Source: Cyanidioschyzon merolae (taxonomy: Eukaryota). Taken from it: DNA of 64,000 nt. Positions 1 to 64,000 of the stretch are shown one piece after another; the first letter of the stretch is position 1; every line of letters begins with the position of its first letter. The stretch is taken from the NCBI GenBank assembly GCA_000091205.1, contig AP006495.2; one strand, 5' to 3'. Both the position numbers and the translations under genes were made by a program. The notes below the pieces were generated by a model. The model did not search any database, had not been told where the DNA came from, and worked only from the letters and a program-made list of their open reading frames with translations.

Positions 1-449
1 TACCACCGACGCGCTCGGTTAGCATGGCAAAACGACGTCTGGAGACCATGCCATGTGGCGGAGGCTCACCGTTGGCACACGCGCTGACTGTCGCGGCTCG
101 CGTAGGCGTTAACGCGATGAAAAGTGGAGATATCGGACGTTGTGTGCTAGTGCTCGTTTCCGACGGTCGGGCAAACATTCCCTTGAAAGTTTCTTTGGGC
201 GAAAAGCTTGAACAGAAACCCACAAAAGAGGAACTGAAGAATGAAGTACTGGACTTGGCGAAGAAGATACGCGGTATTAACGGTTTCAGCATTCTGGTCA
301 TTGATAGCGAGAACAAATTTGTGAGCACGGGTCTCGCAAAGGAACTGGCACAAGCAGCGGGAGGCACCTATCACTACATCCCACGAGCAACAGATGCTGC
401 TGTCGCTGGTGTCGCCGCAGACGCAATCAAACAGATGCGGCAGCTGTAG
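1..449 (+). CDS. chlD: Mg-protoporphyrin IX chelatase subunit D (ChlD), C-terminal vWA domain; 3' partial, gene starts upstream of window
   Basis: The frame is open from base 1 and the ATG at 24 is internal. The translation (GGGSPLAHAL...VLVLVSDGRANIPL...ILVIDSENKFVSTGLAKELAQAAGGTYHYIPRATD) matches the conserved ChlD C-terminal MIDAS/vWA region (GGGTPL, TDGRAN, IDTENKFVSTGFAKE, YYLP). Confidence 0.7.
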   Translation, partial: PPTRSVSMAKRRLETMPCGGGSPLAHALTVAARVGVNAMKSGDIGRCVLVLVSDGRANIPLKVSLGEKLEQKPTKEELKNEVLDLAKKIRGINGFSILVIDSENKFVSTGLAKELAQAAGGTYHYIPRATDAAVAGVAADAIKQMRQL

Positions 450-2318
450 CGCTTGTCAATCGTCTAACGAGCGGAACGCCTAGGAAGAGCTAAATGTGCA
501 GTGCACACAGGAATCCACCTTCAGAAATCGGGTGCTTTGCACCGGCTACAGTACTGTAAGCAATGTTCCTGTACATGCGATCATTAACGCCTGAGTCGAA
601 TCCCTATAAACCGCGTCAAAAACAAAGACTTGGCAAGATACGCTCGTCCAGAATTGATCCGCATCGCCGGTTGGGAAGCATTTGTTTCGGAATGCTAGGC
701 ATAGCCCAGTTTCTTTGAAGCACTGCACTTTAGGGCGGAGCGCTATCGAGAGAATAGATACATTTCGAGAGAAAGGTTCAAGAGTTTCTCGTTACCGGCT
801 TGGGAAGCTACAGGTAAGTGCGTGGTGAGTAAGAGCTGAATCATGCGTCAAAGATCCATCTGGTTGTTTGCTTTCATGAACAGATGCTCCAGTCAGCGCT
901 CTGTTTCTTCATAGAACCGTGAAACCCCTGAGCAAACGAGACCAGCACAAATAAGTGTTCGATGCAAGGAGGGCAGCTTGATGCATCTTGATCGTCCTGA
1001 TAGCGCCTTTTGACTAAACCATTTGTGCTGAAGCCATCCCGGCGCGCCAGATGAATTGTGCTCGAGTTCATTATCATTCTTCCTGGATCAGAGAGTTGTG
1101 GGTGGAAACCACCCCTGTAGGCTGCGGCTCAGCGGTGTAGTGGTAACTCGAGACCCTAGCGAGCTTACAGCTGTTGTTTATCAACCAAAGTTTCGCTAAG
1201 GGGGTGCATCACTGGGGCTATCAAGTAGCTAACTGGAGAAAGGCGAAGATCGGGTAAGTTATTTCCGCAAAAAAATTCTACACCCGTGTCGTAGTGAAAC
1301 GGAGCACCGAGTTGCTCGTAATGTTCGAGCAATTCGAGATTGTACGAACTTTTATAAACGCTCGAATTCGACATTCGAAATGCAGCAATTAGGGCTTACG
1401 GATTCAAACCTCTTTTAGGAATGTTCTCTCATCTTTAGAGAGCAACTACCACAATCCTTTAACGCTGGTATTCGTTACGTAGATGTCTTCGAGATGATTC
1501 GCGACGCCCTCTAACAATGGTACGTAAACTAACCGATACCATTGCTTAAATCGTAAGTACATGCCTCCACTCTTCACCTTTCCTTACATGTACGATGTTG
1601 TTATCTCGCATACTTCAGTTTTCCGATCTTTCTATTCCAAGCCAACTTGTTGGCTCAACGGTACGTCTATCTGGATTCAATGCGAAATCTATCAACGTTG
1701 TCGTTTGACAGCATTTTCACATGCTCAAGCCAAAAGTTTACTGAACGTACATATGAAGCAATATTTTCTATTCGAGAGATGAATCATCCTCTCTGTCCAG
1801 CCATTGACGAAATACCGCTCGAATGCAGCAGCATGATACCTCTTACGGGTATAACTCCAAGGGCTCCCATCTCTTCAGATTGCTTGGAAGCGTTTCGGAC
1901 CTTGACTTCACTCATTGCATAGATTCGTTTCCAGTGAAGAGTGCATCATCGCTTTGCAGTCCGGGAGCTTCGATGACCTGGTGTATCTCAAAAAATGTCC
2001 TCCATTCGGGTTTGCAATTCGGTACTCGTTTCACCATGCGCAACAATGTGTTACGCAAAATCTCCCATCGAATTTTTTTCAGATAACAAAACGATTACAT
2101 TGACCATGGATCCCAGAATTCGGAATGGATAATGGCTTTCGGGAAAGCGTCCATCATAAAGCACCCACAGTTAAGTTCCATTACTCATAATTCTTCTATG
2201 ATATACTGGTCGTTTCGAATGTTATATAGTGCACGAGTGCCTGTTTTGAGCACACGCCATAACGCTTATGCCACTGAAGCAGATGCTACACGTAGACAGA
2301 ACGGCTTTGGCATACCAG

Positions 2319-2587
2319 TGAGGGCGTCGGCTTGAGGCGTGGTTCATCGGACACGGAGTCGGAGTACTTAATCATCCTGGGAGCCTGCGATAGCGCGAAG
2401 CGATATACTAGGCGTCCACTGCGACCAGGGCGACGCCCAGGCGCAGAATCCTTCTCCTAGTCCCAGAATGAATTGCGGTGCGGACGAGTTGCACAGGTCT
2501 CGCCACAGCACCTGCCACTGGAGGAAACATGAAGCACTAGCCCGGCAGACTCGTCCGGCTAGCGGACCTTCCGCCTAGAAGGTAAAC
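2319..2587 (+). repeat. dispersed repeat family 2 / candidate structured ncRNA, copy A (about 270 nt)
   Basis: About 75-80% identical to 17460..17758. Both ends are conserved (gagggcgtcggcttgaggcgtggttca at 5', agcccggcagactcgtccgg...ccgcctagaaggtaaac at 3') and the middle varies, with indels. Confidence 0.5.
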
Positions 2588-3670
2588 TTTTGAAGATACG
2601 TAAACTTCCCGCTTTTGAATGATTACTATCAAGGTCGAAAGAAACTGTTATCGAGTTGCTAGCTAGTGGTTAGTTTCTGTTCTTTCATCCTCCAGCGAAT
2701 GGAACAGCATGCGGTTTCGTGCACAGCGGACGATGCTCACGTCGTGGGGATTGATCAGCAGAGGACCCATAGTCGTAGTTCAAGATACTGGGAGGGAAAA
2801 CGGAGAAGGACTTCAAGGGTAGCATTATATACTTGTCAAAGACGTGTACCATGCGAAGAAGAAAGTGTTTGCGCGAATAGTGCGGCGCTCTGATGGGGAA
2901 GTGCGGTGCGAGTTGGAGAACACCTAACCATAAAAAAGTCTCACCACCGGGAGGGGCACGGCGAGGCTGTATGCAAAGAGAACGAAGATAGAGCGTGAGA
3001 GTTAAGTAAGGACACCCGCTTGTGCTTGAAATGCGGGGAACGCAACGAGAAGCAGCGAAACCAGGACGTTGATGCGACCATGTTCAACCTTTGACTGCTG
3101 AAACGGAGCTGAGGGGACAGAATAGAACTCCATGTTTTAAAGCCGGAGAACGGGGGCAGTAGAATAGGAAGCGTTTGCTAAGAAAGCCAGCAAAGTATGA
3201 GGTTGGATTACTTCGGAAAGAGGCCCCGATACATGTACGCAGCCCGTGCTACGTTCGCGTACCCGTTCCATGTTATTCCCACGCAGGTATAGATAGCGGT
3301 GTCCAAGAGGAGTCCAGCATAGCTACACTATTTGAATATTCTGATGTTGTAGCGTGCATGGTGTACAATTTACAGGACTGTTTCATCAATGGATTTCAGT
3401 CAGTCGCATACAGCTTCAGATACGCAGTTTCTGGCCGCGGATGAACAGCCGCTCGGAAGCGCTTCACAAATGAAAGCGCAGAAGTCTCAAAGGAACAGGA
3501 TAATCTTTCAACAGCCGTAACTTCCACGCGAGGGGCCGTCTTTTCACATTGGATTAGTCCTTGAATGAGGAGGGGCTTCGGAAGCGCAACCTGCTTCCGC
3601 CTTGTGCAGTGACACATGCACACACGAAGACTACACCGATTGCATCGGCCGAAAGGGAGATCTTTCCCTA

Positions 3671-6328
3671 CTACGAGAGGTCGAATCCGAAATTTTGGGT
3701 AATAGCATACTTCAGCTTCTCCCGCATGGCCTCTCGAGTCGAATATGGGGGGAGTTTGAGCAGATTCATGCACGTGGAGGCCGTGGGATACCGTGATGCG
3801 TCGTCACCAGCTTTTTGAATGCAAAACGGGGGGTTCAGATACTGAAACCCGAGCAGGGGTGCTCTTGGCGAGCTTGTCACGAATTGGAGAAGGGCTGCTC
3901 GCTCTGAGTCCGATAGATCTTCTTGCACAACTTGCCAAAACAGTTCAACCGTTCCCGAGTTCTCGGAGTATCCACCTGAGTATGTTACGTTGCTGCGCAA
4001 GTTGTCAATGTCAATCTTGCCAGAGCAATCGCCTGAGATCAACTCACGAAGCTCCCATTCATTGAACATCTGAATCCATTCTCTCTCGATGACATCGAAG
4101 AAACCGCTCATAAAGGCTGTCGTCTGTGCTTTGATCTGCCGATTCAGCCTATAGTCAGCTACGCGATGCATGTACTCCAGCCGATTGTCCCAAGTCACTG
4201 GAATGGAACTCCCTCCAGGAATCAGCTCCTTCTCAACTGCTTCCCCGAATTCATTGTCGACAACAGTAAATGTCAGACAAAGGTCTCCAAACGAGTTAGG
4301 ATCAGCATGCCGAAGAAATTTCAGATTTCGATGCAGCTCCGGATCCAGAGAACGCAAATCGTTAAGATCATTACTTATACCCAACAGTTTGCGTAAGAAG
4401 AATGATGCTATCGGGAGATCTACCAAGATCGCATCGTAGAGCGCCTTGCCCAGAATACGCCCAAGAAAAGAAAACTGTTCCAAATGATTCGACGGTGCGA
4501 TGACACTCGAGGCCGGATTAGGGAAAAGCTCCCCACCATCTGTTGCCTTAAATAGACCATAATGGGTCGGCGAGAATGCGAATCGAATCAGTTGATGCAT
4601 GAACTCTTTGAAGACACCACCTCCATCAACACCGGCCTCCTCAAGGCCGTACTCGTCCACGAATTTAACTCGAATATTCTCACGAAGTCTGGATCCCAGA
4701 GAGTTCAGTTGCGCAAAAGCATCCTCGACGATAAAGTTACGCCGTATAGTGATCCAAATCCCATTCATACCGAAGAAAGACTGACCTCCGCCGGCTCGCG
4801 CCTTTTCCTGTGCTATGCATCCGTGGAAGATGCGCACGCGCGTCTCAAAAGAGATGGAGAAGGGAGCCATTCGCAGCAGCGGCATACCGCTATTTTTCCG
4901 AACAGATTCACGCACGAACAGCTCCGGTGCCTTGCGTGCAGCCTGAACTTCCCAGAGCGACTCACGTTGTACTGTAAAGGGTCGCCTTGCATCCCTTGCC
5001 CATAGCGCTAGCAACAAGCGACTAGACGCCTGTAGAACGTCAGCCGCGGCCAAGTCCCATTTGTTCCGGCCAGTCGGGCGGGCACCTGTGCTTGTTGTGT
5101 AGAGTCTCCAAAACAGCTGTTCTTTCAACTCATTGATTATCTCCAGAACAAAGGACAGATTGGTCGCAGAGTAAAAGTCATCGTCGTCCATCACTAAGGT
5201 TGATACGCGGAAGGACTCACAGAAGAGTCGAAGCAAGGCCCCCGATGAAGAAATCATGAGCGAATGCCACATTTGACGGAGGTAGTCTCGGGAATGAGAG
5301 AATGCAAGGACAGCGCATACGCGGTGGTTCATAGCATCGTGCTTCTCCAATAGTTCCGCAAAACGCCTCCAGTTTTCCGGATCCCATTCGAGTGCGTGCA
5401 TCAAACTTTTGAGGAAAACGTCGCTCTGAGTTAGTTTTGAAGCGAGCTCGTCCAACGGACCGACCCGATCGACGACAAAGCTCAGCAAGAAAACGTGGTG
5501 TTTCGAGGATGGAAGCGACAGAGTGAGATCGCATATTCTGCGTATTGCACTCTTGCTAAGCGTAACTCCATGTTCTGCAATCAGTTTCGCTAAGCTTTCG
5601 CTGAACAAGTGCGCAGTGGCTGGCATGTCTATGTCATCACTAGTCATCACCAGTGTCGGTGCATCTATGAGGAACCTCCCGAACTCAGCGGATGGTCCAC
5701 ATATACGGCATATTTCCTTTGCAGATTCGCCAGTTGTGCGGCCTCGCATAAGCGCAAGGATGGTATTAGCGAACCGCTGCACGGCTGTAGCACAGCGTCG
5801 AGCATTTTCAAGAAGGAAGGCTTCATCGCCGAGCGCAGCAGCCGATATGAAAATATGGCCTTTTAAAGCTATCGAAACATAAGTACTGCGCACGAGTTCG
5901 CCGATAAGGCCTCGGTGTTCGTACCAGTGTAGCCGTGCCTTGTCATGCTGAGCTTTCGAAAGCTGGACAAGGAAACAGAGCGCACGCACAAATCGTACCG
6001 CCGCGTGCGTGTCGTATGGCAGCGGCCCCTCACTCTGAGCAAGATTCGCGACGCGTTCCACCAACTCCGCTTCTATTATTTTAGAAAGCCGTCTGCACTC
6101 GAAGTACTGCCGTGCCAGTGATTGGATGGCCACAGCTGACCTCTCTTGAGCGCGCTGGGCAGCCCGACGTTCACGCTCCAGACGGGCCTTTAAAAGAATG
6201 CTCTCTCTCGAGGGAGCAACGTTAGATGCGCCACGGAGCGAGATAGCGCTTCTTCCCCCTGTGTCAAACAGCTTCGAAGCAGTGGCTCTCCTCGACGAGA
6301 ACTCACTCTGCATCATACAACACAGCAA
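3671..6328 (-). CDS. HECT-domain E3 ubiquitin ligase, UBE3B/UBE3C (Hul5)-like with N-terminal IQ motif
   Basis: 885-aa uninterrupted ORF. The C-terminal HECT domain ends ...RYPTASTCMNLLKLPPYSTREAMREKLKYAITQNFGFDLS, with the catalytic Cys in TCMNLL. An IQ-like motif AVAIQSLARQYFECRRLSKI lies near the N-terminus. Confidence 0.85.
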   Translation of the reverse strand: MLCCMMQSEFSSRRATASKLFDTGGRSAISLRGASNVAPSRESILLKARLERERRAAQRAQERSAVAIQSLARQYFECRRLSKIIEAELVERVANLAQSEGPLPYDTHAAVRFVRALCFLVQLSKAQHDKARLHWYEHRGLIGELVRSTYVSIALKGHIFISAAALGDEAFLLENARRCATAVQRFANTILALMRGRTTGESAKEICRICGPSAEFGRFLIDAPTLVMTSDDIDMPATAHLFSESLAKLIAEHGVTLSKSAIRRICDLTLSLPSSKHHVFLLSFVVDRVGPLDELASKLTQSDVFLKSLMHALEWDPENWRRFAELLEKHDAMNHRVCAVLAFSHSRDYLRQMWHSLMISSSGALLRLFCESFRVSTLVMDDDDFYSATNLSFVLEIINELKEQLFWRLYTTSTGARPTGRNKWDLAAADVLQASSRLLLALWARDARRPFTVQRESLWEVQAARKAPELFVRESVRKNSGMPLLRMAPFSISFETRVRIFHGCIAQEKARAGGGQSFFGMNGIWITIRRNFIVEDAFAQLNSLGSRLRENIRVKFVDEYGLEEAGVDGGGVFKEFMHQLIRFAFSPTHYGLFKATDGGELFPNPASSVIAPSNHLEQFSFLGRILGKALYDAILVDLPIASFFLRKLLGISNDLNDLRSLDPELHRNLKFLRHADPNSFGDLCLTFTVVDNEFGEAVEKELIPGGSSIPVTWDNRLEYMHRVADYRLNRQIKAQTTAFMSGFFDVIEREWIQMFNEWELRELISGDCSGKIDIDNLRSNVTYSGGYSENSGTVELFWQVVQEDLSDSERAALLQFVTSSPRAPLLGFQYLNPPFCIQKAGDDASRYPTASTCMNLLKLPPYSTREAMREKLKYAITQNFGFDLS

Positions 6329-7129
6329 ACAAAGCGTGTACGTTTACGAAAACGGTCGTTGAAATACAGAACGCAGGCAGAAAGATTGATGTCATTCGGC
6401 CGCAACGCCAGAGTTTTCCGGATCTATCTCGACACCGTAAAACTTGCAGACCTCACCGTAGGCTCCCCGAGAGCTGCATACTCGTCAGAGACAGCTCCGA
6501 GGACATGTAGACATAAGCCTGGTGTATAAGTCCACCTGCCGTAGCGCTTATTTTAAGTGATTTGAGAGCTTCACTCTCGTTTGGCAAGGCTTCGTTGACA
6601 AGTTAGCATAAACCTTTTGCTGACCACGACGTTTCAGAGCGAAAGCCCGGGCGGCTACAGGGTTGCAGCCTCTTTAGTGAATGCTTCGCTGACTTTTTGT
6701 CATAAAGCTCTTGATTTGAGCTGCTTTTCTGAGGACGCGGTTGAAGTAGGCAGCGGTTAAGCAGCAGCAGCAGCCCAGATGGGCCTTTACATCTAACTTA
6801 TGCTTCGAGCACGCTTTTTGAGTGCGTTATTCTAGCCACCAGCGGCGTTCTTCCGCAAAGTTTCCGCAAAACGAAGAAAATTTAGAGCTGCTGTTACTCG
6901 ACCAAGTGTTACCTCTCTTTTAAGCTACGATATTTGCGGCTTTCAGTGCACAGTGCACACTACATCAGTCTCAGACTGAAATGAAACACTGAACTGAACG
7001 CTCTGATCCTGCGTATCGATTTTCAGAACTTTGTTTAGGTGTCCAAACTCCATTTTCGAATTGCGGCAGTAAGTGCTTTTGTATTCACATGTAGTTTCAC
7101 AGTTCTCTGTCCTATTTTCGACTTTACTC

Positions 7130-7270
7130 GGTCGAGTCCTTGCTGTCGAAATTTGTTAGGTCACTGGTATCAAGAAGAGTCGCGACGCCCTCGAACACCT
7201 GGTTCGTAACGCGATCAGTATAGGTATTCAATTCTCACATATAGGCCTCGACTGTTCTTCTTTCCTTCTA
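7130..7270 (-). repeat. dispersed repeat family 1, partial inverted copy
   Basis: atcaagaagagtcgcgacgccctcgaacacctggttcgtaacgc...gtataggtattc is the reverse complement of the family-1 core gtgctcgagggcgtcgcgaaccatcgtcttgat. Related inverted fragments occur at about 1440..1560 and 47030..47110. Confidence 0.45.
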
Positions 7271-9790
7271 GCATACGTAAAAGTCTTAATCGTAATTTTT
7301 TTTCGATCCTTCTTCTCCATGTCGACTCGTGAGCTCGGCAACTCTCGCTGCTTGATTTAAAAGTAAAAGTACTTTAGACCGTCGGATTAAGATTGTTCAC
7401 AAACTCGTGCCTTACGCTCACAGAACTCGGCTTGCCAGTTGATCATTTCCATTCGAAAGGAAATCTTCCGCATTCTGTGGCCATCAGTCATACGCTATTC
7501 CACAGTACCACAATAACTCGTAAACGATGTGCTCCCAGAGGCTCCCTTTTCCCCTGTTTGCAAGGAAACGGGCAATGTCTTCGGGCTTTCACCATCGTAG
7601 AGATCGCTTCCAGTAGAGTGCGTCTCCGCATTTTCACGACGCGTGCGTACATCGACGGAAATTGCTCGACTTGTTCTGAAGCTTGGTTTTCCTTCCGGTG
7701 CATGTTGCATCATTGACTGCACCGCGTTCTACAGATTCTTTGTCGAATGGAACAGAACGCACAGGTGTGTGCAGCGGGCAGAGTAGGCGCCGAAGAGATC
7801 GCCCAGAACATGCCCCACGGCCGATAGGTCCGACATTACGGCCAAATATATTGGAGTGCATTGAGTGGAGCCTTCCGAGCCCGTCACAGTCATGTTCCGA
7901 GAGATGGTGCGATCTTTCAGACGCCATATGAGGGCGCCCGGAAGGGACTGCTTGATTGGTATATTCGAACAGCTAACCACAGTCAAGCATCACAGCAGCG
8001 AAAGGCGCACCGAGATCGTATGCGAAGGAGATGGAAACAGCACGCGAGGCGTCGAACGCGACTTCCGCATGCTCATGAAATGGGCAGAAAACACCATGAA
8101 GCGCTGGACTCTGGTATTCAACTCCGCCACTAGCATCCCTGAACTGCTACCGTGGAAGCTGAAGTGACTGGAGAAACCGTATCATTTGAAGCATGAGCAA
8201 AAATAGAGGAAAAGGAAGCACTCAAAGTTAATGTCTGCAAAGTGGGCGTCGATGACGGTGGGAAGACACCCAAACTTAAGACGCACGCCCATGTTAGGGG
8301 AACGCTGCCATTCAATCCGGAAACCGGTGTAAATGATATATTCGCCGTCAATTGAAGAAGACATATCATGAATGGCGCAAAACACTCTTTAGACAGTTTT
8401 CCGGATCTTGGCGCGCAATCCGCGTTTGTGACACAGAACAATAAATCGAAATTGCGAGATTAAATTGTTCAGATAATGGCAGTGAAATTCGGATGCCTAA
8501 TTTTAATTTTGAGATAGTTGCGCTCATTATCGAATACATTTTATGTTATTCACTGAATGAAGCGCATCTTCTTGACATCAAAGTGCAATTTATGCAGCGT
8601 TTTCAAGATGACCTTGCGGCGAAGTGTGCAACAAAGGGCACAGGGCTTTTAAATCATTCAGTAGAGATTTCCTTCTACGTTCGGTTTTAAAAGCGTCGTA
8701 GTCGGTTCAGTGTAGAAATCTTCAGCTGCGCTGCATATTATCGAACAAGTCCTTTCTAAGCTTCATTACATCTTCAGATAGCATCAGAGCGATCTTTCTT
8801 ACTTACAACATCTGCGCCTCGGAACTTTTCCCGGTTGGTGACGAAACAAACAAGTGAGTTTCCGAGTTTGCCTGATATTCACTTCGGCGGGAGACGGCTC
8901 TTCATTTACTTTTGGCTGTATAGGCAGATATCGCTGTCTTGGAAGTATCCTTTCCAAGATCGTGCACCGAACACTTCGACAGCTGAAGTTCGATTCAAGA
9001 ATATCTTTGAAAGGGGTGAAACATGTATTTCCCTAGCGCACTGATCGTATTTTGCCGGACTTCCATGCCCACGCTTATACGATCCCCTTGTCAAGAGAGC
9101 GTTGATCCTGTGAAGTGGTCCGAAGAGATAGCACTTGCCGTTTTACCCACAGGCGAATTTGCTAGGAAATTTCACATCTTCGGTCCACAGAAAATATCAA
9201 ACTCGCCTAAGGCTGCTTTCACCTTTCGGGACCACCTCGCTCTATCCGAGAGATATTGCACTCAGGAGATATTGGTCGCCATAAAACGTTGCTTCGAGTA
9301 CTGAAAGTCCCGTCATCCACGCTTTTCTAATCTTTGATTGAACGACATTTTTTTCTTTCTGTCTCTTATCGAAACGCAGAAAAACTGCTGTTTACAATGG
9401 TCACCTATGCAGGTTGGAGCTTTTTGGGAGCTTCTCTCTGTCTCAATACTGAGCCCTCCACGAAAGCTCTGCGTTTCAAACGGTCCTGGAGCTGTGCGGT
9501 GCCGTGCGCGAATCGTAGGCTCAAGCCGACGCCCTCTGTGGAACGGCAACGCGGTTCTGTCTCCGTTCAGCGACCGCACCGGCGCTACGGCGCAATTGCG
9601 GTCGCTCTCGGCAGGTTCGGCACACGATAGGACGTATCAAACGACCAGAATATCCGAGAAGAAGTATAGGAAATGTAAATTGGAGGTAGGGGTTTGATGG
9701 ATACTTCACCGCGCACTGAAAAAACACACAAAAAAAGTAAGCAAAGAAAAAGCGCACAGTCGGAGAATTCTTGCCTACCTAAACATTTTG

Positions 9791-10879
9791 TCACTTTAAA
9801 AATCTGCGCGAATCGCACGGCACCTTCGCACGGTCTAAAATTGGATGTATCGACTTTCGCCAGAGTGCAGGGAATAGCAACAAAATGATCATTGTTGGAT
9901 AGCCTGCAGGGAGTTGTGGACTTTCTACTGTTGAAACGAGTAAATGATACGGCCTATCGGCATGTCGATGATGGTCCGCATGACGCTGCAATTTGAACAA
10001 GATATAATTTGTTAGGCGATGTGAGGAATTCCAACTGTGACAGTTGGAAACAGGCTCATAAATCTTCTCACCATTCGGAAGGACGTTAATGACAGCTCTC
10101 TCGAGCCCGTAATGCTCAATGTAGTTGACCATTTCAAGAAGGGTTATAGCCGTGAAACAATGGAGCAAGAAAAGGCAACATGCTCGGAGGCCGTAGAGGA
10201 AAAATATTGTCAGAAACCAAAGAACAGAGCAAGCGAAATATCTAAGTATCCGATTCTCAACGCAGAAAGTTTGAAAGCCTCGCTTCGCTAATCTCTCTCT
10301 TTCTATTTTCCAAGCGCTGCGAAAGGATCCGACGACTGTACGGGGGAAGAACGCATAGAATGATTCGCCATAGCGGGCCGTTGCGGGATCCTCTGGCGTT
10401 GCAACTCGCCTGTGGTGTCCGTAAAGATGCTCAATATAAAAATGTCCATAACACACAGAAACCAAGATTGCCTTCCCAAGCGCTACTTCAGCAGCGTTTC
10501 GTTTGTGAAAAAGTTCGTGGCTCACATTCACCCCTTGCGCAGCCAAAAGGCCCGCAGTTAGACCAAGGCCAATAAAAGATGAAACGCTCAGATCCACTCC
10601 TTCGCTTGCTAGCCTTGCTGCCCAGAAGAGAAAGGACCATTGCACGGCCGGCCATACGTACAGCACAACCCTGTACGCCAACTTATGGCGTCCACTATGT
10701 AGTTCGGCATCACACGGGTTCTCTTCGTCGAGGCCAAGAACAGCATCTAAAGCCGGTATGAGCACAAAAGCGAGGAATATCGACGCGAACGCTGTTGACC
10801 ACTTCTTGAAAATGAAACTCGTAAAAGAAACAAGGGGCACAATGTAAGCAACACTATACACTAAGGCTGTTGCTGTCAT
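9791..10879 (-). CDS. AlkB-family integral-membrane alkane 1-monooxygenase homolog (fatty acid desaturase/hydroxylase superfamily)
   Basis: 362-aa ORF that is hydrophobic with several predicted TM segments. It carries all four AlkB signatures in order: HELFHK (His box 1), EHLYGHH (His box 2), NYIEHYGL (HYG motif) and LQRHADHH (His box 3). Confidence 0.8.
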   Translation of the reverse strand: MTATALVYSVAYIVPLVSFTSFIFKKWSTAFASIFLAFVLIPALDAVLGLDEENPCDAELHSGRHKLAYRVVLYVWPAVQWSFLFWAARLASEGVDLSVSSFIGLGLTAGLLAAQGVNVSHELFHKRNAAEVALGKAILVSVCYGHFYIEHLYGHHRRVATPEDPATARYGESFYAFFPRTVVGSFRSAWKIERERLAKRGFQTFCVENRILRYFACSVLWFLTIFFLYGLRACCLFLLHCFTAITLLEMVNYIEHYGLERAVINVLPNGEKIYEPVSNCHSWNSSHRLTNYILFKLQRHADHHRHADRPYHLLVSTVESPQLPAGYPTMIILLLFPALWRKSIHPILDRAKVPCDSRRFLK

Positions 10880-12439
10880 AGGAACGTCTGCCGAAAACTA
10901 CGCTTACAGCGGCGAACGCTTCGGCGTCCGTGACGTGTACAAATCGGTTCTGACGCTTTATTTTCTTTCATCTCAATTGTATTCCACCGCAGCAGGGTAA
11001 TGCATGTTTTTTCGTGGTTTATGGCAGATGTGTTCAATGTACTTTCATTTGGAGAGAAAAAATCAAAGTGTAAGTTATGGTCACGGAAGTCGGTGATCCT
11101 GGCGGACCGCCATCACCAGCTGCCGAAATGAAAACGAAAAATCTTCTTCTTACTCGCTACACAGCGGAGAAGAGCAAGTGGGGAGGCAGAAGAAGAGGAG
11201 ATAGATAAGAAAACTGTTTGCCCCACGTGACGAAAACGAGACTGAAGTAGTGCAGAGGGTGCTATTGCTAGGAATTCGTTAGAAGGTGAGCTCCACCTTC
11301 GTCAATGGACGCAAGGAGTCCTTGAACCGAGTCTTCAACGCTTCCATAAATATGCGACAGCGCTCGGTGCTGAATACGAGACCCGCGTAGCTGGTGCGAG
11401 CCATCTTTGTGGAGGCAGCCGCTCACGGTCGAATTTTACGAGAAGAAGCTGGAACCGATAGTAGGGAGCCAGCAAAAAGGCCGGGAGGCGGCCGTGATTG
11501 GCTATTATTTTACCCTACGACGTTGTGACGCTCTTTCGCTCCGTGAGCACTTGCAGGAACTTCAGCCAAGAGCCGCGATTCACACAGCCCGTAGCCACCC
11601 ACAAACCCTCTCTCAGAATAGAAAAGGAATGGGTCCCCGAACTTGGGGCGTAAAGCTCAAGTTTGGGGATTTCCAATACTATTAACATCATCTTTTGCTG
11701 GCTTTTTCGGCGACTGCTCCTCTTTCCTACGCTCTCCATTGTAAGCAGTCGAACGATGTTGAGAGCAGCGTAGAGTGCATACATGGCCTTTAGCGGCTGT
11801 TGTTCACGCATTTTATGTATGAGCAAATTTTACGATCTACGCTTCGTGTGTCATTGTCATTTGTTTATGTAACAGGTCTGTGCGGCCTTCGCATTGGTGA
11901 CATTTGGCCGTGGTCATATTTTTCCGCATGACCATAACACCCAATCGAACGCTGAGGGCCAGCCAGTGGCACATGAACGCATGCTGCATCGCTCGGCAGA
12001 TGCCCTTGACGAGTGCAGAAGGCTCGGCTCGATGTTCTCCTCCGATTCAGCGTGCGCTGCTGTACCCTACGTCCACGGGCCTCTTGTAGGCGATCCCCTG
12101 GTACATGCTCTGTTGGCTGCGCGCGCAAACGCACGCTGTTCCACTCGTTGAGGAGTTTGTCGAACGCGAGTTTTCTAGAATGAAACATTTTCGTGAAACA
12201 AAATCCAGGCTCGAGATCAAGTCGGGAAATTTCGATTCGTCGCCTTCCGCTTCGTGCACAGAAATGACGCCCTCTCTACGAGAGGCGATTGTTGCGGCAA
12301 CTAAAGTCCGAGTCCAAGGCACTTTTCGTTGCAAAAAAAGACGGAGAGCCGATGGGAACTAATTCCTTAGGGATATTATGACGCCGGCGAACGCCAGGTC
12401 GCCGATGACTGCGAAATGAGGAGAATATGTCTTTTGGAC

Positions 12440-12890
12440 GAAATCGACTATTTGGCGTGTTACATAGAGTGAACGTTGGGTATGGGCTTGTTAACAAGTT
12501 TTCAATCGTCGACGTCGTGTTTCTCTTGTCGGAAAGCCAGTAGCGTAAATGCTGCACCTACGAGTCGACATAAAGAAGAATGATCAAAGAACTGAAGCAT
12601 GCATAACGTGAATACGCTGTATATAAGGAATGCAGAAGACTGGAGGCTCGCACGTAAGCATTGAATAACGAAACTGGTTATTTTACGAATACCTCCTTGG
12701 GGGCGTCGGGAATTAGCATGGTGTCAGTGAAGTGACGGGTTCCACGGCAAAATTTTGGAACGGCCGCTCGGAAACGACAACCGAGAATCCTAGGCCTACC
12801 TAAGATTCTGTATACCCTTATTGCTGTGCTCTTAATGTCGAGACTGTACATCATAAAAATTCGATAAAGGAATAAGAAAAACGAACAGAC
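12440..12890 (+). repeat. dispersed repeat family 1, copy about 450 bp, just upstream of the LysRS start
   Basis: Shares with the other copies the blocks gactatttggcgtg, gcagaagactggaggct, cgctcggaaacgacaaccgagaatcc, cccttattgc and tgtcgagactgtacat..taaaaa. Confidence 0.6.
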
Positions 12891-13008
12891 CGTCCAGTCC
12901 AGTGTTCTATTTTAATTTGACACGCATGCGGCCGTCCCAAGCGCAGCGTAACCACGTTGCTAGACCTCGGGCAGTATTTTTGCACATAGTCATAACAAGA
13001 GGAACACT

Positions 13009-14841
13009 ATGGAACTGAGCTCAGGGAACACGATCGAAACGGTGACGAGTGATCAGGATCTCAGGAATGAGACAGTGGGCTCGGATGATGGATCTGTCTT
13101 GAGCAAAAACGAGCTAAAGCGGCGTATGAAGGCGCAGCGCCTTGCTGCAGAGCGCGAACTGCGGCAGTCGAGCCGAGTTCAGCAACATCAGGCGGCTGCA
13201 CGCGATGCTTCCTCAGGAAACCAGGAAGCGGACGAAGAACTGATGACGTCCCAGCAGTATTTTAGCCACCGATGTCGAGTTGTCGAGCACTTTCGCTCCA
13301 GCGGAGAGGATCCCTACCCCCATAAGTTCTACGTGACGTGCAGCGTACCGCAGTTCATCGCCAAGTACTCATACTTGGGTGTAGGTGAGCGCCTCGATGG
13401 GGAAGAGGCTTTGGCAGGTCGCATTCGCTCGCGGCGCTTGTCTGGTTCGCGATTATTTTTTTACGATATTTTCGCTGATGGAACTAAAGTGCAAGTCATG
13501 GCCGACGCACGGTTGGATACTGCAGGCAATTTTGCCACTGTGCACAGTGCACTTCGCCGCGGGGACATCATAGGTGTCCGCGGCTATCCAGGACGAACGA
13601 AAACAGGTGAACTTAGTATCTTTCCCGTCGAGACGAGGCTGCTGTCACCGTGTCTACACATGCTGCCGAAACCGCACCAGATGCTAAGCGATCCAGAAAC
13701 ACGCTATCGCCAACGTTATTTGGACCTCATCGTGAACCGCGAGGTTCGCCCGATATTTGAACTCAGAGCAAATGTCATTCGCTTCATCCGCAAATTCCTG
13801 GACGAACGTGGTTTTCTCGAAGTCGAGACGCCGATCATGAATGCTGTTGCAGGTGGCGCGAACGCGAGGCCGTTTGTGACCTTTCATAACGAGCTTGGGG
13901 TCAATATGTATCTTCGCGTTGCACCAGAGCTCTACCTGAAAGAGCTCGTGATCGGCGGCCTGGATCGAGTTTATGAGTTGGGCCGAAACTTTCGAAATGA
14001 GGGTATCGATATGACGCACAATCCGGAGTTTACAGCCTGTGAATTTTACGCTGCATATCTGGACTATAAGGATTTGATGGATCTGACAGAAGCGATGTTG
14101 AGCTTGTTAGTGAAGGAGCTGACTGGGCATCTGAAAATCAAGTATCATCCCGAAGGGAGGCATGCTCTGGAGAACGAGGTCGAGATCGATTTTACCCCAC
14201 CGTTCAAACGGATCTCCGTCATGGATGCTCTGCGCGAAGCGCTTCCGAGCGAGCTGCGACCGCTATTTCCCGAATCTGAGCAACTCGGTACAGACGAGTC
14301 GCGCTTCCGTTTGGAGACTATTTGCGAGCGAGTGGGTGTAGTTTGCCCGCCTCCGGTCACAGAAGCACGCCTGCTAGATAAGCTTTTCGGGGCGCTCGTG
14401 GAGCCGAAGTGCGTTTCGCCCACGTTCGTTTGCGACCATCCGGAAATCATGAGCCCACTCGCAAAATGGCACCGGAATCGACCCGGCCTCACGGAACGGT
14501 TTGAACTTTTCGTGAATGGGCGCGAACTCTGCAATGCATACACAGAACTTAACGATCCCTTTGTGCAGAGGGAACGATTCCTGAGCTCACAACGGGACGC
14601 GGACAAAGGCGACGCGGAAGCAATGGCGAAAGATGAAGATTTCTGTACGGCGCTGGAATATGCACTTCCGCCAACTGCTGGCTGGGGCATTGGTATCGAC
14701 AGACTCGTGATGCTGCTCGCCGATCAGAACAACATCAAGGAGGTCGTGCTTTTCCCGGCACTGCGACCGCGCCCTAACTCTGACGGCGACGAGGCAGCAG
14801 AACTGCGAGATCGCGTTCAAGACCTGAAAGTTAAAGAATAA
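13009..14841 (+). CDS. KARS: lysyl-tRNA synthetase, class II, eukaryotic type with Lys-rich N-terminal tRNA-binding extension
   Basis: 610-aa ORF containing the OB anticodon-binding region and class II motifs ([31 protein letters not shown]). The N-terminal [16 protein letters not shown] helix is typical of eukaryotic LysRS. Confidence 0.95.
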
Positions 14842-14928
14842 AGATCAACTTTTGGAATGCAGGTCAGTGAAGTAATTACTCCCAAATAAGAATAAAAAGG
14901 GACAGGTGCCATCTCACGGGCGCATAAT

Positions 14929-15376
14929 TTAAAGTTTGGGTCTTTTCCTTATCCCATCGGACTCAGAATTTGCGGACTCTTTCTGCAATTGCTTCCTTTT
15001 CCACTCACACATCTCAGGCTCTAGATACCAAGGTCGTTCCTGTCCGTCCAGCTCATTCGCCGACAATATAAAGATGTTAATGGAAGCTTTAAAGTCGTGA
15101 TTTCGTTGCTCCCAAATGTTTTCAACGTATTTCATGCATCGTTGGAAATAACGTTCTACGGTTCGCTTGGCAGTTTTCATCTTATTTGTATATGGCCTCG
15201 GTGCGCGCTTCGCAACAGTGACTCTTTACTCTGATCGGGTATTCCCATACATCCGTGAAATCTCCCCTGTCTCCGAAGGCTAACCAGTAGCGCGAGAAAG
15301 GTTGCTCCATCACTCGGTAGTTGCCTTTGACGGTCACGGAAGGCTTCAATCGATGACCTCTTCCATTTCTATACAA
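14929..15376 (-). pseudogene. possible cytochrome b-c1 complex subunit 7 (QCR7/UQCRB)-like small gene, split into two ORFs by a 1-nt frame offset
   Basis: Adjacent minus-strand ORFs 15182..15376 (RYWLAFGDRGDFTDVWEYPIRV) and 14929..15180 (TVERYFQRCMKYVEN...ERPWYLEPEMCEWKRKQ) loosely resemble QCR7 (RYGLRYDDL, FYLEPYL, KRER). The frame break could be a sequencing error, a short intron or decay. Confidence 0.25.
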
Positions 15377-15859
15377 AGTGCCGTACCGTGTGGTTACTGG
15401 CTCTCGCCCGGCAATCCCCTCGATCAGTATGCTATCCGCCTTACGCGAAAGCGCAAGCTGTTCGGTTCAAGAATTCACCAACTGCTTCTTTTCATGCCCT
15501 GGTGGCGTCCTTGATCGTGTTTAAACGCGAAGAATAAAATTAAAGTGTGCAAGTTAGCTCGTCCCCCGCCCTATGCTGTTTTCCGATCAGAACGCAAGAG
15601 GATTTATAAAATGCGACGTCATCCGTGATGTAACAAATGCCTTAGGGAAAATAGACATAGGAGAAAATCTCGAGAAATTTCGATCCGTAAATGATTCCTT
15701 CGTGGTAAGCGACATCGACTGTGAATCAAATCCGGATCTGAGGCCCTGTTCAATGTGAAACGATCAGACAAAAGCGAGTAGGGTGCATATCCGGGGAGAT
15801 ATCCTGTTGTTGTGGAATGTAGTTTCGGCGATGTTCACAAAGAGCAGCGGATTCGTCGT

Positions 15860-16300
15860 TCGGACGTATCTGACTATTTGGCGTGAGAATTTCGCTCATG
15901 TTTCAGCATGGTCTTGTGAGGAAGCCATCGTAAACCGACTTCGGATGCTTTTACTCGTCCGCGTGGTTGCGCGAGGCCCTACGTCCATAAGTTACCTTGA
16001 AACAGAAAAATCGAGAGCTTGAGGAATGCGTAATTTGAACATGCTACACGTCTGGAAAGGAGAAGACTGGAGGCTTGTTCGTTTGAATATGGATCATGAT
16101 ATCGGTTCTTTGCCGAATTTTGCTCGAGTGTGTCGCCAATCATTTTGATTACATTGATGGCAAGCATTCCAACTGCGCAGCATTGAAGAAGTCGATCCCA
16201 AAACGAGGCCCGAGAACCCCAATTTGCTAATGCATCAGGAATAACTTATCGCAGCAAATTGTATGCCACGTCTGTACATGTAAAAAAGTTTGAAAACGAG
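15860..16300 (+). repeat. dispersed repeat family 1, copy downstream of LysRS
   Basis: Contains gactatttggcgtg...ccttgaaacagaaaaatcgagagcttga...ggagaagactggaggcttgttcgtttgaatatggatcatgatatcggtt...gtctgtacatgtaaaaaag, which aligns with the copies at 12440, 29600 and 58270. Confidence 0.6.
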
Positions 16301-17459
16301 ATCGAAAGGTAGGAATAGATCGTGCAGCTCAAAGTCTTTCAATTCAGTTTTATTCAACATTCACTGCAGTGTGTGGCAGGGATTTGACGCCTGGAAGCAA
16401 GGTACCCTATAGACTGTTGACGAATTGCCTTTAGGATATACATTCTTTACTGAACAGTGAAAGGAGGACTGCATTCCCCCTTAAGGTCAGTCAAACCACA
16501 ATATTCAGATGGGTGAGGAATGCGGAATCAAAGGAATGAATGCTGTCCGCGCCAAAAACTGGTATTCTCGAAGACTGCTTGCAGTCAATAGTAGAAAACG
16601 ACACTTTGGACTCGCTACGGTAAGCAAAAGCGACGTTGGTAGCGGCAAATGGCTTTTCAGTTTCTCAACAACGCGTTCGTGTGGCCCTGAAAAAAACTGG
16701 ATACTGTCGCAAAAAGAAAGTCTTAGTTTATGCACGGCCATTTCCCACCGAGGTCGCAGCTAATTCAGCGTTCCAGGAACGTCGCTATCCGTATGAAGCA
16801 CAGGGACAAGGACGTCGGTTTGCTCTTTCAGTCGATGAGAATTGCTTCGGACGAAACGGTCAGAACGCATTCGGGTATTCGCGGAACGGGAGCCCGTTGT
16901 ACGAAAGACCGAACTGGAAGAGAACGACGACATACCACCTGGCCTAGCTGCAGGGGATGTATTTAACGGCCTCAGTTCGCTCGTAGGGAAGGTTCATACA
17001 ACAACACCGTATTTGCCAAATTATTGAAGTCTTTTCCTTGACGTCTGGTGACGTCCTTCTGTTCGACGACGTAGTGTTTCACCATTCCACTTGCAACTGA
17101 GCTTCTGCGGATTCTCTCTGGCCAGAACTGCTTTTCATTCCGCGGTGTACTTCGTGGTCGAACCCAGTCCAGCAAGTGTTTTCTGTTGTGAAACATAATG
17201 ATAGCTCCACTGGGCGAATGTTTTTGTTTGGAAAACCGTTTACATTGACGACGGATCCGAGGTTGCGGGACGAATACCGCCTTCCGGGAAAGCGTCCACC
17301 ATGCCGCACACTACCTCCAAGTGCCAATACCTGTACTCGGTTGTACCGGTCGTTTCGTAGGTACTAACGCTCGCCAACCCTGTCGTTATAATCAGCATCA
17401 AACGTCTATATCGCTTGTACAGATGCTGCACCGATACAGAAAGCCCTTGCCATATCTAT

Positions 17460-17758
17460 GAGCGCGTCGGCTCGAGACGTGGTTCACTCGACATGAGGTC
17501 GGGACTCTTCAACTTTCTGGGAGCCTGCAAACTGCGCAGACAGACCTACAACCTGCGGCAGCACGAAGCGATATCCTAGGAGCCCATCGCAACCAGAGCG
17601 ACGCCCGGATGCAACCTACACGCTCCATTTCGCATAATAAACTGTGTTGCGGACGAGTTGCTCAGACCTCGCTGTAGCACCCGGCACCGAAGAGACATAC
17701 GCTTCGCAAGCCCGGCAGACTCGTCCAGTTCGCCGGACCTCCCGCCTAGGAGGTAAAC
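17460..17758 (+). repeat. dispersed repeat family 2 / candidate structured ncRNA, copy B (about 300 nt)
   Basis: Homolog of 2319..2587. The terminal hairpin CCTCCcgcctaGGAGG corresponds to CCTTCcgcctaGAAGG in copy A, a double compensatory change in a 5-bp stem. Confidence 0.5.
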
Positions 17759-18066
17759 ATTCTAGAATACGACAGTGTTTTCCCGTCAACGCTGGCCGTA
17801 AAGAAAGAAAGATATTTTTCTATTTTGTTTGTTAAAGATTACTTGTGTTCCCTGATCAAGAAATTGCGATTGCGCGATACACATGAGTAGGACCGCACCT
17901 GCGACATGCGCTGGGTGCGTCGCATCGCTGGCAGTGCAAATTTGTCGCAAATAGTCCCCGAGATCGTTGCTCGTGTGTCGGCACCGCAGATGCATGGAGA
18001 AGCAATGGCGCTCCAGGCGCGCTTCGATGCTGGCGGCGGAATCCGAACGATCTGGACCATTCAATC

Positions 18067-19572
18067 ATGTATGGATGGTCATCGTGCGCCGTTGCACGAG
18101 CGACGGCACATCATATGGCACCTGCGGGTAGGCAGAAATGCAATTTTGACTGCATTGGTGCTCTTAAGCAAGCGCTCAAGCACGCAACCCTCAGGATAAA
18201 CGTCATGAACTCTGCGTTTATTCAACCCTCGGCACACTTATCGAGAACAACAAGTTCGGGTCAGCTAAACTTGCTGACTTCTCAAAGTCAGACGTTGGGT
18301 ACGAACTCTGGCTCACAGAGTGCGTGCCCAGCATCACCGAACTTGGGCACGGGGCCCAGCTATGCGCAGTGGACCCCTGGTTTGGTGACGCCGCCTCTGC
18401 AAGGACCCCCTAACCGAATTCACGCTGCATATTATCACGTGTACCATCATAGCAACCACTTGGCGAACAACATTGTCGCCCGATTGGGAACCCCGACGGC
18501 CACTGCGCTCAATTACTGGCAGCAACCGAGTTGTCCGTTTCTGAGCGGTCAGGAGCGACCGGCAGTACAGAGTGATCTCAGCTTTCTCAGCGGCAGCAAC
18601 TGCGAGGATGAGAACGGAGCGGGGTATCGATTGTTTGAGTCTGTTCTGGACCAGTTGGAAAACACGACTCAGCAAGCGCGAAACGCCTCAACGTTCTGGC
18701 TAACTAGTACCGACGCTGAGCATCCAGATCGAATGGACACTTTCGGAGCCGAAGAGCTCGAAGAACTGGAACAGCAACTTTATCAAGTACCACTAGCAGA
18801 GAGTGAGTACGGAGGGCTAGCTGCCCCAAGCGATAATTTCCTCAGTGCGAATCGTCGCGAGCTTTCACACCAAGAAAGGAGCGCCAGCGCGCCAGAGACG
18901 ATCCAGTGCTCCTCGGACATATACAGTTCAGATGAAGAAGCAACGAGCAGCGAGCATGACAGCGACATCTGCTATGCACAGTTTATGCCAGCTGGAGGCG
19001 CGACTGCAGCGCAAACGCTGAGCCCGCTCTCCGGGAGTAGTGCGGTCGGGACACTTGCCCAACAAGCTCTGCGTGAACACTCCACCGATAACCACCTGGG
19101 CGAGAGACATCTTTTCATAAGAGACAGTGATGTCGCTTTCTACATTGCTCTCACTTCACCGAATATTTCGAAGGCGAGATACACGGATATAATTGCTAAC
19201 ATGAAACGTCGAGGGGTTATCGACACGGGGAACACTGACTGGGAGAAAAAGCTAGTTCAAGTGCGTGCCTCCCGGCCAGTTCCAAAGCACCTGGCACGCG
19301 CAATGAGCGGGGAAAACGCCATCGCATGCGCAGAGCGTGCTGTTTTGGTGGCGAGCGCGCGAGAGAAGGATATTGAAGGGAAATCTGTTGTAACCGAGTG
19401 TGAGAAACTGAGCGCATGCATGACCGTTCCAACGGAGTGGATCGTGCCAGTGGACGCGTCTCGACGAAGAAAAAGTATATCGCTTGATCAGCTGCTGCCG
19501 AGTTTGAACCGAAAGGTCCATCAGTCTAATAACGTGTTGCTCTTCGTGCTACTGAAGAAGCAAGATGCCTAA
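18067..19572 (+). CDS. hypothetical protein, Ser/Thr/Gln-rich low-complexity, no recognisable domain
   Basis: 501-aa uninterrupted ORF in a coding-dense genome. The composition is biased and no known motif is visible; upstream in-frame or overlapping ORFs make the true start uncertain. Confidence 0.35.
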   Translation: MYGWSSCAVARATAHHMAPAGRQKCNFDCIGALKQALKHATLRINVMNSAFIQPSAHLSRTTSSGQLNLLTSQSQTLGTNSGSQSACPASPNLGTGPSYAQWTPGLVTPPLQGPPNRIHAAYYHVYHHSNHLANNIVARLGTPTATALNYWQQPSCPFLSGQERPAVQSDLSFLSGSNCEDENGAGYRLFESVLDQLENTTQQARNASTFWLTSTDAEHPDRMDTFGAEELEELEQQLYQVPLAESEYGGLAAPSDNFLSANRRELSHQERSASAPETIQCSSDIYSSDEEATSSEHDSDICYAQFMPAGGATAAQTLSPLSGSSAVGTLAQQALREHSTDNHLGERHLFIRDSDVAFYIALTSPNISKARYTDIIANMKRRGVIDTGNTDWEKKLVQVRASRPVPKHLARAMSGENAIACAERAVLVASAREKDIEGKSVVTECEKLSACMTVPTEWIVPVDASRRRKSISLDQLLPSLNRKVHQSNNVLLFVLLKKQDA

Positions 19573-20717
19573 AAATCGTGTAAATTCTACCGAACGGAGT
19601 CTAACCGCATGAATCCTCTGTGATTTCCATATACAATCCGAGCTGCGGGCTCCGGAGGCCAGCAGCTAAGAAGCGGACACCGGAGCGGGTACACTGGCAG
19701 ATTGAATCGTTCCGGGCAAAGCATACCGCGCTCTGACATAGACGCTCTTTACAAATGTAGGCTGCACGGTTGACGCGAATGCTTTAAAGACCGCAGACGT
19801 AAGCGGGTCGATTGTTGCTCATCTTCGCCGGATGCAAAGCAAGTCACTTTTTCAGAGCGAAGATATACGCTGGAAACGGAGACGCGGAGATATCATGACT
19901 ATGCTCGAATCAGTTTACTGCAGCCTGATCTCCGGTGGTGAACGTGAGTGTGAAATACTCATGGGAGCTGGTTGGGCGCAGCGAACGCGGCACACAGTCG
20001 CAGCTTGCTGAAATACTCGGCGCTCTGCACGGTTTGAATTGATGCGTGCCGCGCCCCGGTGTTTCGTCGAAATCGCTGTGCTGCATACAGAAAGATCAGC
20101 AGATTTGGTTGACAGGTTCACTGGGAAGAATGCGTTCGTCTCCAACATATGCTGTCGAGCACTGAATGTCGCGGCTGCCTTGTCGAAGCGGAAATGGAAA
20201 GATGGGAAACCCCCAAAATGGCACTCGCAGTTCGATGATCTACTCAATCCAGAGAGGGGGATCATCTTTTGCAGGGCCGCCTGCTCTGGAGCTTGCGTTC
20301 TGCGATCCGCAACATACAAATGTTGTGAAACGAGGTCGGCATGCCGGTTTTGGAGACTGCTGGCAGACTTGTGCATGAAAGCGCTGCATTTTGTGGCATT
20401 CTCTGCATTCCCTTGAGCGTCGCCGCGATTCATCGGTTCAACAAGAGAACAGGTCGCTCGCCTGACCCTTTTCAAGAAACATCTTGGAGAAGAACATACA
20501 TTAGACGTTGTCATTCGTCAGTTCTGGATGCGGCAGGCGGGCACTACTGCATATTTGCTCGGTGCACCAGTGGCCAGCAGCCCCACCAACTGATTTAGGG
20601 CAAGTTTGCCAGGTCATATAGTGATCCTCGCGCGAAGGCAAGAGTGCCGCCGCCGCGTGGGACTCTGCAGTTCCCAACTCGTTTTCCAGCAGCGTCTGAA
20701 AAAAATCCGTATTCTTC

Positions 20718-21437
20718 TCAGTCATCTTTCTTTCCTCGCATGGATTTTTGCTCATCATCGCTCGCACTGTCCTGGGCAATTGCCTCATCTGCGCTCGAGT
20801 CGCTGACGTTGCCCACGTCGCCGACGGGAGTCACATGCTGCGTCTCACCAGGCTGACTCCGGCTCTGAACTGCGGTGTCATCGATATGAGAGTCAGATCC
20901 TTGTCTCGCTGATGCCTGGTTTCGACTCGGGTCGAGCCCTAGAAGCTTGAGGAGAGGGTTCGGCTCCGATTTGAACGGCCGCTCCAGGGCACCGGTATCA
21001 CGATGCCCAAGAAGATGTATCTTGATGAGAGGGTCATCCAGCTGTCGAACAAAGCCCATAATAGCCTGAAGAATGAGCGGTGCAACAGAGCCCATCTTCC
21101 AGTGAAGAAAAACCAGCAACGCCGTCTGGAGGAACAGCTGCGAGCGCGTAGCGTCCAACAACGAAATGTCATATTCTTGTACCGTCAACCGTTGACGCAC
21201 ATTCGGGTCTGGAGTCGGGTTCTGCAACGTCGGCTTCAACGGAACCTCCAGCAGCCTACCATCTGCCTTCTTGATGACAAGTCTTCGTACAAAAGCGTTC
21301 AGCAGCAGCGCTGTGAGCAGAAAAGTTGCGTAGGCTGTTCGTGCGCCCAGAATAACGCGTTCATCTTTTTGATCAAGCTTATTCACCAGATGCATCACGA
21401 CGAAAAGCAACGCTATGTTTCGTATTTGTGCGTTCAT
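20718..21437 (-). CDS. Pho88/SND2 (TMEM208-like) family ER membrane protein with acidic Ser/Asp-rich C-terminal tail
   Basis: The N-terminus MNAQIRNIALLFVVMHLVNKLDQKDERVILGARTAYATFLL...TVQEYDISLLDATRSQLF...KIHLLGHRDTGALERPFKS aligns with yeast Pho88 (MNPQVSNIIIMLVMMQLSRRID...TVRDYDLKEI...KIHLFGKPATGDLKRPFKA). Confidence 0.7.
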   Translation of the reverse strand: MNAQIRNIALLFVVMHLVNKLDQKDERVILGARTAYATFLLTALLLNAFVRRLVIKKADGRLLEVPLKPTLQNPTPDPNVRQRLTVQEYDISLLDATRSQLFLQTALLVFLHWKMGSVAPLILQAIMGFVRQLDDPLIKIHLLGHRDTGALERPFKSEPNPLLKLLGLDPSRNQASARQGSDSHIDDTAVQSRSQPGETQHVTPVGDVGNVSDSSADEAIAQDSASDDEQKSMRGKKDD

Positions 21438-24400
21438 CTTGCCAGGGAATAAAGTTCGGTGACAGGAGTACAGTATACAAATGTTTAACTTATATTCGTC
21501 CCCGCCCGCTGATCAACACCGGGACGGCGATGATGCTGCGGGTGGCGGCGCGTGTGGTGCGCGGGGCTGCATATGCGGCTGCTGTAAAAGCGCAAGCTTG
21601 ATGCTCCGGCACCGTGCTCCACGTGCTTCTGCAAACGTTTTCTTCTCATGTGTGCGTGTGAATCATTCAGCGAACGCGTGGATGCGTAGAAGCGTCTTGC
21701 TATCGGGGCGGTGTCTTCTGGCATACCTTTGCCAGCAGATACGCTTTTTTTGTTCTGCCTCGGAATCACGAGCCAAAGGAATAAATCTCGCAAATTGGGG
21801 ACAGACTATGAAGGAACTTGATGCTGTCCGTACTAGATTGCGAACATGTGGCTTTGCTCGTAGAAATCAGTTACCCTACAGTGATCAAGTGAATGAACTA
21901 CCTGTCTCGTTGTCTTAATGATGGACGTTGTGTACTTAAACCTGAACTTATCAAACTCTGTCTACACCAGTGCCTTCTCGTCAGCGCATTTCCCACTATA
22001 GGTTCTCTAAGAGTTACCACCAAAGAGGCCACAGGATGCGAAGATTCCCCATCTTTGACATGAGCGGTGAGAAAGAGACACGGATCGGCCAGGGGCAAAG
22101 CTTGCATCGATGGGAGACCGCTGCGCGTTGAGCGTTGCGCTACGGATTTCGTTGTAAAAAGCGTACGCTTTTCTTTAAAGGGAAGCACGTTCGTCTTACT
22201 TGATGGGAGGTCATGCGAGGGAAATCGTAGAAGCGCATACGGATACTCAAAGGGAAGTAAACGGGTATTGATAAAGAACAGATATGCGAGAATTACGAAG
22301 ACTGCAGCCGCAGCGCCGATGCTGTCGATTTGCCAACGAAAACATCGCCAGACGGACAGAGTCGTTCAAAAAAACAGCCGTCGAAAGAGCACTTTGTAGC
22401 TTCTAAATCCCATTTTTTGTCCTGCTGTCAGACGATATCGCTCTGATTATTCAAAAGCGGTCACGGAGTATGCGGCTGAGACAAGCTTTCAGCTGCACTT
22501 TGTGCCAGCGTACTACCCCTGGTTCAATCCATTCGAAGTCGTCTTCTCTGTTGTCACACGCAAATTTTGTTACACGCTTCCATGAAAGAGCCGTTGGCGT
22601 CTTGACGCTGTTCTTCGGTAATAAGTTGTTCAACGAGACTTTCTTTACCTAAACACGTTTTGAAATGCCCTAGTGCCTCCCTGTTTGTGCACGGGATGGA
22701 GCGGCAAATTGCATCTCGGTACAAGGGCGTGACCATAGCCGAATAAGTAACCAAGACGCTCTTATGGAATAGTCTATGTATGTACGGCTCGAGGATTTTC
22801 ATTCCCATTGTTCACCCATTATGTCCAGTTTCCGATGCAACAACGTGTGCATTATATAAAGAAAACATCCATGCGAATGTGCCTACTAAAAGAGAAACAG
22901 AAGATACCAAATGAAATAGGAGAGAAAGTCCCTTATGAAAAGAGGACGAACATGGAACGGAAGCGGAATCTCTAGGAGCGGAAGCATCAGTCTAAAATCA
23001 TTGTCAATGCCTCCTTACGAAAACACAGCGGTGAGAATATGCGGAAAGTATGTTGGAGAACCCCATTAAGGATCGCGTGGGTTTTTCAAAGAGAAATTCT
23101 CGCCCAGTTCTCATCTTCTTGGCGCATTTTATCAACTTGCTGTTTGCGAGAGTTCCGGATGCAGTGTTACCAGCCGTCCACATTTCTCTGGAAATTTCGA
23201 TCGTACCCTGGAGCGACAATACAGCTGATGCCTGGGACAAAGGGTTCAATACGGCCTGATCGCATGATAGGAGATTACACACAGGCTTCCCGAAATACCT
23301 CGACAAGACGGCGAGCCACGTTGGCGAGAGCGACATCTACAGCGCAATTTCAAAAGCATGCCAGACCAGTCTCAAAACCCATACGCGGATCTGCCTAGAG
23401 CGCTTCATGAGGCGCCCCTTTAGGCATTGTAACTGTTGCAACTTCACCTTACCTACCCAGAAAACTGGAGACTGATCGAAGAAGTTCTTCGGGTGTCGAT
23501 GGAGGCAAGCAATGAGGTGGAGATAACGGAAGAGATCGGAATGGCAGCAAGTCCGGAAGCAATGTTGAACCCAGAACGAGACGTGCTTCACTTCGTACCA
23601 GTCAATCTTGTTGCTCTAGGTCTCGAACAGACGTTCGTCATAACCAAAGAATGGTTGCAAAGTGATGTCTTCTTTTCCTCCATCTGGCGCGACAATCCTC
23701 AGCAGCGCCCTCGAGTGCAGAGCAGAATCCCTCCCAGAGTCCGAGCGCCATCGCTGTCTCAAGCCTCTATTGGATGTAGTGCCCGTAGACCAGATCAGGA
23801 CGGATTATATCGCCTTAGACACTATTGGATTGTATGGCCTCCTTAGTGTGCTACATATGGTCTCTGCGCGCACGTGCGAAGCATTCGGAAAACGCTGCAA
23901 TGGGCATTGACTTGTTCGATCAAGATATCTCGTTCACTGGGATGAAATGGAGTGAAGTTTATAGGTACGCTTGAGGCCCGCGGAATATCATTCTTCGTGC
24001 AGTTTGAGAAACTTATACCTTAACCGAGAAACGAGTATCGTTCCCAAACTTTTGAGGTCGATAGAGAGAAAAATCTCTTGATGAGTTTGGATCCCGGATT
24101 AACGAACAGTGTGGCTGTCGACGTACTTCTAAACCAAGAGGACGGAGCGAGAGTTTTGAACGATATGCAGATGAAGCTGGCCAAGTATTTTGAGGGCTCG
24201 CTATCACCGGAAGTCATGCATGGCAGGCACGAGGAGGCACACCAACGGACGGATTGAAGGCACCAGTACCAATCATGACGCTCCGAGTACCTTATTGAAC
24301 AGAACAAGATGATTTGCACGCTTCATCAAGAGCGTGCGTGTGCGTCCCAACGGTTGATGCGGACGACTCTGGAGGGCGCACGTGAGAGTGCGCTGGGGTC

Positions 24401-26218
24401 AGCAACACTTCGCGTTCAATGGAAGCAAGAAGCGTGCGTTCACCAACGTGTTCAATCGTTTGGAATTGTGGTTACCAGTCCGCTGTGTCGTGTAGTTGTA
24501 GAATGTGGCGCTGGAAGTGCTGTAACGTTCATATTCTGTACTCCTGCTCCTTTTGACGAGCGCGTAAAACAATTGCATCAATCGGTTCTGTACGATTCCT
24601 GTCGAAGCGTTCGGGGCGACATGTGCGCATCACGGGTTGGGATTCGGGTACAGAGTAAACGAGGTATAGAAGCAGGTGACGATCAGCAGTAAGACGCACG
24701 AGATGGTGCATGGTAAGAAGACCGAACGCCGGATGCCGAAGCAATCGACAATGAGAGGCTTCCTCCGACGTGACCGTACCATCAAGAATTCGTTCATGCA
24801 CTTTCTAAAATAGGACTTGAGCGCCTCAATCAATATACCGCAATGTCTCCTGCATCCGGAGCGTCCAGAGGCTTGCTGTTGAACGAGCTTTCGAGCGAGT
24901 TGCTTAGTACACAGCTTGGACATCAATCTGTAGTGATGAACAGCTCGCACCGGAAGAAATCAGCAGCAAGGAGAGAGGGTTGAACTTCCTCTGGAGCAGG
25001 GCTTTGGTATGTCGTGGTCAACAATCCGACAAGGCTGGAGCACAGCATCTATGCGCCCGGTATGATTTTCCCAGGAAACTGGTGAGCCATAAGGGCATCC
25101 AATGGGTCTATATTGCTCTATTTATCGCAGCATGAACGTAACCATTTCCGTGAATGCTTCCGCGCAGCACAAAGGCGGGCAGCGTCGCCGATGCTTCTCG
25201 CACTTCTGTGCGGACAGTGATCCCGATATCGCCGAATGCGCTGCTCGAAGCTTCCGGACTGGGACCAGTGCTTCCAGTTGCGAAAGCACGCTCATCTGTG
25301 CCTTCTGGGTCTACTCCGGGACCGTAGATTCCGGCGTTAAACTATTTGCCTCATAAATGCGTAGCATTTCGAGTGGCAATAAAATGACAAGCCAGTTGTA
25401 GCTTTTTCCACACTTTCAACGTCCTCCTCGCACGCGAGGACGGTTGCCTTCTGCTGCACCTCCTGCCAAGGTGCACGCTTGCGAGTGCGTCGCTTGTTTT
25501 AACGTCGTCGGAACAAAGTCGAGCAGGATTTTCATCAGACCAGCACCGAAAGAATACAGGGCTATTTAAGAACAATTCCGGGAACTGGTCTTTTGGCAAA
25601 CCGTGGTCGGAATGCCCGCCAGCTGCAAAAGTGTCCCGTGTTGAGGAAAGGATGGCACGCAGAATGCCACTTCGCCTTGACAGTGCGTTGTTTCGTTGTG
25701 CCAGGTGGATGCATTTTATTGGATACCACTGGATATACGACTGTTGTCGGAAGTTGGCCAAAATAATACCCCACTTCTTCTCCAAATATGATAACTTTCA
25801 GGCGCCGGAGACACATCTTCGTATTCCTTATACGGGTTTTACCCAACGACACAGGTTCTCTGGATGTCGAAGCTACACTGGATGCTGCTGGCGACGCCGG
25901 ACGCCCTGTCGCGTTCGTTGCACGTCGACATAATAGGCTACAATCATGTCTTAGGGATGCCCGAAAGACGTTCGCTCTTCGCGCCTCGCTGCGAAGGCCG
26001 TTTCAGCATCAGTGCGGATCGAGTCCGCATTGGTGAAAGGCACGAACAAGTATTGTCCAGTTTTGGCCCAAGCTTTCCCTGCGCTCGATTCCCCGTCGAG
26101 CGGTGGACAGCGAATGCGCGCATACTACGCTCTGAGTGGCCGCAATTTGGAAAACGTGTGTCGCTTCTGCATCGCTGAGTTTCCCTAGTTGCCTTCTTGA
26201 ACAGTTTGAAGTGAATCA

Positions 26219-27097
26219 ATGTGGCTCTACGCATGGTTTGAACGATTTTGGCTCCACTTTACGACGTCTTTCTCGCCGTTCACGCTTCACACTCTCTTTA
26301 CGTTCGCGATTCATGAGTTTGCGTACTGGGGCGTGTACCTGCCGTACGCGCTCATGGACAGAAGCAAGTTTTTCCGCCGCTGGAAGTTGCAGGAAAATAC
26401 TTACGGGTATTCTAGCTCAAGCAAACAGTCACAGAAGCTACCGAAAGAAGACGCGCAGAAGTTTTGGCGCTGTGTATTGTACGTAGCTGCGAACCACGTG
26501 TTCCTTGTGTTGCCGCTGATTCTGGTAACGCACCCATTGTTCGAGAAGCTCGGCACAACGCACGGTTTGCCGCTGCCGTCTCTAAGGGAGTTTATCGTGC
26601 AGATTCTCTTTTGCCTCTTTGTTGAGGATATGTGCTTCTACTGGGGTCATCGCGCGTTACATACTCCTTGGCTTTATCGATACATTCATGCTATTCATCA
26701 CCAGTACACAGCACCGTTCGGTGCGGTCGCGGAATTCGCCCATCCCATCGAAGTTATATTCCTCGGTATGTCCACTGTCGCCGGACCGCTCATTATAGGC
26801 CCGCACCTGCTCACGCTATGGGGCTATCTAATGGTGCGTTGCTGGCAGACGGTAGACTGCCACTCTGGGTACGATCTTCCATGGTCGCTGAATCGATGGT
26901 TTCCGCTGTACGGCGGTGCGCGTCAGCACGACCATCACCATAAGACTTATTCTGGCAATTATGCTTCAATGTTTATCCACATGGACTGGTTATTCGGAAC
27001 TGATAAGGCATGGAGGCTCTCGTTACAGAAGGCGAAAGCGAAACACGTTCGAGCTGTCGCTCAGGAGTTGGCTGTGAGTTTCAGTGCTGAGCGATAA
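26219..27097 (+). CDS. fatty acid hydroxylase superfamily enzyme, methylsterol monooxygenase (ERG25/SMO)-like sterol desaturase family
   Basis: 292-aa membrane protein with histidine boxes HRALH, HAIHHQY and HDHHH in the order and spacing typical of the ERG3/ERG25 family. Confidence 0.8.
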   Translation: MWLYAWFERFWLHFTTSFSPFTLHTLFTFAIHEFAYWGVYLPYALMDRSKFFRRWKLQENTYGYSSSSKQSQKLPKEDAQKFWRCVLYVAANHVFLVLPLILVTHPLFEKLGTTHGLPLPSLREFIVQILFCLFVEDMCFYWGHRALHTPWLYRYIHAIHHQYTAPFGAVAEFAHPIEVIFLGMSTVAGPLIIGPHLLTLWGYLMVRCWQTVDCHSGYDLPWSLNRWFPLYGGARQHDHHHKTYSGNYASMFIHMDWLFGTDKAWRLSLQKAKAKHVRAVAQELAVSFSAER

Positions 27098-28604
27098 CTA
27101 TAGGAGAGCAGACGAGTGATTGGTACGCAAGGCACTCGCATGAATGCGGTTGGAGGTTGGTCTTCTTGTACATTATATTGGAGCGAACAACTCTGCCGAG
27201 GTGACACCAAGCATCAAATATGAAAGTATCACCGATGAGCTTCCGGGCAGATACTGCTGAATCGGAAGATTGCATAAAGTAGGGACTCGTATCCAAGTGC
27301 ACCCAGACAGGTGATCAGCGTTACTGCCCAAGCGCCAACACGACCCAGCAACGAAAGCAGGAGCCCTCATTACGGGCCACTGGGGAAACGAATGTCAGCG
27401 AGGCACCGGTCCGCGCTTTCCAGACGCCTTGCGTGAACAATATCGACGGCATCCATCGCTTCGCGACGAGCGCCGACGTAGGCCCGGTGCGGTTAAGCAT
27501 GCAGCGCGGATACCCAGGGGCCAGCCCAGCACGCGTGATCAGTTCGTAAACTATATCTTTGCACCTGGAAATGTAACGTGCATTTGACCTGAAGTCGATT
27601 TATCGACAGTCTCTGCACCACGCGTCCAATGATCTTCGAATAGTATGCAAACGGAGCTTCTGAGATAGTTCTCCAACGCCAGAGCCTGGAGAGTGGTGCA
27701 TTGGCATTAGAAGCAGGATCGCATTTGCTTGGCTTCGAGAGAGAAGTAGCCGTTTAGCTTCGCTGTTGTGCACAGGTTTGTGTGGTTAAACCTTTCCACG
27801 TAAGAGCGTAGTGTCCAGCAATAAGGTTACGTTTCCTCGCGCAGTCCTAGTGCGGTGGAAGCTGGGGTATCTGCGTGTAAATTAGACACCGAGTTAAGGA
27901 CCCAACAGTCGTATGCGGAGCGCTAGCTTCACCATGCCTCCGCGAAGGCTTTCCGAACCTTTCTTGCACAAAGAATTGTAAGGTTCAGCGTGAACTGTCG
28001 TAAAATGCAGCGATTGGCAGGAAAGCGAAAGCGGTTCACGCTTTGATGTTGTCTGCTGCTCGTCGCCAGAGCAGAGAGCGCTATAATTTGCATTAGCGCG
28101 CACTGACAAACTCTGCTCGAAATATCAAACAAGTATGTGCTCCGGTTTAAGGTACAGCGCTCTGTTGCGAGACGCAAGACGCAAATTATAGGCTGCTTGT
28201 TGCAGCATGGTCACTGAATAGCGCGCTTTGGTGGTGGCCTCCCTCGTGAAAGCCGGCTCTGTTGTACAGGCGCGGCGTCAGTGCATTGGCGTTAGACAGC
28301 GCTCGGGGAGTGTCAGAGTGATATCGAGTGCTCGCCAACGGTTCTCCTCGGATGCATCAAGGTAACTGCATGAGCCAGGCGAAGCGACTTGCACTTCTCG
28401 CTACAGGCTCATACCTAGATCGACTTCTGGGACGCGATGTGGTAGGCGTACGCGACGTACCACAGGTTCGAGAAGGAATCCCGCCAAGCGAGGCACATAT
28501 AGCCACGTCTATCGTGCCGCTGTCGCACCTCAGCCCCATACTTGCAACACTTACAGGTAAGTAAAGATGCAGCCTCCTTCAGCATACCGCGGCGAATTCC
28601 ACCA

Positions 28605-30106
28605 ACGTGCGACAATAATGGAACTGTTTCCGCCAAGCTTGCTCGACATACAAAGTCAATGTTCGGGTCGTTTCCGACTATCATGACCACTAGTCCTCGC
28701 ATGATCTTGCAGCGACTGCTTGATTCTTTCTCTCTTCTTTACGCTCATAAGCACGTCCGTCCCTCAATGCCCTCATGTTTCGTTACCAGCAGCTGAGGAT
28801 GTTCGTCGCAGCTTGCAAGCCCCGATTCCGCTGCTCGCAGCGGTTGTCAACGTATTCCATGCACACGCTGAGGTTGCCATGGACGCTCCGCTTGCCCCAA
28901 GGATCGTCTTGGCCCTCGGCCTCGGCGCACCTCTCGCAGCGGCGACACGTTACTATGGGTAGGTGTTCCCCAGCGTCCGCGATACCTCCTCCAGCTCCGA
29001 ACGCCGCACATTTGCGTACGGAGACTCGCCTCGTCGCGCGGCACACAACCATGACATGTACAGAAGGCTCTTCTCGATGCTATGCGACGTTTTCGCACCC
29101 GGTGCCGTACTCCGTGATCAGGGACTTTGTCTGAACTTTCTCCTCGACATGTGCGTTGGCCGCTGCACGCGCAATCGCACGCTGCCTTGTTCGAGAACTC
29201 ACCAGGTGATACGCGTCACGGCCTTGGTGACGTTCCAAATCGGTTTGCCCCGAGGAGAAGACGTTCGAATGTATCACAAGACTCCTCCACCGTTCTCCGC
29301 TGCTTCCGGCAAAGAGGCGGTTTTGTGCAACCGATGGTGTCCATGGAAGAAAACCAGTGCGGGAAGGAAGGGCCAGGCTGGCGATCGCGTCGAGCGATAC
29401 CGACTCCGCTGCGCTGCGGTTGTTCAAAGCGCTGCCGGAGTCTCGGCTCTGACAGACCACTGCCACGACTCAGGTTCGAGTCCAAGACCGTTTTCCGTGC
29501 AAGCAGAAGAGATGGGAGCCTTGGCGGGCCCCCGCCCAGGGTGGCTGCACGCGGCTGCTATTGAATGCCGTTTCGTCGATGGCGCCAAAGCGAGGACGCT
29601 TTATCTGTTGGACGGGATCGACCTTGTAAGGTGACGAGTGCAGGGAGCTCTCGGCGCGAGCCCGTGGAGAGGCTGACAACAAGCGGCGTCGCATTTCTCC
29701 TTGTCAACCCAGCTGTGCAGAACGCTGCGCCCTCCAGTCGTCCCGAAACACAAAGATGAGATATGTGAAGCACGCGTGATTTGAGCTTTCCATACGTAAG
29801 GACGGAGAAGAGTGGAAGCTGGTTCGTATGAGCTGGCTCGTGATGTCGGTTCCTATACGATGCCGTGCTCGAGGGCGTCGCGAACCATCGTCTTGATTCT
29901 CGTGATGCAACGAGCACTAGCGACAAAAGGTTGGCGGAGCCGCTCCGAAGCGACAACCGAGCATCCAAAACCTGGTCATGAATCCATACGCGCCCATTGC
30001 TACATTTAGGATGTCGAGTCTGTACATGTAGAGAAAGTCCAGGGAGAATCGAAATGTAAACAGAGCAGGTAGGTCAGTGTTCTTTTTTGTTATGATACGG
30101 ATATTG
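28605..30106. repeat. segmental direct duplication, copy 1 (about 1.5 kb, >99% identical to 32412..33913)
   Basis: The ORF track lists identical ORFs at a constant offset of 3807 bp (e.g. 28963..29634 = 32770..33441). Both junctions can be read directly in the sequence, and only a few substitutions separate the copies. Confidence 0.9.
29600..30070 (+). repeat. dispersed repeat family 1 copy forming the 3' end of segmental-duplication copy 1 (an identical copy at 33407..33877 lies in copy 2)
   Basis: Contains gaaacacaaagatgag...ggagaagagtggaagctggttcgtatgag...cgtgctcgagggcgtcgcgaacc...cgctccgaagcgacaaccgagcatcc...gatgtcgagtctgtacatgtagagaaag. Confidence 0.6.
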
Positions 30107-30640
30107 GCGGCGTTTCCAGAAAGACTCAGAGACCAAACGTTCAGGCACGCTGGAAACCATCAGTACATGCATCTCATCCCAGAACTTGGCACCTAGGGTG
30201 TGCTGAGGCCCGCCTATTATCTTTCCTTGCAGGTCTGAACCCGCGATCGGCGAACTACTCGGTTTCGGAATGCAGGATACGATTATGCGTGGCGCCAGGT
30301 TGGCATTTTGTCCCGCTCGCGAAAGCACTGTATCCTCCTCGACGAGTTTCGAGCTAGTATCGCACAAATGCTGTCCAATTTCATCCCGAATCTTCATCAA
30401 AAGCGCCATGGTCCCTGGCGAGGCGTCGACCAGCGATTCCTTGGTTCGGTGCAGCGGGCATTGATGAGTGGCGAGCACGCGTGCCCTTCCCTCCCAACAG
30501 GCACGCGTGTAGTTTGCTCGTACGGCGGGTTCGCTGAACACCCAGCGGTACCTTCGAGCAGACTCGAGCTCTGTTTTAAGGACCACGAAGTCTCGGAAAT
30601 GCTTCAATGATACAAATGAAAAAGTTAAAACATTTCGCAA
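30074..30640 (-). CDS. hypothetical protein (188 aa), unknown function
   Basis: ORF lying between duplication copy 1 and the TerC gene. It is moderately protein-like with no recognised motif, and its 3' end overlaps the duplicated segment. Confidence 0.25.
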   Translation of the reverse strand: MRNVLTFSFVSLKHFRDFVVLKTELESARRYRWVFSEPAVRANYTRACWEGRARVLATHQCPLHRTKESLVDASPGTMALLMKIRDEIGQHLCDTSSKLVEEDTVLSRAGQNANLAPRIIVSCIPKPSSSPIAGSDLQGKIIGGPQHTLGAKFWDEMHVLMVSSVPERLVSESFWKRRQYPYHNKKEH

Positions 30641-31142
30641 CCATGATCAGTTACTTGCCCGAAGCGGCCTTGCTGGGAAAGGGAAAGCACGTCGATTTGG
30701 AAGCGGTTCCACTCGGTACGACATTCGCAGAAACCAGCGCTGTCTCGAAACGATGCCGCTGATGAACACTGCGTTCTATTGGCCGCATTCGTTCATGTCA
30801 TCGAGGCGCAGCTCTTCTTTTCCCAAGCAGATCGTAGGAACGCTATGAGTAGTCCAGTGCGTTACTCTCACGCTGGAATCCTCAGCAACCGTTGCTGCAT
30901 TCAAGTCACTGGTGTGCGCCGATCGTTAGTACTTCATCTATATGAAACCTAGCACACAAGCAAAATGCAGCACTACGAGGAACGAACATAACGCAAAACG
31001 CTCCACGAAATCCTTGGGTCGCGCAGCACCGACAAACGCTAGCTGCTCGCGCCCGACTCATGTCAGTAGCGCGACTCGCGTTCGCGTGCCCTGTTCTAAG
31101 CCATGCTCCTGAGACAGAACGACGTTGCTTCACCATGAGCCC

Positions 31143-32291
31143 TCATGATTTTTCATTTGTTCCTGAGAAAACAAAACCCGCAGAGTATCCGACTGCAAGG
31201 GTTCCCAGAATCACGGACAGCGAGATTGTCGTGCTAGCCTCGTACCCAAAGTATCCCAAGGCTAGTTTGGACCCAATGAAACCCAGTACCACAGCTAGGG
31301 TCTGTTCAATGTATCGGAAATTGCGGATGGCTTCCTGTATCACAAAGTACCAGCTTCTCAGGCCCACAATCGCCATCAAATTCGAAACATACACAACAAG
31401 CGGATCCCGTGAGATACCCAGGCACGCAGGTACCGAGTCCAGGGCGAATATGACATCCGTTAGCTCAACGCAGACCAGAACCAGCAAGAGCGGTGTCGCA
31501 GTGGTGGCACCATTCTTCAAACTAGTAAAAAATCGATCACCATCGTAGTCGTCTGAAACTGGAAGCAGTGCGGTCACTGCGCGGACGATGAAATTCTCGC
31601 GAATGCCCTCCTCGTTAGATTCATCGTCGGCCTCGGAGTCCTGGAAGCTGGACCAGAGCATACGTCCCGAAGAAATGAGCAAAATTGCAGCAAAAACGAG
31701 ACTGATTGTCCGAAAACGCTCCATCAGCGCAACACCTGTGAACACGAATATCGCTCGAAACACGGCCGCTCCGAGAATTCCATAGCTTAGAACTTTCTCC
31801 TGCAGGTTTTTCGGTACACGGAAGAAACGAAACAAGAGTAGAAATACGAACAGATTGTCGACTGATAGACTTTGTTCGACAACATATGCTGCCACGTATT
31901 CCATTCCTCGATCAGTGCCCTTCGTTCCGAAAAAAATGAGGCCAACAAGCAGACCTGCTGCCACAGAGATCGCGGTGCGCTGACGATCCCAGCTGGTCAC
32001 TTGGCGCTCTGAGGAACTGAGTTCATCTTTGAATTCTCCCCCTAGTGTCTTTTCATTCGGTGCTGTATGTTTGCTATTTTCACCGGAGCTAGATCGTCCA
32101 AGTGAGCCCCCGCGGTGCCTCTCCTTTTGCCTTACAAGCTGCAGCGCGGCGAGCCCCCTTCGTCGCATAGTTCCCGGTACACGCCCAGAGGTGCACAGCG
32201 TTCGCAAATTGCTTTTGTACGTCTGCGTCCATGTGAAGCATTTACAACCCACAGGCACGAAGCATTGACGTTCACCTGCTTGATAAGGCAT
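31143..32291 (-). CDS. terC: TerC-family integral membrane protein (plant/algal thylakoid TerC-like)
   Basis: 382-aa ORF. The core MEYVAAYVVEQSLSVDNLFVFLLLF and repeated LSVDN/ALDSVPA-type segments match the TerC family. Confidence 0.8.
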   Translation of the reverse strand: MPYQAGERQCFVPVGCKCFTWTQTYKSNLRTLCTSGRVPGTMRRRGLAALQLVRQKERHRGGSLGRSSSGENSKHTAPNEKTLGGEFKDELSSSERQVTSWDRQRTAISVAAGLLVGLIFFGTKGTDRGMEYVAAYVVEQSLSVDNLFVFLLLFRFFRVPKNLQEKVLSYGILGAAVFRAIFVFTGVALMERFRTISLVFAAILLISSGRMLWSSFQDSEADDESNEEGIRENFIVRAVTALLPVSDDYDGDRFFTSLKNGATTATPLLLVLVCVELTDVIFALDSVPACLGISRDPLVVYVSNLMAIVGLRSWYFVIQEAIRNFRYIEQTLAVVLGFIGSKLALGYFGYEASTTISLSVILGTLAVGYSAGFVFSGTNEKS

Positions 32292-32411
32292 TCACGAGTC
32301 CGCACCGTGGAGACCGTATTAAACGTGCATCTTACGACGCCCATCGTGAATGAGACGCACGCCCTGAATTTGAAATGGGATATTCTGGACATGGTATGTG
32401 TTGGATATCCC

Positions 32412-33913
32412 ATGTGCGACTATAATGGAACTGTTTCCGCCAAGCTTGCTCGACATACAAAGTCAATGTTCGGGTCGTTTCCGACTATCATGACCACTAG
32501 TCCTCGCATGATCTTGCAGCGACTGCTTGATTCTTTCTCTCTTCTTTACGCTCATAAGCACGTCCGTCCCTCAATGCCCTCATGTTTCGTTACCAGCAGC
32601 TGAGGATGTTCGTCGCAGCTTGCAAGCCCCGATTCCGCTGCTCGCAGCGGTTGTCAACGTATTCCATGCACACGCTGAGGTTGCCATGGACGCTCCGCTT
32701 GCCCCAAGGATCGTCTTGGCCCTCGGCCTCGGCGCACCTCTCGCAGCGGCGACACGTTACTATGGGTAGGTGTTCCCCAGCGTCCGCGATACCTCCTCCA
32801 GCTCCGAACGCCGCACATTTGCGTACGGAGACTCGCCTCGTCGCGCGGCACACAACCATGACATGTACAGAAGGCTCTTCTCGATGCTATGCGACGTTTT
32901 CGCACCCGGTGCCGTACTCCGTGATCAGGGACTTTGTCTGAACTTTCTCCTCGACATGTGCGTTGGCCGCTGCACGCGCAATCGCACGCTGCCTTGTTCG
33001 AGAACTCACCAGGTGATACGCGTCACGGCCTTGGTGACGTTCCAAATCGGTTTGCCCCGAGGAGAAGACGTTCGAATGTATCACAAGACTCCTCCACCGT
33101 TCTCCGCTGCTTCCGGCAAAGAGGCGGTTTTGTGCAACCGATGGTGTCCATGGAAGAAAACCAGTGCGGGAAGGAAGGGCCAGGCTGGCGATCGCGTCGA
33201 GCGATACCGACTCCGCTGCGCTGCGGTTGTTCAAAGCGCTGCCGGAGTCTCGGCTCTGACAGACCACTGCCACGACTCAGGTTCGAGTCCAAGACCGTTT
33301 TCCGTGCAAGCAGAAGAGATGGGAGCCTTGGCGGGCCCCCGCCCAGGGTGGCTGCACGCGGCTGCTATTGAATGCCGTTTCGTCGATGGCGCCAAAGCGA
33401 GGACGCTTTATCTGTTGGACGGGATCGACCTTGTAAGGTGACGAGTGCAGGGAGCTCTCGGCGCGAGCCCGTGGAGAGGCTGACAACAAGCGGCGTCGCA
33501 TTTCTCCTTGTCAACCCAGCTGTGCAGAACGCTGCGCCCTCCAGTCGTCCCGAAACACAAAGATGAGATATGTGAAGCACGCGTGATTTGAGCTTTCCAC
33601 ACGTAAGGACGGGGAAGAGCGGAGGCTGGTTCGTATGAGCTGGCTCGTGATGTCGGTTCCTATACGATGCCGTGCTCGAGGGCGTCGCGAACCATCGTCT
33701 TGATTCTCGTGATGCAACGAGCGCTAGCGACAAAAGGTTTGCGGAGCCGCTCCGAAGCGACAACCGAGCATCCAAAACCTGGTCATGAATCCATACGCGC
33801 CCATTGCTACATTTAGGATGTCGAGTCTGTACATGTAGAGAAAGTCCAGGGAGAATCGAAATGTAAACAGAGCAGGTAGGTCAGTGTTCTTTTTTGTTAT
33901 GATACGGATATTG
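32412..33913. repeat. segmental direct duplication, copy 2 (immediately upstream of the TerC start)
   Basis: Same sequence as 28605..30106 shifted by 3807 bp. It diverges after gatacggatattg at 33913. Confidence 0.9.
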
Positions 33914-33989
33914 ACACATAAAAACTTTCTACGACTATGGAGGGGAAATGAATGCACTTGTGCAGACGCCTCCAAACCTTTTTAAGTGG

Positions 33990-34270
33990 CCCCTGCCATC
34001 GGCTTCAGCCTCTCCCCGTCTACTTTGACCCTCAGGGCGCTGCCTCAAGAAATTCTCTTGTGTCAGATCCTAGGGTCTCATCTTTAGCACCACACATCTC
34101 CTGATATTGATAGCAGCGTCAAAGTCTAGGTTCACCAACTCCATACTTTTCTTGCCGCTGGTTCAGCGCACCAGTGCCAGGAGTTGTCGAGCGCGCGCCC
34201 TCTGTGCGAACACCCGTATACCATCCGACCGTTTCGTCCGGAAGAAGTCCCACCGTCTGAGAAAAGAAAC
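33990..34270 (+). repeat. dispersed repeat family 3, copy adjacent to the end of duplication copy 2
   Basis: ctgcctcaagaaattctcttgtgtcagatcctagggtctcatctttagcaccacacatctcctgatattgatagcagcgtcaaagtctaggttcaccaactccatacttttcttgccgctggtt aligns with 41100..41390. Confidence 0.5.
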
Positions 34271-34890
34271 CGGTGTTCCTGTGCCTCAGACTGATTGCGA
34301 GGTTCCAGGAACGTTGTCGTTGCGATAACGGTGGAAGATGGCCGTGTGTGGACTAGAACTCTTTTTTCGCGGCTGTATCCAGCTTTTTCAAGTTCAAACG
34401 AGTGAACTGGTGGGAAAAGAGACGCCCCTGGAGGCTGCTATCGCCGCTTTTGCTTCCCGTACGGTAATCAACGCGTCGTATCCTAAGATTTTCCTCAAGA
34501 AGTTTTTAAGAATATAGGTTTATGGCGCGGATTGCATGTTCTTGGTTTCTTTTGCGTTCCTCATCCATCAGAGTACTGTGGAATGACTGACCCGAAAAGG
34601 GGATGCAGCCCTCCTTGCACAGTTCAGTAAAGAATATATCCTACATTCAATTGGTCTACGATATATACAGTACATTCCATTCTGAAGTCCTTCTCCTAGT
34701 ATACACCGCTGCGGGATGGAACAGATGTGAGTTGGAAGAATACACCACAACGTTGGTGTAGTGCCCTTGGCGGCAGTGCGAACCCTCTGCGAATAACAAG
34801 GTGGCGTGGAAACGCGTCTGCCTGCGTTCAAAGATTCAAGTCTTTCTCAGGTGTTCTGGTTAGAGTCTGCAACTTGTTTCCAACACAGCT

Positions 34891-35919
34891 GTGATCCCTT
34901 TCGTGCACCGGTACAGGTGCTGCTGGCCTCCGGGTGGCATGGCGGTGGACCGAACAGCAGAGCTTCGAGCACTTTGCCGCGAGCGAGACACTCGTTTTTC
35001 CAAAATTGGAGGTGCACAAGCTGACAAACAGCTCTCACCAAAGGTTCGCTTCAAGAGCGGGACTGGCGAGGCCTTCCGCTTGCTCTCTGAGCAGCTGCTC
35101 GAGAACCTGAGACACTTTGCGCTCTTGTTACACGCAAACACTGGCTGGCTTCTTGACGCTCGCAACTACGACTATTCGCCGAAGCAGCGTGTCGAGTTTG
35201 AGGCTTCCTGCACAAAACTACTCCAGGGACTTCTCGCGAACTTGGTTGCTCTACGAGATCTGGCCGAGTGGCCTCGGGGCAGCCATCATTCGGCGCAGCG
35301 CGTCCAGCACCGTCTCGTAGTGGTAGAGACTCTCTCTAGCCAGATCGAGACGCTCAACCAGTACCTGCGTACGCTCCTCAGCACGAGCAGCGAGCGCAAG
35401 TGCAGCGCCAAAAGCCACCCCTGCATTACGAAACACGCTCAACGTGGCACGAGCAGTGAAAGCGTCCACGCATGCAATCACGCATCCATTCCGTTAAGAG
35501 AAATCGCTGCCTCAAATGTTTCTCTCGAAAAGAAATTCCAGGAGGAGACACCACGTGAGCCCAGCGAGCCGGAAGGCATCCCAGCCGAGGCCCGTGGTGC
35601 ACAGGCGATGCTGTTAATGCAGCCTCCAATTTTCACGTGGGAGCAGGAACTCACCGAACGGGACCGAATCGTGCGAGATGTTGAACGGAATTTAATACAA
35701 GTCTCTGAGCTCTTGCATGACTTCAGCGTGCAGGTAGCCCAACAGGATCACGTCGTTGAAAGCCTACTCGAGGATGCGTTCCGCTCTACGGAGTTTGCGG
35801 AACGCGCGAATCGAGAGCTGGATCGGATGCGCGGCGCCGATCACTCGTGGCACATCGTCTTGACCGTCATCTTTCTAGTTATGGCGTTGAGCCTCTTAGC
35901 ATTGGACAGGCTTCGATAA
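34891..35919 (+). CDS. syntaxin 5 / Sed5-type Qa-SNARE
   Basis: An N-terminal DRTAELRALC motif corresponds to the Sly1-binding DRTQEF motif of syntaxin 5. The C-terminal SNARE heptads (ELLHDFSVQVAQQDHVVESLLEDAFRSTEFAERANRELDRM) are followed by the TM anchor IVLTVIFLVMALSLLAL. The true start is probably the Met at about 34939 (MAVDRT). Confidence 0.8.
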   Translation: MIPFVHRYRCCWPPGGMAVDRTAELRALCRERDTRFSKIGGAQADKQLSPKVRFKSGTGEAFRLLSEQLLENLRHFALLLHANTGWLLDARNYDYSPKQRVEFEASCTKLLQGLLANLVALRDLAEWPRGSHHSAQRVQHRLVVVETLSSQIETLNQYLRTLLSTSSERKCSAKSHPCITKHAQRGTSSESVHACNHASIPLREIAASNVSLEKKFQEETPREPSEPEGIPAEARGAQAMLLMQPPIFTWEQELTERDRIVRDVERNLIQVSELLHDFSVQVAQQDHVVESLLEDAFRSTEFAERANRELDRMRGADHSWHIVLTVIFLVMALSLLALDRLR

Positions 35920-35932
35920 ACTTTTCTGGAAC

Positions 35933-37075
35933 ATGATTGGTCAGCGGCACTCGAGGACATTTTCCTTTGTTTATTTGACGTTACCGAGTTGGACCATGCT
36001 TAGCCATAGTAGAGAGCTCGTTGGGTCAGGTCGCTGTAGTTTGCGGTGTGTGCGAACTCGGCCTCTTCACGTCTTAGAGACGACGTGGGCGCGAAAACGA
36101 AAGCAAAAGGCTGGCACATCGGGACAGGGCGGAGATAATGAGGCAGGGGAAGATGCTTCCCCCAACCGCAGGTTTAGTCGTAAAATGTCTCTGAAGCAGC
36201 AGCTGCTGTTGCTGCGAGAACGAGCGGCCCAGGAAAAGCGAGCCGCTGGTGCTGCGGCGTCTGCAGCGCCCGCGCGAACCTCCTACCGCCGGCGTTTGGT
36301 CCGAACTCCGCCCGAAGAGGACAACCAGGAGGAAACTGAAACCGCTGAGTCGCTAGAAGCTCAGAAGCCTGAAGTCGCTGCAAGCGAAGGACTGCCCAAG
36401 GTGAACGCTACGAAAGAGCGGGCGCGACAAAAATGGTTTATCGTTGACGGCTATAACGTTATCGGCGCCGCGCCAGAGCTCAATGCATACGTTCGGGATG
36501 GTGACCTCGAGACTGCCCGCCGACTACTTATCGAAGACGTAACGAATTTGTCGGCAATTCGCGGATGGCACTTTAGCATCGTGTTCGATGCGACCACGAA
36601 TCCACAGGATGGTTACCCGCGTACGAAGGATACCACCGAAAAGATCACAACAGCCCTGATACATCCGGATGTGAACGCGAAGGCTGCATCTGGAACCCAG
36701 CATCAGTCTCGAGCGAGAAAGTCTGCCAAAGGCGAGGAGGCGTCAACAGAGTCGGTTGAAATAATCTATCCAGCCTGCAAGAGTGCTGACTCATATATTA
36801 TCTCACGCGTGCGCGGGGCTGCTCGAGACCACAACATGGAAGTTTGGGCAGCAACTGGTGATAGTATAGTGCAGAGTCTTGTTCGTGCGAGCGGAGCCTT
36901 TGTTATCAGCTCAGAACTGTTTCTGCGCGAGGTCGAGAACGCCAAAACTGAAATGCGAGTCATCCATCGTCTCGCTACCAACGAGCCAGGCCTGGCGCTG
37001 ATCGATTGTCTGGACCAGGAATCGCGCGATAGACTGCTTAGCTTGAAAGAGAGCAACGTTGAGAACACTTCCTGA
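35933..37075 (+). CDS. YacP/Rae1-like NYN-domain (predicted RNase) protein with basic/Ala-rich N-terminal region
   Basis: The motif KWFIVDGYNVIGAAPEL...SIVFDATTNPQ...ADSYIISRV...EVWAATGDSIVQ matches the YacP-like NYN fold. The annotated ATG lies only 13 nt after the syntaxin stop, so the real start may be a downstream Met near 36185. Confidence 0.6.
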   Translation: MIGQRHSRTFSFVYLTLPSWTMLSHSRELVGSGRCSLRCVRTRPLHVLETTWARKRKQKAGTSGQGGDNEAGEDASPNRRFSRKMSLKQQLLLLRERAAQEKRAAGAAASAAPARTSYRRRLVRTPPEEDNQEETETAESLEAQKPEVAASEGLPKVNATKERARQKWFIVDGYNVIGAAPELNAYVRDGDLETARRLLIEDVTNLSAIRGWHFSIVFDATTNPQDGYPRTKDTTEKITTALIHPDVNAKAASGTQHQSRARKSAKGEEASTESVEIIYPACKSADSYIISRVRGAARDHNMEVWAATGDSIVQSLVRASGAFVISSELFLREVENAKTEMRVIHRLATNEPGLALIDCLDQESRDRLLSLKESNVENTS

Positions 37076-38256
37076 TGCTGTCGATTGGGCCTCGTCGTCG
37101 AGCGGCCTTGTGCGCGTGGCCGCTTTTCGAAGATGCACTTCCCCAGTTAGCGGGCAGCGACTCGTCGTGCCGTCCCGTACACGTTGCCAACTCCCGGGGA
37201 CACTCGCAAATAGGACAGACACGAGCAGACCCAGCAGCAGGAAGATTGCACAGGGCAATAGACCATCCAATGGGCATCTTACTCGGCTGACGCCATCAGT
37301 TCTTTAATGGTTTAGGATTGTCGAATCGAATCGGCGATCCCAAAGTGTGGAATTTTGATCGGCATTTGGGCGACTCTGTCGTTGCCGCTTGCACGCAGAG
37401 CCGCCAAGCTGATGCTCCTCTCCGAGTGCACCGATGGTGTCGCACATATTCTGTGCGAGAGCGCGCCCAAGCGGGTAGATGCAGCTCGTCATTTTGTATG
37501 CAAACATCGCAGGGAGCGATTGCACCCCAAACACTTTTCGCTCAAGTTTCTTGATTTCGACTGTGCATCGTGTACGCGTCTTCGGGAAAGCCGCACCAGC
37601 GACGCATCTAGTCCAGTTGCATCTGCGCCATCGATGGGGCAAGGTGTAGGCTCTCTACATGAAAACTGCTAGGTCTCTGGATAACACACTGAACTGCATA
37701 GAGCATTCTCCCGTTATCGTACGCCAGGAAAGAGAGCTTGTAAAAGGCGGCGCTTCCGCCGTGAACGCTTGCTTACAGTTCGCACACGCACGTGCACGCC
37801 GGCACGTGCTGCGACGCCCTGAAACGACGGCGCTTCGGTCAAGCGCGACTCGAACGTTTCACACCAGTGAATAAGAGACATCACTGGTGATCTATATGAA
37901 CAGAGCCAGGCACCGCTTAAACCGTCAGAAACGAACGTTGCACTGTCGTGGGCAGCGCCAGCGTCTTGCGCCAAAAATCTTCTATGCACCTTGGCTCTTT
38001 TTTGAGGCAGAAGTCCTACAACCAAAAAGTGTTTTTGGAATAAGTCCGGAACCGATTCCGTCGCACTGGGTTTCAGTTGTCTCGCTGCACACCATTACTG
38101 TGGTGGTCGTAGGGACGCCGTGCGGGAGCAGGGCATCATGACGCAACGCGTTGCGGGGGACGCACTCGCATGCTTTGTTTTCGGGCGTAGTGGTCGATGC
38201 TGCTCTCGAATGGAGATTCAGGCGCTCGCCTTGCGCTCTCACGACGCATCAGCTCG

Positions 38257-39636
38257 TTAGGTGAGAAACAAATGCAACGTCTTGCAGGTTCGAGTGTCGG
38301 TATCTGTTACGGATAGCACGACTTGATCGGGAACTTTCGGATGACTGTCAGAAATGAAGATATCGCTCAACGGCCGCTCGAGATTCGGGCTTGTTGCTGC
38401 TTTGAGGCTTTGAGGTACGCTCATGTATACGGGTCGATAATCCCAGACAATTGTGGGACTGCGACAGTGGAGCACAGGATGCCTTTCTAGGAGTTCTATG
38501 AGCTCCTTGACAAGCATGTTTTTCGATACGCTTATGGCAACAGCGGAACCTGGACCACATACAGGACACGATAGTCGTCTCTCGATGAAAATCGAGTCGA
38601 TGTAGAGGCCATCGCTTCCATGAAAACTTGTCCAGGGGCACTGTGCATGAGAGCCGCCCCATACGAGCCTCGTCACTGCGAGTGCACAGGCGGCACCGGT
38701 AACTGCACTCGTTGTCGCCAATGCCGGCACACTGCGGTGCAGGACAGCTTTCACGAGAGCCGTGGTCACACCTTCGATACCGAACGCTGCAGCACGCTCC
38801 TGTGCTCTGGTATAAATCCATTCAAGATGCTCCGGGTTCTCCGGGTCTATGGACCGCACCGCCTGGTCGTCACGTGCAGGCCAAAGAACCGCCTGTGCGT
38901 AATGAATACAGTGCTCTGGCCGCAATGGTGTACCGGCGATCGTGCAAAGCGGTTGCCGACCTGCTTCATCTGGAAACAGATCAAGTATGCACTCGATGCA
39001 GGGCGTTTCATACGGGCGAATCGTTCGGACTTGGCCTGCGAGACCCTCCAGGCCCCCGTCGATGAGCACGGGCAAGTATTTCGACTGAACTGCACAGTTG
39101 GGAGAGGTAACAGGACGTACCACGTGGAACACGACTGTGTTTAACCAGCGGCGAGCCTCAACGGTATCCACACCCGACACGATGACATCAAACGCACGGT
39201 AGAAGGCAACAGGCATCTGTTCCGCGCTCGCCCAATATCCGCGTATTGTGCAGCCTGGAAAGCGCTCTTTAATTGCCTGGGCAGCTCTCAGCGCTTTGCT
39301 GGCACCAACGTCGGCGGAGCTGTAGAGCGTCTGGCGGTTGAGGTTGCTCTCGGCGACCGTGTCCCGGTCGAGCACCACCAGGTTTCGGAAACCACACAAG
39401 GCAAGCGCCCTCAGCGCTTCGCAACCGATCGCCCCCGCACCAACCACCAGAATTTGTAGGTTTGACTTGGCATGCTTCATTCGTACGTCAGTGGTGCATC
39501 GAGTCAGTGCTTCCGGTGCAAGAGCCGCTGGACCGGCGTCATCGGCGTGCGCCAAGAGCTCCGGGGCCGAGTGAGCTGAGCTTGCGTGCATGAAACGACA
39601 ACCCACGCTGGTGCATAGTTGGAAGTATAGGCGCAC
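38257..39636 (-). CDS. UBA3: NEDD8-activating enzyme E1 catalytic subunit (UBA3)
   Basis: ThiF fold starting ILVVGAGAIGCEALRALALCGF...DRDTVAESNLNRQ. The regions LIDGGLEGLAGQVRTIRPYETPCIECILDLFP and CTIAGTPLRPEHCIHYAQ align with the human UBA3 catalytic cysteine domain, and a C-terminal ubiquitin-fold E2-binding region is present. Confidence 0.85.
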   Translation of the reverse strand: MRLYFQLCTSVGCRFMHASSAHSAPELLAHADDAGPAALAPEALTRCTTDVRMKHAKSNLQILVVGAGAIGCEALRALALCGFRNLVVLDRDTVAESNLNRQTLYSSADVGASKALRAAQAIKERFPGCTIRGYWASAEQMPVAFYRAFDVIVSGVDTVEARRWLNTVVFHVVRPVTSPNCAVQSKYLPVLIDGGLEGLAGQVRTIRPYETPCIECILDLFPDEAGRQPLCTIAGTPLRPEHCIHYAQAVLWPARDDQAVRSIDPENPEHLEWIYTRAQERAAAFGIEGVTTALVKAVLHRSVPALATTSAVTGAACALAVTRLVWGGSHAQCPWTSFHGSDGLYIDSIFIERRLSCPVCGPGSAVAISVSKNMLVKELIELLERHPVLHCRSPTIVWDYRPVYMSVPQSLKAATSPNLERPLSDIFISDSHPKVPDQVVLSVTDTDTRTCKTLHLFLT

Positions 39637-41099
39637 TAGCCTAATACTTTCATATGCATATAACGGCCTGAACTTGGTATGAAGACGTCACTTGGTAAGC
39701 AACGCCAGGAAGAGAGCACTTGAGACTTTCTTGGACCGCGGTTCAGCCTCAGCGGTCAATGACTGGGCAATTACTCGAACGGCATACATCGCCCAGCGTT
39801 CTGTGCTGCAAGAGCGGTTAGGCCGGGCCCATCGCCGGTTGTTTTACAGAGAGCATGCGAATTTTTCATTCACAAGGGTCTCTTCTGCTTCGGTTTCGTA
39901 AGTTATATACGAGCATTCTCTGCTTGAATTTTGGACGGGTTGTTCTCCGTAAAACGACTGCCTTCGCTGCTCTTCGACCCGATCACGAAAAAGCCATCCA
40001 GAGTGCGAAGCAATCAGCGTTTGCGTTTGCTTCCATCGTGGACCGCCCTTACAAAGCACTTCTACGTCGGAACTGCTCACCGTCTCGATTCCCATTGAGC
40101 AATCGCATCCTTGAAGCATACTTCGCAGCGCGTTAGCACCGACGTGTTCCAGACATCGCAAAGGAATGGGGGAGACATTTTTCCGCCGTGAAGCACCAGT
40201 CGCTTGCTTGTCGGAAGTTTTCCCCGATCATGCTGGGAATGTCGCCATGCTGATTTCCGTCTGGACGGCAACTCGCCACCGGCGAGTCCAAAATCCCGCG
40301 TTTCAGCCAACCTGAGCCTCATGCGCAAAGAGCTGGAGGCGAATTCCGGCTAAATGCAGATGCGCCTCTCGAATTGGCCCAAGGCAAGAGGAGCCCAAAC
40401 CGACTGGCGAGCGTATGTCAAGCCCTGTTCAGCGGGTATTCTCCGTCGATCCCATGGCTGCGCATGAGGCGGTGTCGCCACAGTCGCTCTGTAGCAGAGC
40501 AGCGTAAATCGAATCGTACTAGTGTAAACTAGCGACAGCGCTGAAAGCATGCCGCACAATTTTGGATCCTTTTCCATATACCAATGCGTATTCGTCGAAA
40601 TCGATTGAAACGCTATCGTCTAAATGCCCCGTTCGAGACCGGATACCGGGGCCAGCGGCTTTACGCAACAATCGCATGGAACTGAGCACACGAGAATTGA
40701 ATCGCCAGCCCCAGCATACAGTCTGAGGCCTCGAGCCTCCTACCAGACAGACTGTCATGTTCGAGAGCCTCTATAAGGGCGTGCCTGTCAGCCTAAGCGC
40801 TAGACGCCAGCGGACAACATCTCAATGCAGCATGCACGCCATTTCGCATCACATCTGTGCTGGATGCGATCGCTTCGAAGCGGCATCTATCCGTGCACCG
40901 TATTTTATACACAATCCGTGGCCTCCATTTCCAGATTCCGCTCCCAGATCATACTCTGTTCGCGTATGTGTTCAAGCATGCACACACACAAAACGCCGTT
41001 CTAAAGTTGAGCGTCGCCGGCAGTGCACAGTCGTGGCGGTGAACACGCCCTAGACATAGCGTCTTCAACTGACGTGCAGACGCCTCGCAGCCGTTCTGG

Positions 41100-41390
41100 A
41101 CCGGCCATCTAGTACTGCCTTCAACTTTCTCTCATATAATTCCACCTTGAGAGGCTGCCCCAGTAAATGCGCTCTTGTAAACTCTTAAGGTCTTCTTTCC
41201 ATCACCGCACATCTTCTTATATTGATAGCGGCATTAAAGTTCGGTTCACTAATCCCATCCGTTTCTTGCCGTCGGTAGTTGTACTCACCAGCGCAAGTAG
41301 TCCTCGAACTTTCGCTCTCCTTTCCATTTGCTCTTCTGTCAACGCTCCGTACTTTGCTATATCCTCAGGGCTCCGCTGGCACTTTTCCAT
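41100..41390 (+). repeat. dispersed repeat family 3, copy immediately 3' of the broken ORF pair at 41682..42988
   Basis: ctgccccagtaaatgcgctcttgtaaactcttaaggtcttctttccatcaccgcacatcttcttatattgatagcggcattaaagttcggttcactaatcccatccgtttcttgccgtcggtag aligns with 33990..34270. Confidence 0.5.
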
Positions 41391-41681
41391 CTCGACCCTC
41401 TGAGGTGTGCCCCCCAACTCGTAAGGCGTATAGGACGTTCAGATCCCATCTATCGGTATCGTAACAAAACGCTTTGCACACTCCTTGTACGTTCTTGTCG
41501 TTGGAGCTGGCTTAGTCCCTTTTTTGGTCATCCAGCGACCTGCTCCGTATGCTACTACGAGCCTCTGAATCTCGTCCTCTTTGAGTGCGCTCAACTAATT
41601 GAAAATTTTCGCAAACGCGCGCTTTTTCCCACTGTACAAGTTCATACGCAGACGTGCCCACTGGGGCTTTGTATATTCTTT

Positions 41682-42988
41682 CTACAGCGCCTCCCAATGA
41701 GCAACGCGAACTTTCATGAATTTCAGAAAAGCTTGAAAGTCCGTTCCTCGGCTCGTCACCTCGCTCAAAGCTTCCACGTGCTCTTTCACTCCTGCATTCC
41801 ATCTCTCAATTTTCTTCCTTGCATTCATGATTCCCGATTCTCGGTAGTATCTCGCTCTCGAGAACCTCAACAGACGCATGTCTTTCTGACGTAATTTGCC
41901 GTCAGTACCATCTTCAGCACGCTTCGGTACAGCGATGATTATGATATTCGTGATTCCGGGGTCAGCGCTAACGATAAAGTCGTTCTCATGCACTTTCTGC
42001 GTCATAGGAACCGCCTTCTTCTTATCTTCATGCTCCGCTGAAGGCAATTTCGAAGATGAAACAGGACGATCTGCCTCCAACCGACGAGAATGAACACACT
42101 TGGGTACCCCATCGGTTTCGAACATCCACGCAAATACCTTTTGCTTGCTCACTCTCAGACGTTTGAAATCGAAGATATTCTTCCAGTGCGTCTCCCGGTT
42201 TTAACCGGTGAACTCCTCCCTGCTGACATTGAACTCAGGACTGATCTCCTTAATGATGCCATGAAGGACTCTGGAGTCGATAGTCACAGATGTGACTCAA
42301 TGTTGTACATTGCAACCGCTTTGAAGCGCTTCCCCATTAGGGCGGCCTTCCGTCTCTCCCAGTCTTCATTTTTTTCCTCACTCAGCCTCATGTCTGCTTT
42401 GCATTCGAGCTCTCGATCCAGGAATACGAAATACTGCAGGAGAAGCCGATAGTATCTTTCCTTATCTTTTTTCAACTCTGATTTCTTTTCTGCAGGATTC
42501 GCCAGCCCCAAGACTGCACGATGCTCTTGTATAGCTGCGCGGATGACGGAATCCTCATTTGTGCTCCTGCGTGACGCCTTCTTGTCGAAGAATTCGATCT
42601 CACCTTCATACTGTCGATTGTTCGTAATGGCATTGATAATCGTCCATATCCCTTTGCGAGAGAAGCCCCGATAGAGTGCAAAGACAGAGCGTATTATGGA
42701 GCGTTCGAGTTTCACGATCACGTGGTTCTTCAAGTTCGTCAGGTACATCTTCGCCCCGTCCAAATTTATTCTGAGACTAGAAGCGGGTGTGCTGTGTCCG
42801 GGCATAGCCCTGGTCGGGTTGGAATCCCAGTATATGGCTTCACGTTGCCGCAGGCAGTGCGTCTGTATGCACAGCTGGAGGCTCCCAGGTTGATTATGCG
42901 CTACGGCCCCGTGTTGAATGAACCACGGCTCGAAAAGACGCCCCCACTGGTATGGCAAAGCTTCTCTGTCTCCGTCCTGCATCCGCAC
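41682..42988 (-). pseudogene. unknown Lys/Arg/Glu-rich ORF pair (234 aa + 156 aa) broken by stop/frameshift; possible decayed mobile-element gene
   Basis: Two adjacent minus-strand ORFs, 42284..42988 then 41682..42152, of similar basic composition. The second contains IVSADPGITNIIIIAV, which weakly resembles a TnpB/Fanzor RuvC-I (DPG) motif. A family-3 repeat lies just 3' of them, and non-protein-like overlapping ORFs occur on the other strand. Confidence 0.3.
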
Positions 42989-43511
42989 CGGCGGTTTAGG
43001 CTCTATTGCGCATGCTCACTCCGGGCTCGGCGCACGATAGAACATATGAAACGACCACTAGTCCCGAAAGAAAGTTTATGAAACGGAACTTGAAAGTAGG
43101 TGCATCGTGATGGACGCTTTTTCGTTTACCGTTACCCTTCCATCCCGAAATCCGGTATCGATGGTCCATGGAAACGTTTTCTCATCGGAAAAATCATCGG
43201 TGCCAAGTCCATTTGAAAAGTTTTGAATGGAGCCGCGGTTCCGCTGCATATCGAAGCGAAGGCCGCACGTGATCTGGAGGCGCTCATACTTTTCTCAACT
43301 TTTTCTTGTCGAGACAACGGACCAGAGAAGTGAAGGATCCACGTTTGTTCGTCCTTTGCTTCGCGGTCGTGGTTCTGAAAGGCACCTGTTGTTGCCTCGT
43401 TCCGAGTGCGCTGGGTAGGAGCCAAAGCTTGTGCACAGTTCGCTAGACTGAGGGAGCACGCTACTCGTTGTTCTCGGTTAAAAAGCGGATTGGATTCGGT
43501 TTCTAGGTGCA

Positions 43512-45062
43512 ATGGCAGCGGTTACCGATACTTTGGGCTCACGACTCGAACTTGAGCGGCGTATTGTGGTTCATATAGATATGGACTGCTTCTACGCTCA
43601 GGTCGAACGGAAACGCCTCGATTTAGCTGAGGACGTCCCGCTTTGTGTCGTCCAGTGGAACAGCATTCTTGCTGTGAGCTACGCAGCTCGAGCAGCAGGG
43701 ATCAAGCGAGGTGCAACACCGCAGGAGGCCAAATCCAAGTGCCCCGAGTGTGTGCTTGTACACGTAGAAACCGTTGATGCTGCCGGAAGGAAACCACAAG
43801 TCTCTGAACTTGACCTGTCTGAGGAAGCCTCTATAGTGCGAGCCGCGAACACCGTCTGCTTAGATCGATATCGGTTGGAGTCCGAGAAGATTTTTGGGAT
43901 TCTCTCCCGCTTTAGTGACGCCGTTGAGCGCTGCTCAATTGACGAAGCTTTCATAGAGCTTACGGACGTGGTCGATGATTTCGACGAGGCAGTCCGTTTG
44001 GTACAGCGCATGCGAGACGCTATCCTTGATGAGCTTAGATACACCTGCAGCGCTGGGGTTGCCTGCAACAAAATGCTCGCTAAGTTCGCTAGCTCTACGA
44101 ACAAACCGAACAAACTGACCGCCATACCTTGGAGCGAGACGAACTCCATTCTCGCCAGGATTCCGCTTTCACGGGTTCGCGGGCTTGGTGGCAAATTCGG
44201 AGCTGAGCTGCAGCGGAACTTTAAGGCCGAAACGCTCGCTGACTTGTCGCAGCTGTCGATGGCAGCGCTGCAGGCCGCATACGAGCCCTGCACAGCGGAA
44301 TGGCTCTTCTGGCTGGCTCGGGGTTATGATCCCAGTCGAGTGGAGCCACGTGATCGTCCGCGGAGTCTGCTAGCGGCGAAATCCTTTGCCCCGGTAGATA
44401 CCTGGCAGGATGCGCGCCGCATCCTCTTCCTGCTGGCAACTCGCCTAGAGCAGCGTATTGAACGCGATACCAGTATGCATCATCGTCGACCGAGAACATT
44501 GTGCGTATCTTTTACTTCTGCGCAAGCGGGACTCCAAGGTCAACGGCATCATCATGCAAGTCGTTCTGGGCCATTTCCAACCTGCGCGAAAGAGGACGCA
44601 GCCGCAAGCATTGCAGAAGGTGCTGAGAAGCTGCTGCGGTCGATACGGTCTGGTTTTCGATTCCCATGCAAGCGCTTTATGCTGGAAGCGACGAACTTTC
44701 AACCCATCGCAAGCGGCGCCTATTCCATACGTTCTTACATGGGCAAACCGGGTAAGCGCGCGCTCAAAGCTGACGTGCCCTCGGGCGGCATCGCAGAATG
44801 CGAGCGCGAGCAGAACCCCATATCTGGGTACGCACCGGCAGCGAGAAATGAATGCAGTTTCGCGGGTGCCACGCCGACACCCGAGCGCGAGCACCAAGGC
44901 ATCGCAAATGCGAAACTAGTTCTTCGGGCTGGCAGTAGCGTTAGCGGTAACGAGGCGCTCGTGAGTCACTGGAAGCGTCACTGCGGAGGTGCGACCAGAC
45001 GCATTCATGACGGCTGTATTACTTGCTACTTTTCGCAGCCGAAGCGCTCTGAAACTCGTTGA
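43512..45062 (+). CDS. POLH: DNA polymerase eta (Y-family translesion polymerase, RAD30/POLH)
   Basis: Opens with IVVHIDMDCFYAQVERKRL...PLCVVQWNSILAVSYAARAAGIKRG, then SIDEAFIELTD, VACNKMLAKFASSTNKPNKLT and LSRVRGLGGKFG, which are the classic Y-family palm, fingers and little-finger motifs. Confidence 0.9.
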   Translation: MAAVTDTLGSRLELERRIVVHIDMDCFYAQVERKRLDLAEDVPLCVVQWNSILAVSYAARAAGIKRGATPQEAKSKCPECVLVHVETVDAAGRKPQVSELDLSEEASIVRAANTVCLDRYRLESEKIFGILSRFSDAVERCSIDEAFIELTDVVDDFDEAVRLVQRMRDAILDELRYTCSAGVACNKMLAKFASSTNKPNKLTAIPWSETNSILARIPLSRVRGLGGKFGAELQRNFKAETLADLSQLSMAALQAAYEPCTAEWLFWLARGYDPSRVEPRDRPRSLLAAKSFAPVDTWQDARRILFLLATRLEQRIERDTSMHHRRPRTLCVSFTSAQAGLQGQRHHHASRSGPFPTCAKEDAAASIAEGAEKLLRSIRSGFRFPCKRFMLEATNFQPIASGAYSIRSYMGKPGKRALKADVPSGGIAECEREQNPISGYAPAARNECSFAGATPTPEREHQGIANAKLVLRAGSSVSGNEALVSHWKRHCGGATRRIHDGCITCYFSQPKRSETR

Positions 45063-45304
45063 ACATTCGCATAGATCTTGATTCTTGCAAATCTAAACTT
45101 TTTTGTATGTAGTTGAGTAGCGATACGAGATGCTGCATGGATCGCGCGGGGGCGAGCGTTTCAGTGAATTCCGTCGTGGGCATTGCCAAATGAGCAGCTA
45201 AAAACCAACGATATGGCGATAGGTGCAGACTTAGCGCCCATGATAGAGCCGGCGCCACAGAAACTAGACTGGAACGCTAGTGAAGCACGAGGTTGTCGGC
45301 GGGG

Positions 45305-46660
45305 CTACGGACGAAGAACGAACAGCGCTCCGCGCGGGTATAGCTCGGCATCTTGCAATGTCATCTGATCCAACTCGTGCTCCAGAAATTTCCGCCTAGG
45401 ATAGGTACGCATCAGCGAGATCCGCTCTCCCAAGCTCGGGTAATTGTTGAGTACGTAATTTGCCACATCACGAAGGCGTGTTTCATTGGTGAAGTCCGCT
45501 TCAACATTCGTACCGTCGGGCAACCGCAATTGCAGACGTGTGGGTCTGGTTTCCAATTCTGATTTTTCTACCGCCTTTGGTTGGTTTGTGTTCGGATCGG
45601 GTGGCTGTTCCACGAGGCGTACCGGAGTCGGACCCCGCTGGAGCTCGAGTCGACGCTGACGATCGTCTTCAAGCAGCCTCCGGAGCCGCTCTCGTTCCAT
45701 TTGCTGCTCTCGTTGTTCACGGAGACGTTCTCGAATGTCCCGCTTACGACGCTCTTCTTCCGCTTTGCGCTTGGCCTCCGCTATCTCCTTCCCACTTCGA
45801 ATCCGATTCTTTTCCTGTTCAATAGCGAGTTTCTTCTCTTCGGCCTCTCGCCGTTTCCGCGCTTCCTCTTGGAGCCGTTTCAACATAAGCTGCTTCTCCT
45901 CTTTGGATTTAGAAAGGAGATCTTCGGCGCCAGTGACTCGGACATCCAGCGCTGGGTCCAGCTTATCGATATTTGGATCCTCGTCGTGCGCGAAAATCCA
46001 CTCCATCGCCTTCTCCAAGGATTCATTGTCAGTTGCAATGCAAGCGTTCAAAGCGCGAGTGCGGGGAAATCCCATTGCTTGAAGCTCCTCAAGTATTTTT
46101 TCGGATACAAAGGTCGGCATCGTCTCGCTTGCTGATACAGGAAGCTGTCCCTCGCCCTGGCTCGCCCTGGCTCCAGCGGAACCAGCGGATCCCGTCGTGG
46201 TCTGCAAGCCGTCGGCAACTGCATTCGGACGCGCTATTGGTGTACCCGACGGCGTGCTGTTTGTCGTTGTGGCGGCTTTCGTGTCCTCACTCGTTGCTCT
46301 GGTGCCCAGCGTATGACCCGGCCCAGCAAACGCCACTGGCTGCGCCTGAGCGGCTACTGAACGCTCGAGCGCTGCAACATCCGCTCCCACAATTTCGTCC
46401 ACCTTGTTCCCGTTGAGAAAGAGCTGAAAAGTTGGCATAGCATGCACCCGGCAGAGCTGCGCAACATCTTGAACCTCATCAACGTTCACTTTCACAAAGA
46501 GAACCTGGTGAAACTTCGTTGCGAGCGAGTCTATGAACGGAGCCACCATTCGGCAGGGGCCACACCAGTCGGCGTAAAAGTCCACAACAACCAGTTGCTC
46601 TCTGGAACCATCAATGACGACGCGTCGAAATTCAGTCGCACTATAGATCTGTAACACCAT
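45305..46660 (-). CDS. thioredoxin-UBA-coiled coil-UBX multidomain protein (putative redox-active Cdc48/p97 adaptor)
   Basis: Canonical thioredoxin at the N-terminus (VVDFYADWCGPCRMVAPF...AMPTFQLF). A UBA-like helix bundle (ILEELQAMGFPRTRALNACIATDNESLEKAMEWIF) is followed by a long E/R/K coiled coil and a C-terminal UBX/ubiquitin-like fold (RLQLRLPDGTNVEADFTNETRLRDVANYV...FVLRP). Confidence 0.8.
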   Translation of the reverse strand: MVLQIYSATEFRRVVIDGSREQLVVVDFYADWCGPCRMVAPFIDSLATKFHQVLFVKVNVDEVQDVAQLCRVHAMPTFQLFLNGNKVDEIVGADVAALERSVAAQAQPVAFAGPGHTLGTRATSEDTKAATTTNSTPSGTPIARPNAVADGLQTTTGSAGSAGARASQGEGQLPVSASETMPTFVSEKILEELQAMGFPRTRALNACIATDNESLEKAMEWIFAHDEDPNIDKLDPALDVRVTGAEDLLSKSKEEKQLMLKRLQEEARKRREAEEKKLAIEQEKNRIRSGKEIAEAKRKAEEERRKRDIRERLREQREQQMERERLRRLLEDDRQRRLELQRGPTPVRLVEQPPDPNTNQPKAVEKSELETRPTRLQLRLPDGTNVEADFTNETRLRDVANYVLNNYPSLGERISLMRTYPRRKFLEHELDQMTLQDAELYPRGALFVLRP

Positions 46661-48619
46661 CCTCGGGGCAGCACGTCACAAGGCAGAGCACAGCGCACGA
46701 GGTAGAGGTCTTGCGTTCGATGAACGAACATCGTTCTTCGCTGCCATGCCCACGCTGGGATGATGCAGACGCGATACCGCCAGGCGGCACAAGCCCCGGT
46801 TTCTCGCCAGGCACCTCAGGTCTCTATCTTTATCCGAGTAAGATAGAACCCTGAACCGCTTGCTCTGTTTATGTATTTCTACTTCTTTTGGAACTTTTTT
46901 AGATATACAGCATCGAAACTGCGAGTGACGCATAGAGGGCTCGCGAGTTCATTCGCAGTTTTAAGATGATCTTGCGTGTTTTCGTCTTGCTTCCATCGAT
47001 TCTCTGCCGCTGGAATGTTTAACGTCACCCTCATCAAGAACATTCGCGACGTTCTCGAACACGAGTTCGTGAAATAGACGATATCATGATCCAATGTACA
47101 TGTGAAAGCCTCGGCGCTTTTCGTTTTCTTACGTGAAGAGTGCTCGGGTCATGCATGCTCAAAGTTTTCCGAATTTCTCTTTTGAGGCAACTCCTGGACG
47201 CTGCAAGTTGCGACACTGGATTGCTGACGATAAATACATAGCATCCTCTCATGATAACTTTTGCATAAGCTCATGCCGAAGTTTCACTGAACATTTCACG
47301 TCAAATAACCGTTTCTGATTGGAAGAAAAATTCTCCTCGCTTTGAGACCATCAGCGACACGGCATATAACCGTAGTATGCCACCTCACATGGTATATGCC
47401 CCAAGGGGCTCCCGTCTCTTCTGTTTCCATGGAAGAAGGCCTTGGACTCGGATTTCAGTTATCCAAGGAATCGTTTCCGGAGGGACGCGTGTCCCCGGCT
47501 CGCAAGCATGGAGCGTAGACGGATCGAAATTTCTCGCATTGTTCTCCGGCCAGGATTTTCCTTCCAGCACTTTTCCATCATGAAGAACATCGCAATCGAC
47601 AAATGCGCTACCGAGTGGTACAACATGTGCTTGCGGGTGGAGCAGACATATTACGCACCGAGAGATTCTCCCATTAGAACCTCCTGATCGCCGGGTACGG
47701 TACCAGGCACGAAAGCGGAGGATGGCATCGAGAGGTGCTTTCTGGATATGTCTAGGGCACGAACCGAACGATGAAGTAGGAGTGCACGCGTCACAGCGTG
47801 GAGCTCGGAAGAAAATGAGGAACTGTTGTAGTCGTGTGGCAATACGTGATCAAAGCCAATTGTTACCGCTGCAAAAGGCGCACCGAGCATAGACAAAGAG
47901 CAGATTCAAAAATTGCGACCTCCGCCTGTGCATGCAATGCGTAGAAAACAGCCGGAAGCAGCGGAATCGGGATTTGAACGCTGGCTTCAACCTCTATCGA
48001 CTGCGGACAACAGATCAGGAGGGAAAGGAGCGACTAGCGTTTTTAAAACCGGATATAAGAAAAAAAGAACGTTGTGGAAGAAATAACCCGCAAAGACTGA
48101 TATTGGTAATAGAGGGAAGCGACCCAAACGTGAGTATATATGCCCGTGTCAAAAAACCTGCTCCACATCAGTAGGAAACGCCCGTCCCATGCTGCCCAGC
48201 ACTGTTGTCTTTGAATCGCTCATCACCATCGTCAAGCTTCCTGGTGTTGCATAACTGAATCGAATCCAGTTTTTCGATCTAGAATCACAGCATCGAACTA
48301 CATGAACCCCCGTACGCAGGCGCTACATTGTGGCATCCAGGGGAGCTACCAAGGCTTCCGCCCAGATCCCCACAATCCCGTGTACCACAAACCAGATTCC
48401 CCTTCAATGCGAAGGGTTCGTTTAAAAGATCCCATACACGCCGAGCCAACTGCGGACCTCGTTCGTAGACAGAACAGGTTTGCTTCACCGATGCGGGGAG
48501 CAGGTTAAAGGCCGACTCTTCCACCCGAAGATGCGTCAGCGCTTCAGAGGACTAGACAATCGTCGACCACCGTAACTTTTTGGTCGCTTCCCTGGAAGTA
48601 GCTCCTGGGTCAGACTCGT

Positions 48620-50239
48620 GTGTGGCCTGAGCGCCCAAGCGTACGCCGCTGCGGCCTCTGCGCCCGCGGCGTCTTATCGACGACGCCGCATCGGCTGCAG
48701 GGACGGTTTCCCGCTTCCGAGTTCTGCTTCTTGCACGTCATCCAACGGGTAAAACATTCTGTGGAGATGTTTGCGGGCGCACCTGTTTACTCTGATATAA
48801 GTTCGAGCAGTTTCTTAGGAATCAGGGGCGCAGAGAAGAGACGTTTTCGCCTCGATGAAAAACCGTACGCGGCACCAGGTAGCGCCTCGGCGCGTCGGGT
48901 GCAGCGACTGTCTCCGCTGACAGTGCAACTGGCAATAGCCGCCGGCACCAAAGGCCTCTACCGAGACATGCCGGACAACACAAGCAGAAAGCGTGTTGTC
49001 GTAACTGGAGTAGGTATCGTGTCCTGTTTCGGCAGTGACGTGGACCTCTTTTACCAGAAGCTACTTAAAGGAGAAAGCGGCGTTCGTCCCATTGACAAGT
49101 TCGAGTGCTCGAACTGGGAGACGCGCATTGCTGCCTGGATCGCTCCGGAACAGTTCCAAACCGAGGGTTATATCGCACCGAAACTTGCTAGGAGACTGGA
49201 CAGCGTGCTGAAGTACACAATCGTTGCGGGAAAGAGGGCCTTGGAACACGCCGGCCTCGGCATCGGCTCCGATCCATACAATGCACTGCGGAAGGATCGC
49301 GTCGGGGTCATTGTCGGGAGTGGCATGGGCGGCCTCGAGACCTTCGCAGAAGGTTGTGAAAAGCTTTCCACGGGTGGTGTTCGGAGGATGTCCCCGTTTT
49401 TCATCCCGTATTCGATCACCAACATGGGCTCAGCTTTGCTTGCGATAGAAACTGACTTCCACGGACCGAACTACTCCTTGTCAACAGCTTGTGCGACCAG
49501 CAACTACGCGATTCATAACGCTTACATGCATATCGCACGGGGAGACGCCGACATGATGCTCTGTGGCGGTAGCGAGGCTGCAGTGCTTCCGATCGGGCTC
49601 GGTGGCTTCATTGCTTGTCGGGCGCTCAGCAAGCGCAACGATGAGCCGCACCGCGCCAGCCGCCCCTGGGACAAGCACCGTGATGGTTTTGTCATGGGCG
49701 AGGGATCTGGTGTTCTAGTTCTCGAGTCGCTCGAGCACGCCAGGGCACGCGGAGCGCCCATTCTCTGCGAATATCTCGGTGGTGCCTACACCAATGACGC
49801 TTTCAGTGTGACGGAGCCCGTTCCCGAAGGTACTGAAGTGGCGAGATGCATTCGACTGGCGCTGGCTGATGCCAGTGTCGAGCCTGCCCAGGTCAGTTAT
49901 GTCAACGCTCATGCAACGTCAACGCCCCTTGGTGATATTGCAGAGTATCGTGCCATGTCTTCTGTTCTGGATATGAAGCGGATAACGATGAATTCAACCA
50001 AGTCACTCATTGGACATGCGCTGGGAGCGGCTGGCGCTCTCGAAGCAACGGCAACCATCATGGCTATTCGCACCGGGGAGGTGCACCCTACCGCCAACGT
50101 CGAGGAACCGGAGCCCGAGATTGAAGCGGACCTCGTTCGTAACCAGAAGAAAAGCCTCAACATAGAGGTAGCGATTTCGACTAGTTTCGGTTTCGGGGGG
50201 CACAATAGTGTCTGTGTATTTGCTCCGTTCGTCGAGTAG
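48620..50239 (+). CDS. 3-oxoacyl-[acyl-carrier-protein] synthase I/II (KAS, FabF/FabB type) with about 110-aa N-terminal presequence
   Basis: The mature part begins KRVVVTGVGIVSCFG. It has the active-site Cys in LSTACATSNYAIHNA, His in NAHATSTPLGD and KSLIGHALGAAGA, and the C-terminal GFGGHNS. The long non-conserved N-terminus suggests organelle targeting, and the real start may be the Met near 48767. Confidence 0.9.
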   Translation: MWPERPSVRRCGLCARGVLSTTPHRLQGRFPASEFCFLHVIQRVKHSVEMFAGAPVYSDISSSSFLGIRGAEKRRFRLDEKPYAAPGSASARRVQRLSPLTVQLAIAAGTKGLYRDMPDNTSRKRVVVTGVGIVSCFGSDVDLFYQKLLKGESGVRPIDKFECSNWETRIAAWIAPEQFQTEGYIAPKLARRLDSVLKYTIVAGKRALEHAGLGIGSDPYNALRKDRVGVIVGSGMGGLETFAEGCEKLSTGGVRRMSPFFIPYSITNMGSALLAIETDFHGPNYSLSTACATSNYAIHNAYMHIARGDADMMLCGGSEAAVLPIGLGGFIACRALSKRNDEPHRASRPWDKHRDGFVMGEGSGVLVLESLEHARARGAPILCEYLGGAYTNDAFSVTEPVPEGTEVARCIRLALADASVEPAQVSYVNAHATSTPLGDIAEYRAMSSVLDMKRITMNSTKSLIGHALGAAGALEATATIMAIRTGEVHPTANVEEPEPEIEADLVRNQKKSLNIEVAISTSFGFGGHNSVCVFAPFVE

Positions 50240-51510
50240 GACTGGAGGATTGCGAGAGCGGGGTACTCTTGGGACGCCATTGGATCTCGCTCTGGGCAGC
50301 GATCTTTAAAAGCATAGGTTTCGTTTTGGAAGCACTTTGGTTGAGGTATCGAGTCAAAAATTGTGAAAAAGTCGTGGGGCGGGTAATCTGCCGCCTGAAA
50401 GCCTACATCGCCGAGCAACCACGACCCTTCTGCCCCGGCTCTGTTTTCCCGCAAAGTTTACGGCTTTTGCGCCCAGAGGCCCTGCAAGTCAAAGTGCAGC
50501 GCGCGCCTTCGACAGTCTCCAGGCGTTGCGGGTATATCGCCGATCGACTCAGAAAAGGTTCGTCTTGATCGTTCATAGCGTGGTCACCGGGGAAGCGCGA
50601 CGGACGCTAGCAGCGGCAATGAGGTACGCGGTTGAAGGTTGCGGACAACTTGTGACGCGAACCATACGGATTTGAGCCGATGCCTCAGTTTAGTGTATTC
50701 CTTGGGCCAGGCTGTGACACCATCCAAGGAGACCGGTTTGTCCTCGCCAGCGGGCAGTCCAGTTAGAATCTACCCGTGGATCAGAATCCACGCTTGCCGA
50801 GGGACCATACTCGCTGCTAATCGATCCGCACTGAGGAGGTATCCAGTGTCAGCGCCTCCATCGATTGCATGACGCGCTCTAGAGCCCGTACGCAAACGAT
50901 ACATAGAATCATCCAGGTCCTGCCTCAAGTCGCAGAGTTATGCAGCATCAGGCTTTCTGGATACGCTGAGAAACGCTCACATGGGATAGAAGAACCGCGC
51001 CAGTACCTGGGAATGCGGATATGAAGCATCGGCCCACCCCCCAGAATAAACAACGCGTGCTTGGTGTTCAGAAGACGCGCTGAGCAGGCATGGTGCATCC
51101 TGAGCATCCACGGAACGCAGCATGCGCTCGTGTGATGCATGCCGTGCATGTACGGCATGCATCTTACAAACGCACTTGGTCGAGAATTTTATGAAAATAT
51201 GCGGGTTCAGGCGATTTGCATCTTGAATGAGGACCTCTTTTGACTACGTTTGTTGATCGCGTCGACTTTCTCTCGACGACATAACCTGATCGAAGAGAAT
51301 ACGTACGCAAACTGGTGATACCTGCGATAACAATGTCTTTTCAGGAATGAGGCGATCGTCGAAGTGTACGCCCCGACTTGAACCTGCATGCCCCGATCAA
51401 TTGTCTACGACGCGAGGAAGAGCGTGATGCGTCCCTCGTTTCCAAGCTAATACGTGTGGCCAATGACGACCGTTGCATGGCTGAACTGAGGTGGACCTCG
51501 TGTGCTTTGC

Positions 51511-53235
51511 TCACGAATGGTTGGATGGATGCTTTGCGACCGGCCAAGAAGGCGCAGGTCGTTTTCTCCAGGAAAGTACTCCAAATAGGAGTCCCTTTCT
51601 CGAAAGAAAAATCACAAAACATCCAAGAAAGACCGTTGCCAGCGCCGTCGTGCCGAGAACAGTCCCCAGCCAAGGCGCCAACGAGTCTGTAATATTGTAC
51701 CAGGGACAATTCAGGTTCATGCCGAAGATATCTGCGATGAAGTTCATCGCAAAAAACATTGCTGTACACAAGTGCTGCAGTAAGTTGAATGCGAGCATGC
51801 GGTTCTGCACGGCGTCTAGCTTGATATCCATTGTTGCCTCCGAGTCGTTGACTTTTTCATCCAGAAGCTCAGCGCGATTTGAAAGCGCCTGAAACAGCTG
51901 GTAATAGCTTTCCAGTAGCGTTTCTACGTATTCATGATCTAGTGGATGGCGCGGTGTTTCCGGATGGTAGTACTTGTCAGTCAAATACATGTTGGACATA
52001 TCATCGTCTTCACCGAGGACGCGATCGAATAGCTGCGAGAGTCGTCTGATGCGCGACAAGAACAACGTCAAGTGGCGCATATGCAGACGCATGTTCTCGA
52101 TTCGGCTCGAGCTCAAGGTCCGATTCAAGTCACGCAAGTCTCGATCTATCTGCTGCTCGATCACGAAATAGAATTCCTCGAGTTCAAAGTAGGCTGCGAT
52201 GAACATGCTTTCTAGCACGATAAATTCGAATGCATTGTAGATGTCCAGGCTCGCACTCTGCAATCTTTCCGTGATAATACGGATAGCACGCTGCACCCTT
52301 TCGGCCTCGTGGTTAAAAAGCAACAAACGATGTGATTGGATGACTGCGCGGAGGTAATCATCAAGCACCAGGATTATGGCATTGTCGCGCACAAGTAGCA
52401 CCTGCTCTGAACGAAAAGTTGGATCCACAAGGCGAAGGTCACGCAGCTGTACCGGTTCGCATTTGCTTATGATTCCATCCCTCTCTCTGTGAGTCAATCC
52501 GGTGTTCACCGGGTGAATATCGAGGTCCAGCGCATCCGCCAGCGGAGTTTCCTGTTCAACCAGTACCTTCGAACGACGGCGCGGTGAGGATGCCTCTGCA
52601 GCCGGATATACGGGGCGTCGCAGCTCATCGATGAGATCCTCTTTGGACATCGCTCGCAAGACGCTTCGACCGAAAGTGTCGAATTCGAGGAACTGGATAA
52701 GACTATCCCGCCGCCACATTTTTTCTTTCACGTTTCTCGTGATTGATGTTCGTCGCGACGTCACCATCTCCAGATACTCATGCGCGACGGCAGCCGCAAA
52801 AGTAAGGCCATTCCGACGCAATGTCTGCTCATCGAGCCGAAGATCGGGGCCAAACTTTGCATCCGCTATTTTGTTGACTAGTCTATTACTTGCAAAGGCT
52901 GCAGCTGATGTCAGGACTTTGCCCAGGGTTCCCGGACGTTCCGGTCTCTTCCCTGCGAGCGGGGTGTTGCTGGTTAGCTTCGGTGTCCAGTCGCCAGCTG
53001 CGAGCGTGTCCGGGCCATCACGAGTAGTGCTGCCTCCCGAGAAGGTCCCAACCGCTGGCAACACCGGCAGCGTTCTTTGTCCAGACGCGATTCGTCTCGC
53101 TTGGTGAGAGACACTCTCAGGTGCGGCTGTAAGCGGCGGTGTCGCGCTCCTTGGGCGCTGAAGTTGTTCGAGTTCCGCTGCCGAGACCCTGTGAGGCGCG
53201 TTACGCCTTGTCGTGCTCAGACTGCCCCTACGCAT
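51511..53235 (-). CDS. Mrs2/CorA-family Mg2+ channel, paralog 1 (574 aa)
   Basis: C-terminal two-TM region with a GMN motif (FFAMNFIADIFGMNL) preceded by long coiled-coil helices. It is clearly paralogous to 55896..57200 (EDDDMSNMYLTD...PLDHEYVETLLES versus EDEDMSRMYLTD...PLDHEDVEQLLES). Confidence 0.8.
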   Translation of the reverse strand: MRRGSLSTTRRNAPHRVSAAELEQLQRPRSATPPLTAAPESVSHQARRIASGQRTLPVLPAVGTFSGGSTTRDGPDTLAAGDWTPKLTSNTPLAGKRPERPGTLGKVLTSAAAFASNRLVNKIADAKFGPDLRLDEQTLRRNGLTFAAAVAHEYLEMVTSRRTSITRNVKEKMWRRDSLIQFLEFDTFGRSVLRAMSKEDLIDELRRPVYPAAEASSPRRRSKVLVEQETPLADALDLDIHPVNTGLTHRERDGIISKCEPVQLRDLRLVDPTFRSEQVLLVRDNAIILVLDDYLRAVIQSHRLLLFNHEAERVQRAIRIITERLQSASLDIYNAFEFIVLESMFIAAYFELEEFYFVIEQQIDRDLRDLNRTLSSSRIENMRLHMRHLTLFLSRIRRLSQLFDRVLGEDDDMSNMYLTDKYYHPETPRHPLDHEYVETLLESYYQLFQALSNRAELLDEKVNDSEATMDIKLDAVQNRMLAFNLLQHLCTAMFFAMNFIADIFGMNLNCPWYNITDSLAPWLGTVLGTTALATVFLGCFVIFLSRKGLLFGVLSWRKRPAPSWPVAKHPSNHS

Positions 53236-53720
53236 GGCGAGAGCCTGTCAAACAAAAAGCGGCCTGTAATCTTTGGAGAGCAACAGCACCAAATACCATT
53301 ACCTTTCACGAAGAATAAACCACGAAGCGTGTTGCAGGCCTCGTATACACAAGTATCCGAGTATACGCCAAGAAATGCACCTGACGATAAAATGAGCCAC
53401 GAGTTGACCCGATGCGCTTTTTCTTCTCTCTCCGTCAGTTTACCACGAGCAGCAGTCTGTTTTTCACTCGGTCCGCAAACGTTACCGTCAGAGGCCCACA
53501 AGTCAGTCACACACAAACACCGACACACCTATCCGCACCAACGTCACCGAATATTGTAATCTAAAATGTGTTCAGTGTCACGAGGCGCCGAAGCGACGAC
53601 GGCTCGGGTGGCGTTCAAGACGTCCGGTCCGGTGCCTTCAGGTCCGCCTCCGGGGCGTATCAAGCGAATCCGCGGCGGGCGCCTTGCGCGCAGCGAATCG
53701 CTGCAGGCGCAGATTAACCC

Positions 53721-54610
53721 GGATGCATGCTCGTCGATCGAGCGCTCTTCAGCGTGTACCCGGGATACTCCATTGCGTATGAATGAGATGCGCAAGCCCC
53801 GGATGCATGCTCGTCGATCGAGCGCTCTTCAGCGTGTACCCGGGATACTCCATTGCGTATGAATGAGATGCGCAAGCCCCGGATGCATGCTCGTCGATCG
53901 AGCGCTCTTCAGCGTGTACCCGGGATACTCCATTGCGTATGAATGAGATGCGCAAGCGTCGAATGCATGCTCGTCGATCGAGCGCTCTTCAGCGTGTACC
54001 CGGGATACTCCATTGCGTATGAATGAGATGCGCAAGCGTCGAATGCATGCTCGTCGATCGAGCGCTCTTCAGCGTGTACCCGGGATACTCCATTGCGTAT
54101 GAATGAGATGCGCAAGCCCCGGATGCATGCTCGTCGATCGAGCGCTCTTCAGCGTGTACCCGGGATACTCCATTGCGTATGAATGAGATGCGCAAGCCCC
54201 GGATGCATGCTCGTCGATCGAGCGCTCTTCAGCGTGTACCCGGGATACTCCATTGCGTATGAATGAGATGCGCAAGCGTCGAATGCATGCTCGTCGATCG
54301 AGCGCTCTTCAGCGTGTACCCGGGATACTCCATTGCGTATGAATGAGATGCGCAAGCGTCGAATGCATGCTCGTCGATCGAGCGCTCTTCAGCGTGTACC
54401 CGGGATACTCCATTGCGTATGAATGAGATGCGCAAGCGTCGAATGCATGCTCGTCGATCGAGCGCTCTTCAGCGTGTACCCGGGATACTCCATTGCGTAT
54501 GAATGAGATGCGCAAGCGTCGAATGCATGCTCGTCGATCGAGCGCTCTTCAGCGTGTACCCGGGATACTCCATTGCGTATGAATGAGATGCGCAAGCGTC
54601 GAATGCATGC
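53721..54610. repeat. 80-bp minisatellite, 11 complete tandem copies plus a partial 12th; two unit variants in blocks
   Basis: The unit ggatgcatgctcgtcgatcgagcgctcttcagcgtgtacccgggatactccattgcgtatgaatgagatgcgcaagcccc starts at 53721, 53801, 53881 and so on. Variant B (gcgtc|gaat junction) replaces variant A (gcccc|ggat) in the order A A A B B A A B B B B B. The overlapping 68-aa minus-strand ORFs are a periodic artefact of the array. Confidence 0.95.
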
Positions 54611-55895
54611 CGCCCTGCCCAGCGTATGACGAGACGAATCATTCACGGTAGTGGTGCTGCATCCGCCGGAGATGCGTGGAATGTATGCACACCCCAATGC
54701 TAGGGTGGCTGACTATGCGCTGGTCTAGTGGGAACCCAACTTTGTCGATTGTGTGATCTCATCAGGCAAGGATCAACGTCCGGTAGCGAGATTCAGCCAA
54801 CTGTGTAGCAGACTGGCGACATTCGCACGCCGTGTGTTCGTTCCAGTGTGATGCATCCAAGGATTCCATGTCTATCCGAATTACTGGGCCGGATACGTGC
54901 AGGTCCCGGCGGAACGAAACTCGTAGTGAACTTGCCAACAGCGTCCAATATATTCTGGAACTAGCTCATGAAACGATTTTTCGAAACACCCCTTGGCGGT
55001 CGCAATCGCGCTCGTTTCATCGCCGATGTTCATAACAGCGCACGGTTGGTGCCCTGTATTTCGCTTGTCGGACATGCGATTTCGGGAAAAGATTCCGTTC
55101 GCTTTGCTGCACAATATTGCGATACCTTTGGCATTGGCGTCGAGCAAGCAGCTGTTGCGTCTCTCTCCCGAGAGCATTGTGGTACAAAAAAGTCCCAGCG
55201 GCACTTGTGAAACGTCCTATAGTAATCGAGGGAGCCTGGGCTCACTCGAAGCAGCAGCGACTGCGTTTGGGACTGCAGCGACGCGACGAGCGATCAACCA
55301 CAAACGCTGCAAAGCACATCATACGCCTTGCATTGTGTACGAGACTAGCCTCGTGCCGTAACAGACCACAAATGGGTGTATCGCTTTTTTATAACTGCAC
55401 ACTGGCATTTGTACTGAAGAACGATTTAGCGCTCATTCGTGTTTTCGCTGGAATCTTCTTCGACTTGTTGCGTATGGAACGCGTGCAATAAACTAGAATT
55501 GAAAACATACACGTACTTCAACGACCAGTCTGGCGAGAACGCTGGCGAGAGCAGCATGCCATGAACCCAGATGAACACGCTCGCAAACTGTCGCAGAATT
55601 ACCGGCGATACTGTTAGGTTTTATTGGTTCTCTCGTGCTGTCAATTCGAAGCGTCGGACCATGTGTCCACTAGTCCAGCAGCAAACATCGATAGCGTATC
55701 GCATCAGCGAGTCATCCAGATCGATACGTTAACGCATTCTGGATTGATTGCAGCAGCGCTGCGTACAACGCACTGCTAGTCTTTACGCTGTGCTGCGTAC
55801 TTCTCCGGTAGTCAGCACGATACCCTTGGGTGAAAGTTTACCTGTACTGCGGGACGTGAACGCTGTCCTAGCTTGGATTTTTCCTCTGGATTGCA

Positions 55896-57200
55896 ATGAG
55901 TGTGGCGGGAACGCCTCAGTTCAGCGAACTGAGCGAGGAGAACCAGAACAGCGGTGATGGTTTGGCAAAAAAGTCGCCGAATGGTCTAGAAATGACCAAA
56001 ACGAGCTTTGCGTCAGAGAAGGATACCGGAGCGAGTTGGATGAGCAGCACTGGCTCGCGGGCAACAACCCACCTTGAGTGTTTCGAGTTTTTCGTTGACG
56101 GAAATAGGAAACTTCGAAGCATAAGCCGCTTAGAGCTTCTCCGACGGGCGCGGGAGGCGAGCGCTGACCAACAAGTGGTCGCTGACGTCACTGGTCTATC
56201 CGGAATGTCTGAAGCAGCAGTGCTGGCTGCTGTCGGTATTGATGCTCAGCGGCCGGGCGAGGAGCCTCTCGGCAAGAAGGAGCGGAAGCGCATCCGCCGC
56301 TATTTGAAGGGGTTTCTACAACCACGCGACATCCGCCAGGTCGATCCCGCGTTTGATGCGAAACCAGCGATCTGGGTGCGGCGAAACGTCATCGTCTTTA
56401 GTTTGGAACATCTGCGGGCGTTGATATTTGCGGATGGGCTTCTCTTGTTCAATCCCTCGGAGCAGCGAGTTCAAGCAGCAGCGGAGTCACTGGAGAAGCG
56501 GCTGACTCTGAGCATCAGAAACGAGGACGCAGATCAGGAACCGTTCGAGTTCTGCGCTCTAGATGCGTTGTTGAGTCTCGTTCATGAATACATCGAGAGC
56601 GACCTGAGTGATTTCGAACCCAGCATGTACACGCTGCTGAACGAGCTCACCCATAAGCTGAGCGCGAAACGTCTCGAGCGCCTACGTGTCCTGAAACAGG
56701 ACCTCATGGCTCTTGTTACCCGAATGGATGGTGTGCGTGACGTGCTGCAGGCATTGCTTGAAGAAGACGAAGACATGTCCAGAATGTATCTGACGGATAT
56801 TGCCAGACATCCGAGCGTCACCCGATCACCACTTGATCACGAAGATGTCGAGCAACTGCTGGAATCCCATCTCTATCAGATCGAGGACGCACTGCGACGA
56901 ACGGATTTACTGGCTGCAGCGGTGGACCACACCGAGGATCTGGTGAATATCCAACTGGGGACTTTGCGAAACCGCTTACTCATGGTTGACGTGACACTAA
57001 ATATCATGGAGGCAGTGTTCACGGCAGTCGGTTTTCTGACCGGGCTCTTCACGATGAATCTACAGGCCCCATTTTTCAAGCTGGATAACGGAGGGACGCG
57101 CTGGTTTATCGTTGTGGTTGTGCTGAACTCCTCGTTTGCAATCGTAGCCGTGTTTCTGCTCATTCAATGGGCCCGCAGAGCGCGCTACCTAAATGGTTGA
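55896..57200 (+). CDS. Mrs2/CorA-family Mg2+ channel, paralog 2 (434 aa)
   Basis: GMN motif in FTAVGFLTGLFTMNLQAPFF followed by a second TM segment (WFIVVVVLNSSFAIVAVFLLI). Shares the upstream helices with paralog 1. Confidence 0.8.
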   Translation: MSVAGTPQFSELSEENQNSGDGLAKKSPNGLEMTKTSFASEKDTGASWMSSTGSRATTHLECFEFFVDGNRKLRSISRLELLRRAREASADQQVVADVTGLSGMSEAAVLAAVGIDAQRPGEEPLGKKERKRIRRYLKGFLQPRDIRQVDPAFDAKPAIWVRRNVIVFSLEHLRALIFADGLLLFNPSEQRVQAAAESLEKRLTLSIRNEDADQEPFEFCALDALLSLVHEYIESDLSDFEPSMYTLLNELTHKLSAKRLERLRVLKQDLMALVTRMDGVRDVLQALLEEDEDMSRMYLTDIARHPSVTRSPLDHEDVEQLLESHLYQIEDALRRTDLLAAAVDHTEDLVNIQLGTLRNRLLMVDVTLNIMEAVFTAVGFLTGLFTMNLQAPFFKLDNGGTRWFIVVVVLNSSFAIVAVFLLIQWARRARYLNG

Positions 57201-58269
57201 AGCGGCTCGTTGGCTACCAACTGCACCTTGGATCTGTCCTTGCGTGCTCTTTCATGCGCCACCGAACGACGTGTCAACTGTTTTTCGTGGAACCAGTGCG
57301 GTTTCTGCATGGCTCGCCCATGTGTACTGCTGTGAACTCCGGAAGGCGGCGCGAACGCTCCTGCGTCGAGGCCAGGCCAGAACATAGCCATGCCAAAATA
57401 AAAATGAACGGATCCTCTAACCAGGGCGCACTTACTGAAGTTTACGTCTCTGCTGAAAATCATCAGAACCAGCATTTGCGGGCTTCTGCCGCACCTGCTT
57501 TCTTTTCCGTTCGCATATCTGGGGCTCTCAATATACCGATGTCGATGACTGCTCTCCGTATAGCTCGCTTGTTGGTAGGCAAAGAATGTGTGACGGTGGC
57601 AACGTGCAAGTCGAGATTCGGTAGCCTTCGGCTGTTGTTGACACATTACATGCGAAGACGGAAATTTTCTACAGCTACGCTTCTCGTTCCATTTTCAGCT
57701 TCTTTACATTCGGCCTCGGTGCGGCGTTCGCTGCGGTGAAACCTGACCTTGGTCAGAGGTTCCCATAAATGTCAAGGACATTCCCTCCACCGAGCGCCTC
57801 CATATCGCCTGTGAACGCGTGCTCTATCGCTCGACATATACCTCTTATGGAGACAGAAGGCTCCCGTTGGTGCCCATCTTCGTTTCTGGCTTCGGCAGCG
57901 TTTCCTTGGATCACGAGCTCGTTCCTGAGACTCCCTGGGCGAGTGCCCTTTCCGTTGCACACGAAAGCAGACGTTGTTCCCATTCATCTGCGGATTTCTA
58001 GAACGCGATATTCCCCATGATGAAGCGAGTACCGGAAAGAGAATCCAGGGTGGAATTCGATATGAGCAATTTCGCTCCGTCTACGTGCCGTTCGTGCAAA
58101 GCGCTACGTACGCATCAATGGAAGGTATCGGTGGGATTATTGGCGTGCGGGTCCAGGACCCTTTTACATGCACACATTAGAGAGAAAAGCCTCTCAGAGC
58201 AGATTGCGTAAGCGGTATCATGTTGCTGCCGAATGCAACTCCGTCGATTGCCACATGGAGGCGATGATT

Positions 58270-58720
58270 TTTCTTTCAGAGAGAAATGAATAGTGGACGT
58301 GACAACTTCAGTGAACTTCAAGCATGAGCTTTTCAACAAGTCGTCAAGGGACGATCTCGAGTTTCTTGCTTCTTCATCAATCCAGCGGTGCGTATTGCTG
58401 CGCCCACGGTTTGCCTTGAAACAGAAACATCGAAAGCTTGAATTATGCATGGACTAGGCTCGCCATGCCTAAGGCTCAGAGCAGAATGGATGCTGATACA
58501 TATGCATTGGATCATGATATCGGTTATTTTAGGAAATCTTGTTCGAGAATAGCAAGAATCATCATGATTCCCGTTCCCTAACGAATTCCAGCGCTAAGTA
58601 TTCGAAGGCGCCACACGGCAAACACCATCGAGAATCCTGATTTTTTTGTGGAATCATAAACCCTTATTGATACATTCCAATGCTAGATGCTGTACAATTA
58701 AAAAATTGTGAAAAACTCGA
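58270..58720 (+). repeat. dispersed repeat family 1, copy between Mrs2 paralog 2 and MOCS3
   Basis: The stretch ccttgaaacagaaacatcgaaagcttga...ggatcatgatatcggttattttagg...atcgagaatcct...cccttattgatac...gctgtacaattaaaaaatt is colinear with the copy at 15860. Confidence 0.6.
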
Positions 58721-59183
58721 AAGACAGGAACAGAAAGAGCGGTTCAAGTTTCCATTTTTGTCTGTTGCAGTAGAGCACGGAACGCGCACCGCATGCTTCC
58801 ACGCGCAACACACGCCAGCTTCATGCAAAGAGCATTGCGCTTTATCAGCCGTTTATGATGTACGCGCTTCCAAATTACAAGGAAAATCCAGAGGTGTAGC
58901 TCAGAAGAGCGCTTGGCCGTCAGACTGGTATATTTCTGGATAGAAAGTTTCCGCAAGGCACCAAAATTTCCAGTATCCATGCGTCTATCCATGAGTATTC
59001 CTGGCACGCATACCAGCACCGTTGGTAACGGATCTCGTTTGATGGCACTCGAACAAGGCTTTCCACTGGGATCAGGTTTTCGATACCGATGACCCGCTTC
59101 TCCATGAGAGATCAGCAACACGGCGCGTCCACTAAACAGCTATCATCGGGGCGTTCGGCGCCGCTCTTCGAGACACTGGTCGG

Positions 59184-60803
59184 TTAGGTACTTCCGCCAG
59201 GAGGCTCACATTGGGCGAGCTGGGACGGCACTGCCGCATCACCTCGAGTCTGCGAGGTGACGTTCGCCCGGGAGCCGTCAGCGCTCTGCTGGAGCCGGAC
59301 AAGTGCCTCCATACCACCGGGAATATCTTCGACGTGCGTGTCAGGCCAGCTCAGGGCCTCGAGCATCCGCACCGCCCGGCGAGATTGAATACCCCTTCTG
59401 CAAACGATTCGAATCCGCTGACCCTGCAACTTCTCTCGTTGGTTCTCAATTGCTTCGGGCCATGAATGCATGGGAAAGTTCAGTGCACCGCGAATATGAC
59501 AGAGAGCGAACTGGTTAGCAGGACGAACGTCCACAACGACTGTTTCAGTCACGGACTGCTTGGACTGGGGTTCGCGTGCATCCCAACTCGGCCCCGAATG
59601 ATTGCTCGTTTCGTTTCTTTGATGCCGATGCCGGTACTCTAGTCTCGAATCAGCGGCTTCTCCAACGCTCTTTGTTCCTGTTTCGGCCGTCGCGCTGCGG
59701 CACAGCTCACATGCGCCTCGGTCGCCATGAAACGTATTGCGCTGCTGTGGAGTCGTTCGGCAAGCGTTTGACTCCAGCGTTTCGGATATGGAATGCGGCG
59801 CCGTGTTCAGCGGCGTCTCTGGCGAAACCATTTCGCTCTTCGTTCCGTGTTGCGCTAGCCATATTTCATCTCGCGTATGCGGGGAAGACTCGCTGGTGTC
59901 GTCTCCACGCAAGGCATCGATAGATGAAGAAGTTTTCGAGCGCATACCTGTATCATGCACCATTCGCGAGAGTTTCGGCGCAAATGTCGCACATACAGAA
60001 CATTTAGCAGTCTGCCTCGGACGAAGCTGCACAAGCCGAAAGCGGTAGCTCAGAGCGTCAAATAGCAGCATCCGACCAGCGAGCGGAAGACCTAGCGCGC
60101 CTATCTGTGACTGTACCAAAAGTACCCGAACGGCCTCTAGCGCTTGCAAGGTTCCGATCATCCCTGGCACCATGCCTAGCACGCCGTCTGTATCACAACT
60201 TCCCTGACACTCTGGTGGCGGGCATTCCGGAAAAATACAGCGGTAACACGGCCCATCGAGCCCGTAGTTTAATAGTGCAAGTTGTGCTTCGAGACCAACC
60301 GCTGCTGCACTGACCAAAGGTCGCTGTTCAGCAACGCAAGCATCGCTCACGGTATAACGCGTTTCGGCATTGTCTGAGCAGTCTAAGACAACGTCGTATT
60401 GTCTCACAACTTGCCTCGCGTTTTCGGTATCAATGCCGCAATCATGGAGCTGCACGTTCACGAGTGGATTCAGAGCTGCGATTGTCTTTGCCAGTGACGC
60501 TGTCTTTCGCTCCCCGACACGTTCTGTTGTATGCCCAATCTGACGGTGAAGGTTCGTGACATCCACAGTGTCTCGATCTGCAAGGCCAAGCGTGCCAATG
60601 CCGGCACCCGCGAGATAGAGCGCCGCTGGGCACCCGAGTCCTCCACAACCGACCACAAGCACCCTGGCGTCCTGCAACCGACGTTGTGCGAGCGGTCCAC
60701 CGAACTCGGGTAGGATGAGCTGCCTCGCGTACCGAGACACGGTTGCCTCGTCGGGATGAAAGACCAGAGGAGGCACCCCAAAAGATTCGATGAAGGCGTT
60801 CAT
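59184..60803 (-). CDS. MOCS3: adenylyltransferase and sulfurtransferase MOCS3/Uba4 (MoeB domain + C-terminal rhodanese domain)
   Basis: MoeB/ThiF region YARQLILPEFGGPLAQRRLQDARVLVVGCGGLGCPAALYLAGAGIG...DTVDVTNLHRQ with the zinc motif CYRCIFPECPPPEC...GVLG. The rhodanese domain VVVDVRPANQFALCHIRGALNFP carries the active-site loop CRRGIQSRRA. A low-complexity insertion sits in the linker. Confidence 0.9.
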   Translation of the reverse strand: MNAFIESFGVPPLVFHPDEATVSRYARQLILPEFGGPLAQRRLQDARVLVVGCGGLGCPAALYLAGAGIGTLGLADRDTVDVTNLHRQIGHTTERVGERKTASLAKTIAALNPLVNVQLHDCGIDTENARQVVRQYDVVLDCSDNAETRYTVSDACVAEQRPLVSAAAVGLEAQLALLNYGLDGPCYRCIFPECPPPECQGSCDTDGVLGMVPGMIGTLQALEAVRVLLVQSQIGALGLPLAGRMLLFDALSYRFRLVQLRPRQTAKCSVCATFAPKLSRMVHDTGMRSKTSSSIDALRGDDTSESSPHTRDEIWLAQHGTKSEMVSPETPLNTAPHSISETLESNACRTTPQQRNTFHGDRGACELCRSATAETGTKSVGEAADSRLEYRHRHQRNETSNHSGPSWDAREPQSKQSVTETVVVDVRPANQFALCHIRGALNFPMHSWPEAIENQREKLQGQRIRIVCRRGIQSRRAVRMLEALSWPDTHVEDIPGGMEALVRLQQSADGSRANVTSQTRGDAAVPSQLAQCEPPGGST

Positions 60804-62522
60804 TCCGCAAACCTCCCACCTATTCCGGACGTCTTCGTCTCAGAGCTCGTCCCTGTGCTTGAGCAATGGCAAGGTCGCGTTCCTGTAAGCGGTAGAGCGT
60901 CGGTGCGACTGGCGCCGTTTGCGCAGTTGCGGGCTCTGCAGGCGACAATGCGGTGCCTCGCACTGTATCGGTTTCTCTGGACCGCATCTATGTCTCGTGG
61001 CTCGCTAGGTTGCATGATTGACCGATACCCGAGTCTGACTTGAGCACCAACTATGTATAGAATACATAATTCAGCAACAGGATGTGCCGTACGGGCCACA
61101 TTTCATGGTACACGCGAACATTAAGTCGGCAGAGATCTGTGGATAAGCACCCGCGGCTACGCATAGAGCGATCGTCTCTTGAAGCGTGCATCGCTGGGGT
61201 CCGGAGTCAGCGCATAGCAAGTCGAGAGCGCACAGCGCAGCAGCTTCGACCGCCACGAAAGCCGGCAGGTACACGAAGCGACTCCATGGTGCACGGGCTC
61301 GATGGCAGGCTCCCAGGCTCAACCGGTTAGCTGCCCAACTCGGACCTCATGAGAGCAACGGATAGGTTGGGCGTAGGTTAGTTGTGAGCGCATGCGCAGA
61401 GTACGGTACCCGCAAGAGCAGGGGAAACCAGCACCACTTGTATCCGTTCTGCACCCGGTCGGGAGCGATGGACCGCTGCGGATAGCGCTCGCTCTGATGC
61501 CGACGCTCTGCAACGGAGCATATGCTTCGCAGCGAGCTGCGGAGTACAGACGGGTTTCGCTGCGGGTGCACTGTGGTGGCGGTTCAGTTGCGGATGCATG
61601 CATCCGGTAAGCAGGCGACATGTAGCCACTGGAGTATGCATTAATGGACTGGCTAGTCTTTAACCTGATTTTTGAGAGGACTGGTATGTTCTAGAAAGGT
61701 CTTCGAATGCTCACAGACACGCATTGATTGAATTCAGTTCATAAACCTGGTACCTCGAAAAAATTGACCCAAACAGAATACCGACATAGTGCGTGCGGGC
61801 GTGTTCCAAGAATGGTTATGGAATAGGCCGGCGCTCTTCCGTGAGATGACAATCACCACTGGGCCTAAGACAGGCTTCCGTTTCTTTCCGGTTGCAGAGG
61901 GACACGTGGCTGGATTCCCCTGGCTCCATACCGACATCCGCTCTCCGTCTGTTCTTTGGTGCACAGCGCGTGAGCCGCTACACAACGCGCGCCGTCGTTC
62001 ACTTGCGGTCGATGCATGCTTCGGCGCTGCTGCTGTGGATCCTCTGAGCTCTGGCCTGGACTCGTCATGCTGCGTAGAGCTGCCTTGAAGCATAAGCCTG
62101 ACGAATGAAGTCCATTGCGGTTGCAGACGCTTGCAGGCGCTTTTGCTGTGAAACTATCGGGTCTCGTTCACACGGAACATCGACGCAAGCTTGCCCGACT
62201 GTCACAGGCGTCCGGAATAGCGTCCATTATTCCGCACCGCACCACACCGCACCACACTGCATTGCACTTTGGAGATCCTCCTACTCACTAAAGCTGGCTG
62301 GACGCTTCTACATCCAGTCAGCGACTTGGGTGCAGATCACGCATGCTGATAGACGAGCACATCGTGCGCACGAGGTGTGGCTTCTCGGGATCCAAACCGC
62401 CAGACGATTGAAACATCTCCAAGTATCAGCGAAACACAGCACGACATCACGTTGCTTTACGTCATCATCTACGTCATAGCAATATACATGTCTGGAACAC
62501 AGGCGCTGGAAAGCGGCTGCTG

Positions 62523-63203
62523 ATGCCGCCCGGTGCTGTGCAGAGGCGCTGCGGGCGCCTCTCAGGCACCTCAAGGTGCAGGCGGCGACACGGGACTGAC
62601 GCACAGCAACTCGCCACGCGTCAACGGTGCTCGTGCGCTCGGAGGCCGTTGCGGCTCGTATGGTATAGAGCAGCGTCTATGCCGCGGCCGGGTAGCAAGC
62701 GAACTCACGGTAGACACTTGACAGCTAAACAAGAGTCCTTGTCGCATGATTATGAGCCAGTTCAGGTTCAAGCACAGCTAGAGGAGCGATACCGGGAACT
62801 AGACGCTTACGAAGCCGCGGAGTCGACGAGCCACGGCCTGCTCGCGTCCGCGGTGGCGACGTGTACGCTTTCCGACGACAGTGACGACGTTGCCGAACAA
62901 CAGGAGTTTCGACTCACGGAGGATGAAGTTGTAGAACAAGGTTTGGAGGAGCCCTCTGTCCAGAACTTTGACTACTGGTGGTGGTTGGCGGGGCTGCTTC
63001 CCTTGTTGGCGGAGGCTGGGCACCAGCCCCAGACGCCCGGCAACGTAAACTTCCGGCACCTCGGCGAGCGAGCCTGTCATGTCCTCAGCACACTGGCCGC
63101 AGATGAAGAGATAGAGAACTGTACGCTTTCACGTATTCTCGCACAGAGAACTGCCCGCGGGGCTGAGGAATCCTCCTCGCTGGATGCGTGGCTCGGAATC
63201 TGA
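62523..63203 (+). CDS. hypothetical acidic protein (226 aa), low confidence
   Basis: The ORF is convergent with the cullin gene, its stop lying 24 bp from the cullin stop. The C-terminal half is protein-like (acidic, with Trp residues) but no motif is recognised. Confidence 0.25.
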   Translation: MPPGAVQRRCGRLSGTSRCRRRHGTDAQQLATRQRCSCARRPLRLVWYRAASMPRPGSKRTHGRHLTAKQESLSHDYEPVQVQAQLEERYRELDAYEAAESTSHGLLASAVATCTLSDDSDDVAEQQEFRLTEDEVVEQGLEEPSVQNFDYWWWLAGLLPLLAEAGHQPQTPGNVNFRHLGERACHVLSTLAADEEIENCTLSRILAQRTARGAEESSSLDAWLGI

Positions 63204-63226
63204 CCAAAGCAACACACTGGGTACAC

Positions 63227-64000
63227 TCAGGGAATGTAGCGATAGACGGTGAGTTCGTCACTCTCTCGCGCAATGTACTCCCGTTCGAGAAGAGCTTCGA
63301 TCTCCCTCTTGACCTCGGCAACCGTCGGTACGAATCGGTTGTGCAACTCATCGATAACTTGGGCGACCAGCTGACTGTGCTCAAGTTCCTGTCGACGCTT
63401 GAGGATGCGCATGACGCATGCGGTGATCTCGGGACGGCGATCCCGCTCCAGCAGCTCCGATGAGCGCGCTGCTCGCTCGACGCCCGCATTCTCATCGACA
63501 TGGTCGGTGTCGGTGAGGTCTATGTCAAGCGTCGTACTTTGGAATGCTTTGTTCACTCGAAATACGTCGCGGTTGCAGATAACTGGACCGTTTGCAGCCC
63601 TTACCAAGATTGCATGTCTACTGTCGCAAAGTGCCCTCAAAGCTCGCATTAACTCTGGGGATAGGCCCGGGAACTGCAGCAGTCGGAGCATCTCTTGTAC
63701 AGTCAATGCCTCTGCATTGTTAAATAGGAGTAGAATGAGCATCTGCAACGAGGTCACTTTCAGTGAGAGCGCTGGACCCTCGTCGCTGAGCCGCATGCAG
63801 AGCTCGGCGCTCCCCTGATGGAGGAGCCACTGGAGCCGACGTTTCGCATGCCGCTCATGGTAGAATTTCTCGTATTCTTGCGTAATCTCGACCAACTCGG
63901 GATGACAAGCGGGTATCTGGGCAGTGGGTGCCTCAGCCACGGGCCAAATACCGTTCGTAATGACGCATACTTGGAGCATGGGTCGCGCGCGCGAACCATA
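63227..64000 (-). CDS. cullin, C-terminal cullin-homology/neddylation (winged-helix) region; 5' part of gene lies beyond window end
   Basis: ...LQMLILLLFNNAEALTVQEM...ITACVMRILKRRQELEHSQLVAQVIDELHNRFVPTVAEVKREIEALLEREYIARESDELTVYRYIP matches the cullin C-terminus (IDAAIVRIMKxRK...L...V...RF.P....IKKRIExLIxREYxxR......Y.Y.A). Confidence 0.85.
   Translation of the reverse strand, partial: YGSRARPMLQVCVITNGIWPVAEAPTAQIPACHPELVEITQEYEKFYHERHAKRRLQWLLHQGSAELCMRLSDEGPALSLKVTSLQMLILLLFNNAEALTVQEMLRLLQFPGLSPELMRALRALCDSRHAILVRAANGPVICNRDVFRVNKAFQSTTLDIDLTDTDHVDENAGVERAARSSELLERDRRPEITACVMRILKRRQELEHSQLVAQVIDELHNRFVPTVAEVKREIEALLEREYIARESDELTVYRYIP

What the first reader, a model, noticed from the sequence alone, without database searches (positions are those of the whole stretch)
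45305..46660. Unusual thioredoxin-UBA-UBX domain fusion
A bona fide thioredoxin with an intact WCGPC active site is fused to a UBA-like domain, a long charged coiled coil and a C-terminal UBX fold. Known UBA-UBX adaptors of Cdc48/p97 (FAF1, UBXD7, UBXD8, SAKS1) carry at most a degenerate thioredoxin-like UAS domain lacking the catalytic cysteines. A redox-active thioredoxin physically coupled to a p97 adaptor is not a standard architecture and could link disulfide reduction to segregase activity.
Basis: partly seen in the sequence, partly recalled or inferred. Interest (0 to 1): 0.6.

Follow-up and report, generated by a model that had tools for sequence, protein, structure and literature searches.

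The report
Thioredoxin-carrying Cdc48/p97 adaptor, red alga
This red-algal gene encodes a Cdc48/p97 adaptor of the UBXN1 type with an intact thioredoxin and a second p97-docking motif at its front end; the family is widespread in protists and barely studied, and it probably places a disulfide reductase on the unfoldase.

Summary
Window 45305-46660 (-) is one 451-aa ORF. Pfam finds Thioredoxin (94 bits, WCGPC at 32-36), UBA (64 and 39 bits) and UBX (54.5 bits), all far above threshold.

A profile of this motif from family members finds p47, UFD1 and Shp1 SHP boxes as the top PDB hits. The "coiled coil" looks more like a charged single helix.

Residues 189-450 align along their full length with animal UBXN1 (E=8e-19). 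So the protein is Trx-SHP fused to a UBXN1/SAKS1-type adaptor.

It is not a one-off. An exhaustive search found at least 62 clusters with Trx+UBA+UBX, in red algae, glaucophytes, Amoebozoa, Heterolobosea and CRuMs. Intact thioredoxins are also fused to other p97 cofactors: UBXN4-like, PUB proteins, PNGase.

Dictyostelium UBXD18, which co-precipitates with p97, is probably a member. I did not confirm that link by accession.

Best reading: UBX and SHP dock on the Cdc48 N-domain, UBA binds ubiquitin chains, and the tethered thioredoxin reduces client disulfides. This parallels TXNL1 on the proteasome. The domains and motifs are shown; the activity is inferred.

It is a new member of an under-described family, of moderate interest.

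The parts
45305..46660 (-). Complete single-exon CDS, 451 aa plus stop: Trx-SHP-linker-UBA-helix-UBX
   Evidence: ORF list. The same protein, apart from N406K, is on 10 metagenome contigs. Full-length orthologues share 36-58% identity.
46340..46660 (-). Thioredoxin domain, aa 1-107, classical TRX1/h-type
   Evidence: PF00085 at 94.3 bits. 48-49% identical to human TRX1, rmsd 0.9 A, TM 0.96. pLDDT 87-92. D27, W32, C33, C36 and cis-Pro P76 are invariant in the red-algal orthologues.
46553..46567 (-). Active-site motif WCGPC, C33 and C36
   Evidence: Translation. WCGPC is present in 62 of 80 family members, and most of the rest carry a near variant such as WCPPC.
46307..46330 (-). SHP box (binding site 1) FAGPGHTL, aa 111-118. 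Predicted to bind the Nc lobe of the Cdc48 N-domain
   Evidence: Translation. It matches the published consensus F-x-G-x-G-x-x-h (PMC8181520) and Ufd1 225-FRAFSGSGNRL-235 (PMC5042407). The motif lies 76-92 residues after the first catalytic Cys in 42 of 80 family members. The chance of finding it in that 40-residue stretch is 0.0004 per shuffled protein. A profile of the motif retrieves p47 (E=8e-6), UFD1 (E=0.007) and Shp1 as top hits in the whole PDB. It lies in a disordered segment.
46115..46303 (-). Disordered T/A/S/G-rich linker, aa 120-182
   Evidence: pLDDT 28-40. Composition. Length and sequence are not conserved among orthologues.
45965..46105 (-). UBA domain, aa 186-232, with the MGF loop (AMGFPRTRA). 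Predicted ubiquitin-chain receptor
   Evidence: PF22562 at 64.2 bits and PF00627 at 39.4 bits. The best single-domain PDB match is the UBA of SAKS1/UBXN1, 1whc, at 37.5 bits. Three-helix bundle with pLDDT 84-88. Translation.
45638..45904 (-). Charged 89-residue helix, aa 253-341. Collinear with the central helix of UBXN1; either a single alpha-helix or a coiled coil
   Evidence: AF2 predicts one helix with pLDDT up to 96. 63% charged, with weak heptad signal. It aligns with the central region of springtail UBXN1-A.
45314..45547 (-). UBX domain, aa 372-449. Predicted to bind the Nn-Nc cleft of the Cdc48 N-domain
   Evidence: PF00789 at 54.5 bits. It aligns with the UBX domains of UBXN7, UBXN4, p47 and FAF1. 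Beta-grasp secondary structure with pLDDT 82-92.
45395..45403 (-). S3/S4 loop Y420-P421-R422, the (F/Y)PR p97-contact signature. The strand-1 partner is R379 in 'LRLPDG'
   Evidence: Translation. The loop aligns column for column with the FPR of UBXN7 and UBXN4 and the FPN of p47. P421 is the only invariant column across 80 family members.

Best explanation
The gene encodes a cytosolic or nuclear Cdc48/p97 adaptor of the UBXN1/SAKS1 type that carries its own disulfide reductase.

Proposed mechanism:
1. The C-terminal UBX domain (R379, Y420-P421-R422) inserts into the Nn-Nc cleft of a Cdc48 N-domain.
2. The SHP box (aa 111-118) binds the outer face of the Nc lobe of the same or a neighbouring N-domain. 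This gives p47-like bipartite docking.
3. The UBA domain captures ubiquitin chains on the client.
4. The SHP box starts only a few residues after the last thioredoxin helix, so the WCGPC thioredoxin is held on the N-domain ring beside the D1 pore entrance.
5. There it reduces intra- or intermolecular disulfides in ubiquitylated, oxidatively damaged or aggregated clients, so that they can be unfolded and threaded.
6. The thioredoxin is recycled by NADPH-thioredoxin reductase.

Shown here: the ORF, all four modules and their signature residues, full-length collinearity with UBXN1, and conservation of the whole arrangement across eukaryotic supergroups.

Inferred: Cdc48 binding, ubiquitin binding, reductase activity, and the client as the target of reduction.
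For: - Domains and motifs.
- UBXN1 relationship: aa 189-450 align with residues 4-324 of springtail 'UBX domain-containing protein 1-A' at E=8e-19. The nearest thioredoxin-free relatives are UBXN1-type proteins.
- SHP box: it sits at a fixed position after the thioredoxin in 42 of 80 family members. It is absent from all 7 thioredoxin-free UBXN1-like relatives examined. Among hits without a UBX it occurs only in the related Trx-UBA proteins, never in the multi-thioredoxin PDI-like hits. Its profile finds the SHP boxes of p47, UFD1 and Shp1 as best matches in 177,635 PDB sequences.
- Family scale: of the 80 aligned proteins, 80 have UBX, 77 Thioredoxin and 64 UBA_7 by Pfam. WCGPC is kept in 62 of 80, which argues for selection on catalysis.
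- Recurrent fusions ('Rosetta stone' argument). Intact thioredoxins are joined to different p97-binding modules: Trx-SHP-UBX in green algae, Trx-SHP-UBXN4 in a mite, UBXN4-Trx in a weevil, UBA-UBX-Trx in Trimastix, and Trx-SHP-UBA-PUB. Published cases are diatom sPUB (PMC3101018) and C. elegans PNG-1, whose thioredoxin domain has reductase activity in vitro (PMC8997433).
- Homologue experiment: Dictyostelium UBXD18 co-immunoprecipitates with p97 (PMC7519326). It is probably P0248, which is Trx-UBA-ZZ-UBX.
- Precedent for the logic: TXNL1 places a thioredoxin domain near the proteasome's substrate channel, and its authors propose co-degradational reduction of substrates (PMC12700817).
Against: - There is no biochemical evidence for this protein or for any confirmed family member's thioredoxin domain.
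- The cytosol already contains free thioredoxin, so tethering may serve regulation rather than client reduction.
- AAA+ unfoldases can thread some disulfide-linked or branched chains. This is stated for the proteasome in PMC12700817, so reduction may not be obligatory.
- The SHP box is degenerate in some lineages. Dictyostelium has FASQGNAL, and Galdieria and Sappinia lack the Phe.
- A 60-residue disordered linker separates the Trx-SHP unit from the UBA, so the geometry is loose.
- The identity of UBXD18 with P0248 was not verified by accession.
Confidence: 0.55

Rival explanations
1. The tethered thioredoxin acts on the machine, not on the client. It keeps oxidation-sensitive cysteines of Cdc48 or of co-bound cofactors reduced, or resets them after oxidative stress. 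That would preserve ATPase activity in an acidic, hot, metal-rich habitat.
For: The same docking modules, UBX and SHP, would serve this purpose equally well. [quoted passage not shown] From my own knowledge, not checked here: mammalian p97 is reported to be inactivated by oxidation of a D2 Walker-A cysteine.
Against: A UBA domain is conserved in 64 of 80 members. That points to ubiquitylated clients and would be unnecessary for self-maintenance. The SHP and UBX sites lie on the N-domain, far from the D2 ring. I did not examine the Cdc48 of this organism for candidate cysteines.
Confidence: 0.15
2. The thioredoxin is a redox sensor or a client receptor rather than a turnover reductase. Its oxidation state could switch adaptor conformation or Cdc48 binding. 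Alternatively it could capture oxidised proteins through a mixed disulfide and hand them to Cdc48.
For: A conserved extra cysteine, C70, is invariant in the red-algal orthologues. By my own numbering of human TRX1 it corresponds to C69, so regulatory thiol chemistry is possible. The adaptor architecture fits selective recruitment. UBXD18 mediates a small-molecule effect on p97 activity in Dictyostelium (PMC7519326), which shows that the family can be regulatory.
Against: The resolving cysteine C36 is conserved together with C33 in nearly all members. That favours complete catalytic cycles over stable trapping. Nothing in the sequence indicates an intramolecular partner for the thioredoxin domain, and the AF2 model shows independent domains with pTM 0.29.
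Confidence: 0.15
3. The thioredoxin fold acts without redox chemistry, as a holdase or scaffold that keeps unfolding clients soluble. The CxxC motif would then be retained for stability.
For: TXNL1 is reported to have an ATP- and redox-independent chaperone activity in addition to its reductase activity (PMC10570131).
Against: Catalytic residues are strictly retained: W32, C33, P35, C36, D27 and cis-Pro76. This holds across lineages that diverged more than a billion years ago. In contrast, the truly non-catalytic UAS and UBX7_N thioredoxin-like domains of other UBX proteins have lost CxxC (PMC8181520).
Confidence: 0.08
4. The fusion is an artefact: a chimeric metagenome assembly, or two adjacent genes read as one.
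For: The source is a metagenome, and there is no transcript evidence for this exact locus.
Against: There is one open frame with no internal stop. The same protein, apart from N406K, lies on 10 contigs, with four samples shown. The same domain order occurs in genome- and transcriptome-derived proteins of Cyanidiococcus, Cyanidium, Galdieria, Porphyridium, Cyanophora, Dictyostelium, Willaertia and others.
Confidence: 0.01

Closest known systems
UBXN1 / SAKS1 (animal UBA-helix-UBX adaptor of p97)
   Same: The order UBA, long charged helix, UBX is the same. The alignment runs end to end (window aa 189-450 against residues 4-324 of springtail UBXN1-A, 28% identity, E=8e-19). The UBA's best single-domain PDB match is the SAKS1 UBA, 1whc. 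The MGFPR loop and the (F/Y)PRR loop are shared.
   Different: UBXN1 has no thioredoxin and no SHP box; none of the 7 thioredoxin-free relatives examined has the motif. Some UBXN1 relatives carry a small C2H2 zinc finger that is absent here.
Dictyostelium discoideum UBXD18 (DDB_G0276057; Warren et al. 2020, PMC7519326)
   Same: It is described as having a UBA and a UBX domain, with UBXN1 and UBXD2 as the closest human proteins, and it co-immunoprecipitates with Dictyostelium p97. The D. discoideum family member P0248 is Trx(WCGPC)-UBA-ZZ-helix-UBX. Its UBX is 28% identical and 54% similar to human UBXN4, against 27% and 51% reported for UBXD18. Its UBA lies about a third of the way along the protein, which fits the paper's 'central' insertion site.
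   Different: I did not verify that UBXD18 is P0248 by accession. The paper never mentions a thioredoxin domain. Dictyostelids add a ZZ zinc finger, and their SHP box is degenerate (FASQGNAL).
p47 / Shp1 family (SHP box plus UBX, bipartite p97 binding)
   Same: It combines an SHP box with a C-terminal UBX and an N-terminal UBA. The family's motif profile hits both p47 SHP boxes best in the whole PDB (E=8e-6).
   Different: There is no SEP domain here. The SHP box follows a thioredoxin instead of flanking a SEP domain, and the UBX loop is YPR rather than FPN.
TXNL1 / TRP32 (thioredoxin plus PITH domain on the 26S proteasome)
   Same: The logic is the same: a catalytic thioredoxin is tethered by a docking module to a ubiquitin-dependent AAA+ unfoldase near its substrate entrance. 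Co-translocational reduction of substrates is proposed for TXNL1 (PMC12700817, PMC12700798, PMC10570131).
   Different: The docking module is different (PITH on Rpn11/Rpn2/Rpn10 against SHP plus UBX on the Cdc48 N-domain), and so is the machine. No PITH hit was found here. This is analogy, not homology beyond the thioredoxin fold.
Other thioredoxin fusions to p97 cofactors: diatom sPUB (Trx+PUB) and nematode PNG-1 (Trx+PNGase)
   Same: A CxxC thioredoxin is fused to a module of the Cdc48/ERAD pathway. A redox role linked to Cdc48 was proposed for sPUB (PMC3101018), and reductase activity was shown in vitro for PNG-1 (PMC8997433). Nematode PNGases appear among the thioredoxin hits of this protein.
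   Different: The partner domains differ. The sPUB thioredoxin is of the YbbN type and the protein is targeted to the periplastidal compartment (PMC12412216). The protein here has no targeting extension and a TRX1-type thioredoxin.
UAS-containing UBA-UBX adaptors (FAF1, UBXD7/UBXN7, UBXD8/FAF2)
   Same: They have a UBA at one end, a UBX at the other, and a thioredoxin-superfamily fold in the same polypeptide.
   Different: The UAS domain lacks CxxC and lies between the UBA and the UBX (PMC8181520). Here the fold is a classical catalytic thioredoxin placed before the UBA. Thioredoxin_7 (PF13899), the Pfam family that did hit the thioredoxin-like domains of other members, gave no match here at E<=1.

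Membership tests
UBX-domain Cdc48/p97 cofactors | UBX domain above the curated Pfam threshold | tested here: met
   PF00789 at 54.5 bits against a cut-off of 21, aa 372-448. No ubiquitin-family hit.
UBX-domain Cdc48/p97 cofactors | p97-contact signature: Arg in strand 1 and the (F/Y)PR S3/S4 loop | tested here: met
   R379 in LRLPDG and Y420-P421-R422 align with the same positions in UBXN7, UBXN4, FAF1 and p47. P421 is invariant in 80 members. Phe to Tyr is a conservative change.
UBX-domain Cdc48/p97 cofactors | Physical binding to the Cdc48/p97 N-domain | not testable with these tools
   Indirect only: the probable Dictyostelium orthologue UBXD18 co-immunoprecipitates with p97 (PMC7519326).
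UBXN1/SAKS1-type UBA-UBX adaptors | A UBA with an MGF loop, a central charged helix and a C-terminal UBX, collinear with UBXN1 | tested here: met
   UBA_7 at 64.2 bits and UBA at 39.4 bits. Best UBA match is 1whc, SAKS1. BLASTP against UBXN1-A gives E=8e-19 over aa 189-450.
UBXN1/SAKS1-type UBA-UBX adaptors | The UBA sits at the extreme N-terminus with no catalytic domain | tested here: not met
   A 107-aa thioredoxin, an SHP box and a 60-aa linker precede the UBA. It is therefore a derived or extended form, not a plain UBXN1.
Classical thioredoxin (TRX1/h-type) | Thioredoxin fold with WCGPC, the buried Asp and the cis-Pro | tested here: met
   PF00085 at 94.3 bits. WCGPC at 32-36. D27 and P76 are invariant. 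The model superposes on human TRX1 at rmsd 0.9 A, TM 0.96, 48-49% identity.
Classical thioredoxin (TRX1/h-type) | Disulfide reductase activity, recycled by thioredoxin reductase | not testable with these tools
   Needs an insulin or DTNB assay with NTR and NADPH.
SHP-box (BS1) p97 cofactors | Linear motif F-x-G-x-G-x-x-h in a disordered region | tested here: met
   F111-A-G-P-G-H-T-L118, in a segment with pLDDT below 50 from residue 110. Consensus from PMC8181520 and PMC5042407. The probability of chance occurrence in that stretch is 0.0004.
SHP-box (BS1) p97 cofactors | Sequence similarity to experimentally defined SHP boxes beyond the bare consensus | tested here: met
   A 22-column profile of the family motif finds p47 (E=8e-6), UFD1 including 227-AFSGSGNRL-235 (E=0.007), and Shp1 (E=0.14) as top hits among 177,635 PDB sequences.
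SHP-box (BS1) p97 cofactors | Binding to the Nc lobe of the p97 N-domain | not testable with these tools
   Needs ITC, a pull-down, or a co-structure. The Ufd1 SHP box alone binds weakly, with Kd about 221 uM (PMC5042407).
UAS-domain UBA-UBX adaptors (FAF1/UBXD7/UBXD8) | A UAS thioredoxin-like domain without CxxC, located between the UBA and the UBX | tested here: not met
   The region between the UBA and the UBX is a single helix plus disordered linkers. The thioredoxin fold is N-terminal and catalytic. Thioredoxin_7 gave no match at E<=1.
TXNL1 family | Thioredoxin followed by a PITH (DUF1000) domain | tested here: not met
   No PITH (PF06201) hit at E<=1. The C-terminal domain is a UBX. The resemblance is functional analogy only.
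Trx-(SHP)-UBA-UBX family (uncharacterised; database names 'Thioredoxin', 'UBX domain-containing protein', 'ZZ-type zinc finger-containing protein') | Full-length collinear homology, with the same domain order and a conserved CxxC | tested here: met
   The profile of 6 red-algal sequences aligns in a single stretch over positions about 1-445 with proteins from glaucophytes, Amoebozoa, Heterolobosea and CRuMs. Pfam on 80 members gives UBX in 80, Thioredoxin in 77 and UBA_7 in 64.

The most novel reading that the evidence does not exclude
Trx-SHP is an ancient, mobile 'reductase cassette' for Cdc48/p97. The Trx-SHP-UBA-UBX protein would be an ancestral eukaryotic adaptor that was lost, or stripped down to UBXN1, in animals, fungi and land plants. 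It would perform obligatory reduction of disulfide-locked ubiquitylated clients during unfolding at the D1 pore entrance. That would make it the p97 counterpart of TXNL1 on the proteasome, and would mean that disulfide reduction is a general built-in step of ubiquitin-dependent unfolding.
Probability: 0.3. Interest if true: 0.65.

Novelty: new member of a known kind. Interest (0 to 1): 0.42.

Why it matters
How ubiquitin-dependent unfoldases cope with disulfide-crosslinked or oxidatively damaged clients is unresolved, and TXNL1 on the proteasome has only recently been visualised. This gene belongs to a broadly conserved and almost unstudied family that carries a catalytically intact thioredoxin together with two p97 N-domain docking elements and a ubiquitin receptor.

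Intact thioredoxins have been fused again and again to different p97-binding modules: UBX, UBXN4, PUB and PNGase. That pattern is a strong comparative argument that p97 and thioredoxin work together.

The hypothesis can be tested directly in Dictyostelium, where a ubxd18 knockout exists, or in the transformable red alga Cyanidioschyzon. For a hot, acidic habitat it also suggests a proteostasis adaptation. The particular window gene is, however, an ordinary orthologue within that family.

Tried and rejected
1. Foldseek of the full-length model against the PDB returned only thioredoxins. The domains are independently oriented (pTM 0.29), so it said nothing about the UBX or the overall architecture. 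I relied on HMM and sequence alignments for the UBX instead.
2. Ten literature searches found no paper that describes a Trx-UBA-UBX architecture. They returned only analogues (sPUB, PNG-1, TXNL1) and UBXD18.
3. I tried to prove that UBXD18 (DDB_G0276057) is P0248. The paper, its supplement and a follow-up review give no sequence, length or mention of thioredoxin. The link stays circumstantial.
4. I considered a SELMA or periplastid component like sPUB and rejected it. Red algae have primary plastids. The ORF has no N-terminal extension, because M1 is the first start codon after the upstream stop and aligns with residue 1 of human TRX1.
5. I considered membership of the UAS family and of the TXNL1 family. 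Both were rejected because a defining domain is missing.
6. I considered that UBXN4's degenerate N-terminal thioredoxin-like domain descends from this catalytic thioredoxin. This is not supported. The mite protein P0130 has both a catalytic thioredoxin and a weak (sub-threshold) UBX7_N match, and the weevil protein P0244 carries the catalytic thioredoxin at the C-terminus. That points to independent fusions.
7. I did not attempt a phylogeny to separate a single origin from repeated origins. The domains are too short and the taxon labels too sparse.
Full report
**1. The observation.**
Window 45305..46660 (minus strand) is a single 451-aa ORF with an ATG start. No earlier in-frame start codon follows the preceding stop. 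Pfam-A scores, all far above the gathering cut-offs:

| Family | Residues | Bits | Cut-off |
|---|---|---|---|
| Thioredoxin PF00085 | 6-100 | 94.3 | 23.5 |
| UBA_7 PF22562 | 187-232 | 64.2 | 27 |
| UBA PF00627 | 186-222 | 39.4 | 22.4 |
| UBX PF00789 | 372-448 | 54.5 | 21 |

No ubiquitin or PITH family appears. WCGPC is at residues 32-36.

The N-terminal 105 residues are 48-49% identical to human thioredoxin-1 and align from residue 1. An AlphaFold2 model built on six orthologues superposes on human TRX1 at 0.9 A with TM 0.96.

The model shows four confident modules: Trx 1-107, UBA 187-224, one helix 253-341 and UBX 374-449. They are separated by disordered linkers at 110-179 and 343-370.

The same protein, with a single N406K difference, is encoded on 10 contigs. 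The four places shown come from ENA, JGI and Logan samples, with identical neighbours.

**2. Context.**
The window is intron-poor eukaryotic nuclear DNA of about 52% GC. The best named orthologues of the gene are:
- Cyanidiococcus yangmingshanensis, 58% identity.
- Cyanidium caldarium, 37% identity.
- Timspurckia oligopyrenoides, 36% identity.

The source is therefore an uncultured cyanidiophyte red alga from a metagenome. Neighbouring genes are ordinary nuclear genes: a Y-family DNA polymerase, a beta-ketoacyl synthase, MRS2, a NEDD8-E1-like protein, a HECT E3 and a Uba4/MOCS3-like protein. Nothing suggests an operon-like functional cluster.

**3.
All six red-algal orthologues share an invariant F-x-G-x-G-x-x-L-G immediately after the thioredoxin fold. 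In the window it is F111-A-G-P-G-H-T-L118.

This is the published SHP box, or BS1, consensus F-x-G-x-G-x-x-h (PMC8181520). The SHP box is a linear motif of p47/Shp1, Ufd1 and Derlin-1 that binds the Nc lobe of the p97 N-domain, at a site distinct from the UBX site. The Ufd1 example is 225-FRAFSGSGNRL-235 (PMC5042407).

Evidence that the motif is a real SHP box:
- Among 80 proteins carrying Trx and UBX, 42 have the motif 76-92 residues after the first catalytic cysteine. A relaxed form is present in 60 of 80.
- The chance of a strict match in that 40-residue stretch is 0.0004 per shuffled protein.
- None of 7 thioredoxin-free UBXN1-like relatives has it.
- Among hits without a UBX, it occurs only in the related Trx-UBA proteins, never in the multi-thioredoxin PDI-like hits.
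- A 22-column profile built only from this family's motif was searched against all 177,635 distinct PDB sequences. The top hits were p47 (both SHP boxes, E=8e-6), UFD1 (both, including AFSGSGNRL, E=0.007), yeast Shp1 and VCPIP1.

I therefore treat the motif as a genuine SHP box by sequence. Binding remains untested.

**4. The rest of the protein is a UBXN1/SAKS1-type adaptor.**
- The UBA's best single-domain PDB match is the SAKS1/UBXN1 UBA, 1whc.
- The nearest thioredoxin-free relatives found with residues 181-451 are UBXN1-type proteins from Capsaspora and a springtail.
- BLASTP aligns window residues 189-450 with residues 4-324 of springtail UBXN1-A at E=8e-19.
- The UBX aligns with the p97-binding UBX domains of UBXN7, UBXN4, p47 and FAF1. 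The strand-1 arginine (R379 in LRLPDG) and the S3/S4 loop (Y420-P421-R422) fall on the FPR or FPN position. P421 is the only invariant column in 80 family members.
- The central helix is 63% charged, with weak heptad hydrophobicity. It may be a single alpha-helix rather than a coiled coil.

**5. It is a family, not a one-off.**
A profile of six red-algal sequences was searched against 1.84 billion representative proteins. Custom domain HMMs on the best 150 hits, plus the named first-search hits, found 62 proteins with Trx+UBA+UBX and 80 with Trx+UBX. A curated set of 80 Trx- and UBX-bearing proteins was then aligned. Pfam on that set gave UBX in 80, Thioredoxin in 77 and UBA_7 in 64. WCGPC was kept in 62, and most others carry near variants.

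Names recovered for 30 clusters and from word-based searches place the full architecture in these groups:
- Red algae: Galdieria, Cyanidiococcus, Cyanidium, Porphyridium, Timspurckia, Rhodosorus.
- Glaucophytes: Cyanophora, Gloeochaete.
- Amoebozoa: Dictyostelium, Tieghemostelium, Polysphondylium, Acytostelium, Ceratiomyxa, Sappinia, Planoprotostelium. The dictyostelid and Ceratiomyxa proteins insert a ZZ zinc finger.
- Heterolobosea: Willaertia, Acrasis.
- CRuMs: Diphylleia.

Variants also exist:
- Trx-SHP-UBX of about 225 aa in green algae (Trebouxia).
- Trx-UBX-UBX-Trx in a pedinophyte.
- A permuted UBA-helix-UBX-Trx in Trimastix.
- Trx-SHP fused to a UBXN4-like protein in a mite, and UBXN4-Trx in a weevil.
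- A sister architecture Trx-SHP-UBA-(zinc finger)-PUB.

None of the clusters I could name came from vertebrates, fungi or land plants. Most clusters are unnamed, so I cannot claim absence from those groups.

**6. Literature.**
No paper in the searchable library describes a Trx-UBA-UBX protein. Related precedents do exist:
- Diatom sPUB is a thioredoxin plus a PUB domain, proposed to regulate SELMA through Cdc48 (PMC3101018, PMC12412216).
- C. elegans PNG-1 has a thioredoxin domain in place of the PUB domain, with disulfide reductase activity in vitro (PMC8997433).
- TXNL1 places its thioredoxin domain near the proteasome's central channel. Its authors favour co-degradational reduction of substrates (PMC12700817, PMC12700798, PMC10570131).

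Dictyostelium UBXD18 (DDB_G0276057) was isolated in a decanoic-acid resistance screen. It has UBA and UBX domains, its closest human proteins are UBXN1 and UBXD2, and it co-immunoprecipitates with p97 (PMC7519326).

The D. discoideum member of the present family is P0248, which is Trx-UBA-ZZ-UBX. It fits every stated property of UBXD18, including the UBX identity to UBXN4 (28%/54% here against 27%/51% reported). The accession link could not be checked. I put it at roughly 75%.

**7. Mechanism.**
Best-supported reading (confidence 0.55):
- The UBX and the SHP box give p47-like bipartite docking on Cdc48 N-domains.
- The UBA recruits ubiquitylated clients.
- The thioredoxin is anchored within a few residues of the SHP box, so it sits on the N-domain ring beside the D1 pore.
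- There it reduces client disulfides so that the clients can be unfolded, and it is recycled by thioredoxin reductase.

The architecture, motifs and conservation are shown. Binding, catalysis and the target of reduction are inferred.

Rivals are: reduction of Cdc48 itself (0.15), a redox switch or mixed-disulfide client receptor (0.15), a redox-independent chaperone (0.08) and an artefact (0.01). Conservation of both cysteines and of the UBA argues for client-directed catalysis. Abundant free cytosolic thioredoxin, and the known tolerance of AAA+ motors for some crosslinks, argue for caution.

**8. Comparison and verdict.**
By membership tests the protein is a UBX-domain cofactor, a classical thioredoxin and an SHP-box protein. 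It is collinear with UBXN1 but extended at the N-terminus. It is not a UAS-type adaptor and not a TXNL1.

The window gene is a new member of an existing, database-visible family. That family as a whole is an under-described variant of the UBA-UBX adaptors. Interest is moderate at 0.42. The family-level hypothesis of a conserved Trx-SHP reductase cassette for p97 would be more interesting if it were confirmed.

Noticed in passing
window 45443-45445 (codon 406 of the minus-strand CDS): The window encodes N406, where the database representative P0001 and its contigs encode K406. This looks like a single-residue population variant among the metagenome contigs.
   Followed up: partly
window 3671-6328(-), 38257-39636(-), 59184-60803(-): Three further ubiquitin or ubiquitin-like system genes share the 64-kb window: a HECT E3, a NEDD8-E1 catalytic-subunit-like protein (ThiF+E2_bind) and a Uba4/MOCS3-like protein (ThiF+rhodanese). 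This is probably coincidence.
   Followed up: no
window 18067-19572(+): A 501-aa ORF has no Pfam match at E<=1e-5.
   Followed up: no
window 45638-45904(-), aa 253-341: The 'coiled coil' is 63% D/E/K/R and 18% LIVMF, with at most 36% hydrophobic a/d occupancy and many i/i+4 opposite-charge pairs. It resembles an ER/K single alpha-helix that could act as a rigid spacer between the UBA and the UBX.
   Followed up: partly
proteins P0268-P0271, P0105, P0120, P0131-P0133, P0141 and others: A sister architecture, Trx-SHP-UBA-(C2H2 zinc finger)-PUB, keeps the same Trx-SHP cassette. It swaps the N-domain-binding UBX for a PUB domain, which binds the p97 C-terminal tail. I did not look up its taxonomy.
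   Followed up: partly
proteins P0130 (mite Halotydeus destructor), P0244 (weevil Sitophilus oryzae), P0119 (Trimastix marina), P0099 (Pedinophyceae): Catalytic WCGPC thioredoxins are apparently fused independently to UBX proteins in different positions: Trx-SHP-UBX7_N-UBX, UBX7_N-UBX-Trx, UBA-helix-UBX-Trx and Trx-UBX-UBX-Trx.
   Followed up: partly
window 43512-45062(+) against 45305-46660(-): A Y-family DNA polymerase gene converges on the Trx-UBX gene, leaving 242 bp between the two stop codons. The pairing is kept in all four metagenome loci shown.
   Followed up: no
aa C70 of the protein (window 46451-46453): An extra cysteine is invariant in the six red-algal orthologues. By my own numbering of human TRX1 it lies at the position of Cys69, a possible regulatory thiol.
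   Followed up: no

Follow-up and report, generated by a model that had tools for sequence, protein, structure and literature searches.

The 80-bp tandem array in the shared upstream region of two Mrs2 genes of the alga Cyanidioschyzon merolae is likely to be a young, probably polymorphic minisatellite of a single locus, which would have arisen by slippage or unequal exchange and whose function is at most putative. The window, i.e., the whole 64 kb stretch of DNA that was analyzed, is part of C. merolae 10D chromosome 13, and both flanking proteins as well as the product of the next gene were exact matches to the 10D entries BAM81114, BAM81115, and BAM81116. This chromosome has a length of 866,983 bp in the finished genome (PMC1955436, Table 1). 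The coordinates of the array, its boundaries, and the flanking genes are listed in Table 1 of this study.

Table 1. Positions of the array, its boundaries, and the neighboring genes in the window
Feature	Position	Strand	Evidence
80-bp minisatellite, 11 full units and a 10-nt partial unit GAATGCATGC	53721..54610		TRF, exact core matches, unit table
Left boundary, AACCCGG followed by ATGCATGC; its CCCGG (5 nt) is that of the A-type junction	53716..53730		direct sequence reading
Right boundary, where the B-type tail GCGTC leads into the closing partial unit GAATGCATGC	54596..54610		direct sequence reading
GCGTGGAATGTATGC, 13/15 match to the B junction, 78 bp past the last junction	54674..54688		local alignment, P ~0.03
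Mrs2a, Mrs2-like Mg2+ transporter, BAM81114, 574 aa, GMN	51511..53235	-	Pfam PF22099, E 6e-29
Mrs2b, Mrs2-like Mg2+ transporter, BAM81115, 434 aa, TMN for GMN	55896..57200	+	Pfam PF22099, E 3e-43

Structure and unit composition of the array

TRF identified a single array in the 64 kb window, which was located at 53723-54610 with a period of 80, 11.1 copies, 98% match, 0% indels, and a score of 1692. In a pass with a lower threshold over the same 64 kb, all remaining tandem repeats scored 47 or less, and the 80-bp array is the sole sizeable tandem repeat of the window. The 42-nt core of the unit occurred 11 times at an exact spacing of 80 nt, where dinucleotide-preserving shuffles expect 0. The unit is non-coding with a G+C content of 55%, and the array opens with GGATGCATGC and closes with the partial GAATGCATGC.

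Variation between the units of 10D was confined to a 6-nt block at the junction, which reads CCCCGG in the A type and CGTCGA in the B type. The two types are separated by three linked substitutions and are arranged blockwise. From left to right, the junctions follow the order A' A A B B A A B B B B B, in which A' is the A-like ACCCGG of the left boundary. The tails of the units follow the order A A B B A A B B B B B, so that AABB occurs twice in succession. Head-to-tail arrangement, a unit size within ~10-100 bp, and a high copy number are the hallmarks of minisatellites or VNTRs and were all found here, as were interspersed variant units (A and B in 10D, single-substitution variants in the wild contig L019).

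These results agree with most of what an earlier note had read from the same DNA. Its count of 11 full 80-bp units plus a partial twelfth was borne out by TRF, the core spacing, and the unit table, and its two junction variants in the block order A A A B B A A B B B B B were recovered exactly when ACCCGG is counted as A-like. Its view that the array reflects repeated exchange and not a single amplification is also supported, given the three linked substitutions in blocks and the double occurrence of AABB. The statement that the array fills the 2.6 kb between the two gene starts was overstated, as it takes up 890 of 2,660 intergenic bases, at a distance of 485 bp from the ATG of Mrs2a (53235) and 1,285 bp from the ATG of Mrs2b (55896).

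In the right flank, GCGTGGAATGTATGC may be the remnant of a decayed extra unit; the alignment of the whole unit to this position was not significant (P ~0.07).

Recovery of the array from independent assemblies

Public assemblies (JGI, ENA, and Logan) were found by exact look-up of the flanking proteins, and many of the contigs stem from 10D-like populations. Cyanidioschyzon described as “10D-like” was reported from JGI short-read metagenomes in a Yellowstone study (PMC11662350). The flanks of the environmental contigs were 99.5-99.7% identical to the window, with several SNP haplotypes and no indels, and the contigs therefore sample closely related strains independently of one another. Wherever a contig extended to the site, it carried the same 80-bp unit in the same place.

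One unit was assembled in L001, L002, and L016, two in L004, L005, and L007, three in L003, L006, and L013, and four in L019. These assembled numbers of 1-4 do not equal the true copy number, because short-read assemblers collapse an 80-bp period; the minimal traversal of such a period in a de Bruijn graph yields 1 unit at k<=90 and 2 units at k=127-141. An estimate of copy number from the metagenome contigs was rejected for the same reason, the 80-bp period being shorter than the k of the assemblers. Many further contigs broke off within the array or, coming from one side or the other, after ~30 nt of it (L008-L012, L017, L018, L020, L034, L035, and L037). The occurrence of unit-to-unit junctions in independent data, together with these systematic contig breaks, shows that the array truly exists in tandem form and exceeds the read length.

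An artefact of the reference assembly, with a true locus of a single unit, is suggested by the three MEGAHIT contigs L001, L002, and L016, which have exactly one unit plus the terminal 10-nt partial within the same boundary structure. Such one-unit contigs would also be the outcome of a low-k collapse of the 80-bp period, and they are most simply read as collapses. Against an artefact, B-type unit-to-unit junctions were present in at least 10 independent assemblies, and L019 held the A type as well. Many contigs, including Logan contigs built at k=31, ended in the array or ~30 nt into it on both sides, and L017 and L018, which are JGI contigs and belong to the protein lineage of L016, broke within it. 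Clone-based Sanger sequencing was used to finish the 10D genome (PMC1955436). The probability left to an artefact is negligible, and the array is not a product of the reference. The collapse in independent assemblies that the earlier note had named as a check was examined in this way, and the array stood, with unit-to-unit junctions present and contigs breaking there.

Two smaller observations were made next to the array. Position 53609 is C in all environmental contigs that cover it and T in the 10D reference, where T is either a change specific to 10D or a reference error. Four JGI contigs (L036, L038, L039, and L040) end at ~53584-53613 in a GC-rich stretch 110-135 bp before the array, with strain mixture or low coverage as possible causes.

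Variation between strains

The junction that comes after the first unit is of the A type in 10D and of the B type in all environmental contigs extending to it. The wild contig L019 showed the junction order B A B B and contained two units with private substitutions, which change GAGCGCTC to GAGAGCTC and TGCGCA to TGCACA. As far as number is concerned, the environmental contigs had 1-4 units and a different junction order, in a type of assembly in which an 80-bp period collapses. Even allowing for possible assembly artefacts, these differences suggest that the internal structure of the array changes faster than its flanks, which is the behavior expected of a minisatellite.

Apparent confinement to a single locus

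A 22-mer from the core of the unit was compared with JGI metagenome contigs and matched three algal contigs, all of which represent this locus. Two extra matches of the 22-mer (L014 and L015) were rejected as unrelated, high-GC, and probably bacterial sequences with ~24 nt in common by chance. No matches to the 22-mer were found in viral contigs, and within the 64 kb window both the unit and the remainder of the spacer occurred only here. Within the window and the metagenome contigs searched, the unit is confined to this locus.

Membership in a dispersed satellite, or an origin as the internal repeat of a transposable element, would place the unit at several loci, which was not observed in the window or the metagenome contigs. 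Such an origin has some appeal since the window does hold dispersed repeats at 64-75% identity and C. merolae contains an interspersed element with 253 copies (PMC1955436). Neither the unit nor the neighboring spacer recurs in the window, however, and among algal sequences the metagenome scan gave no locus but this one. Convincing terminal inverted repeats were also lacking around the array, the one pair detected being 25 nt long with 72% complementarity and 1.5 kb apart. We therefore consider a dispersed origin barely credible. The earlier note had held that a common genome-wide satellite would remove its idea of a locus-specific role; run on the window and the metagenome contigs, this check gave no other algal locus, and the idea is not refuted on that account.

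A direct duplication of 1.5 kb at 99.5% identity (28607-30106 and 32414-33913) has its copies ~3.8 kb apart. The dispersed repeats of 64-75% identity lie on both strands at 16399-16882/34206-34676, 2075-2386/42879-43193, and 2088-2590/17233-17761, and further ones in this range of identity at 47052-47639/57958-58549 and 11877-12241/47518-47886. They may be copies of the 253-copy interspersed element (PMC1955436).

Orthologous loci in related lineages

The head-to-head Mrs2 pair was also present in Cyanidiococcus yangmingshanensis (70% protein identity) and in a second lineage (67%), in which the gene order thioredoxin-UBX, ketoacyl synthase (KAS), Mrs2a, Mrs2b, MoeB-like ThiF-rhodanese, and cullin is kept. 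The spacers between Mrs2a and Mrs2b measured 993 bp in C. yangmingshanensis and 1,079 bp in the second lineage. Neither of the two contained a tandem repeat or an enrichment in k-mers of the unit. When the unit and the whole C. merolae spacer were compared by BLAST with the orthologous loci in three related lineages, nothing was returned. As the sister spacers have neither the repeat nor similarity to it, the array is specific to the C. merolae lineage and dispensable for the existence of the gene pair.

In a more distant lineage of Cyanidiophyceae (52%; L030, 7001-10300), the Mrs2 genes are co-oriented and 96 bp apart with conserved neighbors, which implies that one of the genes was inverted at some point.

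Coding potential and RNA predictions

Open reading frames of 68 aa recur on the minus strand of the array, one per 80 nt, and all of them terminate. No frame can remain open along the array, as 80 is not divisible by 3, and these ORFs are periodic artefacts, as the earlier note had proposed; the 80-nt recurrence, the stops, and the lack of a Pfam match all agree with this. The longest ORF that overlaps the array had at most 102 aa. None of six ORFs in and around the array, including those of 68 and 98 aa, had a Pfam match above threshold, the best being a zinc finger at E 0.04.

A unit of ~80 nt falls in the size range of small RNAs, and unusual permuted tRNA genes are known in C. merolae (PMC3728597), which would fit units that are small-RNA genes (snoRNA-like, permuted tRNA, or similar) or an array transcribed as non-coding RNA. 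The predictions went against this. Rfam gave 0 matches at E<=1 on both strands of 53000-56100, a scan that, owing to the tandem arrangement, took in the unit in all its circular permutations, and ARAGORN found 0 tRNA or tmRNA genes in the whole window. Folding of the unit in four registers and strands gave energies equal to those of shuffles (z -0.2 to +0.7) on both strands, as calculated with DNA and not RNA-specific energy parameters. With neither an RNA family nor, under these DNA parameters, a stable fold at hand, a cluster of tandem small-RNA genes appears extremely unlikely.

Palindromes and regulatory potential

Palindromes and dyads are features recognized by dimeric DNA-binding proteins. 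Every unit of the array contains TCGATCGA, GCATGC, and CCCGGG, as the earlier note had described, and additionally GAGCGCTC, ATGCAT, and TGCGCA. An imperfect dyad, TTGCGTAT-N7-ATGCGCAA, is also present in the unit. The six palindromic 6-mers of the unit exceed what is found in 80-mers of the window (P ~0.001), and the probability falls to ~0.0006 (~0.06%) when the two 8-mers are included. Compared with dinucleotide shuffles of the unit, the excess was marginal (P ~0.02-0.035). Neither TCGATCGA nor GAGCGCTC occurred elsewhere in the 64 kb, and they are therefore not recurrent promoter elements here.

The earlier note had put forward the array as a set of regulatory sites or a tunable promoter element. 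In its fullest form, this reading takes the array as multimerized putative sites for a dimeric transcription factor, which would act as a copy-number-tunable enhancer or silencer of one or both Mrs2 genes. Candidate sites would be TCGATCGA, GAGCGCTC, the dyad TTGCGTAT-N7-ATGCGCAA, or an RY-like CATGCAT on the minus strand. It draws on the location of the array upstream of both genes, 485 bp from the start codon of Mrs2a and 1,285 bp from that of Mrs2b, on palindromes that are more common than in genomic 80-mers, and on an array structure that seems to vary between strains and would supply raw material for tuning. The motifs are, however, not conserved in the orthologous spacers. The sister lineages maintain the same gene pair with a spacer of ~1 kb that lacks repeats, resemblance to the unit, and k-mer enrichment, TCGATCGA and GAGCGCTC are not found in the rest of the 64 kb, and the palindrome excess shrinks to a marginal one once dinucleotide content is kept. 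The wild array of L019 is substituted inside both GAGCGCTC and TGCGCA, which argues weakly against each palindrome being indispensable. A search of the literature on the array, on minisatellites, promoter repeats, or promoter motifs of C. merolae, and on Mrs2 regulation in this alga returned nothing relevant, and no transcription factor for the unit motifs in C. merolae emerged from it. With the unit and its palindromes absent from the sister spacers and their excess marginal, the regulatory claim was not supported, and we regard it as unlikely.

A more specific version, to which we assign a very low probability, is a strain-variable dosage element in which the units would bind a putative dimeric factor and unit number would tune both Mrs2 paralogues among hot-spring populations. 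If it were true, the handling of Mg2+ or other metals by the two paralogues (GMN versus TMN) would be fitted to local water chemistry.

Proposed origin of the minisatellite

A minisatellite formed at this locus could have had a progenitor of 80 bp of unique spacer DNA with G(G/A)ATGCATGC at both ends, i.e., a direct repeat of 8-10 nt. Short direct repeats of this kind are where a first slippage duplication typically starts. Between them, replication slippage or an unequal exchange of sister chromatids would have produced the first duplication and with it the B junction (...GCAAGCGTCGA followed by ATGCATGC). The A junction (...GCAAGCCCCGG followed by ATGCATGC) probably goes back to a register-shifted copy or a short conversion tract that involved the first unit, because CCCGG (5 nt) is common to the A junction and the left boundary. 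Later block duplications may have included at least one step of 320 bp, as the repeated AABB indicates, and an expansion of the run of B units would have brought the total to 11. The units being otherwise identical, the expansions would either be recent or the array would be continually homogenized. These steps may also have followed another order, and they may have been events of unequal crossover, slippage, or conversion.

The array is most likely a neutral or nearly neutral length polymorphism that pushes apart the two halves of the region upstream of both genes. If Mrs2 expression is affected at all, this would be incidental to the spacing or to multiplied chance binding sites for proteins. 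The C. merolae genome has a size of 16.5 Mb, and the retention of ~0.9 kb could reflect use, as such tandem repeats are rare in a compact and repeat-poor genome.

Comparison with known repeats

Well-known intergenic or promoter VNTRs include the one located 5' of human INS, and roughly one in four yeast promoters contains tandem repeats that alter expression upon a change in length. The C. merolae array shares with them the head-to-tail arrangement, a unit of 10-100 bp, the location upstream of genes, and a few variants in blocks, and it apparently also differs between close strains with flanks that are >99% identical. In contrast to these promoter repeats, the C. merolae array has at most putative effects on expression, chromatin, or protein binding, and variation in its true copy number is likewise putative. 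It likewise resembles tandem duplications seeded by microhomology, being bounded at its start and at the terminal partial by the same 8-10 nt (ATGCATGC). A simple duplication of this type differs from an array with 11 copies, two junction types, and an AABB block, for which further unequal exchange or conversion would be needed.

Among the repeats of C. merolae itself, i.e., telomeric (AATGGGGGG), subtelomeric, and centromeric repeats and the 253-copy element, the array joins the few repeats of this genome. The centromeric regions of C. merolae are AT-rich. In contrast to the known classes, the array has an unrelated sequence, a single internal locus, a G+C content of 55%, and no coding capacity.

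As a rare and probably hypervariable marker in a repeat-poor genome, the minisatellite could serve to type C. merolae strains and wild populations of the Yellowstone type. It is also a trouble spot for short-read assemblies, which collapse or are interrupted there. An influence of unit number on Mrs2 expression, to which nothing points, would make the locus a simple and editable case of repeat-length control over a transporter pair in a genetically tractable alga.

The flanking Mrs2 genes

The flanks of the array were assigned to two head-to-head Mrs2 paralogues, as the previous reading had stated, by their matches to PF22099 (Table 1). Mrs2a and Mrs2b share 32% identity, and with so little in common they are old paralogues and not the product of a recent inverted duplication. 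Both have the MRS2-like domain, and the C-terminal GMN of the Mrs2/CorA family is present in Mrs2a and represented in Mrs2b by an aligned TMN.

In the alignment, Mrs2b reads F-T-M-N at the usual G-M-N site of the Mrs2/CorA signature. Its orthologues carry TMN in Cyanidiococcus and the second lineage and TVN in the more distant lineage, and GMN is kept in Mrs2a and in the outgroup homologues. The substitution is a conserved change in the pore/selectivity motif of one paralogue, Mrs2b.
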